NCBI GenBank assembly: GCA_016926055.1
Contig: JAFGPE010000046.1
Coordinates: 1-33,752, forward strand
Direction: 5' to 3'
Source: Candidatus Woesearchaeota archaeon
GTDB taxonomy: Archaea; Nanobdellota; Nanobdellia; Woesearchaeales; JAADFO01
DNA length: 33,752 bases
Shown here: positions 1 to 33,752 of the stretch, in pieces
Position numbering within the stretch: the first letter of the stretch is position 1
How the letters are laid out: every line of letters starts with the position of its first letter
Notes under the pieces: model-generated
The model's database searches: none
Told to the model about the DNA's origin: nothing
What the model saw: only the letters and a program-made list of their open reading frames with translations
Translations under genes and position numbers: made by a program

Positions 1-77
1 AAAATTCCCGAAAGGAATTTTTTAGTGCAACAGAATTTCACGCCAACCGCTCATCCGAGATGAGTGGAATTCCGTTG
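1..77. repeat. Palindromic (MITE/REP-like) element, truncated by the window edge
   Basis: Hairpins AAAATTCC(1-8)/GGAATTTT(14-21), GCTCATC(49-55)/GATGAGT(59-65) and imperfect CAACAGAATTTC(28-39)/GGAATTCCGTTG(66-77). Confidence 0.55.
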
Positions 78-140
78 TTTAAAGAATAATCCGTTTTCCA
101 GCAAAAACTATTTTAAATAATATATAAAAACTGATTAGTT

Positions 141-351
141 ATGACTGAAAAAACATATGAAAAACTTATTGAATATTTTAATAAGAACAATGCAGATTGT
201 GAAGGATATCAATCCAGATGATGTGATATTTTTTGCATGCGCCCTTGCTTACGACAATTCAATTCTTTGGTCAGATGATAAAAAGCTGAAAAATCAAACC
301 AAAGTAAAAGTCCTCAACGCGCAGGAAATGAATGATGTTTTGAGTGAGTGA
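141..351 (+). pseudogene. PIN-domain (VapC-like) nuclease remnant, C-terminal half only
   Basis: NPDDVIFFACAL..ILWSDDKKLK matches the C-terminal acidic motifs of PIN domains. The N-terminal DTN strand is absent, and the upstream piece MTEKTYEK (141) is in a different frame. Confidence 0.65.
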
Positions 352-380
352 ATTAGATTCATTTAAGACAAATCATCAAT

Positions 381-1703
381 CTATAATCTAACATTAGAGC
401 CGTTATGCATCAGATGTACAGACCTATCTGCCTTATATCCCATGTCCTCTGCCAACCCATTCATTGCCGCTGTCATCTTCCTTGTGCCGTGTGCAGGAAT
501 TATATGTTCCGGCTTTACAAGGTTAATTAAGTCCCTTAAGTCCTCCCTAGCTGCATGCCCGCTCTGGTGAATGTCTTTGAAAATCCTGACACCGTCTTCT
601 GCAAGTACTCTTTCGATATAATCCCTGTTTGCAATATTTGTAGGAGTGGGAATTGTCTTGCAGGAAAATATCACATGGTCTTCTGACCTGAACTTAAAGT
701 CCATCTTGTTGTCAACCATCTTTGCCAATGTTGATTTTGGCTCCCCCTGGTGTCCTGTAACAACAAGAAGATATTTATGAACGCCGTCACGCTGAATGTG
801 CTTTAATTTTCTTTTTATCTTCTTGCTATACTTCACAATCTCGACTTCCTTTGAGAAATTAACCAAACCAACAGATTCCGCAGCATGAGTATATTTACCA
901 AGGCTTCTTCCGAGAAAAACAATCTTTCTTCCCAGCTTTCTGCCAAAATCTATTATTGAATTAAGCCTTGCAATATGTGAGGCAAATGTTGTAACAATCA
1001 TCGCCTTTCCCTTTGAGTTTGTGCCAAGCATCACATCCTTCAGCATCTGCTTTGCAACAGACTCAGAAGGCATCTTCATTGCATATTCAGCATAAGTGGA
1101 ATCGACAATTAATGCCCTTACCCCTTTTTTTCCAAGCTCCTCCAATCTCTCGAAGTTCGGCTTTTTCCCGAATGTTGGATAGAGGTCGAACTTGAAATCA
1201 TTTGCATAAAGGATTATGCCTTCCCTTGTATGGACAGCAACCATTGCCGTCTGCGGAGTAGAATGGGTTACATTTATGAGCTCTACCTTGATGTTGCTGG
1301 AGAGAGGATGGACTGAATGATGGGTAAGAGTCTTTATCTTGTTCTTCAGCTTTATCTTCTCATTGACCAAGGTACTATTCAGGACAGCGGTTGTATAGGG
1401 TGTTCCAAGAACATCCGCATCAAAGTTCTGTGACTGAAAAGGTATCGCTCCAAGATGGTCAAGATGCGCATGAGTCGGAATTATCCCCTTGACGTTAAGA
1501 TGCCTTATTCCGGCAATATCAGGAATTGCCCCGGCATCGACAAGCTCCTCGGGGTTTATGTTGAGGATGTCTTCATCCTCTGTATACTTAATATAGTTTT
1601 CAAGATGGATGCCCATGTCAAGGATAACTGCCTCTCCGCCCACCTCCACACAGGTCATATTCTTGCCAACTTCATTGTATCCGCCCACTGCATGGATTTT
1701 CAT
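381..1703 (-). CDS. rnj: Ribonuclease J (beta-CASP metallo-beta-lactamase)
   Basis: GGYNEVGKNM, THAHLDH, GHQGEP, HQSGHA and IPAHG motifs. Confidence 0.93.
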   Translation of the reverse strand: MKIHAVGGYNEVGKNMTCVEVGGEAVILDMGIHLENYIKYTEDEDILNINPEELVDAGAIPDIAGIRHLNVKGIIPTHAHLDHLGAIPFQSQNFDADVLGTPYTTAVLNSTLVNEKIKLKNKIKTLTHHSVHPLSSNIKVELINVTHSTPQTAMVAVHTREGIILYANDFKFDLYPTFGKKPNFERLEELGKKGVRALIVDSTYAEYAMKMPSESVAKQMLKDVMLGTNSKGKAMIVTTFASHIARLNSIIDFGRKLGRKIVFLGRSLGKYTHAAESVGLVNFSKEVEIVKYSKKIKRKLKHIQRDGVHKYLLVVTGHQGEPKSTLAKMVDNKMDFKFRSEDHVIFSCKTIPTPTNIANRDYIERVLAEDGVRIFKDIHQSGHAAREDLRDLINLVKPEHIIPAHGTRKMTAAMNGLAEDMGYKADRSVHLMHNGSNVRL

Positions 1704-1742
1704 AAGAGAAAAGAAGATATTTGATTAGTATAAAAAGGTTTG

Positions 1743-4700
1743 TTATTTGTAATCATTCCACGCCCTGATTTCAAGGTCATCCATCTTTGTCTCAAGAAGC
1801 GCATCAACAAATACCTTCGTTATCTGAATGTTTGTGAGCAAAGGTATTGAGTAATCGACAGCATTCCTCCTTATCAAGTAATTGTCCTCTGTCACACTCC
1901 TATCAAAATCGTCGGGAATATTTATGACAAAATCGAGCTTCTTTTTCTGCATCAGGGTGATTATATTATCTTGCTTTTGGGAATTGTGGGCTTTATACAC
2001 CATTTTGTTTGGAATATTCTTTGATGTCAGGAATTCTGAAGTATGCTTCGTTGCAAATATATTGAAGCCGGCAGACGATAATGATTTTATTGTGGGCAGC
2101 AGTTTATGTTTGTTCTCATCGCCGCCAAGGCTCACAAGGACATCCTTTTTAGGCAACTCCATCCCGACAGAAAGTATCGACTTCAGGAATGCCTCGTTCA
2201 AAGTCGTACCTATTGTTGCAACCTCTCCAGTGGATGCCATCTCGACAGAAAGAACAGGGTCTGCTCCCCTAAGCCTTGAGAAAGAGAACTGCGGGGCTTT
2301 TACTCCAACCCAATCGAGGTCAAGCGTGTTAAAAGTACCTCTCGGCTTTTTTCCCATTATTGCCTTTGTTGCCAAATCAATAAAGTTTATCTTTGATACC
2401 TTTGAGACAAAAGGAAAGCTCCTTGAAGCCCTCAGGTTTAATTCAATAACCTTGATATGATTCTCTTTTGCAATGAACTGCATATTGAAAGGGCCCGTAA
2501 TCTTCAATCTCGAAGCAACATCCTTCGCAATCTTTTTTATTCTCCTGATTGTCTCGATATATGTCAGCTGGGGTGGAAACACCATTGTTGCATCTCCAGA
2601 ATGAACCCCTGCATTTTCTATGTGCTCGCTTATGGCATAGATTATGATTTTGCCATTATCTGCAACTGCATCAATCTCTATCTCCTTTGCATTTGTTATG
2701 AATTTGGAAATCACAACCGGGTGCTCGCTTGAAACATCAGTTGCTTTCTTCAGGAACTGAGCAAGGTCTTCGTGGTTGAATGCAACACTCATAGCTGCGC
2801 CTGAAAGAACATAGCTTGGCCTTATAAGAACCGGATAGCCCGCCTTGTCGGCAAACCGTTTTGCCTCTTCCACAGTCGTCAGCTCTTTCCATTCTGGCTG
2901 GTCGATGCCAAGCTCGTCAAGAAGTTTTGAGAACTTGTGCCTGTCCTCTGCATTGTCTATTGAAAGAGGGCTGGTCCCAAGAACATTCAATCCTGATTCA
3001 TGGCATTTCATCGCAATGTTATTTGGAATCTGGCCTCCTGTGGAAAGTATCATTCCATAAGGCTGCTCCTTTAAGTAAATCTCGTTGACTGTTTCGAAGG
3101 AAAGTTCGTCAAAATAGAGCTTGTCGCAGATATCATAGTCTGTTGAAACAGTCTCGGGATTGTAGTTTATCATTATGGTGCCATAGCCAAGCTTTCTTAA
3201 AGCGAATACTGAGTTAACGCAGCACCAGTCGAATTCAACAGAACTTCCAATCCTGTATGCTCCTCCTCCAAGGACAACAACAGCATTTTTATTTGCTTTT
3301 GAATAATCAATATCATCTTCCGCTGCATTGTAGGTCAGATAAAGGTAATTTGTCTTTGCAGGGTATTCTGCAGCCAATGTATCAATCTGCTTCACGAACG
3401 GATGGATGTTGTATTTTTTCCTCAAATCAAGAATGTGATTTTCGCTTGTATTGTAAATCAGGGAAAGCTGCCTGTCTGAAAAGCCAATCTTCTTCGCCTC
3501 AAGCAATAGCTCTCTTGTCTTTGGATTTGATTTGAGTTTTTTCTCCATTTCGACAATGTTTTGCATCTTGTAGATAAACCACTTGTCTATCCTTGAAAGC
3601 TCGTAAATCCTATCAACAGAGATTCCCTGTTTTATCGCCTGTATGACAGCAAAAGCTCTTTTGTCAGTCGGATTCTTCAGTTCATGCTCGACATCATCGA
3701 AGCGTATCCTGCCATTATTTGCGACAACGCCATTCATCCCCTGACCAAGCATCCTTATCGCCTTCTGGAAAGTTTCCTCGAAATTCCTGCCTATAGCCAT
3801 CACTTCTCCAACGGATTTCATCTCCGAGCCAATCTGCTTTGACACTTTAGTGAATTTCTCAAGGTCCCATCTTGGAATCTTGACAACAATATAATCCAGC
3901 GCAGGCTCGAAACATGTGCTTGTGATTTTTGTGATTGAGTTTTTAAGCTCCATTATGGAATGGCCTAGAGAAAGCTTTGCAGCAACAAAAGCAAGAGGAT
4001 ATCCTGTTGCCTTTGACGCAAGGGCTGAGCTTCTTGAAAGCCTCGCATTTACCTCTATAATTCGGTAATCCTCGCTAGTTGGGTCTAAAGCAAACTGTAT
4101 GTTGCACTCGCCGATTATTCCAAGATGCCTTATAACCCTTATGGAGATTTCCCTAAGCTTGTGGTATTCTGAATCTGTAAGAGTCTGGCTTGGAGCGACG
4201 ACAATTGACTCTCCAGTATGGATGCCAAGAGGATCGAAGTTTTCCATGTTGCACACAGTAATACAGTTGTCATGGCAATCTCTCACAACCTCATATTCAA
4301 CCTCTTTCCAGCCCGCAAGGCATTCCTCAATGAGGATTTGCTTAATATATGTAAAAGCTTTTGTTGCCATTTCAAAAAGCTGATCCTTTGTCCTTGCAAC
4401 ACCTGAACCCCTGCCACCAAGAGCGTATGCAACTCTTACCATCACAGGATATCCTATCATCGCCGCCGCCTTCAATGCATCCTCAACATTGTTAACCGCT
4501 TCACTCTTGGGTGTTTTTGCATCAATTTTGTTTAATTCATGGACGAATAATGCTCTGTCCTCTGTGTTGATAATGGTCTCGACCGGGGTTCCAAGAACCT
4601 TAACACCATATTTCTTGAAGGTACCGCTATTGAACAACTCAACGCCGCAATTAAGCGCTGTCTGGCCGCCAAAGCTAAGAAGGATTCCATCAGGCTTTTC

Positions 4701-4952
4701 CCTTGCAATCACCTTCTCGACAAAAAAAGGGGTCACCGGAAGGAAATAAATCCTATCTGCCATTCCTTCGGATGTCTGTATTGTAGCAATGTTAGGATTA
4801 ATCAAAACAGTTTTTATTCCCTCTTCCCTGAGGGCTTTCAGCGCCTGGGAGCCGGAGTAGTCGAACTCGCCAGCTTCACCAATTTTTAACGCGCCTGAAC
4901 CCAGGACAATTACTTTTCTTATTTTATGCTGACGGAGATTTTTATTTTTCAT
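1743..4952 (-). CDS. carB: Carbamoyl-phosphate synthase large subunit
   Basis: GEFDYSGSQA, two ATP-grasp halves, GVHSGDA, NPETVSTDYD and a C-terminal MGS domain. Confidence 0.98.
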   Translation of the reverse strand: MKNKNLRQHKIRKVIVLGSGALKIGEAGEFDYSGSQALKALREEGIKTVLINPNIATIQTSEGMADRIYFLPVTPFFVEKVIAREKPDGILLSFGGQTALNCGVELFNSGTFKKYGVKVLGTPVETIINTEDRALFVHELNKIDAKTPKSEAVNNVEDALKAAAMIGYPVMVRVAYALGGRGSGVARTKDQLFEMATKAFTYIKQILIEECLAGWKEVEYEVVRDCHDNCITVCNMENFDPLGIHTGESIVVAPSQTLTDSEYHKLREISIRVIRHLGIIGECNIQFALDPTSEDYRIIEVNARLSRSSALASKATGYPLAFVAAKLSLGHSIMELKNSITKITSTCFEPALDYIVVKIPRWDLEKFTKVSKQIGSEMKSVGEVMAIGRNFEETFQKAIRMLGQGMNGVVANNGRIRFDDVEHELKNPTDKRAFAVIQAIKQGISVDRIYELSRIDKWFIYKMQNIVEMEKKLKSNPKTRELLLEAKKIGFSDRQLSLIYNTSENHILDLRKKYNIHPFVKQIDTLAAEYPAKTNYLYLTYNAAEDDIDYSKANKNAVVVLGGGAYRIGSSVEFDWCCVNSVFALRKLGYGTIMINYNPETVSTDYDICDKLYFDELSFETVNEIYLKEQPYGMILSTGGQIPNNIAMKCHESGLNVLGTSPLSIDNAEDRHKFSKLLDELGIDQPEWKELTTVEEAKRFADKAGYPVLIRPSYVLSGAAMSVAFNHEDLAQFLKKATDVSSEHPVVISKFITNAKEIEIDAVADNGKIIIYAISEHIENAGVHSGDATMVFPPQLTYIETIRRIKKIAKDVASRLKITGPFNMQFIAKENHIKVIELNLRASRSFPFVSKVSKINFIDLATKAIMGKKPRGTFNTLDLDWVGVKAPQFSFSRLRGADPVLSVEMASTGEVATIGTTLNEAFLKSILSVGMELPKKDVLVSLGGDENKHKLLPTIKSLSSAGFNIFATKHTSEFLTSKNIPNKMVYKAHNSQKQDNIITLMQKKKLDFVINIPDDFDRSVTEDNYLIRRNAVDYSIPLLTNIQITKVFVDALLETKMDDLEIRAWNDYK

Positions 4953-6019
4953 TTCTTCACCAGTTCTGCAAATTTATCAAAAAGAAAGTTAGTATCAACT
5001 GGACCAGGAGTTGCCTCTGGATGGAACTGAACAGACATGAATGGTTTTTTCCTGTGCCGTATCCCTTCGTTTGTCCCATCGTTAGCATTAACGAACCATT
5101 CTTCCCAGTCATTTGGAAGGGATTTTGCATCTACTGCAAATCCATGGTTCTGGCTTGTGATGAAGCAGCGCCTTGTTCCCTCCAGCACGCAGGGCTGGTT
5201 CTGGCTACGGTGGCCGAACTTTAGCTTATATGTGTTTGCTCCTGCAGCAAGAGCAAGAATCTGGTTTCCAAGACAAATACCGAATACTGGCTTATCCTGA
5301 CTTAGTGCTTTCTTTATATTCTCTATTGTTACCTTGCAGGTCTTCGGATTACCGGGACCGTTGCTTATGAAGATCCCGTCATAGCATTCCTCACTGAAAT
5401 CATACTCAAACGGCACCCTCTTGACATAAAGATTTCTTTTCACTAGCTCCCTCACAATGTTATTCTTTGCACCTGTATCGACGAGTATGATTTTAGACTT
5501 CGCCCCCTCGTTATATTCCAGAGGTTCTTTTATTGTAACTTCAGCAACGAGATTTCTTTTGTTCTGGTCCTCAAAAGGGATGTCTTTTTCGAAAATAATC
5601 TTTCCAAGCATCACTCCATTATGTCTTAATTTTTTTGTCAGAGCTCTTGTATCCATTCCTCTCAAGGCCGGAACTCTGTTTTCCTTTAGCCACTCTGAAA
5701 GTGTTTTCTTGCAACCCCAATGGCTGGGCTTCTCACAATAATCATCTATTATTAATCCTGAAATTTGAATCCTGTCAGATTCGAAATGAGAAAGAAGAGC
5801 ATAATCATCCTTTTCTGCTCCTGGGACACCATAGTTTCCTATCAGCGGATAAGTCAAGACAAGGATTTGCCCTCGATAAGAAGGGTCTGTAAAGGACTGG
5901 GGATAACCGACCATGCCTGTGTTAAAAACGACCTCCCCCGATATAGAGTTCTCATGCCCGAAAGAGAAGCCCTCAAACTCTGTACCGTCCTCAAGAACAA
6001 GCTTTGCTTTTCTATCCAT
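4949..6019 (-). CDS. carA: Carbamoyl-phosphate synthase small subunit
   Basis: GEVVFNTGMVGY, GICLG nucleophile elbow, SQNHGF and QFHPE; 4-nt overlap with carB. Confidence 0.98.
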   Translation of the reverse strand: MDRKAKLVLEDGTEFEGFSFGHENSISGEVVFNTGMVGYPQSFTDPSYRGQILVLTYPLIGNYGVPGAEKDDYALLSHFESDRIQISGLIIDDYCEKPSHWGCKKTLSEWLKENRVPALRGMDTRALTKKLRHNGVMLGKIIFEKDIPFEDQNKRNLVAEVTIKEPLEYNEGAKSKIILVDTGAKNNIVRELVKRNLYVKRVPFEYDFSEECYDGIFISNGPGNPKTCKVTIENIKKALSQDKPVFGICLGNQILALAAGANTYKLKFGHRSQNQPCVLEGTRRCFITSQNHGFAVDAKSLPNDWEEWFVNANDGTNEGIRHRKKPFMSVQFHPEATPGPVDTNFLFDKFAELVKK

Positions 6020-6146
6020 CCTAAAAAAAGAAGATGATTAGCAACCATTTATATTGTTTGCGGTTTCTGAAACAAAATTGTTGTCATTATCAAATACTAC
6101 ACAAAGTTTTAATACTCACCAACTTTTTTACCCGGAGGGGTGAAAT

Positions 6147-6866
6147 ATGGGACTATTTGGTTTGAAGAAAAAGCCAAAAACAGAAATAGGTTCAGCTGAC
6201 CTGCCTCCACCTGTGCCTCCCGGAGAAGAGCTAGATGGAGATATTCCTGCACCGCCTTCTGATTTTGATTTGAATATGCCGCTGCCACCAGGCTCTGTGG
6301 ACCAAAATAACGACAGCTTTCCTGAACCGCCGGAAATAAATGAAGATCAGCCGTTCGAGATGCCGAGCTTTCCTGAACCGCCGCAGGAAAATATGGATTT
6401 TAGCCTCCCGCCGATGGGCGATGATTCAACATTCTCTCAGGGCAATATGCCTCCCCGCAAAGAGGAACCGATTGCTTCTCCTAAACAGGAACCTGTGCCA
6501 ACTTCACCTCAACCAGCAATAAAACAAAGCTCTGTCCAGCCGAATCGACAAGAACCGGTGCAAGCAAAGCAACCACCAGAGCAGACTCCACAACAAACCG
6601 TTCAGCCGCAAGAAGAGCCGAAACCTGTGGAACAAAAAAGAATTGATTTTTCAAACCCGTTGTTCGTTCCGATAGAGGAATACAAAGAAACTGAAAAGAA
6701 TGTCAATAATGTAAATGCTGATGTAAAAAGAGCAGAGGACAACCTCGAGAGATTAAGCAGCATTGAATCTGAAGGGAGCGTTGTGATGGAGAGAATCACA
6801 AAGAATGCTGATTTCGTCTTGAAGAAATTAAGCATAATCGATAAGAAGCTGTTCAAAAAAGGGTGA
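6147..6866 (+). CDS. Hypothetical protein: basic N-terminus, Pro/Gln-rich linker, C-terminal coiled coil
   Basis: Long ORF with SD-like GGAGGGGTGA upstream; first of three closely spaced genes. Confidence 0.85.
   Translation: MGLFGLKKKPKTEIGSADLPPPVPPGEELDGDIPAPPSDFDLNMPLPPGSVDQNNDSFPEPPEINEDQPFEMPSFPEPPQENMDFSLPPMGDDSTFSQGNMPPRKEEPIASPKQEPVPTSPQPAIKQSSVQPNRQEPVQAKQPPEQTPQQTVQPQEEPKPVEQKRIDFSNPLFVPIEEYKETEKNVNNVNADVKRAEDNLERLSSIESEGSVVMERITKNADFVLKKLSIIDKKLFKKG
6315..6383 (+). repeat. 18-bp direct repeat AGCTTTCCTGAACCGCCG (SFPEPP x2), 51 bp apart
   Basis: Exact copies at 6315-6332 and 6366-6383. Confidence 0.9.
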
Positions 6867-6870
6867 TTTC

Positions 6871-7092
6871 ATGAAAGAGTCCCAGTTTTTCGTTAAGATA
6901 AACGAGTTTAAGGAGATATTTGATATTGTCAACACGATAAAAGCCAAGCTGGATGAAGCACACAAGAGCTTCGAGAAGATATATGGCCTAAAAGCTGAGG
7001 AAGAAAAGTTTTTGGAACAGTGGAAGCAAGACATTGACGAGGTTGAAAGAAAAATCGGTTTTGTCGAAGGGGTATTGTTTACCCGGGAATGA
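6871..7092 (+). CDS. Small coiled-coil hypothetical protein
   Basis: SD GGGTGA; similar to the C-terminal domain of the upstream ORF (FV.I.E.KE...L..I). Confidence 0.8.
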   Translation: MKESQFFVKINEFKEIFDIVNTIKAKLDEAHKSFEKIYGLKAEEEKFLEQWKQDIDEVERKIGFVEGVLFTRE

Positions 7093-7102
7093 GGTTTGAG
7101 TG

Positions 7103-7498
7103 ATGAAGGAAAAAACAGAGGCAGATTTTTTCGTGGAACTTAAGGATCCTGTTGAGTTGAGGAGAGCTGTACTTGAAGCTTCAAAGAAATCGATAAGGTT
7201 TTTGCAGAATTACGAGAGCATAAAGAAAAACAGGACAGAGAAAAGCGAGGAGATTGAGAGATTAAAGGCCACAATAAAAGAGATAAGTCTCCTTTTCACA
7301 AGACTGAAGGCAGAGCTTCCTAAAGTGAAGGACGTTCTGCCGCCTGAGTTCAAGAAATTCTTCCATTCAAGACCTGTAACTGTAAAAGTCGTAAAGCCGC
7401 CCATTGCCTCGGTTGAAATAAGACCTAGGGAGAAGGAGATAAATAAGCTGGAGCAGGAACTAAAGGACATTGAATCGGAGCTTGAAAGGCTAAGTTAA
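7103..7498 (+). CDS. Coiled-coil hypothetical protein
   Basis: SD GAGGT; begins with a similar FFVEL motif followed by heptads, and ends in a short coiled coil (LEQELKDIESELERL). Confidence 0.8.
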   Translation: MKEKTEADFFVELKDPVELRRAVLEASKKSIRFLQNYESIKKNRTEKSEEIERLKATIKEISLLFTRLKAELPKVKDVLPPEFKKFFHSRPVTVKVVKPPIASVEIRPREKEINKLEQELKDIESELERLS

Positions 7499-7542
7499 TT
7501 CTTTAGATTTTTTCACCTCATTGATTTTCTTCAGCAGTAACA

Positions 7543-7550
7543 TTTTTAAA
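7543..7550 (+). promoter_or_regulatory. TATA box of the first tRNA-Leu locus
   Basis: TTTTTAAA about 24 nt upstream of 7574, the start of the duplicated tRNA 5' end. Confidence 0.55.
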
Positions 7551-7573
7551 ACAGAGTTAATTCTCCTTGCATC

Positions 7574-7628
7574 GAGGGGATGCCGGAGAACATCTGGCGT
7601 TCCGGCGCCGGTGTCTGGACTGGCCAAA
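7574..7628 (+). repeat. Duplicated tRNA-Leu 5' fragment containing a 32-nt BHB-type intron (7589-7620) at position 15/16
   Basis: GAGGGGATGCCGGAG[insert]TGGCCAAA equals the first 23 nt of the tRNA at 7631 with one mismatch. Helix CCGG(7583-86)/CTGG(7615-18), bulges AG^A and AC^T, inner stem ACATC/GGTGT. Confidence 0.75.
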
Positions 7629-7630
7629 AT

Positions 7631-7794
7631 GCGGGGATGCCGGAGTGGCCAAACGGGATAGATTTCCGACGTCAAGGCGCTAGAAAATCCAAACTCAAGT
7701 TATTGAGTGATGAGGTCCTAAAAGGATCGATGAAATGCTCTATGGGCCATCTATTGGCTTAGTGCCTACGGGGGTTCAAATCCTCCTCCCCGCA
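7631..7794 (+). tRNA. tRNA-Leu(CAA) with two introns: 7662-7692 (30/31) and 7700-7748 (37/38)
   Basis: Acceptor GCGGGGA/TCCCCGC with A73, long variable arm, T-arm GGGGG-TTCAAAT-CCTCC. Intron 1 BHB: GGAT/ATCC, bulges AG^A and AA^A, inner TTTC/GAAA. Intron 2 BHB: CTCA/TGGG, bulges AG^T and CC^A. Spliced arm is ATAGA-CTCAAGA-TCTAT. Confidence 0.88.
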
Positions 7795-7815
7795 TATTTT
7801 TAATTTCCTAGAAAG

Positions 7816-7823
7816 TTATATAA
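7816..7823 (+). promoter_or_regulatory. BRE/TATA promoter for the structured leader and LAGLIDADG gene
   Basis: GAAAG-TTATATAA, predicting a start near 7847-7850. Confidence 0.55.
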
Positions 7824-7857
7824 ACAAATCTTTAACTATTTTTTGTTATCAACGATA

Positions 7858-7955
7858 TGTCAAAAACCACCGGTCAAAGACCAGCGGCATGTTGCTTCGT
7901 AAGCGACAGAAGATGTAATGGTTTTTGACACCTCGGAATTCTACGAATGACCGGT
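7858..7955 (+). ncRNA. Structured leader or element upstream of the LAGLIDADG gene
   Basis: Perfect 12-bp IR TGTCAAAAACCA(7858-69)/TGGTTTTTGACA(7919-30) enclosing hairpins GGTC-AAA-GACC and TGTTGCTT-CGT-AAGCGACA. Additional 8-bp pairing ACCGGTCA(7869-76)/TGACCGGT(7948-55). Confidence 0.65.
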
Positions 7956-7962
7956 AGTTTAA

Positions 7963-8724
7963 ATGAATAGTCAAAAAATAGAAAATAAAGATTTGTTAAT
8001 CAATTCGGAAATTGCTGAACTCTTAGGTGTGTTTATAGGAGATGGCTGGATTGAAAGGGATAAAGACGCACTTTACATAACTGGAAGCCAAACTGAAGAT
8101 AAAGATTATTATGATTATCACCTAGGACCATTATTTTCTAAGCATTTCTCAAAGGTAACTCCTAAGCAATTTGATTATTGGGGAGTTTATGGAATTGTAA
8201 CCTATAAAAAAGAAGCCATTAACAAAGCAATAAACCTCGATTTCCAAGTGGGACGCAAGTCTTTAGTTACAAAAATTCCTCGATACATAATGGATGCAGA
8301 AAATAAAGATATTTTTAAAGCTATTTTAAGGGGTTTATTTGATACAGATGGTTGTTTTTGGTGTGAAAAGTCAAGAGCTAAAACATCTACAAAATGGAAA
8401 AGAACACACAATTATCATCCTGAACTGAGGATTACTTCGTGTTCCAAGATGTTATTAGAGCAAGTTCATTGCTTATTAGACAGACTAGATATTGATTCTA
8501 AGGTTATTCAAAAAAGCAGAAGGGGTTTCAAAAGCGGAAGAAACGTACATGATTCTTACGCTTTGAATATCAGAAAGATTGAGGAAATTGAAAAATGGTT
8601 CAAGATTATTGGAACTAATAACCCCCGACATAAAACAAGATGTGGTGTCTGGAAGAAACTCGGTTATTTGCCATCAAACACAACAATGGAGATGAGGAAA
8701 AAGTTGTTAAACGTTAATAGGTGA
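7963..8724 (+). CDS. Free-standing two-motif LAGLIDADG (DOD-type) homing endonuclease
   Basis: Motifs AELLGVFIGDG and AILRGLFDTDG, both with the terminal acidic residue. No intein splicing blocks. Visibly more AT-rich than flanking housekeeping genes. Confidence 0.9.
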   Translation: MNSQKIENKDLLINSEIAELLGVFIGDGWIERDKDALYITGSQTEDKDYYDYHLGPLFSKHFSKVTPKQFDYWGVYGIVTYKKEAINKAINLDFQVGRKSLVTKIPRYIMDAENKDIFKAILRGLFDTDGCFWCEKSRAKTSTKWKRTHNYHPELRITSCSKMLLEQVHCLLDRLDIDSKVIQKSRRGFKSGRNVHDSYALNIRKIEEIEKWFKIIGTNNPRHKTRCGVWKKLGYLPSNTTMEMRKKLLNVNR

Positions 8725-8827
8725 GGTCCCATCCCCTCAGTTTACGAATGGGATGAATTAATCATTGTTTCCCGTTAAACTGGGCCATTGAAAATAGAGG
8801 ACAAGAAATTTTTTAAGCAATAATTAT

Positions 8828-8835
8828 TTAAATAA
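8828..8835 (+). promoter_or_regulatory. TATA box of the second tRNA-Leu locus
   Basis: TTTAAATA about 25 nt upstream of 8860. TTAATTCTC lies just before the duplicated 5' end at both tRNA loci. Confidence 0.55.
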
Positions 8836-8859
8836 AACCGAAACACTATTAATTCTCTT

Positions 8860-8922
8860 GCGAGGATGCCGGTAGTGGAAATCTGTGATTTCCGGACCGT
8901 CATCTTCTCAACCCGAAGGTCT
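8860..8922 (+). repeat. Duplicated tRNA-Leu 5' end (13 nt) followed by a structured insert
   Basis: GCGAGGATGCCGG at 8860-8872 is identical to 8923-8935. It is followed by hairpin GGAAATC-TGT-GATTTCC, then CCGGAC, and CATCTTC complementary to GAGGATG. Confidence 0.7.
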
Positions 8923-9025
8923 GCGAGGATGCCGGAGCGGCCAATGACAGAAATGTCGGCCATACGGGCTAGGTTCAGGGCCTAGTGGCTTAGTGCCTAC
9001 GGGGGTTCGAATCCCCTTTCTCGCA
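8923..9025 (+). tRNA. tRNA-Leu(CAG) with a 19-nt D-loop intron (8945-8963)
   Basis: Acceptor GCGAGGA/TTCTCGC with A73; anticodon arm CTAGG-TTCAGGG-CCTAG. Intron motif is helix GGCC/GGCC, bulges AA^T and AT^A, inner GACA-GAAA-TGTC. Splicing restores GGCCAAACGG as in the first tRNA. A T-run follows. Confidence 0.93.
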
Positions 9026-9066
9026 TTTTTTCTTTAGTAACCTATTTAAATAAGTATAAACTCTAG

Positions 9067-10445
<1,379 letters not shown>

Positions 10446-10483
10446 ACCGCAACATATATTAATCCCTCTGTAAACACAAAAAT

Positions 10484-11371
10484 ATGCTTAAAACAACATT
10501 TTTTGGAAAGGGGCTGAAAAATCCGTTGGTTCTTGCATCTGGCATTCTTGGAACAGGCTCAGATATCCTCAACAGGGTCGGAAAATATGCGGGCCTAGTA
10601 ACAACAAAGTCGATAGGCCCTGTTGAAAGACTGGGAAATAAAAATCCCTGTGTTCTTGAGGTGGCTGGCGGCATTATTAACTGCGTTGGCTTGCCGAGTC
10701 CGGGATATCTTCACTTAGAAGAGGAAATTCATGGAATAAACACGCCCTGGATTGCAAGCATATATGGTCATTCTGTCGGGGATTTTGTCAAAATAGCTAA
10801 GCACGTTTCCGGATTTAATCCTGATTTCATAGAGCTGAACATGTCCTGCCCGAACACTTCAGACGGAATGGCCTTTGCAACAAATAAGGATGCTTCAATC
10901 GAACTTGTGAAAGAGGTAAAAAAAACCACAAAGATAAGGGTCATCGCGAAATTGACTCCCAATGTGACAAACATCGTTGAGATTGCGAAGTCTGTTGAGA
11001 GCGCTGGAGCTGATGCAATCACTGCAATAAACTCTGTCGGCCCGGGAATGATAATAAACGCGGATGTTAAAAAACCTGTTCTCTCGTTCAAGACAGGCGG
11101 CCTTACAGGACCAATGATAAAGCCTATTGCACTAAGATGTGTTTATCAGATTTATGAGAATGTAAAGATTCCAATTATCGGTACAGGCGGGATTTTAACA
11201 GGAACTGATGCTGTTGAAATGATGATGGCTGGAGCATCATTGGTCGGGATAGGTTCAGCAACTTATAAAGAAGGGGTCAACGCCTTTGCAAGAATCGCAA
11301 AGGAGCTTGAATCATGGATGAAAGCTAATGGCTACAAAGAGGTGAAGGAGCTCGTAGGGATTGCTCACTAG
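10484..11371 (+). CDS. pyrD: Dihydroorotate dehydrogenase family 1B catalytic subunit
   Basis: NPLVLASG, ELNMSCPN, KLTPN and GTGGI motifs. Confidence 0.96.
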   Translation: MLKTTFFGKGLKNPLVLASGILGTGSDILNRVGKYAGLVTTKSIGPVERLGNKNPCVLEVAGGIINCVGLPSPGYLHLEEEIHGINTPWIASIYGHSVGDFVKIAKHVSGFNPDFIELNMSCPNTSDGMAFATNKDASIELVKEVKKTTKIRVIAKLTPNVTNIVEIAKSVESAGADAITAINSVGPGMIINADVKKPVLSFKTGGLTGPMIKPIALRCVYQIYENVKIPIIGTGGILTGTDAVEMMMAGASLVGIGSATYKEGVNAFARIAKELESWMKANGYKEVKELVGIAH

Positions 11372-12148
11372 ATGGACCAACCAAAAACTTGCAGAATAAA
11401 AAGAATAGTTGAGGAGAACCCGCTTACAAGAACCTATTTTCTGGATTGCAACATGAAGATATCTCCGGGGCAATTTCTGATGCTCTGGATTCCGGGAGTG
11501 GATGAGAAGCCTTTCGTATGCTCGTATTCTGGAAAGGAAACAGGAATAACAGTTGAGAAAAAAGGAAAATTCACAGAGAAGCTTTTCATGATGAAAAAAG
11601 GTGATTTGGTTGGAATAAGAGGGCCGTATGGAAACGGCTTCACAAAAAAGAAAAACGCAATTGCTTTGGGGGGAGGTCTTGGAGCCGCTCCAATCGCGTC
11701 GCTGATAGATGAGTTTGGCTGTGACGGAATAATCGGAGCGCATACCAAATCAAATCTTCTTTTCCTTAGCAGATTTAAGAAAAAGGTGCAATACTCAACT
11801 TCAGACGGAAGCTATGGCTTCAAGGGAAGGCCCACTGCGTTGCTTGAGAAGAAGCTTTCCGAGAAGAAATATGATGTGGTGTACTGTTGCGGACCAGAGG
11901 GAATGATGAAAGCGGTAATTGAGATTTGCAGAAAATACAAAGTAGAATGCGAGGTTTCTCTTGAAAGATACATGCGCTGCGGCTTTGGAGTCTGCGGTGC
12001 CTGCGCATGCAATGACAGATTAGTCTGCAAGGACGGTCCTGTCTTTAACTCAAGGCAATTATCAGGGATGAGCGATTTCGGCAACAAAGGGATGATCAAG
12101 TCAGGAAAAAAGGTTCCATTGAGTGAATATTTTGCGTGGAGAGAATGA
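11372..12148 (+). CDS. pyrK: Dihydroorotate dehydrogenase electron transfer subunit
   Basis: PGQFLMLW, RGPYGNGF, CGPEGM and the CGFGVCGAC..C 2Fe-2S motif. Confidence 0.95.
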   Translation: MDQPKTCRIKRIVEENPLTRTYFLDCNMKISPGQFLMLWIPGVDEKPFVCSYSGKETGITVEKKGKFTEKLFMMKKGDLVGIRGPYGNGFTKKKNAIALGGGLGAAPIASLIDEFGCDGIIGAHTKSNLLFLSRFKKKVQYSTSDGSYGFKGRPTALLEKKLSEKKYDVVYCCGPEGMMKAVIEICRKYKVECEVSLERYMRCGFGVCGACACNDRLVCKDGPVFNSRQLSGMSDFGNKGMIKSGKKVPLSEYFAWRE

Positions 12149-13311
12149 TAATAACCGATGCAAGGATTCTTGAAAATGGTGTTTTAGTAAAGAAAGATAT
12201 TCTTATTATCGGCGGCAAGATAAAGAAGATTGCGCAAGGGATTGATTCTGATGAAAAAATAATTAATGCTGAAGGGTTAATTGCAATTCCGGGCATTATT
12301 GATTCTCACGTCCACTTCAGGGACTTTGAACAGAAGTACAAGGAGGACTTCTTCACAGGAAGCTGCGCTGCAGCAGCAGGAGGAATTACATCTGTCCTTG
12401 ATATGCCGAACAATAAGCCGCCTGTGCTCAGTGTTGATGATTTGAATAAAAAAAGAGAGCTTGCGAAGAAATCTGTTGTTAATTATGGATTTTATTTCGG
12501 CACAGACGGAAATAATATTCCTGAGATAAAAAAAGCAAAAAACATTGCAGCTGTGAAGGTCTACATGGAGAGGACAACTGGCAACCTTGCTGTTGAGAAT
12601 GTTGAAAATGTTTTCAAGAACTGCAAAAGAATTGCTGTCCATGCAGAAGGGAAGAATGTCAGTAAGGCGATAGAATTAGCTAAAAAATATAATAATTATC
12701 TTTATCTGTGCCACATCAGCACAAAGGAAGAGATTGAAATAATTAAAAGAGAAAAATCAAATAAGATATTTGCCGAGGCGACACCTCATCACCTGTTCCT
12801 GAAAAGCAACAATACTCCATTCTGCTTGATGAAGCCGGAATTAAAATCTGCTGCAGATGTTAAAGCATTGTGGGATGGAATTGATTTGGGAATAATTGAC
12901 ACAATCGGCTCGGACCACGCTCCCCATGCTGTGGAAGAAAAGAAGTCCGGAGGATGCTATGGTATCCCTGGAGTTGAAACGTTATTGCCATTGTTATTAA
13001 ATGCCATTAATGAAAAAAGATTAACACTGAAAAAAGTGATTCAACTATGCTGCGAGAACCCTGTGAGGATTTTCGGGATAAAGAACAAGGGATTTTTGAA
13101 GGAAGGATATGATGCTGATATTGTTCTTGTTGACATAAACAGGATAAAAGAGGTCAAGAATTCAGGGCTTTTCACAAAATGCAAATGGTCTCCGTTCGAT
13201 GGGATGAAGCTAAGAGGATGGCCAGTAATGACGATTGTGAACGGGAATGTTGTGTTTGACAATGGGAAGATAAATGATATTAAAGGTAAAAAGGTTGTGT
13301 TTTCTAGATGA
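12145..13311 (+). CDS. pyrC: Dihydroorotase
   Basis: IDSHVHFR, DMPN and GSDHAPH motifs. ATG at 12145 overlaps the pyrK stop (ATGA). Confidence 0.95.
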   Translation: MIITDARILENGVLVKKDILIIGGKIKKIAQGIDSDEKIINAEGLIAIPGIIDSHVHFRDFEQKYKEDFFTGSCAAAAGGITSVLDMPNNKPPVLSVDDLNKKRELAKKSVVNYGFYFGTDGNNIPEIKKAKNIAAVKVYMERTTGNLAVENVENVFKNCKRIAVHAEGKNVSKAIELAKKYNNYLYLCHISTKEEIEIIKREKSNKIFAEATPHHLFLKSNNTPFCLMKPELKSAADVKALWDGIDLGIIDTIGSDHAPHAVEEKKSGGCYGIPGVETLLPLLLNAINEKRLTLKKVIQLCCENPVRIFGIKNKGFLKEGYDADIVLVDINRIKEVKNSGLFTKCKWSPFDGMKLRGWPVMTIVNGNVVFDNGKINDIKGKKVVFSR

Positions 13312-13481
13312 AATTCAAAGATGATGAATGGTTAATTATTTCATAAAGGCAGGAAGAAAAAAAAGTTTGACAGAAGAATATTTTGAAGAGAATCAGATTA
13401 AAAATATTTCGAGAATTTTTTACGAAAAGATAAATCATATTGAATTATTCAATATTCAAGTTCCTGCTGAAAAAAGTTACT

Positions 13482-14486
13482 TTATCCTGTGCACTTGCAA
13501 CCATACGTTTGAAATTCATTCAAGTCCATTATTTTGTGAGGAACATTAAAGCCCCGAGGAGCTGAAACAAGAGCATTTCTTCCACAATAACCAAAAGGTC
13601 TATATTGCTCGTCTCTGAACGAATCAAAATTTTTTTCCCAAATATCCTTAAGTGATTCTTTATCAAGATTCCCAACAACAAAGTTTGCTGAAGGACAAGG
13701 CGTTACATCTCCATTGAATCTTAAGAATGCAATCGAATTACCGGCTGAACATCTATAAACATCCGGTCCGCCATCGCAGTCAAAAACATAAGGTATTTGT
13801 TCTGCTGCCACTCTGCCTCGATATTTTGAATTTAAAACTATTCCCTGAATAATCCTTATCAAATCTTCTTCTTTTACAAACAAATCAGGCCTCGATTCTG
13901 CTAGACCCTCTCTAACCAGACGCCTTAGCTTTATTTTATCATCAGGAAAATAATCGACCAAATCTTGGATACCGGCAACATTCTTGGCAGTAAGGGTGGT
14001 TGATATTTGCAACGGTACATGATATTTTTTACATAGGTTTATTGCATTCATTGCTGCCGAATATGCACCCGGCTCTCTAAGTTCATCATTTATCTTTATA
14101 TCCAATGAATCTAGGCTAACCTGTATCGCCACCCCCTCGTATTTCTGAATTTGACCTAAAAAAGCAGGTGTAACTTCACTACCATTTGTTGCAATTAAAG
14201 TCTTCAAGTCTTCATCAGAAATGGTTTTAACTATATCAACTAGATCTTCTCTTAAGAATGGTTCCCCTCCCGTCAAAACAATCTCCGCTGCACCCAACTC
14301 TTTTGCCTGTTTAACCAATTTCTTCACATATTCAAGAGAATGAATCATATTATCGGTGGGAGCAATAGTATCGTTTTCTCTTTGAAAATTTCTACAATAA
14401 TCGCAGGGCTTTATTCGATAGTTACAATTAGGAGTTACTTCAATGAATGCTCTATGTAACTTAGGTATTTTAGGTATTCCTTTCAT
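13482..14486 (-). CDS. Radical SAM protein with Twitch/SPASM-like C-terminal domain
   Basis: EVTPNCNYRIKPCDYC, LTGGEP, TNG, VSLD and CSAG...GDVTPC....GNL. Confidence 0.88.
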   Translation of the reverse strand: MKGIPKIPKLHRAFIEVTPNCNYRIKPCDYCRNFQRENDTIAPTDNMIHSLEYVKKLVKQAKELGAAEIVLTGGEPFLREDLVDIVKTISDEDLKTLIATNGSEVTPAFLGQIQKYEGVAIQVSLDSLDIKINDELREPGAYSAAMNAINLCKKYHVPLQISTTLTAKNVAGIQDLVDYFPDDKIKLRRLVREGLAESRPDLFVKEEDLIRIIQGIVLNSKYRGRVAAEQIPYVFDCDGGPDVYRCSAGNSIAFLRFNGDVTPCPSANFVVGNLDKESLKDIWEKNFDSFRDEQYRPFGYCGRNALVSAPRGFNVPHKIMDLNEFQTYGCKCTG

Positions 14487-14521
14487 TCTAAACAGTTAAT
14501 AAGAAAACATTTTTAAACCTA

Positions 14522-14544
14522 TGTGGTGAAGACCATTCACCACA
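14522..14544. promoter_or_regulatory. Operator palindrome between the divergent radical SAM and TrmB genes
   Basis: Perfect IR TGTGGTGAA-N5-TTCACCACA flanked by divergent TATA-like boxes. Confidence 0.75.
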
Positions 14545-14577
14545 AAACTTAAATAGATGGATGGATTTTATCAACGC

Positions 14578-15321
14578 ATGAGTCAAGAAGAGCTTGAAAA
14601 GCTAGGATTAAGCCCCAATGAGTCAAAGATATATCTTGCTTTGCTTGAGATTGGCTCATCCACTGCAGACAAGATATCACAAAAATCTGGAATCCACAGA
14701 AGAACTGTATATGACAATATTGAAAAGCTCATGAACAAGGGGCTGATCAATTACATAATCAGGGCAAACAAGAAATACTTCGAGGCAACAGATCCCAATA
14801 AACTAAATGACATTCTCAAGGAAAAGAAGGAGATGATTGAAGACCAGGAGAATATTTTGAAGAGAATCATGCCTGAGCTTATTCTTGCGCAGAAAATGTC
14901 TAAAGACAAGCAGGAAGTAAATGTCTACAAGGGAAAGGAAGGGATAAAGACAATACTGTGGGACATTCTAAGGGAAAGAAAGCCTAATTGCGTGATAGGC
15001 GCCCATTCAAGAGAGGAATTCAAGGACATGCTCGAAAAGTTCCATGACGAGAGAATCAAATTAAAAATCCCGAATAGAATGATATTCAAAAAAGAGGATA
15101 TTGAAAGGGCAAAACACTTCAGAGAAAGATCCTTCACAGAAGTAAGAGTAATTCCAACAGAATACAGTTCTCCAATCGCGATAAATATCTATGACAACAA
15201 GGTAGCATTTCTGATTCGCTCTGTGAAAAATCCATTGGGAATCCTGATAAATAATAAGGATACTTCAGATGAATTCAGGACATATTTTGAGATGCTTTGG
15301 AATAATTGTGAAAAGATTTAA
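14578..15321 (+). CDS. TrmB-family transcriptional regulator
   Basis: LEKLGLSPNESKIYLALL wHTH, YKGKEG linker and effector domain. Start moved to 14578 because CTTAAATA at 14548-55 predicts a leaderless start there. Confidence 0.88.
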   Translation: MSQEELEKLGLSPNESKIYLALLEIGSSTADKISQKSGIHRRTVYDNIEKLMNKGLINYIIRANKKYFEATDPNKLNDILKEKKEMIEDQENILKRIMPELILAQKMSKDKQEVNVYKGKEGIKTILWDILRERKPNCVIGAHSREEFKDMLEKFHDERIKLKIPNRMIFKKEDIERAKHFRERSFTEVRVIPTEYSSPIAINIYDNKVAFLIRSVKNPLGILINNKDTSDEFRTYFEMLWNNCEKI

Positions 15322-15346
15322 AAATCTCCAGGATATCCAAAGAAAT

Positions 15347-15991
15347 ATGGGGGGAGATACGGCAGAAACTGTTGCAAAGATACTTCTTGAGATAAATGCT
15401 GTTACCTTAAACTATCAAAAGCCGTATCGTTACGCCTCAGGGATACTGAGCCCGATTTACTGTGATAATCGTCTGTTAATGAGCTATCCTGAAAAGAGAA
15501 AAAAGATTATTGAATTCTTTGCAGAGGCTGTGAAAAACATTCAGTTGGAAATAATCTGTGGTACAGAATCAGCAGGAATTCCACATGCAGCTTGGCTTTC
15601 TGAAAAGCTGAACAAGCCGATGATATTCGTAAGAAAAAAAGCAAAGGGTTATGGAAAGGAAAATCTCATCGAGGGAAAGCTTGAGAAAGGCCAAAAAGTT
15701 GTTGTAATTGAGGATTTAATCTCTACAGGAGGGAGCTCTGTTGCAGCAGTACAGGGAGTAAGGGACCAGGGAGGCACAGTTGAATATTGCATTGCGATAT
15801 TCACGTACGAAATGGAAAAGGCAAAAAAGCTGTTTGAAGAATCAAACTGCAAACTCATCACCTTGTCTAATTTCTCGACTCTTGTCAGTGTTGCTGAGAA
15901 GATGGGAAAGATTACTGAAGAAGAGAAAAAGAAGATACTTGAGTGGAACAAAAATCCATCGGAATGGGGAAGACTGATGGGGTTTGAATAA
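15347..15991 (+). CDS. pyrE: Orotate phosphoribosyltransferase
   Basis: SGILSPIYCDNR, VRKKAK and the VIEDLISTGGS PRPP motif. The start at 15347 avoids overlap with trmB. Confidence 0.95.
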   Translation: MGGDTAETVAKILLEINAVTLNYQKPYRYASGILSPIYCDNRLLMSYPEKRKKIIEFFAEAVKNIQLEIICGTESAGIPHAAWLSEKLNKPMIFVRKKAKGYGKENLIEGKLEKGQKVVVIEDLISTGGSSVAAVQGVRDQGGTVEYCIAIFTYEMEKAKKLFEESNCKLITLSNFSTLVSVAEKMGKITEEEKKKILEWNKNPSEWGRLMGFE

Positions 15992-16136
15992 CGGAAATTT
16001 CCGATAATAACAATCTTGCAAAAAAAGAGGGATTAAAGGTCATTGTCAGGGGAGAGGACTCACAAGGGTATCTCTCCTCGGATAATGGCTACATTCCATC
16101 AAAACAAATAAAAACCCCCTGACGTTTTCTGCGAAT

Positions 16137-16676
16137 ATGAAATTAAAGATAGGGGTAATGGCTGCGGCAGGCAATGTAAGCGACAGCCTGAAAAAGCTTG
16201 CTTTTAAAGTGGGAGAGGAGATTGCAAAGCAAGGCTGCACACTAATTACAGGCGCCACGACAGGATTGCCTTATGAGGCGGCAAAAGGCGCAAAAAAGCA
16301 AAATGGTCTTGTCATTGGCATAAGCCCTGCCAATAATGAAAGAGAGCACGCAGAAAGATATAGGATGCCCACTGACAACCACGACGCCATAATCTACACC
16401 GGGTTCGGCTATAAGGGTAGGAATGTTCTAAATATCAGAAGCAGCGATGCCATAATAGTAATCAATGGTTCTGTCGGAACACTGAATGAATTTACAATAG
16501 CGTTTGCAGAAGAAAGGTCCATCGGGGTGTTAGAGGGCTCTGGAGGGATAGCAGACATAATAAAAGACATAAGAAAACAATTTAATAATCAATTTAACAC
16601 GCCCATAATCTACGAAAAAGAACCCGAAGTGCTTGTAAAAAAACTTGTTAATCATTTAAATGGTGATGTAAAATGA
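16137..16676 (+). CDS. LOG/SLOG-family Rossmann-fold nucleotide-binding protein
   Basis: ITGATTGLP, GISP, RNVLNIRSSD and GSVGTLNE motifs. Confidence 0.85.
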   Translation: MKLKIGVMAAAGNVSDSLKKLAFKVGEEIAKQGCTLITGATTGLPYEAAKGAKKQNGLVIGISPANNEREHAERYRMPTDNHDAIIYTGFGYKGRNVLNIRSSDAIIVINGSVGTLNEFTIAFAEERSIGVLEGSGGIADIIKDIRKQFNNQFNTPIIYEKEPEVLVKKLVNHLNGDVK

Positions 16677-17302
16677 GAATAAAAATAGCACCGTCGATAT
16701 TGTCAGCGAATTTTGCCCATCTGCAGGATGATGTAGACAAGATAAGCAATGCAGATGTTCTCCACATTGATGTGATGGATGGCCATTTTGTGAACAACAT
16801 CACCATAGGGCCTGTTGTGATAAAGGACATCAAAACAAATCTGCTTAAAGAGTCACATCTCATGATTCAAAATCCTGGGAAATACATAAAGCCGTTTGTA
16901 GAGGCTGGCTCCCAAAGAATAATCTTTCATGCGGAAACTGTAAAGGATACTGAAGCGCTGATTGAGGAAATAAAGAAGCACAATGTGGAGGTGGGCGTTT
17001 CTTTGAATCCTGACTCGCCACTCTCGATGATAAAGCCCTACCTTGAAAAACTCGACATGGTTCTGCTGATGACTGTCTTCCCGGGATTTGGAGGTCAGAA
17101 ATTTATTGATTCTGTTGTACCGAAGATAAAGGAATTAAGAGGAATCTTTGAGAAAGACATTGAAGTGGATGGCGGGATAAACTTCGAGACAGCGAAAATC
17201 GCAGCAGAGGCAGGAGCCAATCTTCTTGTTGCAGGAAGCTTTGTCTTCAAAAACAAGGAGCATCTGCCTGCAAAAGTGGTGGAAATGCTAAAAAATATCT
17301 AG
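16673..17302 (+). CDS. rpe: Ribulose-phosphate 3-epimerase
   Basis: IAPSILSA, HIDVMDGHFV, MTVFPGFGGQ and VDGGI motifs. Confidence 0.97.
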   Translation: MRIKIAPSILSANFAHLQDDVDKISNADVLHIDVMDGHFVNNITIGPVVIKDIKTNLLKESHLMIQNPGKYIKPFVEAGSQRIIFHAETVKDTEALIEEIKKHNVEVGVSLNPDSPLSMIKPYLEKLDMVLLMTVFPGFGGQKFIDSVVPKIKELRGIFEKDIEVDGGINFETAKIAAEAGANLLVAGSFVFKNKEHLPAKVVEMLKNI

Positions 17303-18720
17303 TTTTTCCTGTACTCCCAGATTTCAACTCCCGAAATGCCATACCTTTTCTCAAAGGTTTCGTTGTTGTTGAAAAGGAACAATAATCCCTCTTCTGTATC
17401 CTCCCAGACAAGGCCTTGCTTCATGCTCCTGTCTATAAAAATATACTTGATGAAATATTTGTCAAGAAGGGATTTTGTGCGCTTGAGGTTTCTTGAATAA
17501 TAAATCTGCAGGGTTTCATTATAGGCTGCCTTGTTATGTTCATTATTTCTGCTCAGGGGATCGAAAAGAACCTTGCTCCTTCCCACAGTTTCTATCCAGA
17601 AGCCATTGTTCAAATGAGAGAAAACAAAACCATTCTTGTCAGAGTTTTCAGAGAACCATGCAAGGCTCTGCATAACAGGATAATCTGGCTTTGATTCTGC
17701 AAGCCTCTTTGAATAAGCCACAGCTGAGAACATAATCCCGCAGACAAACAGGATAAGAACAAAGGACTTTATAATACCCAGTTCCCATTTTCTTCTTGAT
17801 GTTTGGATAAAGCCGAATGCCGCAAGAGGCGCAAGACCAAAACAGAGCAGGATGTTAAAATCGGAACTTACAAATGTGCCTAACAACAAAAAGACCGCGA
17901 TAAACGCATAGGAATATCTTATCGCTCTTGAATCAGACTTGAAAAACATTCCTGAAATGGCAAGTATCAGGAAGAAAGGAGAAAATCCTGATTTCCCCCC
18001 GAACTCAGAAATGCTCTCATTAAGATAATTTGAACCTGCAAGAACAGAAGCCGATAAGGGAACATCTGCAGTGGTGTGGAACAACAGGCTTGAAATCAGG
18101 ACAACTGAAATAAAAGCTATGCTTTTTTTTAGCCTCTTGACAGAAATCGAATAAAGAAGAAGAACAAGAACAATCGGCAATACATACGTGAAACCGAATG
18201 GTATTATGAGCAGCGCCAAGAAGAAAGAGAAAATCCTTTTTTCTTTTATGAAGAAATAGAAGCACAACAAATCAAGCAGTATCCAAAGCGAAAGGGATGT
18301 TGTTGTTGTGAAAGTCCAGATAAAAAGAGGCGACAAAATCATGAGAATCGAGGCTATTGTTGCCTCCCTTTTTTTTAATGAAAAATGTTTGAGTATTAGG
18401 ATAAACGTGAATAACGAAGCAATGCCGAAGATAAATGGAAGGATTCTTGCTGAAGCCCCGATACCGAATATTTTGGACGAAAGAAAAAGAAGCACATGAA
18501 ATGGATTGGCGACAGTCTGCCTTGAGCTTAAAACAAGATTGTCCCTGAAAATCAATCCTTTTTCAGCTATTGACTCAGCAACTCTGATGTTATAGTATGG
18601 CTCTGAACCCTGCAATGTGCCGCCGGAGTAAAAAATCCTGAGCAGAAAGACTAAAGAAAGCACAATAACTGCAACAAAAAGGGGAATTAAAAAATCTACC
18701 CTTGATATTTTTTTTCTCAT
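17299..18720 (-). CDS. Multi-pass membrane protein, GT-C/STT3-like
   Basis: Many TM segments, EPYYNIR after TM1 and a soluble C-terminal domain. ATG at 18720 is coupled to the upstream stop. Confidence 0.7.
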   Translation of the reverse strand: MRKKISRVDFLIPLFVAVIVLSLVFLLRIFYSGGTLQGSEPYYNIRVAESIAEKGLIFRDNLVLSSRQTVANPFHVLLFLSSKIFGIGASARILPFIFGIASLFTFILILKHFSLKKREATIASILMILSPLFIWTFTTTTSLSLWILLDLLCFYFFIKEKRIFSFFLALLIIPFGFTYVLPIVLVLLLYSISVKRLKKSIAFISVVLISSLLFHTTADVPLSASVLAGSNYLNESISEFGGKSGFSPFFLILAISGMFFKSDSRAIRYSYAFIAVFLLLGTFVSSDFNILLCFGLAPLAAFGFIQTSRRKWELGIIKSFVLILFVCGIMFSAVAYSKRLAESKPDYPVMQSLAWFSENSDKNGFVFSHLNNGFWIETVGRSKVLFDPLSRNNEHNKAAYNETLQIYYSRNLKRTKSLLDKYFIKYIFIDRSMKQGLVWEDTEEGLLFLFNNNETFEKRYGISGVEIWEYRKN

Positions 18721-20234
18721 TCTGACATCGCCACCCTGCACTCAACTTTATATATTAATGGCTCTTCATCGTATACCAGCTTGAAGCAATTGTCGCCTTC
18801 CGATGGAATAAATCTTAATCCAGACTGGCCCAACTCGAACAAGGTATTCTCTGAGAGATATATGTAACCGACATCAAATTTTTGGCAAAGAGATACTGCC
18901 TCAATCTCTGATATTGCTGAAAATATAGTGTTCACGTCCTTGAAGCGCTGCTCAGGATTGTTCGCATAGTTGTAGTTAGAATCCATGACATTCTTTCTCC
19001 CTGCAAGAAAGGAAATCTTATGGCCCTCGCCCGGTGAAGCAAGCACCACTGAACCAGGCTCTGTATTTTCCTTGAGCCAGAGTATTGCCTTTAACTCGTC
19101 CTCCTTTGGCGTGTTAGCCCTGTTCTTAATGAAGCTCAAATCAAGAGAGGGTATGATTGACATCATGAGCATAAGTATGAAGATTAGAACGACAAGGGCG
19201 TTGCCATGCCTCGAGAACTTTGTTTTTTTCAACCAGGTTGCAAAATTCCTGAAGAAATCTGCTGAAAGCACACAAAGAATCGCACCTGCAAGCATAAGGC
19301 CGATTTTGTCCTCAATAATCCTAAACCAGGAAGCAAGGCTTATTGATATGAGAAATCCTATGATTACGAAAACATCTTTTCTTCTTTCCTCGAAAATCCT
19401 TATATATGCCACATGTATCCCGAAAAGAAGAGGTAGTGCACCAATGGAATATATCGCAAAAACGGGGTTGACCCCTGCAAAATATTCAGAAACAAGTTGT
19501 GACGGAACGCTCTTCCAGACAAAAGACGTTCCTTCTGTGAGAAGCGTATTCTTGAAGACGACAAACATCAGCCAGAGGTAAAAGATTAAAGAGAAGAGCG
19601 ATATCTCGTATTCCCTTTTCAGCACCATTTTTCTCTCAAGCTGGCAAAGCAGCAAGTAAAACAGCAGCCCTATTATGAAAACGACAGTAATTGGGCTTAG
19701 AAGAATCAGTAGCAAAAGCACAAATGCAAAATGAGCAGCATATTTCTTGTGGTCGAGAAGCCTTATATAGTAGAAAATCAGCATCAAAGAAAGAGGAACA
19801 AAAAGCGAACTCGAGGAGCCGGAGTTTACTGTTTCGCTCATAAATATGGGGATAAAACCTGCAAGGATAGATGACAGCAGCGAGGCAACTCTGTTCTTAG
19901 TTATCTCATAAGAAAGAACAAAAACCACCACCATAAGCAAGGATGCAAAAATATTGGGCAGCAGCTTCAAAAGAGTGTAAAGCGGGATGAAAAGGCTGAA
20001 GAATGCCAGCACATAATGATACAACGGGAGAAAGATATAGGTTCGGCCACCGTAACTAAGTTCATCAACATACAGGGGAAGGCCTGTTTGCCTTATGTGC
20101 TCGACCTGGCGAAGTATAAAATAAGCATTATCATCATTAAATTCAGAGTACCTAAATGCCATGTTAAACCTTATTCCGAGAACTACTAAGAACAAAGCAG
20201 CCAAACCGATGATGTATTTGTGTTTTTCTTCCAC
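18717..20234 (-). CDS. Multi-pass membrane protein, GT-C/STT3-like (paralog of its neighbour)
   Basis: DDNAYFILRQVEHI, PLYH, and WLKENTEPGSVVLA in the C-terminal domain; GTG start. Confidence 0.72.
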   Translation of the reverse strand: MEEKHKYIIGLAALFLVVLGIRFNMAFRYSEFNDDNAYFILRQVEHIRQTGLPLYVDELSYGGRTYIFLPLYHYVLAFFSLFIPLYTLLKLLPNIFASLLMVVVFVLSYEITKNRVASLLSSILAGFIPIFMSETVNSGSSSSLFVPLSLMLIFYYIRLLDHKKYAAHFAFVLLLLILLSPITVVFIIGLLFYLLLCQLERKMVLKREYEISLFSLIFYLWLMFVVFKNTLLTEGTSFVWKSVPSQLVSEYFAGVNPVFAIYSIGALPLLFGIHVAYIRIFEERRKDVFVIIGFLISISLASWFRIIEDKIGLMLAGAILCVLSADFFRNFATWLKKTKFSRHGNALVVLIFILMLMMSIIPSLDLSFIKNRANTPKEDELKAILWLKENTEPGSVVLASPGEGHKISFLAGRKNVMDSNYNYANNPEQRFKDVNTIFSAISEIEAVSLCQKFDVGYIYLSENTLFELGQSGLRFIPSEGDNCFKLVYDEEPLIYKVECRVAMSE

Positions 20235-20317
20235 AGAAAGGTGTGATATGGTGTAGTATAAATATCTTTTTTTCTTTTCCTATAAGTATATAAAGAAATA
20301 TTCATTCACCGTGCAAT

Positions 20318-21004
20318 ATGAAAGAAGAAATAAAGGTATCCAGCGGCTCCCCTGTAGTTGATAAATTACTGGAAGGTGGCTTTGAAACAGGTGTCCTGAA
20401 TACAGTATATGGACCTGCAGGAAGCGGAAAAACCTGCTGTTGCCTTATCGCAGCAATACTGCAGTCAATGGAAGGCAGGAAGACTGTGTATATAGACACG
20501 GAATCGAATTTTTCGCTTACACGATTAAAGCAGCTGGCAGACGACTATAAAAGAGTTCTTAACAATATGCTTTTCTCGAGGCCTGGCTCAATGGCAGAGC
20601 AGAAAAAATCTCTTCTTAAACTAAAGGAATCGCCTGTCAAGAATCTTGGCCTGATAATAATTGACTCGATAGCAACCCCATACAGGGTTGAGATGGGGAT
20701 GACCAAGGAGAAATATGATGTCAACAGGGAGCTTGGCTTTCAGCTTTCCATACTTCTTGACATTGCAAGGGCAAGAAACATTCCTGTGCTGCTTACTGAC
20801 CAGGTATATTCTGATTTTGAGAACAAGGGAACAGTGAAGATTGTGGGAGGGGATGTGATAAGCTACTCCAGCAAATGCCTTGTAGAGCTGAAGAAGTTCG
20901 CTGGAGGCAAAAGAGCGGCAATAGTAAAGCGGCACAGGTCCCTGCCTGAAGGAAAAAGCATCATGCTCGAGATAACCGAAAAGGGGTTTCAGGAAGTATA
21001 TTGA
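20318..21004 (+). CDS. radB: DNA repair and recombination protein RadB
   Basis: RecA core only: GPAGSGKT, YIDTE, IIIDSI and a basic RHRS patch near the C-terminus. Confidence 0.92.
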   Translation: MKEEIKVSSGSPVVDKLLEGGFETGVLNTVYGPAGSGKTCCCLIAAILQSMEGRKTVYIDTESNFSLTRLKQLADDYKRVLNNMLFSRPGSMAEQKKSLLKLKESPVKNLGLIIIDSIATPYRVEMGMTKEKYDVNRELGFQLSILLDIARARNIPVLLTDQVYSDFENKGTVKIVGGDVISYSSKCLVELKKFAGGKRAAIVKRHRSLPEGKSIMLEITEKGFQEVY

Positions 21005-21077
21005 AAAAGATGTCAAGCAGTTTAAAGCACATTATGACAAAGAAAGTTATTCCGGTACTCAAATAAATTCATTATTC

Positions 21078-21094
21078 TTTACGAATTTCGTAAA
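21078..21094. promoter_or_regulatory. Palindromic operator upstream of lysC (Lrp/LysM-like box)
   Basis: Perfect TTTACGAA-T-TTCGTAAA upstream of TATA TTTTATAT (21117-24). Confidence 0.7.
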
Positions 21095-21148
21095 AATATC
21101 CTGTTTTCCAATAAATTTTTATATGTGATGTTGTTTCCCAACGCTAAA

Positions 21149-22465
21149 ATGATAGTGATGAAGTTTGGCGGCTCATCTGTAAAGGATGCTGTTATGTTCA
21201 AAAGAGTCGCATCTATTGTAACAGAAAGGCTTGATAAAAAGCCGTTGGTTGTTCTTTCGGCAGTCAAGGGAGTGACTGACATGCTGATAAAAAGCCTTGA
21301 TGAATCGCTTTTAGGAAACTATGCTTCTTATGAAAAGATTGCTGAGATGCATAAAAAGATAATTGAGGAACTCGGACTTTCATTCGATATGATAAGCCCT
21401 GAACTGATAGAACTAAAAAAAGCATTGGAAACAAACTCGAAGGTTAAGGAAAACACTGCTGAGTTTCTCGACTACATTTCGTTTTTTGGCGAAAGAATGA
21501 GTGTAAAGATTCTTGCACAACTACTGAACAAGCAGGGAATAAGCTCAGAGTCATTTGTTTCAGGGGACATTGGTCTGTTGACCGACTCTGCATTTGGCAA
21601 TGCAACAATCCTTCCCCACTCCTACAAGAAGATGAAGGAGTTCCTGTCAAAAGTCAAGGCTGTTCCCGTAATAACGGGTTTTGGAGGAAAAGACGCTAAT
21701 GGACGATTCACAACATTCCAAAGAGGGGGCTCTGACTATGTGGCTTCACTGTTCGGAGCAGCAGTCCATGCAGCTGAAATACAGATCTGGACAGATGTCA
21801 ACGGAATAATGTCGGCCGATCCAAGGATCGTGAAGAACGCAAGAACAATCCCTGAACTGAGCTTCGACGAGGCATCTGAGCTTGCATATTTCGGCGCAAA
21901 GGTTCTTCATCCAAAAACAATAGTCCCTGCAATAGAGAAGAACATCCTTGTCATCGTGCTGAACACTTTCGAGCCTGAACATAGCGGTTCAAGGATAGTC
22001 AAGGATGCGAAAAAATCATCAGCCATCATGAAGGCCGTATCTTTTAAGAAAGGAATAACTGTTATCGAGGCGAAATCCACAAGAATGCTCAACTCGCACG
22101 GCTATCTTGCAAACATGTTCGCGGTATTTCAGAAATACAAGAAGCCGGTCGATATGGTGTCTACATCTGAAATCAATGTGTCGATGACTGTCGATTCATT
22201 GGAAAACATGGATGAGATTGTAAAAGAGCTTTCGGAAATTGCAAGCGTAAAGATTCACAAGCACAGGGCAATTGTTTATGCTGTAGGTGAAGGGATGAAA
22301 GCCCATGCAGGAACAGCGGCAAGAATTTTTTCGACAATAGGTAACAGAGGCATTAATCTTGAGATGATATCCCAATGCTTTGACGAGCACTCTGTCGGCT
22401 TTGTCGTTAGAGAGGAACAGGCAGAGAAAGCCATGATAACATTGCACGAGGAATTCATAAAATAA
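21149..22465 (+). CDS. lysC: Aspartate kinase
   Basis: KFGGSS, RGGSD, WTDVNG and two ACT domains. Start at MIVMKFGG fits the TATA spacing. Confidence 0.96.
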   Translation: MIVMKFGGSSVKDAVMFKRVASIVTERLDKKPLVVLSAVKGVTDMLIKSLDESLLGNYASYEKIAEMHKKIIEELGLSFDMISPELIELKKALETNSKVKENTAEFLDYISFFGERMSVKILAQLLNKQGISSESFVSGDIGLLTDSAFGNATILPHSYKKMKEFLSKVKAVPVITGFGGKDANGRFTTFQRGGSDYVASLFGAAVHAAEIQIWTDVNGIMSADPRIVKNARTIPELSFDEASELAYFGAKVLHPKTIVPAIEKNILVIVLNTFEPEHSGSRIVKDAKKSSAIMKAVSFKKGITVIEAKSTRMLNSHGYLANMFAVFQKYKKPVDMVSTSEINVSMTVDSLENMDEIVKELSEIASVKIHKHRAIVYAVGEGMKAHAGTAARIFSTIGNRGINLEMISQCFDEHSVGFVVREEQAEKAMITLHEEFIK

Positions 22466-22520
22466 TACTATTTTCGTACTAAGAATGACATTATCTTACT
22501 AAAAACGAAATATTTATATA
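22465..22520 (+). promoter_or_regulatory. Two phased Lrp-like boxes plus TATA for the lrp-dap operon
   Basis: ATACTATTTTCGTAC(22465-79) and TTACTAAAAACGAAA(22496-510), 31 bp apart, resemble the lysC box. TTTATATA at 22513-20. Confidence 0.6.
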
Positions 22521-22542
22521 TTAATTCGGATTTCTTCGAAGA

Positions 22543-22944
22543 ATGGACAACATAGACTCGACAATAATCGGTATGCTAAGCAACGATTCGAGAACCCCTT
22601 TCCTTAAGATAGCTTCCCAGCTAAAAGTGTCCGAGGGAACAATCAGAAAAAGGGTAAAGAAGCTTTTAAAAGCCGGAACAATAAGAAGATTTACGATAGA
22701 GACATCACAGCAGAGGTTCGGAATAGTAGGTATTGAGACTGAAACGAAGGTTGAGACTAAAAGAATTGTACAAAAGATTCAGAGCTTCGGGGTTCCAGAG
22801 ATATATGAGGTAACTGGAAAGTTTGACATCATCTGCATGGTTCCTGCGCTGGAGATGATAATGGTGAATGAGATACTTGAGAAAATAAGGACAACCCCCG
22901 GAGTCATGCACACGGAAACATTCACAATTCTGACAAAAGTGTAG
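22543..22944 (+). CDS. Lrp/AsnC-family regulator (LysM-like)
   Basis: DSRTPFLKIA..LKVSEGTIRKRV HTH and YEVTGKFDI RAM domain; located inside the lysine cluster. Confidence 0.92.
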   Translation: MDNIDSTIIGMLSNDSRTPFLKIASQLKVSEGTIRKRVKKLLKAGTIRRFTIETSQQRFGIVGIETETKVETKRIVQKIQSFGVPEIYEVTGKFDIICMVPALEMIMVNEILEKIRTTPGVMHTETFTILTKV

Positions 22945-22962
22945 TTTTTTGGAGGACTCAAA

Positions 22963-23712
22963 ATGAAATTGGCTATAATAGGCTATGGAAAAATGGGAAA
23001 AGCTGTTGAGAAGATTGCAAAGGAGAAAGGCCACGAGATTATTGCAATAATCGATCCCAACTGCGACAGCTGCTTAAAGGAGATAAACGAAAATAATCTC
23101 AGGAATGTGGAGACGTGCATAGACTTCACCAGCCCAACTGCGGTGATTGAAAATATCAGGAGGATTTCAAGACTTGGAAAGAATATTGTCGTCGGAACAA
23201 CAGGCTGGTATGAAAAGATGGATGAAGTGGAGAAAATAGTGAAGGATAATAACATCGGCTTGATCTGGTCTGGGAACTTTTCAATAGGGGTTAATGCACT
23301 TTTTGCAATTGTTGAAAAGGCTGCGAAAATATTCAACAACCTTGAGGAATATGATGTGCTGGCTCACGAGCTCCATCACAGAAACAAGGCTGACTCACCG
23401 TCGGGAACAGCAAAGATGCTGGGAAAAATCCTTGTTGACAACATCGACAGAAAGAAGAAGGTTGTTTATGAGATGCTTGGCAGGAAGGTTGCAGCAGAAG
23501 AGATCCATTTCTCGAGCACAAGAGGTGGCTTAATTCCCGGGACCCATGCAATACTGTTTGACAGCGCTGTTGACACAATCGAAATAACGCATACAGCAAG
23601 AGGCAGGGAAGGGTTTGCAACAGGTGCTGTGATGGCGGCAGAGTTCATCTCTGGAAAGAAAGGATTTTACAGCATAGATGATTTGATGAAAAAGATAATA
23701 GGAGGCGGATAA
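22963..23712 (+). CDS. dapB: 4-hydroxy-tetrahydrodipicolinate reductase
   Basis: GYGKMG, DFT, GTTG, NFSIG and ELHHRNKADSPSGTA. Confidence 0.97.
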   Translation: MKLAIIGYGKMGKAVEKIAKEKGHEIIAIIDPNCDSCLKEINENNLRNVETCIDFTSPTAVIENIRRISRLGKNIVVGTTGWYEKMDEVEKIVKDNNIGLIWSGNFSIGVNALFAIVEKAAKIFNNLEEYDVLAHELHHRNKADSPSGTAKMLGKILVDNIDRKKKVVYEMLGRKVAAEEIHFSSTRGGLIPGTHAILFDSAVDTIEITHTARGREGFATGAVMAAEFISGKKGFYSIDDLMKKIIGGG

Positions 23713-23713
23713 A

Positions 23714-24592
23714 ATGTTCAGAGGAGTATACACTGCAATCGTAACCCCTTTCAACAAGGATGAAAGCGTGGACGAGAAAGCGCTGAGGAAGCTTATTGAT
23801 TACAATATAAAGAAAGGGGTATCAGGAATTGTTCCCTGCGGCACAACAGGAGAAAGCCCGACACTAAGCCATGAAGAACACGACAAAGTTATTGAAGTTG
23901 CTGTCGAGCATGTCAATGGCAGGGTGCCTGTGATTGCCGGAACAGGATCAAACTGCACAAAAGAAGCAATAAGGCTGACACAGCATGCTGAGAAAGCAGG
24001 AGCTGATGGTGTGCTTCTTGTCAATCCTTACTACAATAAGCCGACACAAGAAGGATTATACAGGCATTTCAAGGCAATAGCCAACTCTGTAAAGATTCCG
24101 TGCATAGTTTACAACATAAAGGGAAGAACAGGAGTTAACGTTGAAACACCCACTTTAATGAGGATTGCAAGGGATTGCAAAAATGTTGTTGGTGTGAAGG
24201 AAGCTTCAGGCGACTTAAACCAGATGAAGGATGTGATTGCAAAAAGGCCTGAAGGCTTCAGTGTTCTTTCAGGAGACGACAACATCGCTCTTGAGCTTAT
24301 AAAGGCTGGTGGCGATGGAGTAGTATCTGTCGCAAGCAACATCATTCCAGAAGAGATGACGGAGATGGTGGCCCTGGCACTGAAAGGGGATTATTCAGAG
24401 GCAGAAAAAATAAATAATCATCTTGCCGAATTCTTCAAGATGGAATTTATAGAAACAAATCCAATACCGATAAAATACATGCTCGGTCTCAAGGGAATGA
24501 TAAATGACATCTACAGGCTGCCGTTGTGTGAGCTGAAGCCTGAGAACAAAAAGAAAGTGGAAGAGCTGATGAAGAGAATGAAGCTTATCTAG
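23714..24592 (+). CDS. dapA: 4-hydroxy-tetrahydrodipicolinate synthase
   Basis: GTTGES, PYYNKP, YN..GRT, KEASG, SGDD and NPIPIK. Confidence 0.97.
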   Translation: MFRGVYTAIVTPFNKDESVDEKALRKLIDYNIKKGVSGIVPCGTTGESPTLSHEEHDKVIEVAVEHVNGRVPVIAGTGSNCTKEAIRLTQHAEKAGADGVLLVNPYYNKPTQEGLYRHFKAIANSVKIPCIVYNIKGRTGVNVETPTLMRIARDCKNVVGVKEASGDLNQMKDVIAKRPEGFSVLSGDDNIALELIKAGGDGVVSVASNIIPEEMTEMVALALKGDYSEAEKINNHLAEFFKMEFIETNPIPIKYMLGLKGMINDIYRLPLCELKPENKKKVEELMKRMKLI

Positions 24593-24603
24593 AGGGTGGA
24601 AAC

Positions 24604-25614
24604 ATGAGAAAAGTCAGGGTAGGAATAATGGGAGCAACAGGAATGGTTGGAACTGAAATAACTGAAGTTCTGTTCGACAGGAGATTCCCGATATCAAAGC
24701 TAAGGCTTTATGCCTCTGAAAGGTCTGTAGGAAAGAAGATAAAGACAAAAATGGGAGAGATAACCGTTGAAAATGCAGACACTGCAGATTACTCTCAGCT
24801 AGATGTTGCTTTTTTTGCAATAGGCGGAGGCTGGCCAAAGGAAAATGCAAAGAAGGCAACAGATGCAGGATGTGTTGTAATAGACAACTCCTCGACATTC
24901 CGCTACGACAAAAATGTTCCTTTGGTTATTCCGGAGATTAATCCTGAGGCAATTGGAAAGTCTTTACTGATTGCAAACCCTAACTGCACTACTGCTGTTG
25001 CTGCAATTCCTTTATGGCAGATATACAAAAAGTTCGGCCTGAAAAAGGTATTTGTTTCGACATACCAGGCAACAAGCGGCGCAGGCCAGGGCGGGATGAT
25101 TGAGCTTGAGAATGAAACAAGAAACGTCCTTGATGGAAAAAATGCAAAGAATAAGGTATTCGCATATCCAATCCCTTTTAACGTCATTCCGCACATAGAT
25201 GTGTTTCAGGAGAACGGCTACACTAAAGAAGAGATGAAGGTTGTCTGGGAGACAAGGAAAATATTCGGAAACCCGGAATTGAGCATCAGCTGCACAGCAG
25301 TAAGGATTCCTACAATGAGGGCCCACTCCGAAGCAATTGTTGTTGAGACTGTAAAACCCGTCTCGCCCGATGAAGTCAGGGCAATACTTAGAAAGACAAA
25401 AGGGGTTGAAGTAAAGGACAATATGGAGAAGAAAATCTATCCCATGCCACTTACAGCAACAAAGAAATACGATGTCGAGGTTGGGAGGATAAGGCAGAAT
25501 CTTGTCTTCGGAAAAAACGGTCTTGAGTTTTTTGTAAGCGGAGACCAAGTACTTAAAGGGGCTGCATTGAACGCTGTACAGATAGCTGAAGTAATTGCAA
25601 AGAAAAGGTTCTAA
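24604..25614 (+). CDS. asd: Aspartate-semialdehyde dehydrogenase (bacterial-type)
   Basis: GATGMVG, NPNCTT, YQATSGAG and KGAALNAVQIAE. Confidence 0.97.
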   Translation: MRKVRVGIMGATGMVGTEITEVLFDRRFPISKLRLYASERSVGKKIKTKMGEITVENADTADYSQLDVAFFAIGGGWPKENAKKATDAGCVVIDNSSTFRYDKNVPLVIPEINPEAIGKSLLIANPNCTTAVAAIPLWQIYKKFGLKKVFVSTYQATSGAGQGGMIELENETRNVLDGKNAKNKVFAYPIPFNVIPHIDVFQENGYTKEEMKVVWETRKIFGNPELSISCTAVRIPTMRAHSEAIVVETVKPVSPDEVRAILRKTKGVEVKDNMEKKIYPMPLTATKKYDVEVGRIRQNLVFGKNGLEFFVSGDQVLKGAALNAVQIAEVIAKKRF

Positions 25615-25615
25615 G

Positions 25616-26860
25616 ATGAAATATCTCCCTGAACAAAAGATATTGGAAGCACTAAATGAATTTAATACTCCTTTCCACATCTATGACGAAAAATTGATTA
25701 GGGAGAACGCAGTGCAGTTCAAGAAAGCGTTTGGCATTCTTCCAGGATTCAGGAATTATTTTGCGGTGAAAGCGCTGCCAAATCCGTTTATCCTGAAGGT
25801 TCTGGAGGAAGAAGGGATGGGTGCCGACTGCAGCAGTCTTCCTGAGCTGATGCTTGCGGAAAAAGCAGGAATTACAGGAGAAAACATCATGTTTTCCTCG
25901 AACGATACACCTGCAGAAGAATTCAAAGCTGCAAAAAAGCTCGGCGCAATAATCAACCTGGACGATATGAGCCACATAGAATTCCTTGAAAAGAACGCAG
26001 GGATACCTCGCTGTGTTTGCTTAAGATACAACCCCGGAAAGTCTAGGGAAGGGGGAAATTTGATAATAGGGAAGCCTGCTGAAGCAAAATACGGCTTCAC
26101 AAAAGAGCAGCTGTTTGAAGGGTATATGCTTCTGAAAAAAAAAGGAGTTAAGCGGTTTGGCCTCCATACGATGATTGTATCTAACGAACTTAATGAGAAG
26201 TATATAATCGGGACTGCCATCATGCTCTTCGAGGTTATTGCAGAGGTTAAGAAAAGACTGGATGTTGCAATTGAATTTGTGAATCTTGGAGGAGGAATAG
26301 GAATTCCTTATCGCCCGGAGCAGAAGGCTGTTTCATATGAAAGGATTGCTAATGGCATAAAGAAAGCATATGAAGAAATTCTTGTAAACCTCAAGCCGAA
26401 AATTTTCATGGAATGCGGAAGAGCGATAACGGGTCCTTACGGCTGGCTTGTCGCAAGAGTAAGGCACATTAAGCACACGTACAAGGACTATGTTGGGTTG
26501 GATGCAAGCATGGCTAATCTCATGAGGCCTGCCATCTATGGGGCTCACCATCATATAACTGTCGTCGGAAAAGAAAAAAAGCCGCACAACCACAGGTATG
26601 ATGTCACCGGCTCATTGTGTGAGAACAACGACAAGTTCGCAATTGACAGGATGCTTCCTGAAATCAGGGAAGGGGATGTTATTGTGATTCACGACACTGG
26701 CGCACATGGTCATGCAATGGGCTTCAACTACAATGGGAAGCTGCGAAGCGCAGAACTATTGATAAGGGAGGATGGCAGCATCATCGAGATAAGAAGGGCG
26801 GAGACAACTGATGATTACTTTGCGACACTGGATTTCAACAGATTAAAAAAGTTTAAATAA
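25616..26860 (+). CDS. lysA: Diaminopimelate decarboxylase
   Basis: FAVKA PLP lysine, NLGGG, ECGR, GSLCEN and GFNYN. Confidence 0.95.
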   Translation: MKYLPEQKILEALNEFNTPFHIYDEKLIRENAVQFKKAFGILPGFRNYFAVKALPNPFILKVLEEEGMGADCSSLPELMLAEKAGITGENIMFSSNDTPAEEFKAAKKLGAIINLDDMSHIEFLEKNAGIPRCVCLRYNPGKSREGGNLIIGKPAEAKYGFTKEQLFEGYMLLKKKGVKRFGLHTMIVSNELNEKYIIGTAIMLFEVIAEVKKRLDVAIEFVNLGGGIGIPYRPEQKAVSYERIANGIKKAYEEILVNLKPKIFMECGRAITGPYGWLVARVRHIKHTYKDYVGLDASMANLMRPAIYGAHHHITVVGKEKKPHNHRYDVTGSLCENNDKFAIDRMLPEIREGDVIVIHDTGAHGHAMGFNYNGKLRSAELLIREDGSIIEIRRAETTDDYFATLDFNRLKKFK

Positions 26861-26861
26861 A

Positions 26862-28073
26862 ATGGTAAAGAGAAACAAAAACATGGAGAAGCTTATTTCA
26901 GGGTATCTCTTCCCTGAGATAAACAAGCGGAAGAAGGCTTTGCTTGAGATGAATCCAAAAGCAAAAATCATTAGCCTCGGTATTGGAAATACGACTCAGC
27001 CATTGACTTCGCATGTTGTAAGCGCGCTTAAGGAAGCTTCCGTTGCAATGGGAACAAAGGAAGGGTATTCTGGCTATGGGGACGAGCAAGGGCTGCCTGC
27101 GCTGAGAAAGAAGATTTCTGAAACGCTGTACAATGGAACAATCGGAGCGGACGAAGTGTTTATCTCTGACGGCGCAAAGTGCGATATCGGAAGACTGCAA
27201 CTGATGTTTGGCCATGACGTGAGCATTGCTGTACAGGACCCGTCATACCCCGTCTATGTCGACGGAAGCGTAATAATCGGAGCAACAGGCAAGAGCAAGG
27301 ATGGGCAGTTTGAGAAAATCCATTACATGAAGTGCCTGCCAGAAAATGATTTCTTTCCAAAACTCGAAAAGAAAACAGACCTGATATACTTCTGCTCGCC
27401 GAATAACCCAACGGGAGCAGCATCAACCAGGGAGCAGCTGAATGAGCTTGTTGAATTTGCGAGGAAGAACAACTCAATCATTATTTTTGATGCTGCATAT
27501 TCTGAATTCATCAAGGACAAAAAAATTCCTAAAACAATCTTTGATATAGAAGGGGCAAAAGACGTCGCGATTGAGGTCAATTCATTCTCAAAGACAGCAG
27601 GATTTACAGGAGTAAGACTTGGATGGTGCATTGTGCCGAAGGGGCTGAAGTACAGCGACGGCTCTCCTGTGATAAATGACTGGAACCGTATAATGACGAC
27701 AGTATTTAATGGCGCATCAAATATTGTGCAGAAGGCAGGGCTTGCAATACTTGACAAAAAAGGATGGAAGGAAACAAAAAAATTGATCGATTATTACATG
27801 AAAAACGCAGAAATTATTAAAAAAGGTCTTGATGAGATGGGAATAGAGAATTATGGCGGAGTAAACGCACCATATGTGTGGGCAAGATTTCCAGGCAAGA
27901 AGTCGTGGGATGTTTTTTCTGAAATGCTTGATAATGCGCACGTCGTTACAACACCCGGTTCTGGCTTTGGTCCTGCCGGCGAGGGCTTCATAAGGTTCTC
28001 TTCATTCGGAAACAAGGAGGACACAATAGAAGCGATGAAAAGGGTGAAAGAAATAAAGATAATGAAAAAATAA
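26862..28073 (+). CDS. dapL: LL-diaminopimelate aminotransferase
   Basis: GYLFPEI, GYGDEQG, SDGAKCD, CSPNNPTG and SFSKTAGFTGVRLG. Confidence 0.96.
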   Translation: MVKRNKNMEKLISGYLFPEINKRKKALLEMNPKAKIISLGIGNTTQPLTSHVVSALKEASVAMGTKEGYSGYGDEQGLPALRKKISETLYNGTIGADEVFISDGAKCDIGRLQLMFGHDVSIAVQDPSYPVYVDGSVIIGATGKSKDGQFEKIHYMKCLPENDFFPKLEKKTDLIYFCSPNNPTGAASTREQLNELVEFARKNNSIIIFDAAYSEFIKDKKIPKTIFDIEGAKDVAIEVNSFSKTAGFTGVRLGWCIVPKGLKYSDGSPVINDWNRIMTTVFNGASNIVQKAGLAILDKKGWKETKKLIDYYMKNAEIIKKGLDEMGIENYGGVNAPYVWARFPGKKSWDVFSEMLDNAHVVTTPGSGFGPAGEGFIRFSSFGNKEDTIEAMKRVKEIKIMKK

Positions 28074-28091
28074 AATAATAAATATTCATCA

Positions 28092-29324
28092 CTATTCCTT
28101 GTATTCTAGTTGAAATTGTTTTCCGGAAGCGACGTTTCTGTATAAACCGCAGTTATTTTCGGATTTGAGCTCATCAAACTTCTTCTTTGCCAATTCATAA
28201 GTTACATAATAGAATTTTTTTGAATTATTTGTTCCTGGCTCGATGCACACTTCATAAAAGACAGGATAATCATCTGGAATCAAACGGTTCATCATAGGAT
28301 CTAGCTTAATGCCGATCTCCTCAAGTCCATTGTCTCGATAAAATGATGCTATTTCATTTATCTGGCTTGAGCTTTTCAATTCTTCTCTGTGGAAATTATA
28401 AAAGTCTGTTAAAGAAACCTTCATCTCTTCATCTGTTCTCCAAAAAATATAATCGCTACCTAGAAAATCAATAAATAACTTATAAATCGGATCTGAATCA
28501 GAGGTAGCAGTTGGTGCACTAAATTCAACACTATATTTCGGGAACCTTGTCTTATCGCTGACAATTCCTTTTGAATCATATTCAATAATCCTTGCTAAAT
28601 CTCCAAATTCAGAAGTTTTCGATGATATTGGAAACTCCCATATTGAGATTATTACTTTGCCTGTTGAATTGTTTTTCAGATTCAACAAGGCTTCAAAATT
28701 AATGCGCGCAAGGGTGTTATCCTTTTCGTCAATATATGCAAGAGTAGCACTGTTGCAATAATCACCGGTACTTGTATAATCAGTTTTGTGTTTCATATCT
28801 TTAAAAGGTATACTAACCGAATCAGATTCCAGTTTTGAGATCATATTCTCCAGCTCTTCATTTTCAGTCAATATTCCTGTTGGGAAGTTCAGCAATAAGT
28901 TCCTTAAACCTTGTTTATACGAAGTATATGGTTCTGAGATATGTGGGGCAATATCCTTCGGATTATCAAGATCTTGGATCATTTGGATAAGGGACTCCTC
29001 AAACTCTAAATCGTTTGGTTGACCTTGTTTTCTCCTTGTAGCATTCAGATGAATGCAAACATTAAGAAAGAGCTTGTCTTCTAACATTTTTGAAGTTCTG
29101 TTTTGCAGTAAAGCTTTAGTAGCACCTAGGGTGCCTGCGTGACTTAAAACAGGATAATAGTCGGTGTATACCGATACTAAACCTTCAGGATGTACTTTTG
29201 CAAGTTGTATGAGATCCAGAGCTTCGATTGCATCAGATATCGGAACTGAAACAGTTTTTTCCGGATTTGACTGGAACACATATAGGTAATCACTTGATTT
29301 ATTAGTTGTAGTTAAGGCACTCAT
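28092..29324 (-). CDS. Hypothetical protein, no family recognised
   Basis: 410-aa AT-rich ORF with a TTTATAAA box about 25 nt upstream. Confidence 0.75.
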   Translation of the reverse strand: MSALTTTNKSSDYLYVFQSNPEKTVSVPISDAIEALDLIQLAKVHPEGLVSVYTDYYPVLSHAGTLGATKALLQNRTSKMLEDKLFLNVCIHLNATRRKQGQPNDLEFEESLIQMIQDLDNPKDIAPHISEPYTSYKQGLRNLLLNFPTGILTENEELENMISKLESDSVSIPFKDMKHKTDYTSTGDYCNSATLAYIDEKDNTLARINFEALLNLKNNSTGKVIISIWEFPISSKTSEFGDLARIIEYDSKGIVSDKTRFPKYSVEFSAPTATSDSDPIYKLFIDFLGSDYIFWRTDEEMKVSLTDFYNFHREELKSSSQINEIASFYRDNGLEEIGIKLDPMMNRLIPDDYPVFYEVCIEPGTNNSKKFYYVTYELAKKKFDELKSENNCGLYRNVASGKQFQLEYKE

Positions 29325-29394
29325 GAAGCGCGTTAATTGTCATCTATTTATAAAGTTTTTCACATGTAGTCACTATTGAATAGCGAATTTCCAA

Positions 29395-29997
29395 TCATTC
29401 GTCTGTAAAGTCTTCAAGGGTCGCCTTGAATTCTTCGGCGCTGGCTATCTTTCCCGTCAGGAGAAGATATTCCCTTGCAAGAACGTAGAACAGTAAGCCA
29501 AGGCTTTTCTTTCCCTTGTTGTTACACGGGACAACCAAATCAATGTTGTTTGTCTGGTTGTTTGTGTCGCACAGCGCAATTACAGGAATACCTATCCTCA
29601 TGGCATCGTTAATTGCATTCCTGTCTGGCCAGGAATCTGTTACCATAATCAGCTTAGTTTCAGTGTATGTCTTAAGGACGGGATTTGTAAGTATTCCAGG
29701 AGGATATCTCCCTGCAAACACCCTTATTCCTGTCACTTCACCGAACTTCTTCACTGCCTTCCAGCTGTTCTCTCTCCTGCTAACAACCATGATATCCCCG
29801 GGATCGTAGTGGGACATGAATGTAGACATGACTCTTATCCTTTCGTCAATCTTCTGCAGATTTAAGACAGATAATCCATCCGCCCTTGTCTTGTAGATGA
29901 ATGCATCCATGTACTTTGTCCTGAACTTTGTTCCGATATGTATGCCTGATTTGAGGTATATGTCCTGAGGCACCAAAAATTGTTCTTCTGTCGCCAT
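29395..29997 (-). CDS. rps2: 30S ribosomal protein uS2 (archaeal)
   Basis: YLKSGIHIGT, GRYPPGILTNP and PCNNKGKKSL; SD GGTGA. Confidence 0.97.
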   Translation of the reverse strand: MATEEQFLVPQDIYLKSGIHIGTKFRTKYMDAFIYKTRADGLSVLNLQKIDERIRVMSTFMSHYDPGDIMVVSRRENSWKAVKKFGEVTGIRVFAGRYPPGILTNPVLKTYTETKLIMVTDSWPDRNAINDAMRIGIPVIALCDTNNQTNNIDLVVPCNNKGKKSLGLLFYVLAREYLLLTGKIASAEEFKATLEDFTDE

Positions 29998-30021
29998 ATT
30001 TTCACCTTTAACCCTTAAGCA

Positions 30022-30095
30022 GCAATAGAAATCCTATCGCTTGCCGTATTATCACCCGGCAGCGCACAAGAGAACTTTGCCTCTTGCTGGGTAAT
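30022..30095 (-). ncRNA. Structured 5' leader of rps2
   Basis: On the minus strand: stems ATTACCC/GGGTGAT, CAAGAG/CTCTTG and GCGATAG/CTATTGC. TATA TTTAAATA at 30116-23. Confidence 0.55.
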
Positions 30096-30172
30096 GTAGC
30101 ATAGAAACAGGGGTTTATTTAAAAATGTATCGAAAAAAAAGATTTATAATTAAATCCAGATTGCCTTATTGC

Positions 30173-30999
30173 ATGACTGAAGGGTTTATTGCTCCATGTA
30201 GTGAACAATATGGTTGCTCTCCGGATAAGTTAAAACTTTATTCAAGAGACACTGGTAAAGTTGATTTTGTTATATGCGAAGATTGCGGCATCATCTGGAG
30301 AGACCTAGCAACTTGCTCACAAGAAAGAACATATGATGACAATTACTTTAACAGAATGGGCTATGAGAAAGAAAGAAAACATAAAGTTAAGAGAGCTCAT
30401 CTGCTGCTTGCCTTGCTGGAGCAATTTGTTCAGCCAGGCAGATTGTTGGAAGTTGGCTGTGGGCCAGGGTATAATCTTGAGGCAGCCATGGAAAGAGGAT
30501 GGAAAAGCGAAGGGTTGGATATAAGCGAGCATGTTGTTAAACTTTGCAAAGAAAGAAGCTTGGATGTTGAAATGGGAGATTTCAGCAATAACGACAAAGC
30601 TTCTGGCAGCTACGATGCAATATTTCTAAGACACATCCTGGAACACTACAAAGACCCTTTCTCTGCCTTGAACAAAGTATGGGATTTGCTAAAGCACGGG
30701 GGATATTTGCAAATAATCATTCCTAATGCAGAACATAGAAAAGCTAGGCTTCTTAAAGACAAATACAAATTTTATAACTACGATTTTAATGGCACAGAGC
30801 ATTATGTTTATTTCACCCGGAAAACTCTGAAGAACATTCTTAAACATTGCGCTTTGAGCAAATTCAGGAAAATTACCCTGTGCTTGTAAAGGGCGACAAT
30901 TCTCCAGCATCAATAACTCAAAGAGTTTTGAGGCATTCTTTGTCCATTCCAGACATGGATCAAGAGCTTATTGTTATTGCAAAAAAAGTAGAAAAATAA
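30173..30999 (+). pseudogene. Class I SAM-dependent methyltransferase with a 1-nt frameshift near 30851
   Basis: LEVGCGPG, GLDIS and HILEH motifs. Adding one G gives ...LKHCGFEQ...ELIVIAKKVEK*, ending at 30999. Confidence 0.75.
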
Positions 31000-31030
31000 T
31001 GAAACTAATTACAGACATCATTGGATTACC

Positions 31031-31072
31031 ATTTGTTCTATTTAGAACAAATTTGTTCATATTGTGCCAAAT
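31031..31072. promoter_or_regulatory. Tandem palindromic operator upstream of the lysW operon
   Basis: Perfect ATTTGTTCTA-TT-TAGAACAAAT(31031-52) plus a degenerate copy 20 bp downstream. TATA TTTAAATA at 31086-93. Confidence 0.7.
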
Positions 31073-31135
31073 GGGTCGATATTTTTTTAAATAGAGGCTT
31101 ACATTCAGACTTTTTTCAATTAGGAGGTATGAAAA

Positions 31136-31300
31136 ATGGTTGAATGTGAAATGTGTGGATTCGAGATAACAGTTGAAAAAAATGCAGCGGTAGGGGAACT
31201 TGTGGCTTGCGGGCAATGCGGCCAGGAGTTCGAGATTACAGGGGTTAATCCACTGAAGCTCAGTAAAGCGCCAGAAACCGAAGAGGACTTTGGAGAATAA
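31136..31300 (+). CDS. lysW: Amino-group carrier protein LysW/ArgW (54 aa, absent from the ORF track)
   Basis: MVECEMCG...CGQCG...APETEEDFGE*: two CxxC and a C-terminal ED(F)GE; SD GGAGGT. Confidence 0.93.
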   Translation: MVECEMCGFEITVEKNAAVGELVACGQCGQEFEITGVNPLKLSKAPETEEDFGE

Positions 31301-31366
31301 GACGCTTTTTTTAATTGATTAAAAATAAAAATGATTGGAACCTCTAACGCTTTTTAAGGGATTAAA

Positions 31367-32215
31367 ATGAAAATCGGGCTATTATATACGATAATGAGAA
31401 AGGAGGAATGCCTCATAGAGGAAGCGCTGAAAAAGCTTGGCGCTGAAGTTGAGAAGATTGACGATAAATCAGTTCTTTGCAATCCAAATCCTTTTGAAGT
31501 AAAAAAGCCAGACTTCGACCTGGTTCTGTCCAGAAATGTGTCGCAGCAGCGTGCATTTTACTCGACAAAATTTTATGAGAGTATCGGCCTAAGAACTATT
31601 AATTCAAGTGAGACATTATTTATTTGCGGAGACAAGTTTCTCACAAATCATGCCATTGCCGCAAAAAAGATAAAGGTGCCGAAGGCGATGCTTACTTTGC
31701 ACGAGGACATGGCGATGAATGTAATAGAGAAATTCGGCTATCCTTGCGTGATAAAGCCTGTTGTGGGCTCATGGGGAAGGCTAATCGCAAAGATTGACAC
31801 CAGAGATGCTGCAGAATCGATAATAGAGCACAAGGCAACACTTGGAAGCTATCATCATTCGATATTCTACATCCAGGAGTATATTGATAAGCCGGGAAGG
31901 GACATAAGGGCAATGGTCATAGGGGAAGAGGTTGTTGGCGCCATTTACAGGAACTCGAAGAGCTTCAGGACAAACACGAGCCTAGGAGCAAAAGCAACTG
32001 CCTGCCCGCTGACAGAAGAGTTGAAAGAACTTTCAACCAAAGCTGCAAATGCTGTTAAAGGCGATATTGTCTCAGTCGACCTGTTCGAGACAAAAGAAGG
32101 GTTAGTGGTAAATGAGGTCAATGGCGTTACTGAATTCAGGAACAGCATGGATGTTTATCAGGTCAATGTCGCTGAAAAGATGGCACAATATATTGTGGGA
32201 GTGCTGAAAAAATGA
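31367..32215 (+). CDS. lysX: LysW-glutamate/aminoadipate ligase (LysX/ArgX, ATP-grasp)
   Basis: KPVVGSWGRL, QEYIDKPGRDIR and EVNGVTEF; follows lysW. Confidence 0.92.
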   Translation: MKIGLLYTIMRKEECLIEEALKKLGAEVEKIDDKSVLCNPNPFEVKKPDFDLVLSRNVSQQRAFYSTKFYESIGLRTINSSETLFICGDKFLTNHAIAAKKIKVPKAMLTLHEDMAMNVIEKFGYPCVIKPVVGSWGRLIAKIDTRDAAESIIEHKATLGSYHHSIFYIQEYIDKPGRDIRAMVIGEEVVGAIYRNSKSFRTNTSLGAKATACPLTEELKELSTKAANAVKGDIVSVDLFETKEGLVVNEVNGVTEFRNSMDVYQVNVAEKMAQYIVGVLKK

Positions 32216-33258
32216 CACTGAAGGTATCGATAATAGGGGCATCAGGGTATGTTGGAGGGGAGCTGATAAGGCTCCTGTTGCAACATCCTGAAGTTGAAAT
32301 TGTTCAGGCTACATCTCAGAGATATGCCGGAAAGTTTGTGCATAAATTGAATCCGAATCTGAGAAAAAGAACGCTGATGAAATTCTCTGATAATTCCAAG
32401 CTCGAAAGCGTTGATGTTATGTTCCTTGCCCTGCCTCACGGCATCGGGATGAACAAGATTGATGAGTTCATGAAGGCTGGCTCGAAGATAGTTGACCTGA
32501 GCTCCGACTTCAGAATAAAAAACAAGGATGAATATCCAATATGGTATGGCCATGAGCATCCAAGGCCCGAGCTATTAAATAAATTTGTATATGGCATTCC
32601 GGAGATTCACAGGGAGGAGTTGAAAAAAGCGCAGTATGTCTCGAAGGCAGGTTGCCTTGCGGCAGCATCGATTCTTGGTCTATATCCCTTGTTCAAGAAC
32701 AAGCTGGTGGAAACTGAAAACATTGTCGTTGAAGTAAAAACAGGGAGTTCTGGCGGCGGAAATAAGCCATCTCTTTCAACACATCATCCTGAAAGAAGCA
32801 ATGTCATAAGGTCATTTAGGCCGACGATGCACAGGCATACTGCTGAAATTGAGCAGGAACTAACCTTTGGCGAGAAGCCGAAGATAGATTTCTCTGCTAC
32901 CTCGGTTGACATTGTAAGGGGGATTCTCTCAACTGCACATGTCCGTCTAATAAACCCTGAGACGGCAGAAAAGGATATCTGGAAGGCATACCGCCAGGAA
33001 TATGAGAAGGAACCATTTGTAAGAATGGTCAAGGAATCTGATTCAATATACCCTTACCCTGAGCCAAAGATTCTCATGGGTACAAATTACTGCGATGTTG
33101 GCTTTGAGAAGGATTCGCGCGGAAAAAGGCTTGTCGTCATTAGCGCGCTTGACAATCTGGTAAAGGGGTCTGCTGGCCAAGCTGTACAGGCTTTCAATAT
33201 AATGTGCGGCTTCAAGGAAGAGACAGCTCTTGAATTCCCGGGCCTCCATCCGGTATAG
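32212..33258 (+). CDS. lysY: LysW-glutamyl/aminoadipyl-phosphate reductase (LysY/ArgC)
   Basis: GASGYVGGE, DLSSDFR, AGC, HHPER, HRH and DNLVKGSAGQA. Confidence 0.93.
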   Translation: MTLKVSIIGASGYVGGELIRLLLQHPEVEIVQATSQRYAGKFVHKLNPNLRKRTLMKFSDNSKLESVDVMFLALPHGIGMNKIDEFMKAGSKIVDLSSDFRIKNKDEYPIWYGHEHPRPELLNKFVYGIPEIHREELKKAQYVSKAGCLAAASILGLYPLFKNKLVETENIVVEVKTGSSGGGNKPSLSTHHPERSNVIRSFRPTMHRHTAEIEQELTFGEKPKIDFSATSVDIVRGILSTAHVRLINPETAEKDIWKAYRQEYEKEPFVRMVKESDSIYPYPEPKILMGTNYCDVGFEKDSRGKRLVVISALDNLVKGSAGQAVQAFNIMCGFKEETALEFPGLHPV

Positions 33259-33267
33259 GTAAACAAG

Positions 33268-33752
33268 ATGATTGTCATAAAGATTGGCGGCGGAAAGGAA
33301 ATCAACTATGATTTTGTACTGAAGGATTTTCTCAATCACCAGGATGCAATACTTGTCCACGGCGGAAATTATGAGATGAAGGTTGTCTCTGAAAAGCTGA
33401 ATGTGCCTGTCAAGATGATAACATCTGCATCAGGCATATCGAGCAGAAGGACTGACAGGGAAACAATGAATATATTCCAGATGGTTTATTGCGGAAAGAT
33501 GAACAAGATGATTGTGGAAAAGCTCCAGCAAAATGGTGTGAACGCAATAGGTCTTTCAGGAATGGACGGAAGGATTGTGGAAGGAAAGAGAAAGGATGCG
33601 ATAATAATTGTTGAAGAGGGAAAGAGAAAAGTGCTGAGGGATGATTTGTCAGGAAAGCCTGAAAAGGTTAATACTGATTTGCTGAAGATGCTCCTGAAGA
33701 ACAAATATGTTCCTGTTCTTTGTCCTCCTGCAATAAGCCACGACAATATGCC
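33268..33752 (+). CDS. lysZ: LysW-glutamate/aminoadipate kinase (LysZ/ArgB), runs off the window
   Basis: Manual translation MIVIKIGGG...LVHGG...SRRTD...GLSGMDG...DDLSGK; open to the window end. Confidence 0.9.
   Translation, partial: MIVIKIGGGKEINYDFVLKDFLNHQDAILVHGGNYEMKVVSEKLNVPVKMITSASGISSRRTDRETMNIFQMVYCGKMNKMIVEKLQQNGVNAIGLSGMDGRIVEGKRKDAIIIVEEGKRKVLRDDLSGKPEKVNTDLLKMLLKNKYVPVLCPPAISHDNM

Follow-up and report, generated by a model that had tools for sequence, protein, structure and literature searches.

A free-standing LAGLIDADG endonuclease gene between intron-bearing tRNA-Leu genes of a Woesearchaeota archaeon, and relatives that appear to be mobile inserts in tRNA genes

Relatives of an archaeal LAGLIDADG endonuclease gene are found in many ultra-small archaea and bacteria, where they appear to have been wedged into tRNA genes as mobile inserts, with short tRNA-fragment scars left behind. 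The gene lies in a contig of Candidatus Woesearchaeota archaeon (JAFGPE010000046.1), and the whole stretch of 33,752 nt that was analyzed is referred to below as the window. The initial annotation had described a free-standing LAGLIDADG nuclease gene between two intron-bearing tRNA-Leu genes, each accompanied by a partial copy of a tRNA 5' end, and every element of this layout was found. Based on sequence comparisons and a structure model, we favor, with moderate confidence, an explanation in which a single-chain LAGLIDADG homing endonuclease would be the cargo of a selfish cassette and a tRNA gene its landing site.

The endonuclease gene (7963-8724, plus strand) encodes a two-domain protein of 253 aa, which matched the Pfam families LAGLIDADG_3 (PF14528; E = 6.8e-11) and PF00961 (E = 1.3e-4). 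Both LAGLIDADG motifs are present, and among 31 sequences the aspartate of motif 1 (...FIGDGWIE, D27) was conserved in at least 90% and that of motif 2 (...LFDTDG, D129) was invariant. The AlphaFold2 model of the protein (pLDDT 94.5, pTM 0.91), together with Foldseek, revealed the pseudo-dimeric alpha-beta-beta-alpha-beta-beta-alpha fold. Foldseek gave a probability of 1.00 for I-Tsp061I, I-DmoI, PI-SceI and PI-PfuI, the first two being the top matches and the PI- enzymes intein endonucleases, and the bI3 maturase and I-AniI were also among the structural matches. A sequence search of solved structures yielded marginal intein matches only, and NCBIfam only sub-threshold, intein-bearing models. 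The genome itself contains one full match to the protein and two weak matches, located inside frames of 1109 and 877 aa. The ORF starts 168 nt past one complete tRNA gene and ends 198 nt ahead of the next, outside any tRNA, intron or intein; these coordinates confirm that the gene is free-standing and not encoded in a BHB intron.

ARAGORN, at its default settings, detected neither of the two window tRNAs (0/2), and Rfam and a custom T-arm/acceptor-stem finder were therefore used. In the entire 33.7-kb window, the custom finder identified only tRNA-Leu(CAA) (7631-7794; Rfam tRNA model, 38.3 bits with a gathering score of 29) and tRNA-Leu(CAG) (8923-9025; 38.4 bits), both on the plus strand. This finder misses tRNAs with T-loop introns, and those of the related loci L004, L005, L007, L010 and L124 were recognized by eye; four false matches in the genome were likewise judged by eye. 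Typing of intron-bearing tRNAs by ARAGORN -i is unreliable, and tRNA identities were not based on it. According to our manual reading of the boundaries, the exons of tRNA-Leu(CAA) (7631-7661, 7693-7699 and 7749-7794) are separated by intron 1 at position 30/31 (7662-7692; central helix GGAU:AUCC) and intron 2 at the canonical position 37/38 (7700-7748; central helix CUCA:UGGG). The exons of tRNA-Leu(CAG) (8923-8944 and 8964-9025) flank a 19-nt D-loop intron (8945-8963), which forms a clean helix-bulge motif, GGCC AA/U GACA GAAA UGUC GGCC AU/A, with GGCC:GGCC as its central helix. By this reading, all three small introns have the 4-bp central helix and two 3-nt bulges of a BHB motif, and splicing at these sites would restore a canonical tRNA in each case.

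Upstream of tRNA-Leu(CAA) is a partial copy of a tRNA-Leu 5' end, GAGGGGATGCCGGAG (7574-7588), which agrees with the start of that gene at 14 of 15 nt; a scan that compared 16 nt gave two mismatches. A second copy (8860-8872) is identical to nt 1-13 of tRNA-Leu(CAG) (13/13). The spacers between the copies and the complete genes, x1 (7589-7630) and x2 (8873-8922), are each present once in the genome. TATA-like boxes, read manually on the same strand, are located approximately 25 nt 5' of the copies and not of the genes, TTTTTAAAA (7544-7552) in front of the first and TTTAAATA (8827-8834) in front of the second. A third, TTATATAAA (7816-7824), is a candidate promoter of the endonuclease gene. 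The same spacing between TATA box and 5' copy was observed at the related loci L046, L052 and L096 and at a tRNA-Glu gene on another contig (C74) of this genome. Directly after the ORF, a degenerate 3' tRNA remnant, GGTCCCATCCCCTCA (8725-8739, plus strand), contains the 3' strand of a T stem, the acceptor 3' strand TCCCCTC and the discriminator A, and resembles the 3' end of the tRNA-Leu at locus L089. Within it, TCCCCTCA occurs 8 nt past the endonuclease stop codon and nowhere else on the plus strand of the window; approximately 0.0004 occurrences per 30-nt stretch are expected by chance. The acceptor strand GAGGGGA of the 7574-7588 copy is complementary to TCCCCTC (8732-8738), whereas it does not pair with the acceptor 3' strand that the gene has now. 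The upstream GAGGGGA copy and the TCCCCTCA remnant after the ORF pair as the two ends of one older tRNA-Leu would, and the 7574-7588 copy is probably the 5' scar of such a gene.

The association with tRNA genes was assessed in DPANN archaea and CPR bacteria at 110 non-redundant related loci, and the enrichment of homologs beside tRNA genes, which the initial annotation had proposed as a check, proved to be strong. A tRNA gene abuts or overlaps the ORF in at least 76 of the 110 loci. The 5' end of a same-strand tRNA falls between -120 and +100 of the ORF stop in 53 loci, and other downstream 220-nt bins contain 0-2 tRNAs each; a convergent tRNA occupies the same interval in 13 further loci, and 12 more have a tRNA within 200 nt upstream of the ORF. 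Many of these adjacent tRNAs were confirmed by Rfam. The partner tRNA varies between subfamilies. At greater than 50% identity to the window protein, tRNA-Leu(CAA) lies upstream of the gene in 14 of 15 loci, and the fifteenth contig stops 42 nt upstream of the gene. An upstream copy of the first 14 nt of the tRNA was present at 8/54 loci and 1/54 controls, a modest enrichment (Fisher p = 0.03, the loci being related to each other). Such copies always break after approximately nt 15-16 and have a promoter in front of them. The reading frame of the endonuclease at L086 and L089 continues into the 3' part of a tRNA-Leu, from nt 38 onward. A metagenome scan with a single protein as the query returned three loci only. 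Full-text literature searches and passages of PMC8172020, PMC7143001, PMC6125680 and PMC9897764 yielded no description of DPANN or CPR LAGLIDADG genes wedged at tRNA genes; the settings reported there for LAGLIDADG genes are introns and spacers of rRNA.

The patchy distribution of the gene and three same-genus pairs of occupied and empty alleles bear out the earlier view that it is a mobile element. A hit at E <= 1e-20 was obtained in 51 of 201 genomes of the order, a number that falls to 7 at E < 1e-100; the two other members of the same family gave none. In the three pairs (G069/G171, G173/G076 and G145/G017, occupied allele given first), the inserts are approximately 750-930 nt long and consist of a leader and the LAGLIDADG gene, the sole ORF. 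In the first two pairs, which are of the 5' type described below, the insert follows nt 15-16 of the tRNA and the tRNA 5' end is duplicated; the duplication is absent from the empty alleles. The left scar in G173 is identical to the empty allele (15/15), and its right-hand tRNA is a diverged allele. In G069, the regenerated tRNA differs from the exons of the empty allele in G171 by a single D-loop base; so small a difference does not account for self-immunity of the cassette, which counts against the model favored here. G105, of the same genus as G191, gave tRNA-fragment matches only and no syntenic empty site. None of the sequencing runs listed was of RNA. Contigs from sequencing runs, screened at 90% likeness, mostly carried tRNA-Leu genes of other organisms and were uninformative on this locus because the sides of the joint comprised only 26-34 letters.

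Together with the complementary scars in the window, these pairs suggest that insertion probably produced the 5' duplications as scars and that homing is probably directed at the tRNA gene. The proposal that repair left the duplications is upheld in part: they accompany insertion and are absent from empty alleles, but a third 5' duplicate is found at the C74 tRNA-Glu gene, far from the nuclease gene. The copies at tRNA-Leu(CAG) and at this tRNA-Glu enclose 50-144 nt only. A search of x1, x2 and the tRNA-Glu spacer for a LAGLIDADG coding remnant found none (best score, 0.8 bits), and no further genomic copies of these spacers were found. The copies at tRNA-Leu(CAG) and tRNA-Glu may have been made by another process.

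Two types of cassette can be proposed from these arrangements. The 5' type, whose layout is the commonest in the wider family, comprises a promoter, the first 15-16 nt of the resident tRNA, a conserved leader that has a TATA box of its own, the ORF, and a complete tRNA gene that the end of the ORF often overlaps. From this layout, the cassette would split the resident tRNA gene in its D-loop region and supply a working replacement copy, and RNase P, whose RNA is present in the genome (108 bits), could release the replacement tRNA from its long leader. In the 3' type, represented by the subgroup with greater than 50% identity that includes the window, the endonuclease gene stands behind a complete tRNA-Leu(CAA). 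The stretch from 7589 to 8724 (spacer, two-intron tRNA-Leu(CAA) and endonuclease gene) would then lie between the ends of an older tRNA-Leu at 7574-7588 and 8725-8739. We infer that the resident allele of the tRNA gene is the substrate of the enzyme and that repair would copy the cassette along with the tRNA allele it carries and any introns therein. Immunity would then stem from features that set the sequence of the incoming tRNA apart, and an intron would be just one such feature among others that are possible. Enzymes of the LAGLIDADG family usually leave a 4-nt stagger. A duplication of 16-19 nt is not what such a stagger would produce, and this counts against the cassette model.

A leader module of the cassette is conserved across subfamilies. 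In the window, the segment in front of the ORF had been described as a structured leader. A stable fold is indeed predicted, as 7846-7975 folded better than 200 of 200 shuffled sequences (z = -3.58), but 7854-7960 (plus strand) is a dispersed repeat of approximately 105 nt with terminal inverted repeats and with copies on three other contigs (C9:15691-15797, 86%; C57:11397-11499, 80%; C40:6329-6396, 91%). Two features within this repeat were considered and rejected on account of their position: 7945-7966, as a decayed tRNA 5' copy akin to 8860-8883, and CCACCGGTCA at 7867, as the conserved CCACTGGNCA motif of the cassette. Because the repeat interrupts the leader, the endonuclease copy of the window may be poorly expressed or inactive.

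The role of the introns had been viewed differently in the initial annotation, namely as collaborative homing, in which the enzyme cuts intron-less tRNA-Leu alleles while the BHB introns block the site, protect the host copies and spread with the endonuclease. Several observations are consistent with this idea. In G099, a relative that lacks the nuclease, tRNA-Leu(CAG) has neither intron nor 5' copy and tRNA-Leu(CAA) has the canonical intron only; the 3' scars at L086 and L089 start exactly at the 37/38 splice site; and the D-loop intron of tRNA-Leu(CAG) in the window is 8 nt from the 5'-copy boundary. The expectation that adjacent tRNAs are richer in introns was borne out to the extent that inserts are present in 43/72 adjacent archaeal tRNAs and 11/30 other tRNAs of the same loci (Fisher p = 0.049), a weak enrichment since the loci are not independent, but 29 of these 72 have the length of a tRNA that lacks introns. 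An intron-less tRNA-Leu(CAA) adjoins the gene in L011, L012 and L125, so that an intron is not found in every gene-carrying allele, although this tests interruption of the target only indirectly. The empty alleles of G171 and G076 lack the 5' duplication but are collinear with the occupied ones, intron included, and in G017, which is without the gene of this subgroup, the corresponding tRNA contains two introns. In addition, 16 of the 23 tRNAs of this genome contain introns, regardless of their position. The idea that introns protect the host copies is poorly supported by these sequences, and we consider collaborative homing improbable.

It is also conceivable, though unlikely, that the protein is no longer a mobile nuclease but a domesticated host factor, for example a DNA- or RNA-binding protein that assists or regulates the neighboring tRNA, for which WhiA and the LAGLIDADG maturases are models. 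Its length of approximately 250 aa is well conserved at 35-70% identity over many lineages, it is single-copy in the genome, and the bI3 maturase and I-AniI are among its structural matches. Identity between families (55-66%) is also equal to or higher than that of PyrB (43-59%), which would also fit a conserved host function. However, both catalytic aspartates are retained, 150 of the 201 genomes of the order lack the gene, as do the other two of the same family, occupied and empty alleles exist within genera, and the partner tRNA differs by subfamily. Alternatively, the upstream 5' copies could be true first exons, and the stretch through the second copy a non-canonical D-loop intron that is spliced rather than cut by RNase P. 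The promoter positions suit a transcript that begins with the upstream copy, and, by manual reading, a real intron is present at 15/16 in L008 and G017, with a single acceptor copy and the palindromic CCGG as its central helix. In the window, however, CCGG splicing of tRNA-Leu(CAG) would give UA, not AG, at positions 14-15, an A2-G71 mismatch would arise in tRNA-Leu(CAA) if the upstream acceptor strand were used, and the second helix beside the bulges does not form (manual reading); on these grounds, the 5' copies were rejected as BHB introns. The upstream copies at L046, L052 and L027 are also unpaired with the 3' acceptor strand, and the presence of RNase P RNA argues in the same direction, which makes this reading quite unlikely. 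Finally, the tRNA fragments could be attachment-site scars of integrase-type elements, with the endonuclease gene in a recombination hot spot by chance. tRNA genes are classic integration sites at which direct repeats are left (Williams 2002 and Reiter 1989, as cited in PMC9897764), and G099 contains a 47-nt direct repeat of the tRNA-Leu(CAG) 3' end. Nevertheless, an integrase is absent near the locus, where the neighbors encode coiled-coil proteins and pyrB/pyrI, and neither the small inserts of the three pairs, with a leader and the LAGLIDADG ORF only, nor the frequency of tRNA adjacency among the 110 loci is in line with this explanation, to which we assign very little probability.

In comparison with known systems, the cassette favored here shares the single-chain, two-LAGLIDADG fold with the archaeal intron-encoded enzymes I-Tsp061I and I-DmoI (Foldseek E = 1.7e-9 and approximately 3e-7), as well as archaeal hosts and a stable-RNA gene setting. 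The genes of these two enzymes reside in BHB introns of rRNA genes, whereas the window ORF is outside any intron, beside a complete tRNA, and its sequence similarity to solved chains is marginal. In fungal mitochondria, free-standing endonuclease ORFs bring a replacement end for the host gene, displacing the old end. They share with the cassettes the combination of an endonuclease and a substitute piece of the target, with the old piece kept as a remnant; their targets, however, are protein-coding organelle genes, in contrast to tRNA genes of DPANN archaea and CPR bacteria. A literature search for these end-replacing ORFs found no paper. SegB of phage T4 (PMC2330249) is described as the product of a free-standing endonuclease gene in a tRNA cluster that causes preferential inheritance of the tRNA region. 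Scars in the form of duplicated tRNA 5' or 3' ends are not known to us from that system, and SegB belongs to another nuclease family (GIY-YIG) and a phage setting. In T4-like phages, the free-standing endonuclease of the mobE/I-TevIII system mobilizes neighboring DNA, including an intron that is not its own (PMC2790892); there, a group I intron interrupts the target, unlike the present family with its intron-less neighbors and empty alleles carrying the same introns. Integrative elements that target tRNA genes also insert in the gene, restore it with a copy that they carry themselves and leave a partial tRNA as a direct repeat, but, as far as the references in PMC9897764 indicate, they have an integrase and are kilobases long, and the cassette insert is less than 1 kb with the LAGLIDADG gene as its sole ORF.

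These findings bear on the origin and movement of non-canonical archaeal tRNA introns and on how endonucleases persist outside introns and inteins. The three occupied/empty pairs provide concrete cleavage substrates, and the family could supply many natural meganucleases with specificities for tRNA genes. If the cassettes replace resident tRNA alleles, this would explain the fast turnover of tRNA-intron patterns in ultra-small archaea and bacteria, as well as the tRNA 5' and 3' fragments that confuse annotation and part of the patchy structure of their tRNA genes. We tentatively suggest that a large, undescribed class of LAGLIDADG cassettes parasitic on tRNA genes might exist in DPANN archaea and CPR bacteria, in which a substitute tRNA, introns included, replaces the resident one. 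Small BHB introns would then be mobile by hitch-hiking on the tRNA allele of the cassette, and scars consisting of a 5' copy, a spacer and a second 5' copy could become D-loop introns where the D stem is palindromic (CCGG). L008 and G017 may be examples of this transition from scar to intron, as their 15/16 intron is located approximately where the 5' copy of the window tRNA-Leu(CAA) ends and only one acceptor copy is present.

Homologs of the LAGLIDADG protein encoded in the window were found to be linked to tRNA genes, in support of the tRNA link made in the initial annotation. We assembled 110 non-redundant related loci from species-representative genomes, 201 genomes of the same order and metagenome contigs; they include loci of CPR bacteria (L071, L073, L074, L078, L080) and one, L102, from the unpublished genome G121. 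A same-strand tRNA started between -120 and +100 nt of the ORF stop codon in 53 of the 110 loci, that codon frequently lying inside the tRNA, and the remaining downstream 220-nt bins held 0-2 tRNAs each. The same bin held a convergent tRNA in 13 more loci (14 tRNAs), and in 12 loci a same-strand tRNA lay within 200 nt upstream of the ORF. Altogether, the automatic finder placed an adjoining tRNA at 76 loci at least, many of these tRNAs being supported by Rfam, and inspection by eye or motif search added seven tRNA-linked loci (L004, L005, L007, L010, L124, L016, L017). The window falls into a subgroup (>50% identity) with 15 other loci. In 14 of these, a same-strand tRNA-Leu(CAA), frequently rich in introns, lay upstream, and in the last the contig stops 42 nt upstream of the gene. 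In the next-closest group (L011-L014, 37-41% identity), tRNA-Leu(CAA) follows directly downstream, with the ORF stop codon within it. No account of LAGLIDADG genes placed at tRNA genes in this way turned up in the article texts searched.

The window corresponds to contig C96 of genome G000 (1.62 Mb, 86% complete). Rfam identified tRNA-Leu(CAA) at 7631-7794 (38.3 bits) and tRNA-Leu(CAG) at 8923-9025 (38.4 bits), the only tRNAs returned by a custom T-arm/acceptor finder over the 33.7 kb; ARAGORN detected zero tRNA genes in the window. As read from the sequence, tRNA-Leu(CAA) contains a 31-nt intron at position 30/31 (7662-7692; central helix GGAU:AUCC) and a 49-nt intron at the canonical position 37/38 (7700-7748; CUCA:UGGG), and tRNA-Leu(CAG) contains one of 19 nt in the D loop (8945-8963; GGCC:GGCC, plus a 4-bp helix capped by GAAA). 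Once the introns are removed, both are class II tRNAs of 84 nt whose D loops are normal. Upstream of each gene lies a duplicate of its own 5' end (7574-7588 for CAA, 8860-8872 for CAG), and a TATA-like box precedes each of these 5' copies by about 25 nt. The LAGLIDADG ORF (7963-8724) has coiled-coil ORFs and pyrB/pyrI as neighbours, with no integrase gene among those inspected. The layout described in the initial annotation was confirmed.

The ORF encodes a LAGLIDADG_3 protein and is the sole full match in its genome; two further weak matches, within 1109- and 877-aa frames, are probably inteins. At E<=1e-3, 139 database proteins and 1222 cluster representatives matched, 23 of the latter at E<=1e-30. 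An alignment of 31 homologs (35-70% identity) showed constant length, with both motif aspartates kept, D129 without exception and D27 in 90% or more of the sequences. The AlphaFold2 model was confident (pLDDT 94.5), and its best structural matches were the archaeal intron-encoded I-Tsp061I and I-DmoI, together with intein endonucleases; at the sequence level, solved chains gave marginal matches. The start codon is uncertain: several homologs start at the position equivalent to residue 11 (a TTG at 7993 in the window), and the annotated ATG is overlapped by TTTAAAT (7958-7964), which could be a TATA box.

Of 54 loci at which a tRNA lies downstream, 8 carried, upstream of the ORF, a copy of the first 14 nt of that tRNA (<=3 mismatches), versus 1 of 54 controls (p 0.03). 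At L027, L046, L052, L080, L096 and L097, the 5' copy lies directly behind the promoter and breaks off after about nt 15-16, and Rfam found no full tRNA at these places; at L097 the copies are identical (16/16) and the ORF starts 6 nt past the first. The subgroup of the window is the mirror image, as the ORFs of L086 and L089 run into a 3' tRNA-Leu fragment, from nt 38, whose acceptor strand is unlike that of the complete upstream tRNA. In the window, GGTCCCATCCCCTCA stands directly past the ORF stop codon, and TCCCCTCA, expected 0.0004 times per 30 nt, is the exact complement of GAGGGGA in the upstream copy, plus the discriminator A. Since the upstream 5' copy and the 3' remnant past the ORF are complementary, we read 7589-8724 as a cassette enclosed by what is left of an older tRNA-Leu gene. 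These results support the view that the 5' duplications are scars.

Related duplications were also seen elsewhere. The tRNA-Glu(UUC) gene on contig C74 of the same genome (2169-2401) is preceded, at a distance of 158 nt, by an exact 14-nt duplicate of its 5' end, itself immediately downstream of a TATA-like box. A 144-nt non-coding spacer follows the duplicate, and the architecture is that of both window tRNA-Leu genes. No endonuclease gene was found near it, and the 5' duplicates at this gene and at tRNA-Leu(CAG) enclose no ORF. In G099, a genome without the endonuclease gene, a ~47-nt direct repeat with ~70 nt between copies lies just past tRNA-Leu(CAG) (L115, contig C30, minus strand); it consists of the tRNA 3' end and a T-rich trailer, and is a 3' counterpart of the 5' duplications in the window.

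Mobility of the gene was supported by three pairs of occupied and empty sites and by its patchy distribution. Relative to G171 of the same genus (flanks 84-85% identical), the occupied G069 has ~754 nt inserted behind nt 16 of the tRNA and a duplication of 16-18 nt; the empty allele of G171 is collinear, intron included, and the exons differ by one D-loop base. G173 differs from G076 (flanks 86-91% identical) by a ~929-nt insertion whose left scar (15 nt) is identical to the empty allele; the tRNA to the right of the ORF is an allele that has diverged, with an unchanged acceptor stem. In the subgroup of the window, ~853 nt separate the 3' end of tRNA-Leu(CAA) from the next gene in G145 versus 8 nt in G017. 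Duplications at insertions were 16-19 nt long. Among the 201 same-order genomes, 51 matched the protein at E<=1e-20 and 7 at E<1e-100, and neither of the two other genomes of the window's family (68-70% PyrB identity with the window genome) matched.

Cassettes of different subfamilies have in common a leader module that includes a TATA box of its own and is conserved across families at 72-76% DNA identity and found at L096 (1315-1505), L105, L103 and several sites in G001, G002, G009 and G023, with up to four in one genome (G009). This non-coding leader (150-190 nt) has the order TCAACTATCAAATTATGATTT - CCACTGGNCA - TATA - AAATCATTTACNTAGTTTCAAC - GGTGATTTAAAATG. In the window, the leader region is occupied by a dispersed repeat of ~105 nt (7854-7960), so that this copy of the cassette may be inactive. 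The ends of the repeat are inverted repeats, AAACCACCGGT...ACCGGTGGTTT, and it contains an internal hairpin. At least four copies exist in the genome, two at contig ends (other copies: C9:15691-15797, C57:11397-11499, C40:6329-6396). The repeat had no Rfam match; it may represent either a miniature inverted-repeat element or a family of small RNA genes.

The initial annotation had further proposed that the enzyme cuts intron-less tRNA-Leu and that small BHB introns protect the host copies. The protective-intron step was not supported, given the intron-less tRNA-Leu(CAA) genes adjoining the gene in L011, L012 and L125, the intron-less length of 29 of 72 adjacent archaeal tRNAs, the empty alleles that keep the same introns (G171, G076), and the inserts in 16 of the 23 accepted tRNAs of the window's genome. 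The expected enrichment of introns beside the gene amounted to a modest excess, inserts being present in 43 of 72 adjacent versus 11 of 30 other tRNAs (p 0.049). The 5' copies were also considered as BHB introns and rejected, as they formed no acceptable BHB motifs in the window. RNase P RNA is present in this genome, so long leaders would be removable without splicing.

The 37/38 intron of tRNA-Leu(CAA) (7700-7748) has conserved elements, GAG(U/C)GAUGAGG ... CGAUGA ... CUC, of a type also found in L004, L086, L089, L123 and L124 and kept in the nuclease-less relative G099 (L115). They are similar to a box C/D or K-turn motif, and the intron may contain an L7Ae-binding or methylation-guide element. 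In relatives, as many as three or more introns interrupt tRNA-Leu(CAA), with T-loop introns in L004, L005, L007 and L010; that of L004 forms a full BHB from TTCA:TGAA and ATGTCC:GGGCGT helices. D-loop introns at 15/16 in L008 and L145 (G017) lie approximately at the end point of the 5' copy of the window tRNA-Leu(CAA). The intron sets of the G145/G017 pair differ, with 30/31 in G145 versus 15/16 and 37/38 in G017, a hint that introns could move together with the tRNA allele that belongs to the cassette itself.

Follow-up and report, generated by a model that had tools for sequence, protein, structure and literature searches.

Possible replacement of a tRNA gene, with loss of introns, at the tRNA-Leu(CAA) locus of a Woesearchaeota archaeon

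The complete tRNA-Leu(CAA) gene and the second copy of its 5' end

The analysed stretch of DNA (hereafter, the window) comprises 33,752 nt of contig JAFGPE010000046.1 (assembly GCA_016926055.1, Candidatus Woesearchaeota archaeon), to which all coordinates refer; the genomes compared are denoted by G-numbers, G000 being the source genome. The functional candidate of this locus is a complete tRNA-Leu(CAA) gene on the plus strand at 7631-7794 (Rfam tRNA model, 38.3 bits; cut-off 29), which is interrupted by two introns, at positions 30/31 (7662-7692, with a BHB recognized by the BHB finder) and 37/38 (7700-7748). From the spliced sequence ARAGORN predicted an 84-nt tRNA-Leu(CAA) with an acceptor stem paired at 7/7 positions, and the cloverleaf, long variable arm, Leu anticodon and paired acceptor stem are those of a class II tRNA-Leu. 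The gene is devoid of 15/16 and T-loop introns, its acceptor stem contains a co-adapted C2:G71 pair, and a T5 run follows past 7794. It should be stressed that ARAGORN in default mode reported zero tRNAs in the 33,752-nt window, which is a warning for annotation, as tRNA genes of this kind are missed or mis-started.

With a query that included the sequence upstream of this gene, six genomes of the same order aligned from query positions 90-94, i.e., from 7629-7633, onwards (G012 in two pieces, from 90), and the orthologues start at its G1. In four of the six (L007, L010, L011, and L012) a TATA sequence is located immediately 5' and the outer copy described below is absent. The AT dinucleotide ahead of the inner G1 (7629-7630, plus strand) is likewise the 5' flank of the orthologues in G012, G026, G035, and G044. 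Including its introns, the inner gene is 73-88% identical to orthologues of other families, and genomes of the same family gave only short matches to it, with different intron sets.

An earlier note on this DNA, made from the sequence alone, had reported a duplication of the 5' end of tRNA-Leu(CAA) upstream of 7631, and our sequence comparison confirmed it. Nucleotides 1-23 of the gene are copied in two blocks on the plus strand, separated by 32 nt (7589-7620). The first, GAGGGGATGCCGGAG (7574-7588, nt 1-15), is identical to 7631-7645 at 14/15 positions, the sole difference being A2 versus C2, and the second, TGGCCAAA (7621-7628, nt 16-23), matches 7646-7653 at 100%. In the source genome, 2/25 tRNA 5' ends and 2/25 3' ends have exact 11-mer end repeats, as opposed to none in four controls, and a chance origin of the duplication is negligible.

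Archaeal promoters have their TATA box centred at about -26/-27. A TATA-like box, TTTTTAAAA, is present on the plus strand at 7543-7551, and a start about 27 nt past its centre would lie near 7574; the TATA spacing noted previously, which favours a start there over one at 7631, thus holds. Inspection by eye revealed no TATA-like box within the GC-rich segment 7590-7615. No RNA reads from two metatranscriptomes of the same study, which almost lack sequence words of the stretch, were placed on it. A search of the genome contigs with the upstream protein confirmed no relative, and a DNA-pattern search (its first block being only 6 bases long) was uninformative on distribution, with the 80 named rows among the matches listed all bacterial and mostly GC-rich.

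A duplication of this kind could also be produced by mis-joining reads from strains that differ in the presence of the 15/16 intron, and the source genome is a metagenome bin of 172 contigs, in which 7300-7619 is uncovered by any contig of the one DNA run. On the other hand, the copies have different bases at position 2, unique sequence lies between them, and the contig in which they are found is 33.7 kb long; analogous structures were observed in many independent assemblies. Since comparable architectures exist in independent genomes, we regard an assembly artefact as extremely improbable.

The 32-nt insert and the splicing of the locus

The insert (7589-7620, plus strand) was recognized by the BHB finder as a 32-nt, HBh'-type intron at position 15/16, in which H CCGG (7583-7586) faces H' CTGG (7615-7618) with one G-U pair, AGA and ACT form the bulges, and the inner helix, ACATC/GGTGT, has 5 bp, an outer helix being absent (0 bp). 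The predicted cuts, 7588|7589 and 7620|7621, are exactly the boundaries of the insert. Non-canonical and multiple BHB introns of archaeal tRNAs, including the relaxed HBh' type, are reportedly treated in a review by Yoshihisa from 2014 and in work by Marck and Grosjean from 2003 and by Fujishima from 2010. The insert resembles the relaxed type in having a 4-bp central helix, two opposite 3-nt bulges, at least one flanking helix (the inner one) and cuts after the second bulge base, and the use of sites 15/16, 30/31, 37/38, and 59/60 by the orthologues corresponds to the multiple introns of other archaeal tRNAs. It differs from HBh' introns in that it lies in a fragment probably outside any mature tRNA and has a competing fold that is much stabler.

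The earlier note had called this element a well-formed 15/16 intron, and its BHB type, together with true introns at the homologous site of syntenic genes, bears this out. Such 15/16 introns were found in the syntenic tRNA-Leu(CAA) of 3/121 genomes of the order (G020, G044, and G105), all of which are working-looking genes. The motif in G020, CCGG AG|A...CTGG AC|T, is that of 7589-7620, and the gene of G044 contains four introns, the 15/16 and 59/60 ones among them. Judged from its sequence, the insert matches a genuine 15/16 intron, probably now a relic within a gene fragment. No further copies of it were detected in the source genome or in the fetched loci.

The competing fold is due to TCTGGCGTTCC (7593-7603), an 11-bp antisense, inside the insert, to nt 4-14 of the orphan exon. 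The predicted best fold of the leader pairs nt 4-14 with 7593-7603 (-28.6 kcal/mol, z -3.3), whereas the BHB fold has only -15.0 to -19.2 kcal/mol, i.e., 9-13 kcal/mol above the best one, and an ensemble probability of its helix of about 0. By thermodynamic prediction, the BHB is thus not the favoured fold of the precursor at 7589-7620.

These data bear on the proposal, made in the earlier note, that the locus encodes a four-intron tRNA with a mature start at 7574, from which 7589-7620, 7628-7652 and the 30/31 and 37/38 introns would all be spliced out. The TATA spacing is compatible with it, the product is accepted by ARAGORN as tRNA-Leu(CAA), and both 15/16 and the D loop are true intron sites of the order, in which the tRNA-Leu(CAA) of G044 does have four introns. 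The D-loop site, which the note had taken to be the one used by the second tRNA of the stretch, is real and recurrent, as introns occupy it in tRNA-Leu(CAG) (8945-8963), in the G012 orthologue and in G188/G299. Excision of 7589-7620 gives collinear nt 1-23, in a fragment whose use yields an A2:G71 mismatch, and ARAGORN run on the spliced sequences agreed with the note on this mispair. As for the second putative intron (7628-7652), the GGCC AA|A repeat described before is present (7622-28 and 7647-53), with GGCC/GGCC and AAA bulges, but the motif lacks any inner or outer helix of at least 3 bp, the threshold of the BHB finder, and does not stand as a splice motif.

Several further observations argue against the four-intron tRNA. 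The genome encodes the RNase P RNA (108.3 bits; cut-off 84), the presence of which had been listed as a check, and in the minimum free energy structure predicted for 7574-7794 the 3' acceptor strand pairs with 7631-7637 of the inner copy. In addition, BHB-like motifs that would restore the repeat are missing at 8/15 end-copy loci, and those present have inner helices of 0-1 bp and outer helices of 0-2 bp, with the exception of C68 (outer helix of 5 bp). Taking into account the helix-less motif at 7622-7653, the better alternative fold of the leader, at which the BHB helix probability is close to zero, the RNase P RNA and the perfect 3' pairing of the inner copy, we consider a four-intron tRNA very unlikely. 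The catalytic domain of EndA is also encoded in the genome (99 bits; gene on G000:C33).

Two related schemes were rejected. Splicing between the outer and inner copies (exon swap) does not hold as a general mechanism, because the restoring motifs are absent in those 8/15 cases and otherwise poor in helices, bar the single motif of C68. A living five-intron outer gene with a T-loop intron of about 950 nt is contradicted by its last exon, which is one base short, and, in our reading, by a 3' splice motif that is unpaired with TTCA.

The LAGLIDADG gene, the orphan 3' end and a possible gene replacement

Downstream of tRNA-Leu(CAA), an inverted repeat of 11 bp, GTCAAAAACCA/TGGTTTTTGAC, encloses a GCTTCGTAAGC mini-hairpin (7859-7929); its stem is of the A5/T5 type, as in the hairpin units discussed in the last section. 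It is followed, on the plus strand, by a LAGLIDADG homing-endonuclease gene (7963-8724), the 253-aa product of which matches Pfam LAGLIDADG_3 (PF14528; E-value 6.8e-11, 42.7 bits, cut-off 22.5) and PF00961 (23.2 bits, cut-off 23.1) and is 59% identical to its G142 homologue. The LAGLIDADG gene was linked to tRNA genes at 6/6 loci examined.

At 8700-8739 of the same strand, alignment and pairing revealed a T-loop (59/60) intron-like tail and an orphan last exon, T-CCCA-TCCCCTC-A (8727-8739), which is placed directly behind the LAGLIDADG stop codon and lacks one base of the T stem. The acceptor strand of the outer 5' copy, GAGGGGA, pairs at 7/7 positions with TCCCCTC (8732-8738), including the diagnostic A2:U71 pair, and an A follows; with the nearer 3' strand, that of the inner gene, it forms a mispair at 2:71. 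In the 136-nt spacer the 8-mer TCCCCTCA (8732-8739) would be expected 0.0017 times. Comparison of 8700-8745 with the T-loop-intron tail and last exon of G044 gave a score of 27, with AAGTTGTT...GT|CC in common, and this score was attained by 6/5000 random genome windows. Similar architectures were found in other genomes: in G142, tRNA-Leu(CAA) is followed by a LAGLIDADG gene (59% identity) and an orphan 3' exon (38-73) of another acceptor type; in G119, by a LAGLIDADG gene (58% identity) and an orphan 3' end with a T-run; and in G078, a LAGLIDADG gene and then a complete tRNA-Leu follow a 5' fragment of ~22 nt. The wider event to which the orphan 3' end at 8727-8739 behind the LAGLIDADG gene points had passed unseen in the earlier note.

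We consider it fairly probable that 7574-7628 and ~8700-8739 are the relic ends of an older, intron-rich tRNA-Leu(CAA) gene, split by a complete tRNA-Leu and endonuclease cassette, with the leader removed by RNase P; the locus looks as if it had been caught while a tRNA gene was being replaced and introns were being lost. Of the two options left by the earlier note, re-insertion of an intron-less 5' end downstream of the ancestral one with its intron agrees best with the data.

The order of events suggested by these sequence relationships would be as follows. The stretch 7574-7628 would be the stranded 5' end of the older gene, i.e., exon 1, the BHB intron at 15/16 and 8 nt from the start of exon 2, and its 3' end, the T-loop-intron tail with the last exon terminating in TCCCCTCA, may persist at ~8700-8739. 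The endonuclease-linked tRNA-Leu cassette may have inserted into the resident gene at intron sites or close to them (position 23 in the D loop and 59/60 in the T loop), most likely by copying of another allele after a double-strand break, and would thereby have by-passed two introns (15/16 and T-loop) in one step; the breakpoint in exon 2 (7628) does adjoin the recurrent D-loop intron site. As to processing, the old promoter would still transcribe from ~7574, the 57-nt leader would fold on itself, and RNase P would free the inner tRNA at 7630|7631; the outer copy would be no exon of a working tRNA. What the data show are the sequence relationships, the predicted folds and the encoded RNase P RNA and EndA, from which we infer the order of events, the part played by the endonuclease, and the processing.

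Some of the data speak against a replacement. The orphan 3' end has 13 nt and a 1-nt deletion, and its BHB seems, as we read it, to be no longer intact, hence the homology of the 3' end rests on about 40 nt. The match of TCCCCTCA could be a coincidence (p ~0.002-0.013). No A2-type allele was found in the three other genomes of the family, so A2 could be a simple mutation. Nucleotides 24-58, the central part of the old gene, are missing, and the replacement is something that we infer and do not see. Finally, the insert contains the 11-bp antisense and folds accordingly, which is the hallmark of a hairpin unit, and the outer copy could therefore be such a unit.

Duplication of an att site by a tyrosine integrase finds no support as a source of the arrangement: five ORFs scanned among the genes adjoining the two tRNAs gave no Pfam match to integrase families, and the relics are the 5' and 3' ends of one gene, not two cores.

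The gain, loss and shuffling of protein-spliced archaeal tRNA introns is a long-standing open question. To our knowledge, direct intermediates of tRNA intron turnover are very rare, the main one being the tRNA-Thr of Caldiarchaeum. If the replacement reading holds, the present locus would keep both ends of an intron-rich tRNA-Leu around a newer gene lacking two introns, with an endonuclease gene wedged between; it would offer a mechanism open to testing, in which an endonuclease drives the replacement of alleles at intron sites, and would explain the long, structured, RNase P-removed tRNA leaders of some small symbiotic archaea. Free-standing homing endonucleases are known to spread together with neighbouring markers, e.g., SegB in the tRNA gene region of phage T4. 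The likeness to SegB lies in an endonuclease gene beside tRNA genes and in the apparent replacement of a resident by a linked allele, whereas here the replicon is an archaeal chromosome, the enzyme is of the LAGLIDADG and not the GIY-YIG type, gene fragments are present on both sides, and cleavage is putative.

In Caldiarchaeum subterraneum, a tRNA-Thr(GGU) fragment and intron gain are attributed to a mobile element (Sugahara et al. 2012, PMC3293823). The two loci are alike in that a 5' fragment precedes a complete copy, with which it forms a direct repeat of unequal intron content, in that mobile DNA lies between or beside the copies, and in that the arrangement is interpreted as introns caught being gained or lost. 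They differ in that the C. subterraneum repeat flanks a 1.8-kb recombinase element and is read there as pNOB8-like site-specific integration (PMC3293823), whereas here the complete gene lies between 5' and 3' relics, the 5' relic is 2 nt from the new gene, the breakpoints are at intron sites, and the linked gene encodes a LAGLIDADG endonuclease.

Archaeal rRNA-gene BHB introns are reported to harbour homing-endonuclease genes (PMC4496867, PMC6125680). The present locus is similar in that the LAGLIDADG ORF abuts a sequence resembling the 3' part of a BHB intron and the next exon, and different in that the host would be a tRNA intron and is no longer intact. Searches of the literature outside subscription journals yielded neither an archaeal tRNA intron described as containing a LAGLIDADG ORF nor an account of tRNA-end hairpin units in DPANN archaea. 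More speculatively, we put forward as a tentative possibility that a LAGLIDADG family resides in or beside tRNA BHB-intron sites (D loop, 37/38, T loop 59/60) of Woesearchaeota-type archaea and replaces resident tRNA genes with a linked, endonuclease-resistant copy, making nested genes and orphan exon ends and deleting several introns at once, the hairpin units being its ORF-less derivatives or repair scars. Were such a family real, it would be the first archaeal lineage of tRNA introns to encode a protein (the endonuclease) and would supply a concrete route, at the level of DNA, to rapid tRNA intron loss and allele turnover.

Hairpin units duplicating tRNA ends

The window contains a textbook example of another type of end duplication, located on the plus strand in front of tRNA-Leu(CAG) (8923-9026; D-loop intron at 8945-8963; BHB finder and ARAGORN). 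Its leader (8860-8922) consists of a copy of nt 1-13, a hairpin, the antisense CCGTCATCTTCTC and a spacer (-25.3 kcal/mol, z -3.4). The general order of such units is target, short hairpin, antisense (7-13 nt), hairpin and target copy. The Leu-specific pattern was found in 7/401 genomes of the order and in none with the reversed control, and 24/27 units had z values of -2 or below relative to mononucleotide shuffles. Their presence varies within genera through gain and loss: genomes of genus g162 have 0, 1, 2, and 2 of them at the orthologous Leu(GAG) locus, and filled as well as empty sites occur in each of the genera g30 and g139. Further end copies in G000 were found at tRNA-Glu (C74) and at C68, C25, and C75.

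The outer copy at 7574-7628 might be such a mini-unit, which could represent either a miniature mobile insertion or something left by the repair of a break, with RNase P release and no old allele, and the leader of tRNA-Leu(CAA) does pair nt 4-14 with 7593-7603 at the free energy and z value given above. Against this, the copy runs collinearly into the D loop with TGGCCAAA, starting at the BHB-predicted intron end, which no typical unit does, and the site and motif of the insert are those of true 15/16 introns. In G105, moreover, a unit and a 15/16 intron exist as separate entities. The strand with A2 is fully complementary to 8732-8738, and the hairpin of the leader is GC-rich and unique, whereas those of the units are of the A5/T5 type. 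In view of these differences we hold the hairpin-unit origin of the outer copy to be doubtful, and the relic 5' end of a replaced gene is the reading that we prefer.

The spare 5' strand could, alternatively, be a functional helper of the precursor, in which it would serve, like a decoy or chaperone, to sequester the 3' acceptor strand or to cover the 5' end during splicing. The promoter puts the copy at the extreme 5' end of the transcript, the leader is predicted to be strongly structured, and its top strand is 12.6 kcal/mol more stable than the bottom one, with 4 G-U pairs. Nevertheless, in the minimum free energy structure of the full precursor the outer copy is untouched by the 3' acceptor strand, and the 27 units, compared for signs of selection on RNA as opposed to DNA, show no strand bias, the top versus bottom strand being the more stable in 7 versus 7 of the 5' units and 8 versus 5 of the 3' units, with 25 versus 24 G-U pairs over all 27. 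A unit also precedes an intron-less tRNA (G126), units are missing from congeners at the same locus, and some are decayed (unit 2 of G188_C2, z -0.6). A helper function is thus improbable in our opinion.

The LAGLIDADG gene was not a constant neighbour of the units, as the homologues in G011, G030, G188, and G397 lie off the contigs with unit-bearing tRNA-Leu genes, a location that also speaks against the replacement reading, and none was found in G085. In single-strand transposons of the IS200/IS605 type, a guide beside an end hairpin is reported to pair with the cleavage site (PMC3201880, PMC5934647). The order of elements in the units resembles guide, hairpin and cleavage site, and such a mechanism could explain tandem arrays; the antisense of the units has 7-13 nt versus 4 nt in the transposon guides, and the analogy covers 8860-8922, not 7574-7628. 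A Y1 transposase as the mobiliser of the units is regarded here as an analogy only: PF01797 was matched in 2/5 genomes, G000 (74 bits) and G249, with none in G188, G397, or G011, and the transposase's own end hairpins are dissimilar, those beside the G000 gene being GC-rich, unlike the hairpins of the units.

The complete tRNA-Leu(CAA) gene and the second copy of its 5' end

The complete tRNA-Leu(CAA) gene (7631-7794) was delineated by sequence reading, a finder for bulge-helix-bulge (BHB) splice motifs and ARAGORN applied to the spliced product; it is also the single tRNA match of Rfam in the window (38.3 bits), and ARAGORN in default mode found no tRNA there. Removal of a 30/31 intron (7662-7692, H helix GGAT/ATCC) and a 37/38 intron (7700-7748) leaves an 84-nt tRNA with a perfect acceptor stem (ARAGORN). 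Upstream of this inner gene lies an extra 5' end (7574-7628). Its first block (7574-7588) is identical to 7631-7645 at 14 of 15 bases (A instead of C at position 2), its second block (7621-7628) is identical to 7646-7653, and AT directly precedes G1 of the inner gene. The 32 nt separating the two blocks form a relaxed BHB (CCGG/CTGG, bulges AGA and ACT, 5-bp inner helix), the predicted cuts of which coincide exactly with the insertion boundaries. The sole TATA-like box (7543-7551) lies at a distance that would place the start near 7574.

A search of 121 genomes of the order for genes in which TGCCGGAG and TGGYCAAACGGG are separated by an insertion gave three (in genomes G020, G044 and G105), all of them syntenic tRNA-Leu(CAA) genes situated 3' of the same coiled-coil protein gene. 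The intron of G020 (23 nt) has the motif CCGG AG^A...CTGG AC^T, as in the window, while the gene of G044 (locus L175, G044:C32, about 1490-1720) carries four introns (15/16, 30/31, 37/38 and 59/60), which to our knowledge equals or exceeds any described archaeal tRNA gene. On this syntenic evidence the 15/16 element of the window is, judging from sequence, homologous to working introns, and the duplicate, its well-formed intron and the promoter spacing recognized in the earlier note were all confirmed.

The same note had proposed that the tRNA might start at 7574 and lose four introns, 7589-7620 and 7628-7652 included. Two GGCC AA^A motifs (7622 and 7647), which would direct the second of these excisions, do exist, but the BHB finder detected no flanking helix of at least 3 bp at either. 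Use of the upstream copy would also create an A2:G71 mismatch in the spliced product (ARAGORN), and the BHB fold of the leader (-15.0 kcal/mol as drawn, -19.2 when enforced) compares poorly with the best fold of 7574-7630 (-28.6 kcal/mol, z -3.3), in which nucleotides 4-14 of the copy pair with 7593-7603; 0 of 200 shuffles folded as stably, and the BHB helices have an ensemble probability of about zero. In the minimum free energy structure of 7574-7794 the 3' acceptor strand is paired with the inner copy. Six orthologues in other families align from query positions 90-94 (7629-7633) onward (that of G012 in two pieces), and in four of these a TATA box lies immediately upstream and the extra copy is lacking. 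The genome encodes EndA and, as the earlier note suggested checking, RNase P RNA (108.3 bits, cut-off 84), so the 57-nt leader would be removable. A four-intron tRNA is therefore highly improbable, and the upstream copy probably contributes no exon to a working tRNA.

A probable 3' relic behind the endonuclease gene

The window contains a second tRNA gene, tRNA-Leu(CAG) (8923-9026; D-loop intron, 8945-8963; BHB finder, ARAGORN), and between it and tRNA-Leu(CAA) a gene for a LAGLIDADG endonuclease (7963-8724; Pfam, E 6.8e-11). Eight nucleotides past its stop codon an 8-mer begins, consisting of TCCCCTC (8732-8738), the reverse complement of the acceptor strand GAGGGGA of the upstream copy, followed by A. 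Its expectation is 0.0017 in the 136-nt spacer and about 0.013 across the full distance that separates the tRNA genes, the latter value being derived by arithmetic from the per-position rate of the spacer calculation. The bases before 8732 can be aligned to G044 and G153 over the tails of their T-loop (59/60) introns and their last exons, with AAGTTG...GT^CC in common; the alignment with the G044 probe scores 27, a value that 6 of 5000 randomly drawn genome windows attained. The T stem of this relic is one base short and its splice motif is unpaired, which indicates that it is dead.

Taken together, 7574-7628 and the segment at about 8700-8739 resemble the opposite ends of a single older tRNA-Leu(CAA) gene, one with an A2:U71 pair and with introns at 15/16 and in the T loop. 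Between these ends lie the endonuclease gene and the complete tRNA gene, which has C2:G71. We lean towards regarding the upstream piece as the orphaned, intron-bearing front end of this older, intron-rich gene, which would have been split by a cassette composed of a complete tRNA-Leu gene and the endonuclease gene; the old promoter would now yield a structured leader to be removed by RNase P. Both the sequence of events and the part assigned to the endonuclease are inferred. This reading agrees in spirit with the second alternative of the earlier note, an intron-less 5' end placed behind the ancestral one as a snapshot of intron loss, and adds to it the 3' relic and the endonuclease.

Homologues of the endonuclease (E ≤ 1e-30) were present in 5 of 121 sampled genomes, the present one counted. 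In G142 (locus L173, G142:C19:13200-14120) tRNA-Leu(CAA) is followed by a LAGLIDADG ORF (252 aa, 59% identity to that of the window) and, 4 nt later, by an orphan 3' exon (nucleotides 38-73), which opens precisely at the canonical intron site (position 38) and has the acceptor strand TCCCCGC versus TTCCCTC in the complete gene upstream. The same order is seen in G119 (58% identity), where the orphan 3' end has a strong T-run, and in G078 a decayed tRNA-Leu 5' fragment (~22 nt) precedes the LAGLIDADG gene and a complete tRNA-Leu of another type. Remoter homologues in G065 and G041 (33-35% identity) each have a tRNA-like gene within about 45 nt 3'. Altogether, this endonuclease family was adjacent to tRNA genes in all six loci examined, four of which contained orphan tRNA-Leu pieces with breakpoints that coincide with intron sites or lie close to them (D loop 22/23, 37/38, 59-61). 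Including its introns, the inner gene shares 73-88% identity with genes of other families, and genomes of its own family gave short matches only and have other intron sets, a pattern that fits cassette import and does not prove it.

The closest published case is a tRNA-Thr fragment of Caldiarchaeum adjoining an element that bears a recombinase (PMC3293823), whereas here a LAGLIDADG gene lies between the relics. For BHB introns of archaea, endonuclease genes are known from rRNA genes (PMC4496867; PMC6125680), in contrast to the presumed tRNA intron of the window. Outside subscription journals, our literature searches revealed no account of tRNA genes nested with both orphan ends preserved, no LAGLIDADG gene reported in or at a tRNA intron of an archaeon, and nothing on the hairpin units characterized below.

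Hairpin units at tRNA ends

The leader of tRNA-Leu(CAG) contains a different kind of duplication, a hairpin unit (8860-8922; -25.3 kcal/mol, z -3.4) built of an exact copy of nucleotides 1-13, the hairpin GGAAATC-TGT-GATTTCC, the antisense CCGTCATCTTCTC and a 13-nt spacer. The spacing of the TATA box (about 8824-8837) suits the copy rather than the tRNA. The 14 nt 5' of this copy (TTAATTCTC-TTGC) are similar to those before 7574. With a Leu-specific pattern, 7 of the 401 genomes examined in the order yielded units, versus none with the reversed control. They also occur, as mirror images, at 3' ends and in tandem arrays of up to three. In 5' units the spacer reads as the reverse complement of the GAGCGAAGC-type motif with which 3' units open, so both represent one kind of element present in two orientations. 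Unit number varies among species of one genus at orthologous loci (0, 1, 2 and 2 at Leu(GAG) in genus g162), and genera g162, g30 and g139 have both filled and empty 5' sites. In 27 units, the more stably folding strand was divided between top and bottom (7 versus 7 for 5' units, 8 versus 5 for 3' units; G-U pairs 25 versus 24). The units may be mobile inserts or scars left by repair, or else elements of the leader.

The leader of tRNA-Leu(CAA) shares their copy-plus-antisense trait, which makes a mere hairpin unit the main rival explanation of the upstream copy. Its 15/16 element has the syntenic counterparts described, and in G105 the 15/16 intron and a leader hairpin unit occur as distinct elements; we consider this rival rather unlikely and retain the split older gene as the preferred reading.

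Exact 11-mer end copies were detected in the present genome (G000) at 2 of 25 tRNA 5' ends and 2 of 25 3' ends, with none in four controls. The tRNA-Glu gene of contig C74 (G000:C74:2168-2470) is nested between copies of both its own ends, the first 15 nt being repeated 158 nt upstream, just past a TATA box, and the last 12 nt 53 nt downstream, just before a T-run. A Y1 transposase was present in two of the five genomes tested.

Additional observations

Just 5' of the LAGLIDADG gene, a perfect 11-bp inverted repeat (GTCAAAAACCA/TGGTTTTTGAC) surrounds a GCTTCGTAAGC mini-hairpin (7859-7929), its stem being of the A5/T5 type, as in the tRNA-end units. Locus L166 (G000:C165:2982-6329) encodes at 1456-1908 a lone IS200-like Y1 transposase (140 aa, HVH and Y motifs); the hairpin past its stop codon (CCCCGCACT/AGTGCGGGG) has the tRNA-Leu acceptor stem sequence, and a GAGCGAGCGTAGCGAGC motif occurs upstream. 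At G000:C135:28380-28600 (minus strand) a 77-nt insert lies between perfect 63-nt direct repeats that comprise the 3'-terminal part of the gene for ribosomal protein S10 and a further 22 nt, so end-duplicating inserts are not confined to tRNA genes. A conserved module of this insert, GyGTAGGAAyrrAGTrACTACr, with a compensatory stem change, is also present in the trailers of tRNA-Leu(GAG) (C25) and tRNA-Thr (C75).

The window is contig C96 of a genome bin (1.62 Mb, 172 contigs, 86% complete) that belongs to an order of >130 families with genomes of 0.6-2.7 Mb. About 25 tRNA genes were detectable in it (ARAGORN intron mode, Rfam, T-loop/acceptor scan), and as many of these have long or multiple introns, several further tRNA genes are probably still hidden. 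Within the 37/38 intron of tRNA-Leu(CAA), GTGATGA (7707-7713) and CGATGAA (7728-7734) are similar to C and C' boxes, and such motifs also occur in the orthologous introns of G012, G030, G011 and G044; the Rfam sR5 C/D-box match at 7704-7735 is weak (11.6 bits, cut-off 40), and this may represent an intron-borne guide RNA.

Follow-up and report, generated by a model that had tools for sequence, protein, structure and literature searches.

A tRNA-Leu(CAA) gene of a Woesearchaeales-type archaeon with a predicted 7-nt anticodon exon between two BHB introns and a K-turn in the second

The tRNA-Leu(CAA) locus and its predicted exons

Positions 7631-7794 on the forward strand of the 33,752-nt window (the whole stretch of DNA that we analyzed) match the Rfam tRNA family RF00005 over model positions 1-71, with 38.3 bits against a gathering score of 29. 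The alignment contains 83 inserted bases in the anticodon region, and AUAGA (7658-7662) is separated from UCUAU (7750-7754) by 87 nt, compared with the usual 7-nt loop. The body is that of a class II tRNA-Leu, with the acceptor stem GCGGGGA/UCCCCGC, a T-arm, a long variable arm and discriminator A (A73). It is near-identical to two other leucine tRNAs of the same genome, Leu(GAG) on contig C25 and Leu(CAG), whose gene lies 1.2 kb downstream at window positions 8924-9025. In our interpretation the locus is very probably a working gene for tRNA-Leu(CAA) in a Woesearchaeales-type DPANN archaeon, with three exons and two BHB introns. Its elements are as follows.

7574-7629, forward strand: leader, a degenerate copy of tRNA positions 1-24 (7574-7588 plus 7621-7629; 22/24 identical, from a BLAST self-hit and identity count).
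7631-7661, forward strand: exon 1, tRNA positions 1-30, with the acceptor 5' strand GCGGGGA, the D-arm and the anticodon-stem 5' strand AUAG (Rfam alignment and spliced cloverleaf).
7662-7692, forward strand: predicted intron 1, 31 nt, at the non-canonical site 30/31; a hairpin (BHB scan row 7661/7693) whose 3' end AUCC (7687-7690) pairs with positions 25-28 (7656-7659).
7693-7699, forward strand: predicted micro-exon ACUCAAG, positions 31-37, with the anticodon CAA at 7696-7698; in-silico splicing gives Leu(caa).
7700-7748, forward strand: predicted intron 2, 49 nt, at the canonical site 37/38 (BHB scan row 7699/7749); UGGG (7743-7746) pairs with CUCA (7694-7697, positions 32-35).
7703-7709, forward strand: guide-like element UUGAGU(G), in which UUGAGU (7703-7708) is complementary to ACUCAA (7693-7698, positions 31-36).
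7710-7733, forward strand: K-turn, with the D'-like box AUGA (7710-7713), the C-stem GGUCC/GGAUC (7714-7718 with 7724-7728), the 3-nt bulge GAU (7729-7731) and GA (7732-7733).
7749-7794, forward strand: exon 3, positions 38-73, with A38, the anticodon-stem 3' strand UCUAU, the long variable arm, the T-arm, the acceptor 3' strand and the discriminator A.

When both introns are cut out in silico, ARAGORN in default mode recognizes the remaining 84-nt RNA as tRNA-Leu(caa), with a normal class II cloverleaf, a 7-nt anticodon loop reading CU-CAA-GA, and perfect acceptor, T and anticodon stems. The uncut gene is not found by the same program: default mode calls no tRNA in the window, and intron mode (-i) reports a tRNA-Gly(tcc) with a 69-nt intron at C96:7630-7795, i(40,69). 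The original prediction had expected standard scanners to mis-call the gene, which is the outcome with ARAGORN, the one scanner that we ran. Its statement that removal of a single 80-nt stretch yields non-Leu anticodons also holds, as all eight ways of doing so give GGC, TGC or TCC. The search for another Leu(CAA) gene that it had proposed turned up none in the assembly (1.62 Mb, 172 contigs, 86% complete). Across the 1.62-Mb genome there are 17 Rfam tRNA matches at E <= 0.001, while ARAGORN reports 14 tRNAs in default mode and 24 in intron mode. Genes with this kind of layout that are missed, or that are given the wrong amino acid (Gly for Leu), skew estimates of completeness and decoding for DPANN genomes.

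The ARAGORN call brings up a different reading of the locus, with one long intron and another anticodon: either Gly(UCC), with a 69-nt intron that uses a second UCUAU at 7739-7743, or UCC, UGC or GGC, with an 80-nt intron. ARAGORN accepts the single-intron products as tRNAs, and the BHB-like row 7668/7738 has an outer helix of 5 bp. We consider this reading extremely improbable. The tRNA has a class II Leu body and discriminator A, on which GGC, TGC and TCC would be Ala or Gly anticodons, and a separate Gly(tcc) gene is present on contig C62. It is the comparison with orthologues, given below, that contradicts it.

The BHB motifs themselves were located by a rule in which the 5' cut falls after base p and the 3' cut before base q, with a central helix of p-5..p-2 paired to q-6..q-3 and bulges of 3 nt each (p-1..p+1 and q-2..q), cut after the second bulge base. 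The 4-bp central helix and the two 3-nt bulges are present at both exon-intron pairs (rows 7661/7693 and 7699/7749). For intron 1 (p=7661, q=7693) the central helix is GGAU/AUCC, flanked by an inner helix of 4 bp (UUUC/GAAA) and an outer helix of 1 bp. For intron 2 (p=7699, q=7749) the central helix is CUCA/UGGG, with bulges cut as AG/U and CC/A; in the unspliced RNA its inner helix has 2 contiguous bp before a UU bulge. By the strict hBHBh' standard for flanking helices both motifs are relaxed, as the outer helix of each intron is 1 bp in the unspliced RNA. The relaxed rule returns 89 BHB-like site pairs in 7560-7800, and brute-force removal of BHB-bounded segments followed by ARAGORN yields 19 competing "solutions" at this locus and dozens in its relatives; we rejected the latter procedure as a means of discrimination for this excess. 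Given the 89 pairs and 19 solutions, the single-sequence BHB argument does not beat chance, and the case for two introns rests on comparative data.

Orthologues, covariation and insertion history

The full 164-nt gene, introns included, has full-length matches of 74-88% identity in eight genomes from other families of the same order. A query with the intron-bearing core finds matches in 56/401 genomes of the order (E <= 0.001). This tally includes G000 and four unpublished genomes (G211, G315, G335 and G303), without which it becomes 52/397; the loci of those four were not used. Scanning one genome of every prokaryote species for an exact pattern returned 77 stretches, whose titles are Woesearchaeota, Nanoarchaeota or Nanoarchaeia MAGs, unclassified "archaeon" MAGs, or third-party bins. 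The third-party bins carry the labels "uncultured Methanosarcinales" or "uncultured archaeon". Together we collected 83 distinct orthologue core sequences from Woesearchaeota and Nanoarchaeota genomes, extracted with a regular expression that called for ACGGGRYAG on the 5' side, CTCAA inside and the 3' exon motif. The pattern scan, which fixed ACTCAAR, GAGT, TGANG and the 3' exon, contributed 48 of these, and 35 came by similarity alone; conservation of the fixed letters is thus partly circular. ACTCAA is kept in all of the collected orthologues, the selection having demanded CTCAA.

Intron 2 is present in 83/83 orthologues and both introns in 75/83. The remaining 8/83 lack intron 1, and these read GGGAYAGACTCAAG: GGGAYAG runs uninterrupted into ACTCAAG, just the junction that removal of the predicted intron 1 would create. 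Read from this set, intron 2 appears as the older, conserved intron and intron 1 as the younger.

Letters of intron 1 that covary are free of any search-pattern constraint. On a MAFFT alignment of the 75 two-intron orthologues, 92.9% of the cells in the proposed helices hold a standard pair; 0/500 shuffles reach this value, and control structures slid by 1-3 columns give 26-45%. The original prediction had noted that intron 1 pairs with bases of the anticodon stem. This central helix (AUCC, 7687-7690, with positions 25-28) is paired in 75/75 orthologues (100%), and RNAalifold finds it unprompted. The combination of position 28 with its intron base is UA in 38, CG in 25 and UG in 12 of the 75, and that of position 28 with position 42 is UA in 50 and CG in 25; the 25 genes with C28 have G at both partners. 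Such three-way covariation is what one expects if position 28 pairs with the intron first and within the anticodon stem later. The central helix of intron 2 is paired in 96.7% of cells over the same 75 sequences. It cannot covary, as its exon side is the anticodon loop.

These data bear directly on the reading with one long intron. The bases of its would-be UCC loop belong to intron 1, which varies freely among the 75 orthologues and is absent in 8, its second UCUAU is not conserved, and CUCAAG is kept in all orthologues. The placement of the anticodon on the 7-nt exon ACTCAAG, between introns 7662-7692 (30/31) and 7700-7748 (37/38), had been the core of the original prediction and is borne out by in-silico splicing, by the orthologues and by covariation. 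In many families of the order the layout persists, accompanied by compensatory changes.

The leader deserves separate comment. The copy of positions 1-24 is broken by a BHB-like insert of 32 nt (7589-7620; BHB row 7588/7621) at the D-loop site, which in some orthologues is occupied by a third intron. The leader may be part of the transcript. Upstream direct repeats of both Leu genes were also considered as 5' introns and rejected, for want of a convincing BHB at the repeat offsets. The odd leader with its partial duplicate of the 5' end, together with the relaxed BHBs of the unspliced RNA, could point to a decaying pseudogene or relic that is never spliced into a working tRNA. This we regard as very improbable. 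The acceptor, T and anticodon stems are perfect after splicing, the gene is the sole Leu(CAA) candidate in the assembly, and many families retain the layout together with compensatory changes (56/401 genomes, or 52/397). Two metatranscriptome runs, from the study that also supplied a DNA data set with this locus, gave no alignment on 7400-9100, a result that carries no weight for or against expression.

Multi-intron BHB tRNA genes are already known, as are tRNA introns that bear K-turns, and the Leu(CAA) gene is a well-supported new example, for which the comparative record is unusually clean. Sugahara in 2007 and 2008 and Fujishima in 2011 reportedly described such multi-intron genes in Thermoproteales and in ARMAN/DPANN archaea. 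Both introns of the Leu(CAA) gene lie in the anticodon arm and leave a 7-nt exon, unlike those cases, and the pair is conserved with covariation across many Woesearchaeales families instead of being a sporadic recent gain. In common with them, as far as the accessible text of PMC8450103 and PMC5829648 describes them, it combines BHB introns at canonical and non-canonical sites in one gene. Those papers, in the same portions, also tie multi-intron tRNAs to broad-specificity or loop-bearing endonucleases and describe them as missed by standard finders (PMC8450103, PMC5829648). Four of our orthologues have four insertions, against the "up to three" stated in the accessible part of PMC8450103. Between them, the 83 orthologues carry from one to four insertions at fixed sites in one gene, and this natural series together with the covariation separates the old intron (37/38, K-turn-bearing) from later gains.

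Predicted order of splicing and the splicing machinery

The two BHB motifs are not independent of one another. In the intron 1 motif the 3' end of the intron would pair with tRNA positions 25-28, so the motif requires an open anticodon stem, and it competes with this stem and with the top of the D-arm. Removal of intron 2 leaves the intron 1 motif unchanged. In the intron 2 motif, bases 32-35 of the anticodon loop would pair with the 3' end of the intron, and its outer helix, which is the anticodon stem, would reach full length only in an RNA that has already lost intron 1: it lengthens from 1 bp in the primary transcript to 6 bp in the RNA without intron 1. Because of this growth, the likely order is that intron 1 leaves first and that intron 2 follows as a canonical 37/38 substrate; the final product would be the 84-nt tRNA with the loop CU-CAA-GA. 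Archaeal tRNA introns so close that one must leave before the next motif forms have been described, and the need for sequential removal in multi-intron tRNAs of Thermoproteales and ARMAN/DPANN archaea is as we predict for Leu(CAA) (PMC8450103, accessible text).

The original prediction had also proposed typing the splicing endonuclease. The genome has one EndA gene, of alpha type, with matches to PF01974 (catalytic, C-terminal; 96.9 bits) and PF02778 (N-terminal; 58 bits), and the 86%-complete assembly yielded no other EndA-like gene. From this we infer an alpha4-type enzyme. Among solved structures its nearest relatives are the N. equitans alpha subunit and the M. jannaschii EndA, which is an alpha4 enzyme, and the alignment with the N. 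equitans alpha subunit has gaps at one insertion. RtcB is encoded as well (567.7 bits). With both genes present, the single alpha-type EndA would make the cuts and RtcB would join the exons. The single alpha-type gene of this host is a further difference from the Thermoproteales and ARMAN cases.

Enzymes of the alpha4 type are classically strict in their choice of substrate. Such strictness counts against relaxed BHBs as substrates. Several DPANN lineages whose tRNA genes are heavily disrupted have alpha4 EndAs that carry an extra loop, according to the accessible part of PMC5829648.

A K-turn and a guide-like element in intron 2

After its 5' splice site, intron 2 reads in order UUGAGUG, AUGA, the hairpin GGUCC-UAAAA-GGAUC (7714-7728) and GAUGA (7729-7733). 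This is the layout of a K-turn (xUGA, stem, NRUGA), in which GA lies directly 5' of a canonical stem and the opposite strand has a 3-nt bulge and then GA. G7712, A7713, U7731, G7732 and A7733 are invariant in 75/75 orthologues, an invariance that is partly imposed, as the 5' GA and some context were fixed by the pattern for 48 sequences. The C-stem shows double compensatory changes in 5/5 of its pairs among the 75. In the 79 genes that could be parsed the D'-like box is AUGA (64), CUGA (11), ACGA (2) or GUGA (2). The genome encodes L7Ae (102.7 bits), for which this K-turn is presumably, and in our view quite likely, a binding site. The original prediction had been silent on the conserved K-turn and on the wide spread of the layout in the lineage. 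At a permissive threshold Rfam gives an sR5 match in intron 2 (11.6 bits against 40, E = 2.3); it is sub-threshold, and we rejected it as evidence of membership in a C/D family.

Upstream of the K-turn, the guide-like element is complementary to the anticodon loop. Its G7705 is the fifth base upstream of the D'-like box and pairs with C7696, that is, with C34. In box C/D guides it is the fifth base upstream of the D or D' box that sets the methylated nucleotide, as given in the accessible text of PMC7994747. This N+5 position is G in 79/79 parsed orthologues, 63/79 of which have at least 6 contiguous pairs; in the similarity-only subset (35 sequences, 29 parsed) the values are 28/29 and 22/29. 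RNAalifold finds the ACUC/GAGU helix unprompted, and the same hairpin appears in the ViennaRNA MFE fold of the pre-tRNA. A genome-wide scan for K-turn hairpins gave 198 pattern hits, six of them with an upstream 6-nt self-complement. Two of the six sit in tRNA introns, one being the Leu(CAA) intron and the other that of tRNA-Trp on contig C149, where the guide CUGGAG matches its own anticodon loop in the same register.

We put at close to even the chance that intron 2 serves as a box C/D-like guide of a single domain that directs 2'-O-methylation to C34, probably in trans. Action in trans is the more likely mode because the loop of the cis hairpin is so short, 4-5 nt in most genes and 1 nt in L077. 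The design would be half that of a box C/D RNA and akin to the introns of tRNA-Trp and of the N. equitans tRNA-Met, with methylation as its putative function. A little short of even, by our estimate, is the broader reading that Woesearchaeales have kept an ancient Leu(CAA) intron as a minimal self-targeting guide, made of a single D'/C'-type K-turn hairpin and a 6-7-nt antisense with C34 at N+5. If this is true, introns of C34 tRNAs in DPANN archaea carry half-size box C/D RNPs, the same module has been re-aimed in the tRNA-Trp intron of the same genome, and the intron at 30/31 makes the anticodon a 7-nt micro-exon that alternates between a guide-bound state and two splice-competent states.

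The gene may instead be just as described, with a K-turn that is structural or binds L7Ae (stiffening the intron helix, chaperoning the folds or stabilizing the excised intron), with no guide function, and with GAG kept for its stem with CUC. We hold this possible, at a probability clearly below even. There is a single K-turn, and on direct reading of intron 2 we find neither a C box upstream of the guide nor a D box at a fixed distance downstream, so that the terminal C/D boxes of a two-set RNA are absent. The complementarity extends over 6-7 contiguous pairs, short of the 10-12 nt antisense of archaeal guides (PMC7994747, accessible text). GAG also has a partner in the BHB inner helix, namely CUC (helix 5; 92% paired). 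The guide also has exceptions: L068 keeps the stem with 3 guide pairs only, and L027 and L046, which are single-intron genes, have no G at N+5 as judged by eye. Among the proteins, Nop5 was not found in the 86%-complete assembly, and fibrillarin is represented by a C-terminal fragment only, at a contig edge; Nop5 is present in 38/40 relatives.

Other observations are harder to accommodate with a purely structural K-turn. The GAG:CUC helix never covaries, unlike its neighboring pairs and the C-stem, which do so freely: the GAG side consists of two invariant G and a near-invariant A, while the CUC side drifts to CUU, UUC and CAC. A fixed GAG opposite a drifting partner suggests a second constraint on GAG. 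The BHB fold leaves the preceding UU single-stranded, but most genes retain it, and with it the match reaches A35 and A36. The module recurs in the genome's tRNA-Trp intron, where a guide of its own sits in the same register. Finally, for Pyrococcus the prediction is that a stand-alone box C/D sRNA guides methylation at position 34 of tRNA-Leu(CAA) (PMC7994747, accessible text). The target nucleotide and the tRNA species are the same, but that sRNA is a separate trans-acting gene with full box sets (PMC7994747), whereas the Leu(CAA) antisense element lies within the intron of its own target.

Comparison with characterized introns places the proposed C34 guide among its possible kin. A box C/D guide for C34 in the intron of pre-tRNA-Trp is established for Haloferax volcanii and for Pyrococcus (sR50), as stated in the accessible parts of PMC7994747, PMC4090602 and PMC11408192; the original descriptions are reportedly those of Clouet d'Orval in 2001 and Singh in 2004. 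As in that euryarchaeal intron, the Leu intron lies at 37/38 and combines a K-turn box motif with an antisense element in which the fifth base upstream of D' pairs with C34; in both, the BHB fold and the guide-target fold are mutually alternative. The euryarchaeal tRNA-Trp intron forms a complete C/D RNA, whose two box sets go with two guides, one for C34 and one for U39, unlike the Leu intron, in which one D'/C'-like K-turn closed by a hairpin is accompanied by one 6-7-nt antisense, the terminal boxes are missing and the host is tRNA-Leu(CAA). The elongator tRNA-Met of N. equitans has a stable 66-nt intron with box C and D motifs (Randau 2012, PMC3491384, accessible text). Like the Leu intron, it comes from a DPANN tRNA and has one C/D-like box pair, and a role as methylation guide has been proposed for it; its RNA is stable and abundant by RNA-seq (PMC3491384), and the host tRNA is a different one. 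In our literature search, which covered few subscription journals, we found no report of a tRNA-Leu intron that carries a box C/D or K-turn element. If the K-turn does guide Cm34, tRNA-Leu(CAA) joins tRNA-Trp and tRNA-Met as a tRNA with a guide inside its own target, and intron 2 would define a very small natural box C/D-like unit.

A link between a 37/38 intron and C34 modification is known in eukaryotes for the same tRNA species. In eukaryotic tRNA-Leu(CAA) the 37/38 intron is needed for modification of C34, which Trm4/NSUN2 converts to m5C34 in an intron-dependent manner (PMC11408192 and PMC4090602, accessible text). There a protein enzyme reads the intron-bearing fold and methylates the base, so that the parallel with the archaeal Leu(CAA) intron is one of analogy only.

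Four insertions in some orthologues of tRNA-Leu(CAA)

Comparison of the 83 distinct orthologues of the tRNA-Leu(CAA) gene reveals three insertions in 25 of them and four insertions in each of another four (L024, L066, L131 and L140), located in these four at the D-loop, at 30/31, at 37/38 and in the T-arm. Removal of all four insertions yields an 84-nt Leu(caa) by ARAGORN in every one of these loci. The D-loop insertions of the orthologues are of uneven BHB quality, with a central helix of 3-4 bp and flanking pairs absent in two cases. Archaeal tRNA genes are given up to three introns in the tRNAscan-SE 2.0 paper (PMC8450103), a maximum that contrasts with the four insertions seen here.

A second Leu gene and the leader repeats

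Besides Leu(CAA), the window contains another overlooked tRNA gene, Leu(CAG):

8924-9025 (+), tRNA-Leu(CAG) gene, called by ARAGORN after in-silico intron removal
8945-8963 (+), its 19-nt D-loop BHB intron, with central helix GGCC/GGCC and an inner helix of 4 bp

The intron-bearing sequence is reported neither by Rfam at the gathering threshold nor by ARAGORN; with the 19 nt removed in silico, ARAGORN returns Leu(cag).

Each Leu gene is preceded by a direct repeat of its own 5' end (window 7574-7629 and 8859-8873). The leader of Leu(CAA) copies tRNA positions 1-24 with 22/24 identity and is split at 15/16 by a BHB-like 32-nt insert, at the D-loop site occupied by the third intron of some orthologues (e.g., L024). 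This copy may have arisen by partial tandem duplication, or it may be a trace left by the loss of an intron. Considered as possible 5' introns, the repeats form no convincing BHB with the true Leu genes.

The tRNA-Trp intron and the processing genes

The following features lie elsewhere in the source assembly (contigs C149, C33 and C59; the C33 locus is L155):

C149:76-221 (+), tRNA-Trp(CCA) gene, intron of ~72 nt
C33:1474-2121 (-), gene of the splicing endonuclease EndA
C33:2073-2969 (+), 298-aa ORF with an HxHxDH-type motif
C59:3-209 (+), fibrillarin gene fragment (profile positions 157-226, 58 bits)

The tRNA-Trp intron shares the K-turn module of Leu(CAA) intron 2 (CUGGAG-CG-AUGA, stem GGCA/UGCC, then GAUGA), with N+5 base pairing with C34 of Trp. 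EndA and the 298-aa ORF are arranged head to head; by its motif we take the latter to be a candidate resembling RNase Z (metallo-beta-lactamase fold), in which case two tRNA-processing genes would adjoin. The contig end truncates fibrillarin, leaving only the noted profile positions. Nop5 is usually the upstream neighbor of fibrillarin and was not found in this 86%-complete assembly, probably because the same break ends the contig at fibrillarin.

The tRNA complement of the genome

Very few tRNA genes are detectable in the 1.62-Mb, 86%-complete assembly: Rfam gives 17 matches (E <= 0.001), and ARAGORN 14 genes in default and 24 in intron mode, several of the latter probably mis-typed. Dedicated multi-intron annotation is needed for this set. 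An initiator-type tRNA was mislabelled Leu(gag) by ARAGORN intron mode:

C83:541-704 (-), initiator-type tRNA, 164 nt, start AGCGGGG, end CCCCGCUA

It holds several insertions, one with the box-like motifs GUGAUAA...CUGA.

Follow-up and report, generated by a model that had tools for sequence, protein, structure and literature searches.

The multistem structure at positions 7858 to 7955 is most probably (roughly 75% probability) one copy of a family of small, noncoding, hairpin-rich mobile repeats of Woesearchaeota-type archaea. It lies directly in front of a LAGLIDADG nuclease gene in the window, by which we mean the whole stretch of 33,752 nt that was analyzed; the genome of the window (here G000) comprises 1.62 Mb in 172 contigs. 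The initial annotation had proposed that the structure is either an RNA partner or translational silencer of the nuclease, or an end of the Y1 transposase type that mobilizes the nuclease gene as a passenger. It named two observations that speak against a link to the nuclease, namely, that the element is a dispersed multicopy repeat and that the nuclease homologs lack a similar structure upstream. Both were made, and on these terms, both proposed functions are refuted and the idea of a mobile-element end was sound.

Reading of the sequence revealed all parts of the fold that had been annotated. The closing stem pairs TGTCAAAAACCA (7858-7869) with TGGTTTTTGACA (7919-7930) over 12 bp without a mismatch, and the two inner hairpins are GGTC-AAA-GACC at 7872-7882 and an 8-bp hairpin at 7890-7908. 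Furthermore, ACCGGTCA (7869-7876) and TGACCGGT (7948-7955) are exactly complementary, and the 3′ arm of this competing 8-bp pairing stops 7 nt short of the ATG at 7963. RNAfold predicted for the top strand the same stem and hairpins as those read directly from the letters, with a minimum free energy (MFE) of −31.1 kcal/mol versus a shuffle mean of −21.4 (SD, 3.3; z, −2.97) that was matched by none of 200 shuffles. The opposite strand was nearly as stable (−29.2; z, −2.73; 1 of 200 shuffles), and a fold of 7858-7962 with DNA parameters gave −20.0 (z, −4.39; 0 of 200). We conclude that the multistem structure is real as described. That the fold in the window is beyond chance follows also from the covariation of the closing stem and the first hairpin over 38 distinct related copies (see below). 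By eye, the competing 8-bp pairing is kept in part of the related copies only (G000 C9 and G076 L080) and is absent from G000 C57 and most other copies.

The copy number in G000 was determined by BLAST with positions 7795-7965. Four places matched; the three besides the window are in contigs C9, C40, and C57, and their copies are 80 to 91% identical to the window copy. At least four further copies or copy ends are present in G000. One of them is at positions 1-83 of the window itself, where BLAST detected on the plus strand the 3′ part of another full-length copy, since the contig begins inside the repeat; positions 1-40 match the tail of C57 at 97.5%. Position 141 is the start of a small ORF that has the orientation of this copy. 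Thus, the count of genomic copies revealed a dispersed multicopy repeat, which speaks against the proposed link to the nuclease. Contigs of G000 break within the repeat, the copies of which are 96 to 100% alike: C9 and C57 end inside it, and BLAST places the continuation of both at the C80 head, the C116 tail, and window positions 1-40. Thus, the full G000 element is noncoding and approximately 225 nt long, and it is left at three or more 3′ exits and entered at two or more 5′ entries (again 96 to 100% alike). Two copies in G000 are short: that in the window and that in C40, a solo 5′ domain of 68 nt.

The family is not restricted to G000. BLAST with the C57 copy detected pieces in 8 of 41 relatives, G000 itself counted. 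A covariance model named R1 was built from 13 aligned 5′-domain copies (73 positions, 18 pairs). R1 scored the window copy with 71.9 bits (E value, 2e-11) and, at an E value of ≤1e-3, detected the family in 35 of the 150 genomes sampled from the order of G000 (Woesearchaeota-type DPANN archaea), a tally that takes in the unpublished genomes G123 and G134; the other 115 were without it. The number of R1 copies per genome ranged from 1 to 28 (G041, 28; G078, 21; G012 and G079, 17 each; G139, 16; G150, 15; G004, 14). An exact degenerate pattern matched at least 120 places in a collection of species-representative genomes. Among the 80 matches listed, 47 were in records titled Woesearchaeota, 6 in records titled Nanoarchaeota/Nanoarchaeia, and 23 in metagenome-assembled genomes labeled "uncultured Methanosarcinales," with one each under the titles Pacearchaeota, Gammaproteobacteria, "uncultured archaeon," and "Archaeon BMS3Abin17." Viral contigs gave no exact hit with the degenerate 5′ pattern.

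The elements share a modular anatomy. The 5′ domain consists, in this order, of TGTCAAAAA, a 9-bp hairpin of the form CCAC-NNN-TCAnAGA-NNN-GTGG, CATG, a variable hairpin, and GGTGGTTTTTGA(G)CA; its long stem, TGTCAAAAA.../...TTTTTGA(G)CA, is closed around the conserved and the variable hairpin. In the 3′ domain, another long stem surrounds variable hairpins and the conserved hairpin, which is present here for the second time. The arms of this stem change in step (CAGAAATATACC/GGTATATTTCTG, CAGAATTCCAC/GTGGAATTCTG, CAGTATACCACC/GGTGGTATACTG, and CAGGAATACCA/TGGTATTCCTG), and the domain terminates in ...GACAT or ...GTTGT. The element ends are inverted repeat-like, with TGTCA(A/G)AAA... at one end and ...TTTCTGACA at the other. 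Among the variants are a minimal form of 46 nt (G004 L025), forms without the second hairpin, 5′ domains that stand alone, and long mosaics with additional hairpin modules. These modules recur in distant families; in G150 L294, the module order is the same as in the G000 copies. The length of 134 distinct elements was 44 to 273 nt (median, 153), and no ORF was found in the elements. All 38 copies examined lie between ORFs, and most adjoin unrelated genes, such as those for ribosomal protein L37Ae, DapA, and 5S rRNA. Their orientation to genes is random: the right neighbor was on the same strand in 16 cases and on the opposite strand in 14, and the left neighbor in 13 and 16, respectively. An unrelated short repeat family was observed in G104 (at least 12 copies) and, with more copies, in G251; it was seen at L073 (G104:C12), at approximately 1710-1880 of the query.

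Structural conservation was analyzed with 41 R1-aligned hits, of which 38 were distinct; loci of unpublished genomes were left out, the alignment was model fitted, and the sequences are related. In the 38 distinct copies, 94.6% of the cells were paired, versus 88.4% in shuffles, and 7 pairs were changed on both sides, versus 3.9 in shuffles. The covariation score was 0.206 versus 0.086 and was reached by none of 500 shuffles. When the partners were slid as a control, 34 to 47% of the cells paired. The two middle pairs of the conserved hairpin take GC, AU, CG, and UA, and one pair of the closing stem is AU in 29 copies and GC in 9. A larger sample of 95 distinct copies gave the same covariation pattern. 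Furthermore, full elements were predicted to fold into a two-domain shape, with z-scores of −7.4 and −5.8. The variable hairpin P3 is weakly structured, and its loops are diverse; for these reasons, it was dropped as evidence for an RNA.

Comparison of orthologous sites points to mobility. An element in G004:C37 is missing in the congeneric G139:C2, where the flanks are 3 nt apart, and an element in G139:C5 is missing in G004:C38; the flanks of G004 and G139 are 73 to 82% identical. Two further absences have untidy or diverged junctions (G139:C20 versus G004:C26 and G104:C12 versus G251:C93). No duplicated flank was detected at the two clean or the two untidy presence/absence sites. One orthologous site is filled in both species by different family variants, and three further comparisons revealed rearrangements or a site occupied in both species. 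Because no autonomous relative or transposase was found, mobility rests on the two clean and two untidy sites, at which a precise deletion is indistinguishable from an insertion. The two clean empty sites already hold T-T-A-A(-A) exactly at the 3′ junction of the element. The 3′ flank of 134 distinct elements reads W-T-W-A-A (T at position 2 in 87%, A at position 4 in 81%, and A at position 5 in 82%), the commonest flanks being TTAAA (32 elements), ATAAA (13), and TTTAA (13); the 10 bases 5′ of the same elements are only T/A rich. The exact termini are uncertain by 1 to 3 nt, and the element in G004:C37 has an extra TCC on the left. The idea that the 3′ end together with its TATA-like flank donates a promoter was rejected, since gene orientation is random and TTAA(A) is already present in the empty sites.

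These features allow the window copy to be delimited. It is a short-form copy of approximately 102 nt on the plus strand (7858-7959), composed of a 5′ domain and a short 3′ hairpin. The 5′ domain (7858-7930), as delimited by RNAfold and by covariation in the 38 distinct copies, comprises the closing stem P1 (7858-7869/7919-7930), the conserved hairpin (7867-7887), which is degenerate in this copy, CATG, and the variable hairpin (7890-7908). It is followed at 7931-7959 by the short hairpin CCTCGGAATTC-TAC-GAATGACCGG and a terminal GTAGT, as read from sequence and fold. This part contains the 3′ arm (7948-7955) of the competing pairing and is homologous to positions 74-103 of the C9 and C57 copies. 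From the ...GTTGT/TTAAA junctions of other copies, we infer that the 3′ limit is at approximately 7959 (...CCGGTAGT), directly followed by TTAAATG. The TAAAT at 7960-7964 of the plus strand, which overlaps the start codon, reads TTAAA together with T7959, as in the junction profile of the 134 elements; this TTAAA-like sequence is likely the preexisting target.

A TATA box-like sequence, TTATATAAA, is located on the plus strand at 7816-7824, 33 to 34 nt 5′ of the insertion. Judging from its sequence, it is probably the original promoter of the LAGLIDADG gene, the orthologs of which have TATTTAAA 24 to 45 nt 5′ of their ATG. Without the element, the window reads TTATATAAA, 33 nt, TTAA, and ATG, which is the layout of the orthologs. 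Because removal of the element restores this layout, we place the insertion between the promoter and the start codon, where the 102-nt copy would have entered about 4 nt 5′ of the ATG. If the old promoter is still active, the element would be a structured leader of the LAGLIDADG transcript. Such a leader and weaker translation are plausible consequences of the insertion. Since the copy landed between the TATA box and the ATG, any effect on expression is incidental; damping of translation, if any, would be a side effect and not an evolved partnership. Rather than carrying the LAGLIDADG gene as a passenger, the element is an insertion in front of it. A longer form with the LAGLIDADG ORF as cargo and a degenerate 3′ end at 8740-8775 was also considered, but its likeness was loose and by eye only, with no BLAST match, and the short form was preferred.

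The gene downstream (7963-8724, plus strand) encodes a free-standing LAGLIDADG homing endonuclease of 253 amino acids with two motifs (Pfam PF14528 at 6.8e-11 and PF00961 at 1.3e-4); a PDB sequence search with the protein gave no match at an E value of ≤0.01. In the vicinity of pyrimidine biosynthesis genes, the ORF is flanked by two intron-bearing class II tRNA genes, at 7631-7794 and 8923-9025. Both were found with Rfam, whereas ARAGORN detected no tRNA at all in the window. The first, on the plus strand, is a tRNA-Leu(CAA) gene with introns (Rfam tRNA, 38.3 bits), the anticodon of which was read by hand with the aid of the short-intron ortholog L039. All eight close orthologs of the nuclease with enough upstream flank are, like the gene in the window, located directly 3′ of tRNA-Leu(CAA); Rfam detected the upstream tRNA in L035 only (31.1 bits), and the tRNAs of the other ortholog loci were read by eye. 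Thus, the LAGLIDADG gene looks like a free-standing homing endonuclease cassette that travels with the tRNA-Leu(CAA) gene.

Several further observations were made around these genes. By eye, a duplicated 3′ tRNA piece of 12 to 50 nt follows five orthologs (L032, L036, L037, L038, and L040). In the window, a 5′ piece of a second tRNA allele precedes the intact tRNA, with GAGGGGATGCCGGAG at 7574-7588 and then TGGCCAAA at 7621-7628, and TCCCCTCA is present at 8732-8739, after the stop of the LAGLIDADG ORF (all by eye). Both tRNA-Leu genes have noncanonical introns. The tRNA-Leu(CAA) gene apparently has two, one within the anticodon stem and one at 37/38, the latter with a CTCAAGTTATTGAG hairpin and GTGATGAGG/CGATGAA boxes, and the CAG tRNA-Leu gene (8923-9025) has a 23-nt intron in the D loop. 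The 5′ end of the second tRNA recurs exactly over 13 nt (GCGAGGATGCCGG) at 8860-8872, 50 nt upstream of that tRNA; this copy could be a gene conversion scar, a leader, or another intron. Finally, CACTGG(A/T)CA occurs once or twice 12 to 16 nt before the TATA box of the orthologs L033 to L040. It resembles one arm of the hairpin of the repeat and is not enriched in G000 (29 matches).

Homologs of the LAGLIDADG protein were present in 111 of 301 sampled genomes, a tally that takes in the unpublished G123, G134, G185, and G246. Nine of them are close orthologs (52 to 67% identity), and upstream of none of these nine was a multistem structure detected; a plain promoter region with CACTGG(A/T)CA and a TATA box was found instead. 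Of 30 LAGLIDADG loci, only the window and G012 L059 had an R1 copy within 1.5 kb, and in G000, the LAGLIDADG gene is single copy, unlike the repeat. Element-bearing genomes had LAGLIDADG genes more often than the others (22 of 35 versus 32 of 115 in a raw tally that ignores kinship and includes G123 and G134), and the same was true of Y1 genes (19 of 35 versus 37 of 115, also raw and ignoring kinship). Since the Y1 transposases show a similar excess, that of the LAGLIDADG genes may reflect mobilome-rich genomes. That the structure evolved as an RNA partner or translational switch of the nuclease is extremely improbable in view of the orthologs, the 28 of 30 loci without a nearby copy, and the unrelated genes beside most copies, even though it abuts the start codon, its alternative pairing ends close to the ATG, and L059, another LAGLIDADG locus, has a copy approximately 800 nt upstream.

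The supposed Y1-type end with a LAGLIDADG passenger fared no better: the gene is outside the element, and none of 30 Y1 loci had the hairpin or the element ends within 1.5 kb (a lone 10-mer was found at one locus). The single IS200-type Y1 transposase gene of G000 (C165:4482-4829, L061; 74 bits), its only TnpA, is flanked by GC-rich hairpins unrelated to the repeat. No Y1 match at an E value of ≤1e-5 was obtained in G150 (100% complete, 15 copies), G012 (17 copies), or G079 (17 copies), and no TnpB above the cutoff was detected in the five genomes with the highest copy numbers or in G000; three of these five have neither Y1 nor TnpB. These results make it unlikely that the family is a PATE-type derivative of IS200/IS605, for which a Y1 (HUH) transposase would use two subterminal hairpins on one strand and move the element by "peel and paste" beside a fixed pentanucleotide. 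The inverted repeat-like termini (TGTCA...TGACA) also argue against it, as PATEs are said in excerpts of PMC3119063 to lack them. Such a derivative would be of a kind described in the same excerpts, and it would account for the same hairpin near both ends in the same strand sense (approximately 9 nt from one end and 15 to 20 nt from the other), the absence of target duplication, the conserved TTWAA on one flank only, the longer unassembled G000 repeats that end in the same hairpin (see below), and the somewhat higher frequency of Y1 genes in element-bearing genomes, kinship being ignored. Thus, of the annotated likeness to an IS200/IS605 end, the hairpin end of a mobile element and the shared traits stand, but the Y1 link was not found. 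Quite improbable, too, is the alternative that the copies are genes or cis elements for a structured RNA with a cellular role and that their spread is secondary. Compensatory changes in three helices across many families, very low folding z-scores, conserved and strand-specific loop bases (TCAnAGA), and some GNRA-type loops (5 of 20 tetraloops) would fit a cellular RNA. So would the excess of G-T over A-C in the model-fitted alignment (43 versus 10), although this sample is biased, 80 of its 96 loci having been collected with a pattern in which part of the hairpin is fixed. When only the conserved hairpins were counted, A-C (33) exceeded G-T (18) on this strand, and by MFE, neither strand folded better overall (top in 73 elements, bottom in 59; P = 0.056); because these tests conflict, no folding strand was assigned. 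A cellular RNA is also hard to reconcile with the random orientation to genes without a conserved upstream promoter, the patchy distribution (115 of 150 genomes without the element), the variable presence at orthologous sites, the common truncated and mosaic forms, and the lack of an Rfam family.

We therefore return to the mobile repeat as the preferred reading. The elements would be moved by a protein acting in trans that recognizes the shared hairpin, probably on single-stranded DNA. Longer unassembled multicopy repeats were also observed in G000, with right ends at the ends of C43, C62, C151, and C166 and left ends at the end of C1 and where C3 and C23 start. The conserved hairpin is present in the termini of these repeats as well, 15 to 22 nt from the boundary, and their interiors are missing from the assembly. 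BLAST for the interior gave contig ends only within G000 and matched the hairpin only over 301 genomes, and two exact-pattern scans of metagenome contigs gave no match. These longer repeats are the best candidates for an autonomous partner. On balance unlikely, but conceivable, is that DPANN archaea have an undescribed transposition system, of which CCAC-NNN-TCAnAGA-NNN-GTGG would be the mark. In this system, an enzyme that recognizes the hairpin and is neither a Pfam-recognizable Y1 nor TnpB would move both the small repeats and the longer hairpin-ended repeats of G000 and place them, without duplication, just 5′ of TTAAA-like sequences.

These results remove the idea of an RNA partner or switch for the LAGLIDADG nuclease and that of a Y1-borne nuclease passenger, and they define a widespread, well-structured repeat family in Woesearchaeota-type genomes. 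The family breaks assemblies and can pass for regulatory RNA. As it inserts beside TTAAA-like (TATA box-like) sequences, it can land between promoters and genes. The R1 covariance model provides a simple means to mask or count the elements. Identification of the mobilizing enzyme would provide a further transposition system for a group of archaea in which mobile elements have scarcely been charted.

Comparison with known systems places the family as follows. The annotated resemblance to HEARO/IscB omega-RNA (RF02033), a stem around small hairpins, is loose and visual only. An Infernal search against Rfam gave no match of any kind on the element, HEARO and IS605-associated families included, neither in the window at the gathering score nor in 7400-9100 at an E value of ≤10, and the same was true of five G000 loci with repeat ends and five loci with full-length elements. 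In contrast to HEARO, the element has no adjacent IscB or TnpB but stands alone in intergenic DNA, and in the window, its neighbor is a LAGLIDADG gene. With classical MITEs, the family shares that it is short, noncoding, intergenic, multicopy, and structured, with inverted-repeat termini; it differs in that target site duplication is absent at the two clean empty sites (G139:C2 and G004:C38) and that the search for a parent yielded no insertion sequence with matching ends. According to excerpts of a MITE survey, the density of MITEs is high in one genome of a Woesearchaea (PMC11602168); a 2026 survey of archaeal insertion sequences contains no mention of Woesearchaeota (PMC13343696). We found no description of the present family in the main texts of the open-access literature searched.

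The ends of IS200/IS605 elements (e.g., IS608) have subterminal hairpins on one strand, and these elements insert without duplication beside a short fixed sequence. Similarly, the family has a hairpin near both ends on one strand, no duplication, and a flank motif on one side. It differs in its inverted repeat-like termini, in the lack of an associated Y1 or TnpB gene, and in that its conserved flank is 3′ of the strand whose loop reads TCAnAGA.

The closest descriptions are those of SMR-A/B and PATEs of Haloquadratum walsbyi, which, according to excerpts of PMC3119063, are transposase-free elements of approximately 50 to 200 nt with many intergenic copies, presence/absence differences between relatives, and no target duplication. 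In these excerpts, SMRs are approximately 110 bp long, with terminal inverted repeats unrelated to known transposons and "enigmatic" movement; in PATEs, the palindromes close to the two termini resemble each other, and the elements are traced to IS605-type transposons, whereas no IS605-type parent was found for the present family. The size, copy number, intergenic location, lack of a transposase, and lack of duplication described there are common to the present family, which is likened to them by description and not by sequence, its host being DPANN and not Halobacteria; the SMR trait of being unrelated to known transposons was compared here against Y1 loci only. Unlike the elements in the excerpts, the present ones combine inverted repeat-like termini with the same subterminal hairpin at both ends and have two stem-enclosed domains, swapped-in variable hairpins, and a TTAAA-like 3′ flank. 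On the basis of these excerpts, the SMRs are the nearest descriptive class. Thus, the family is new, but its kind, that of small mobile repeats without a transposase, is known; its structural conservation is unusually clear.
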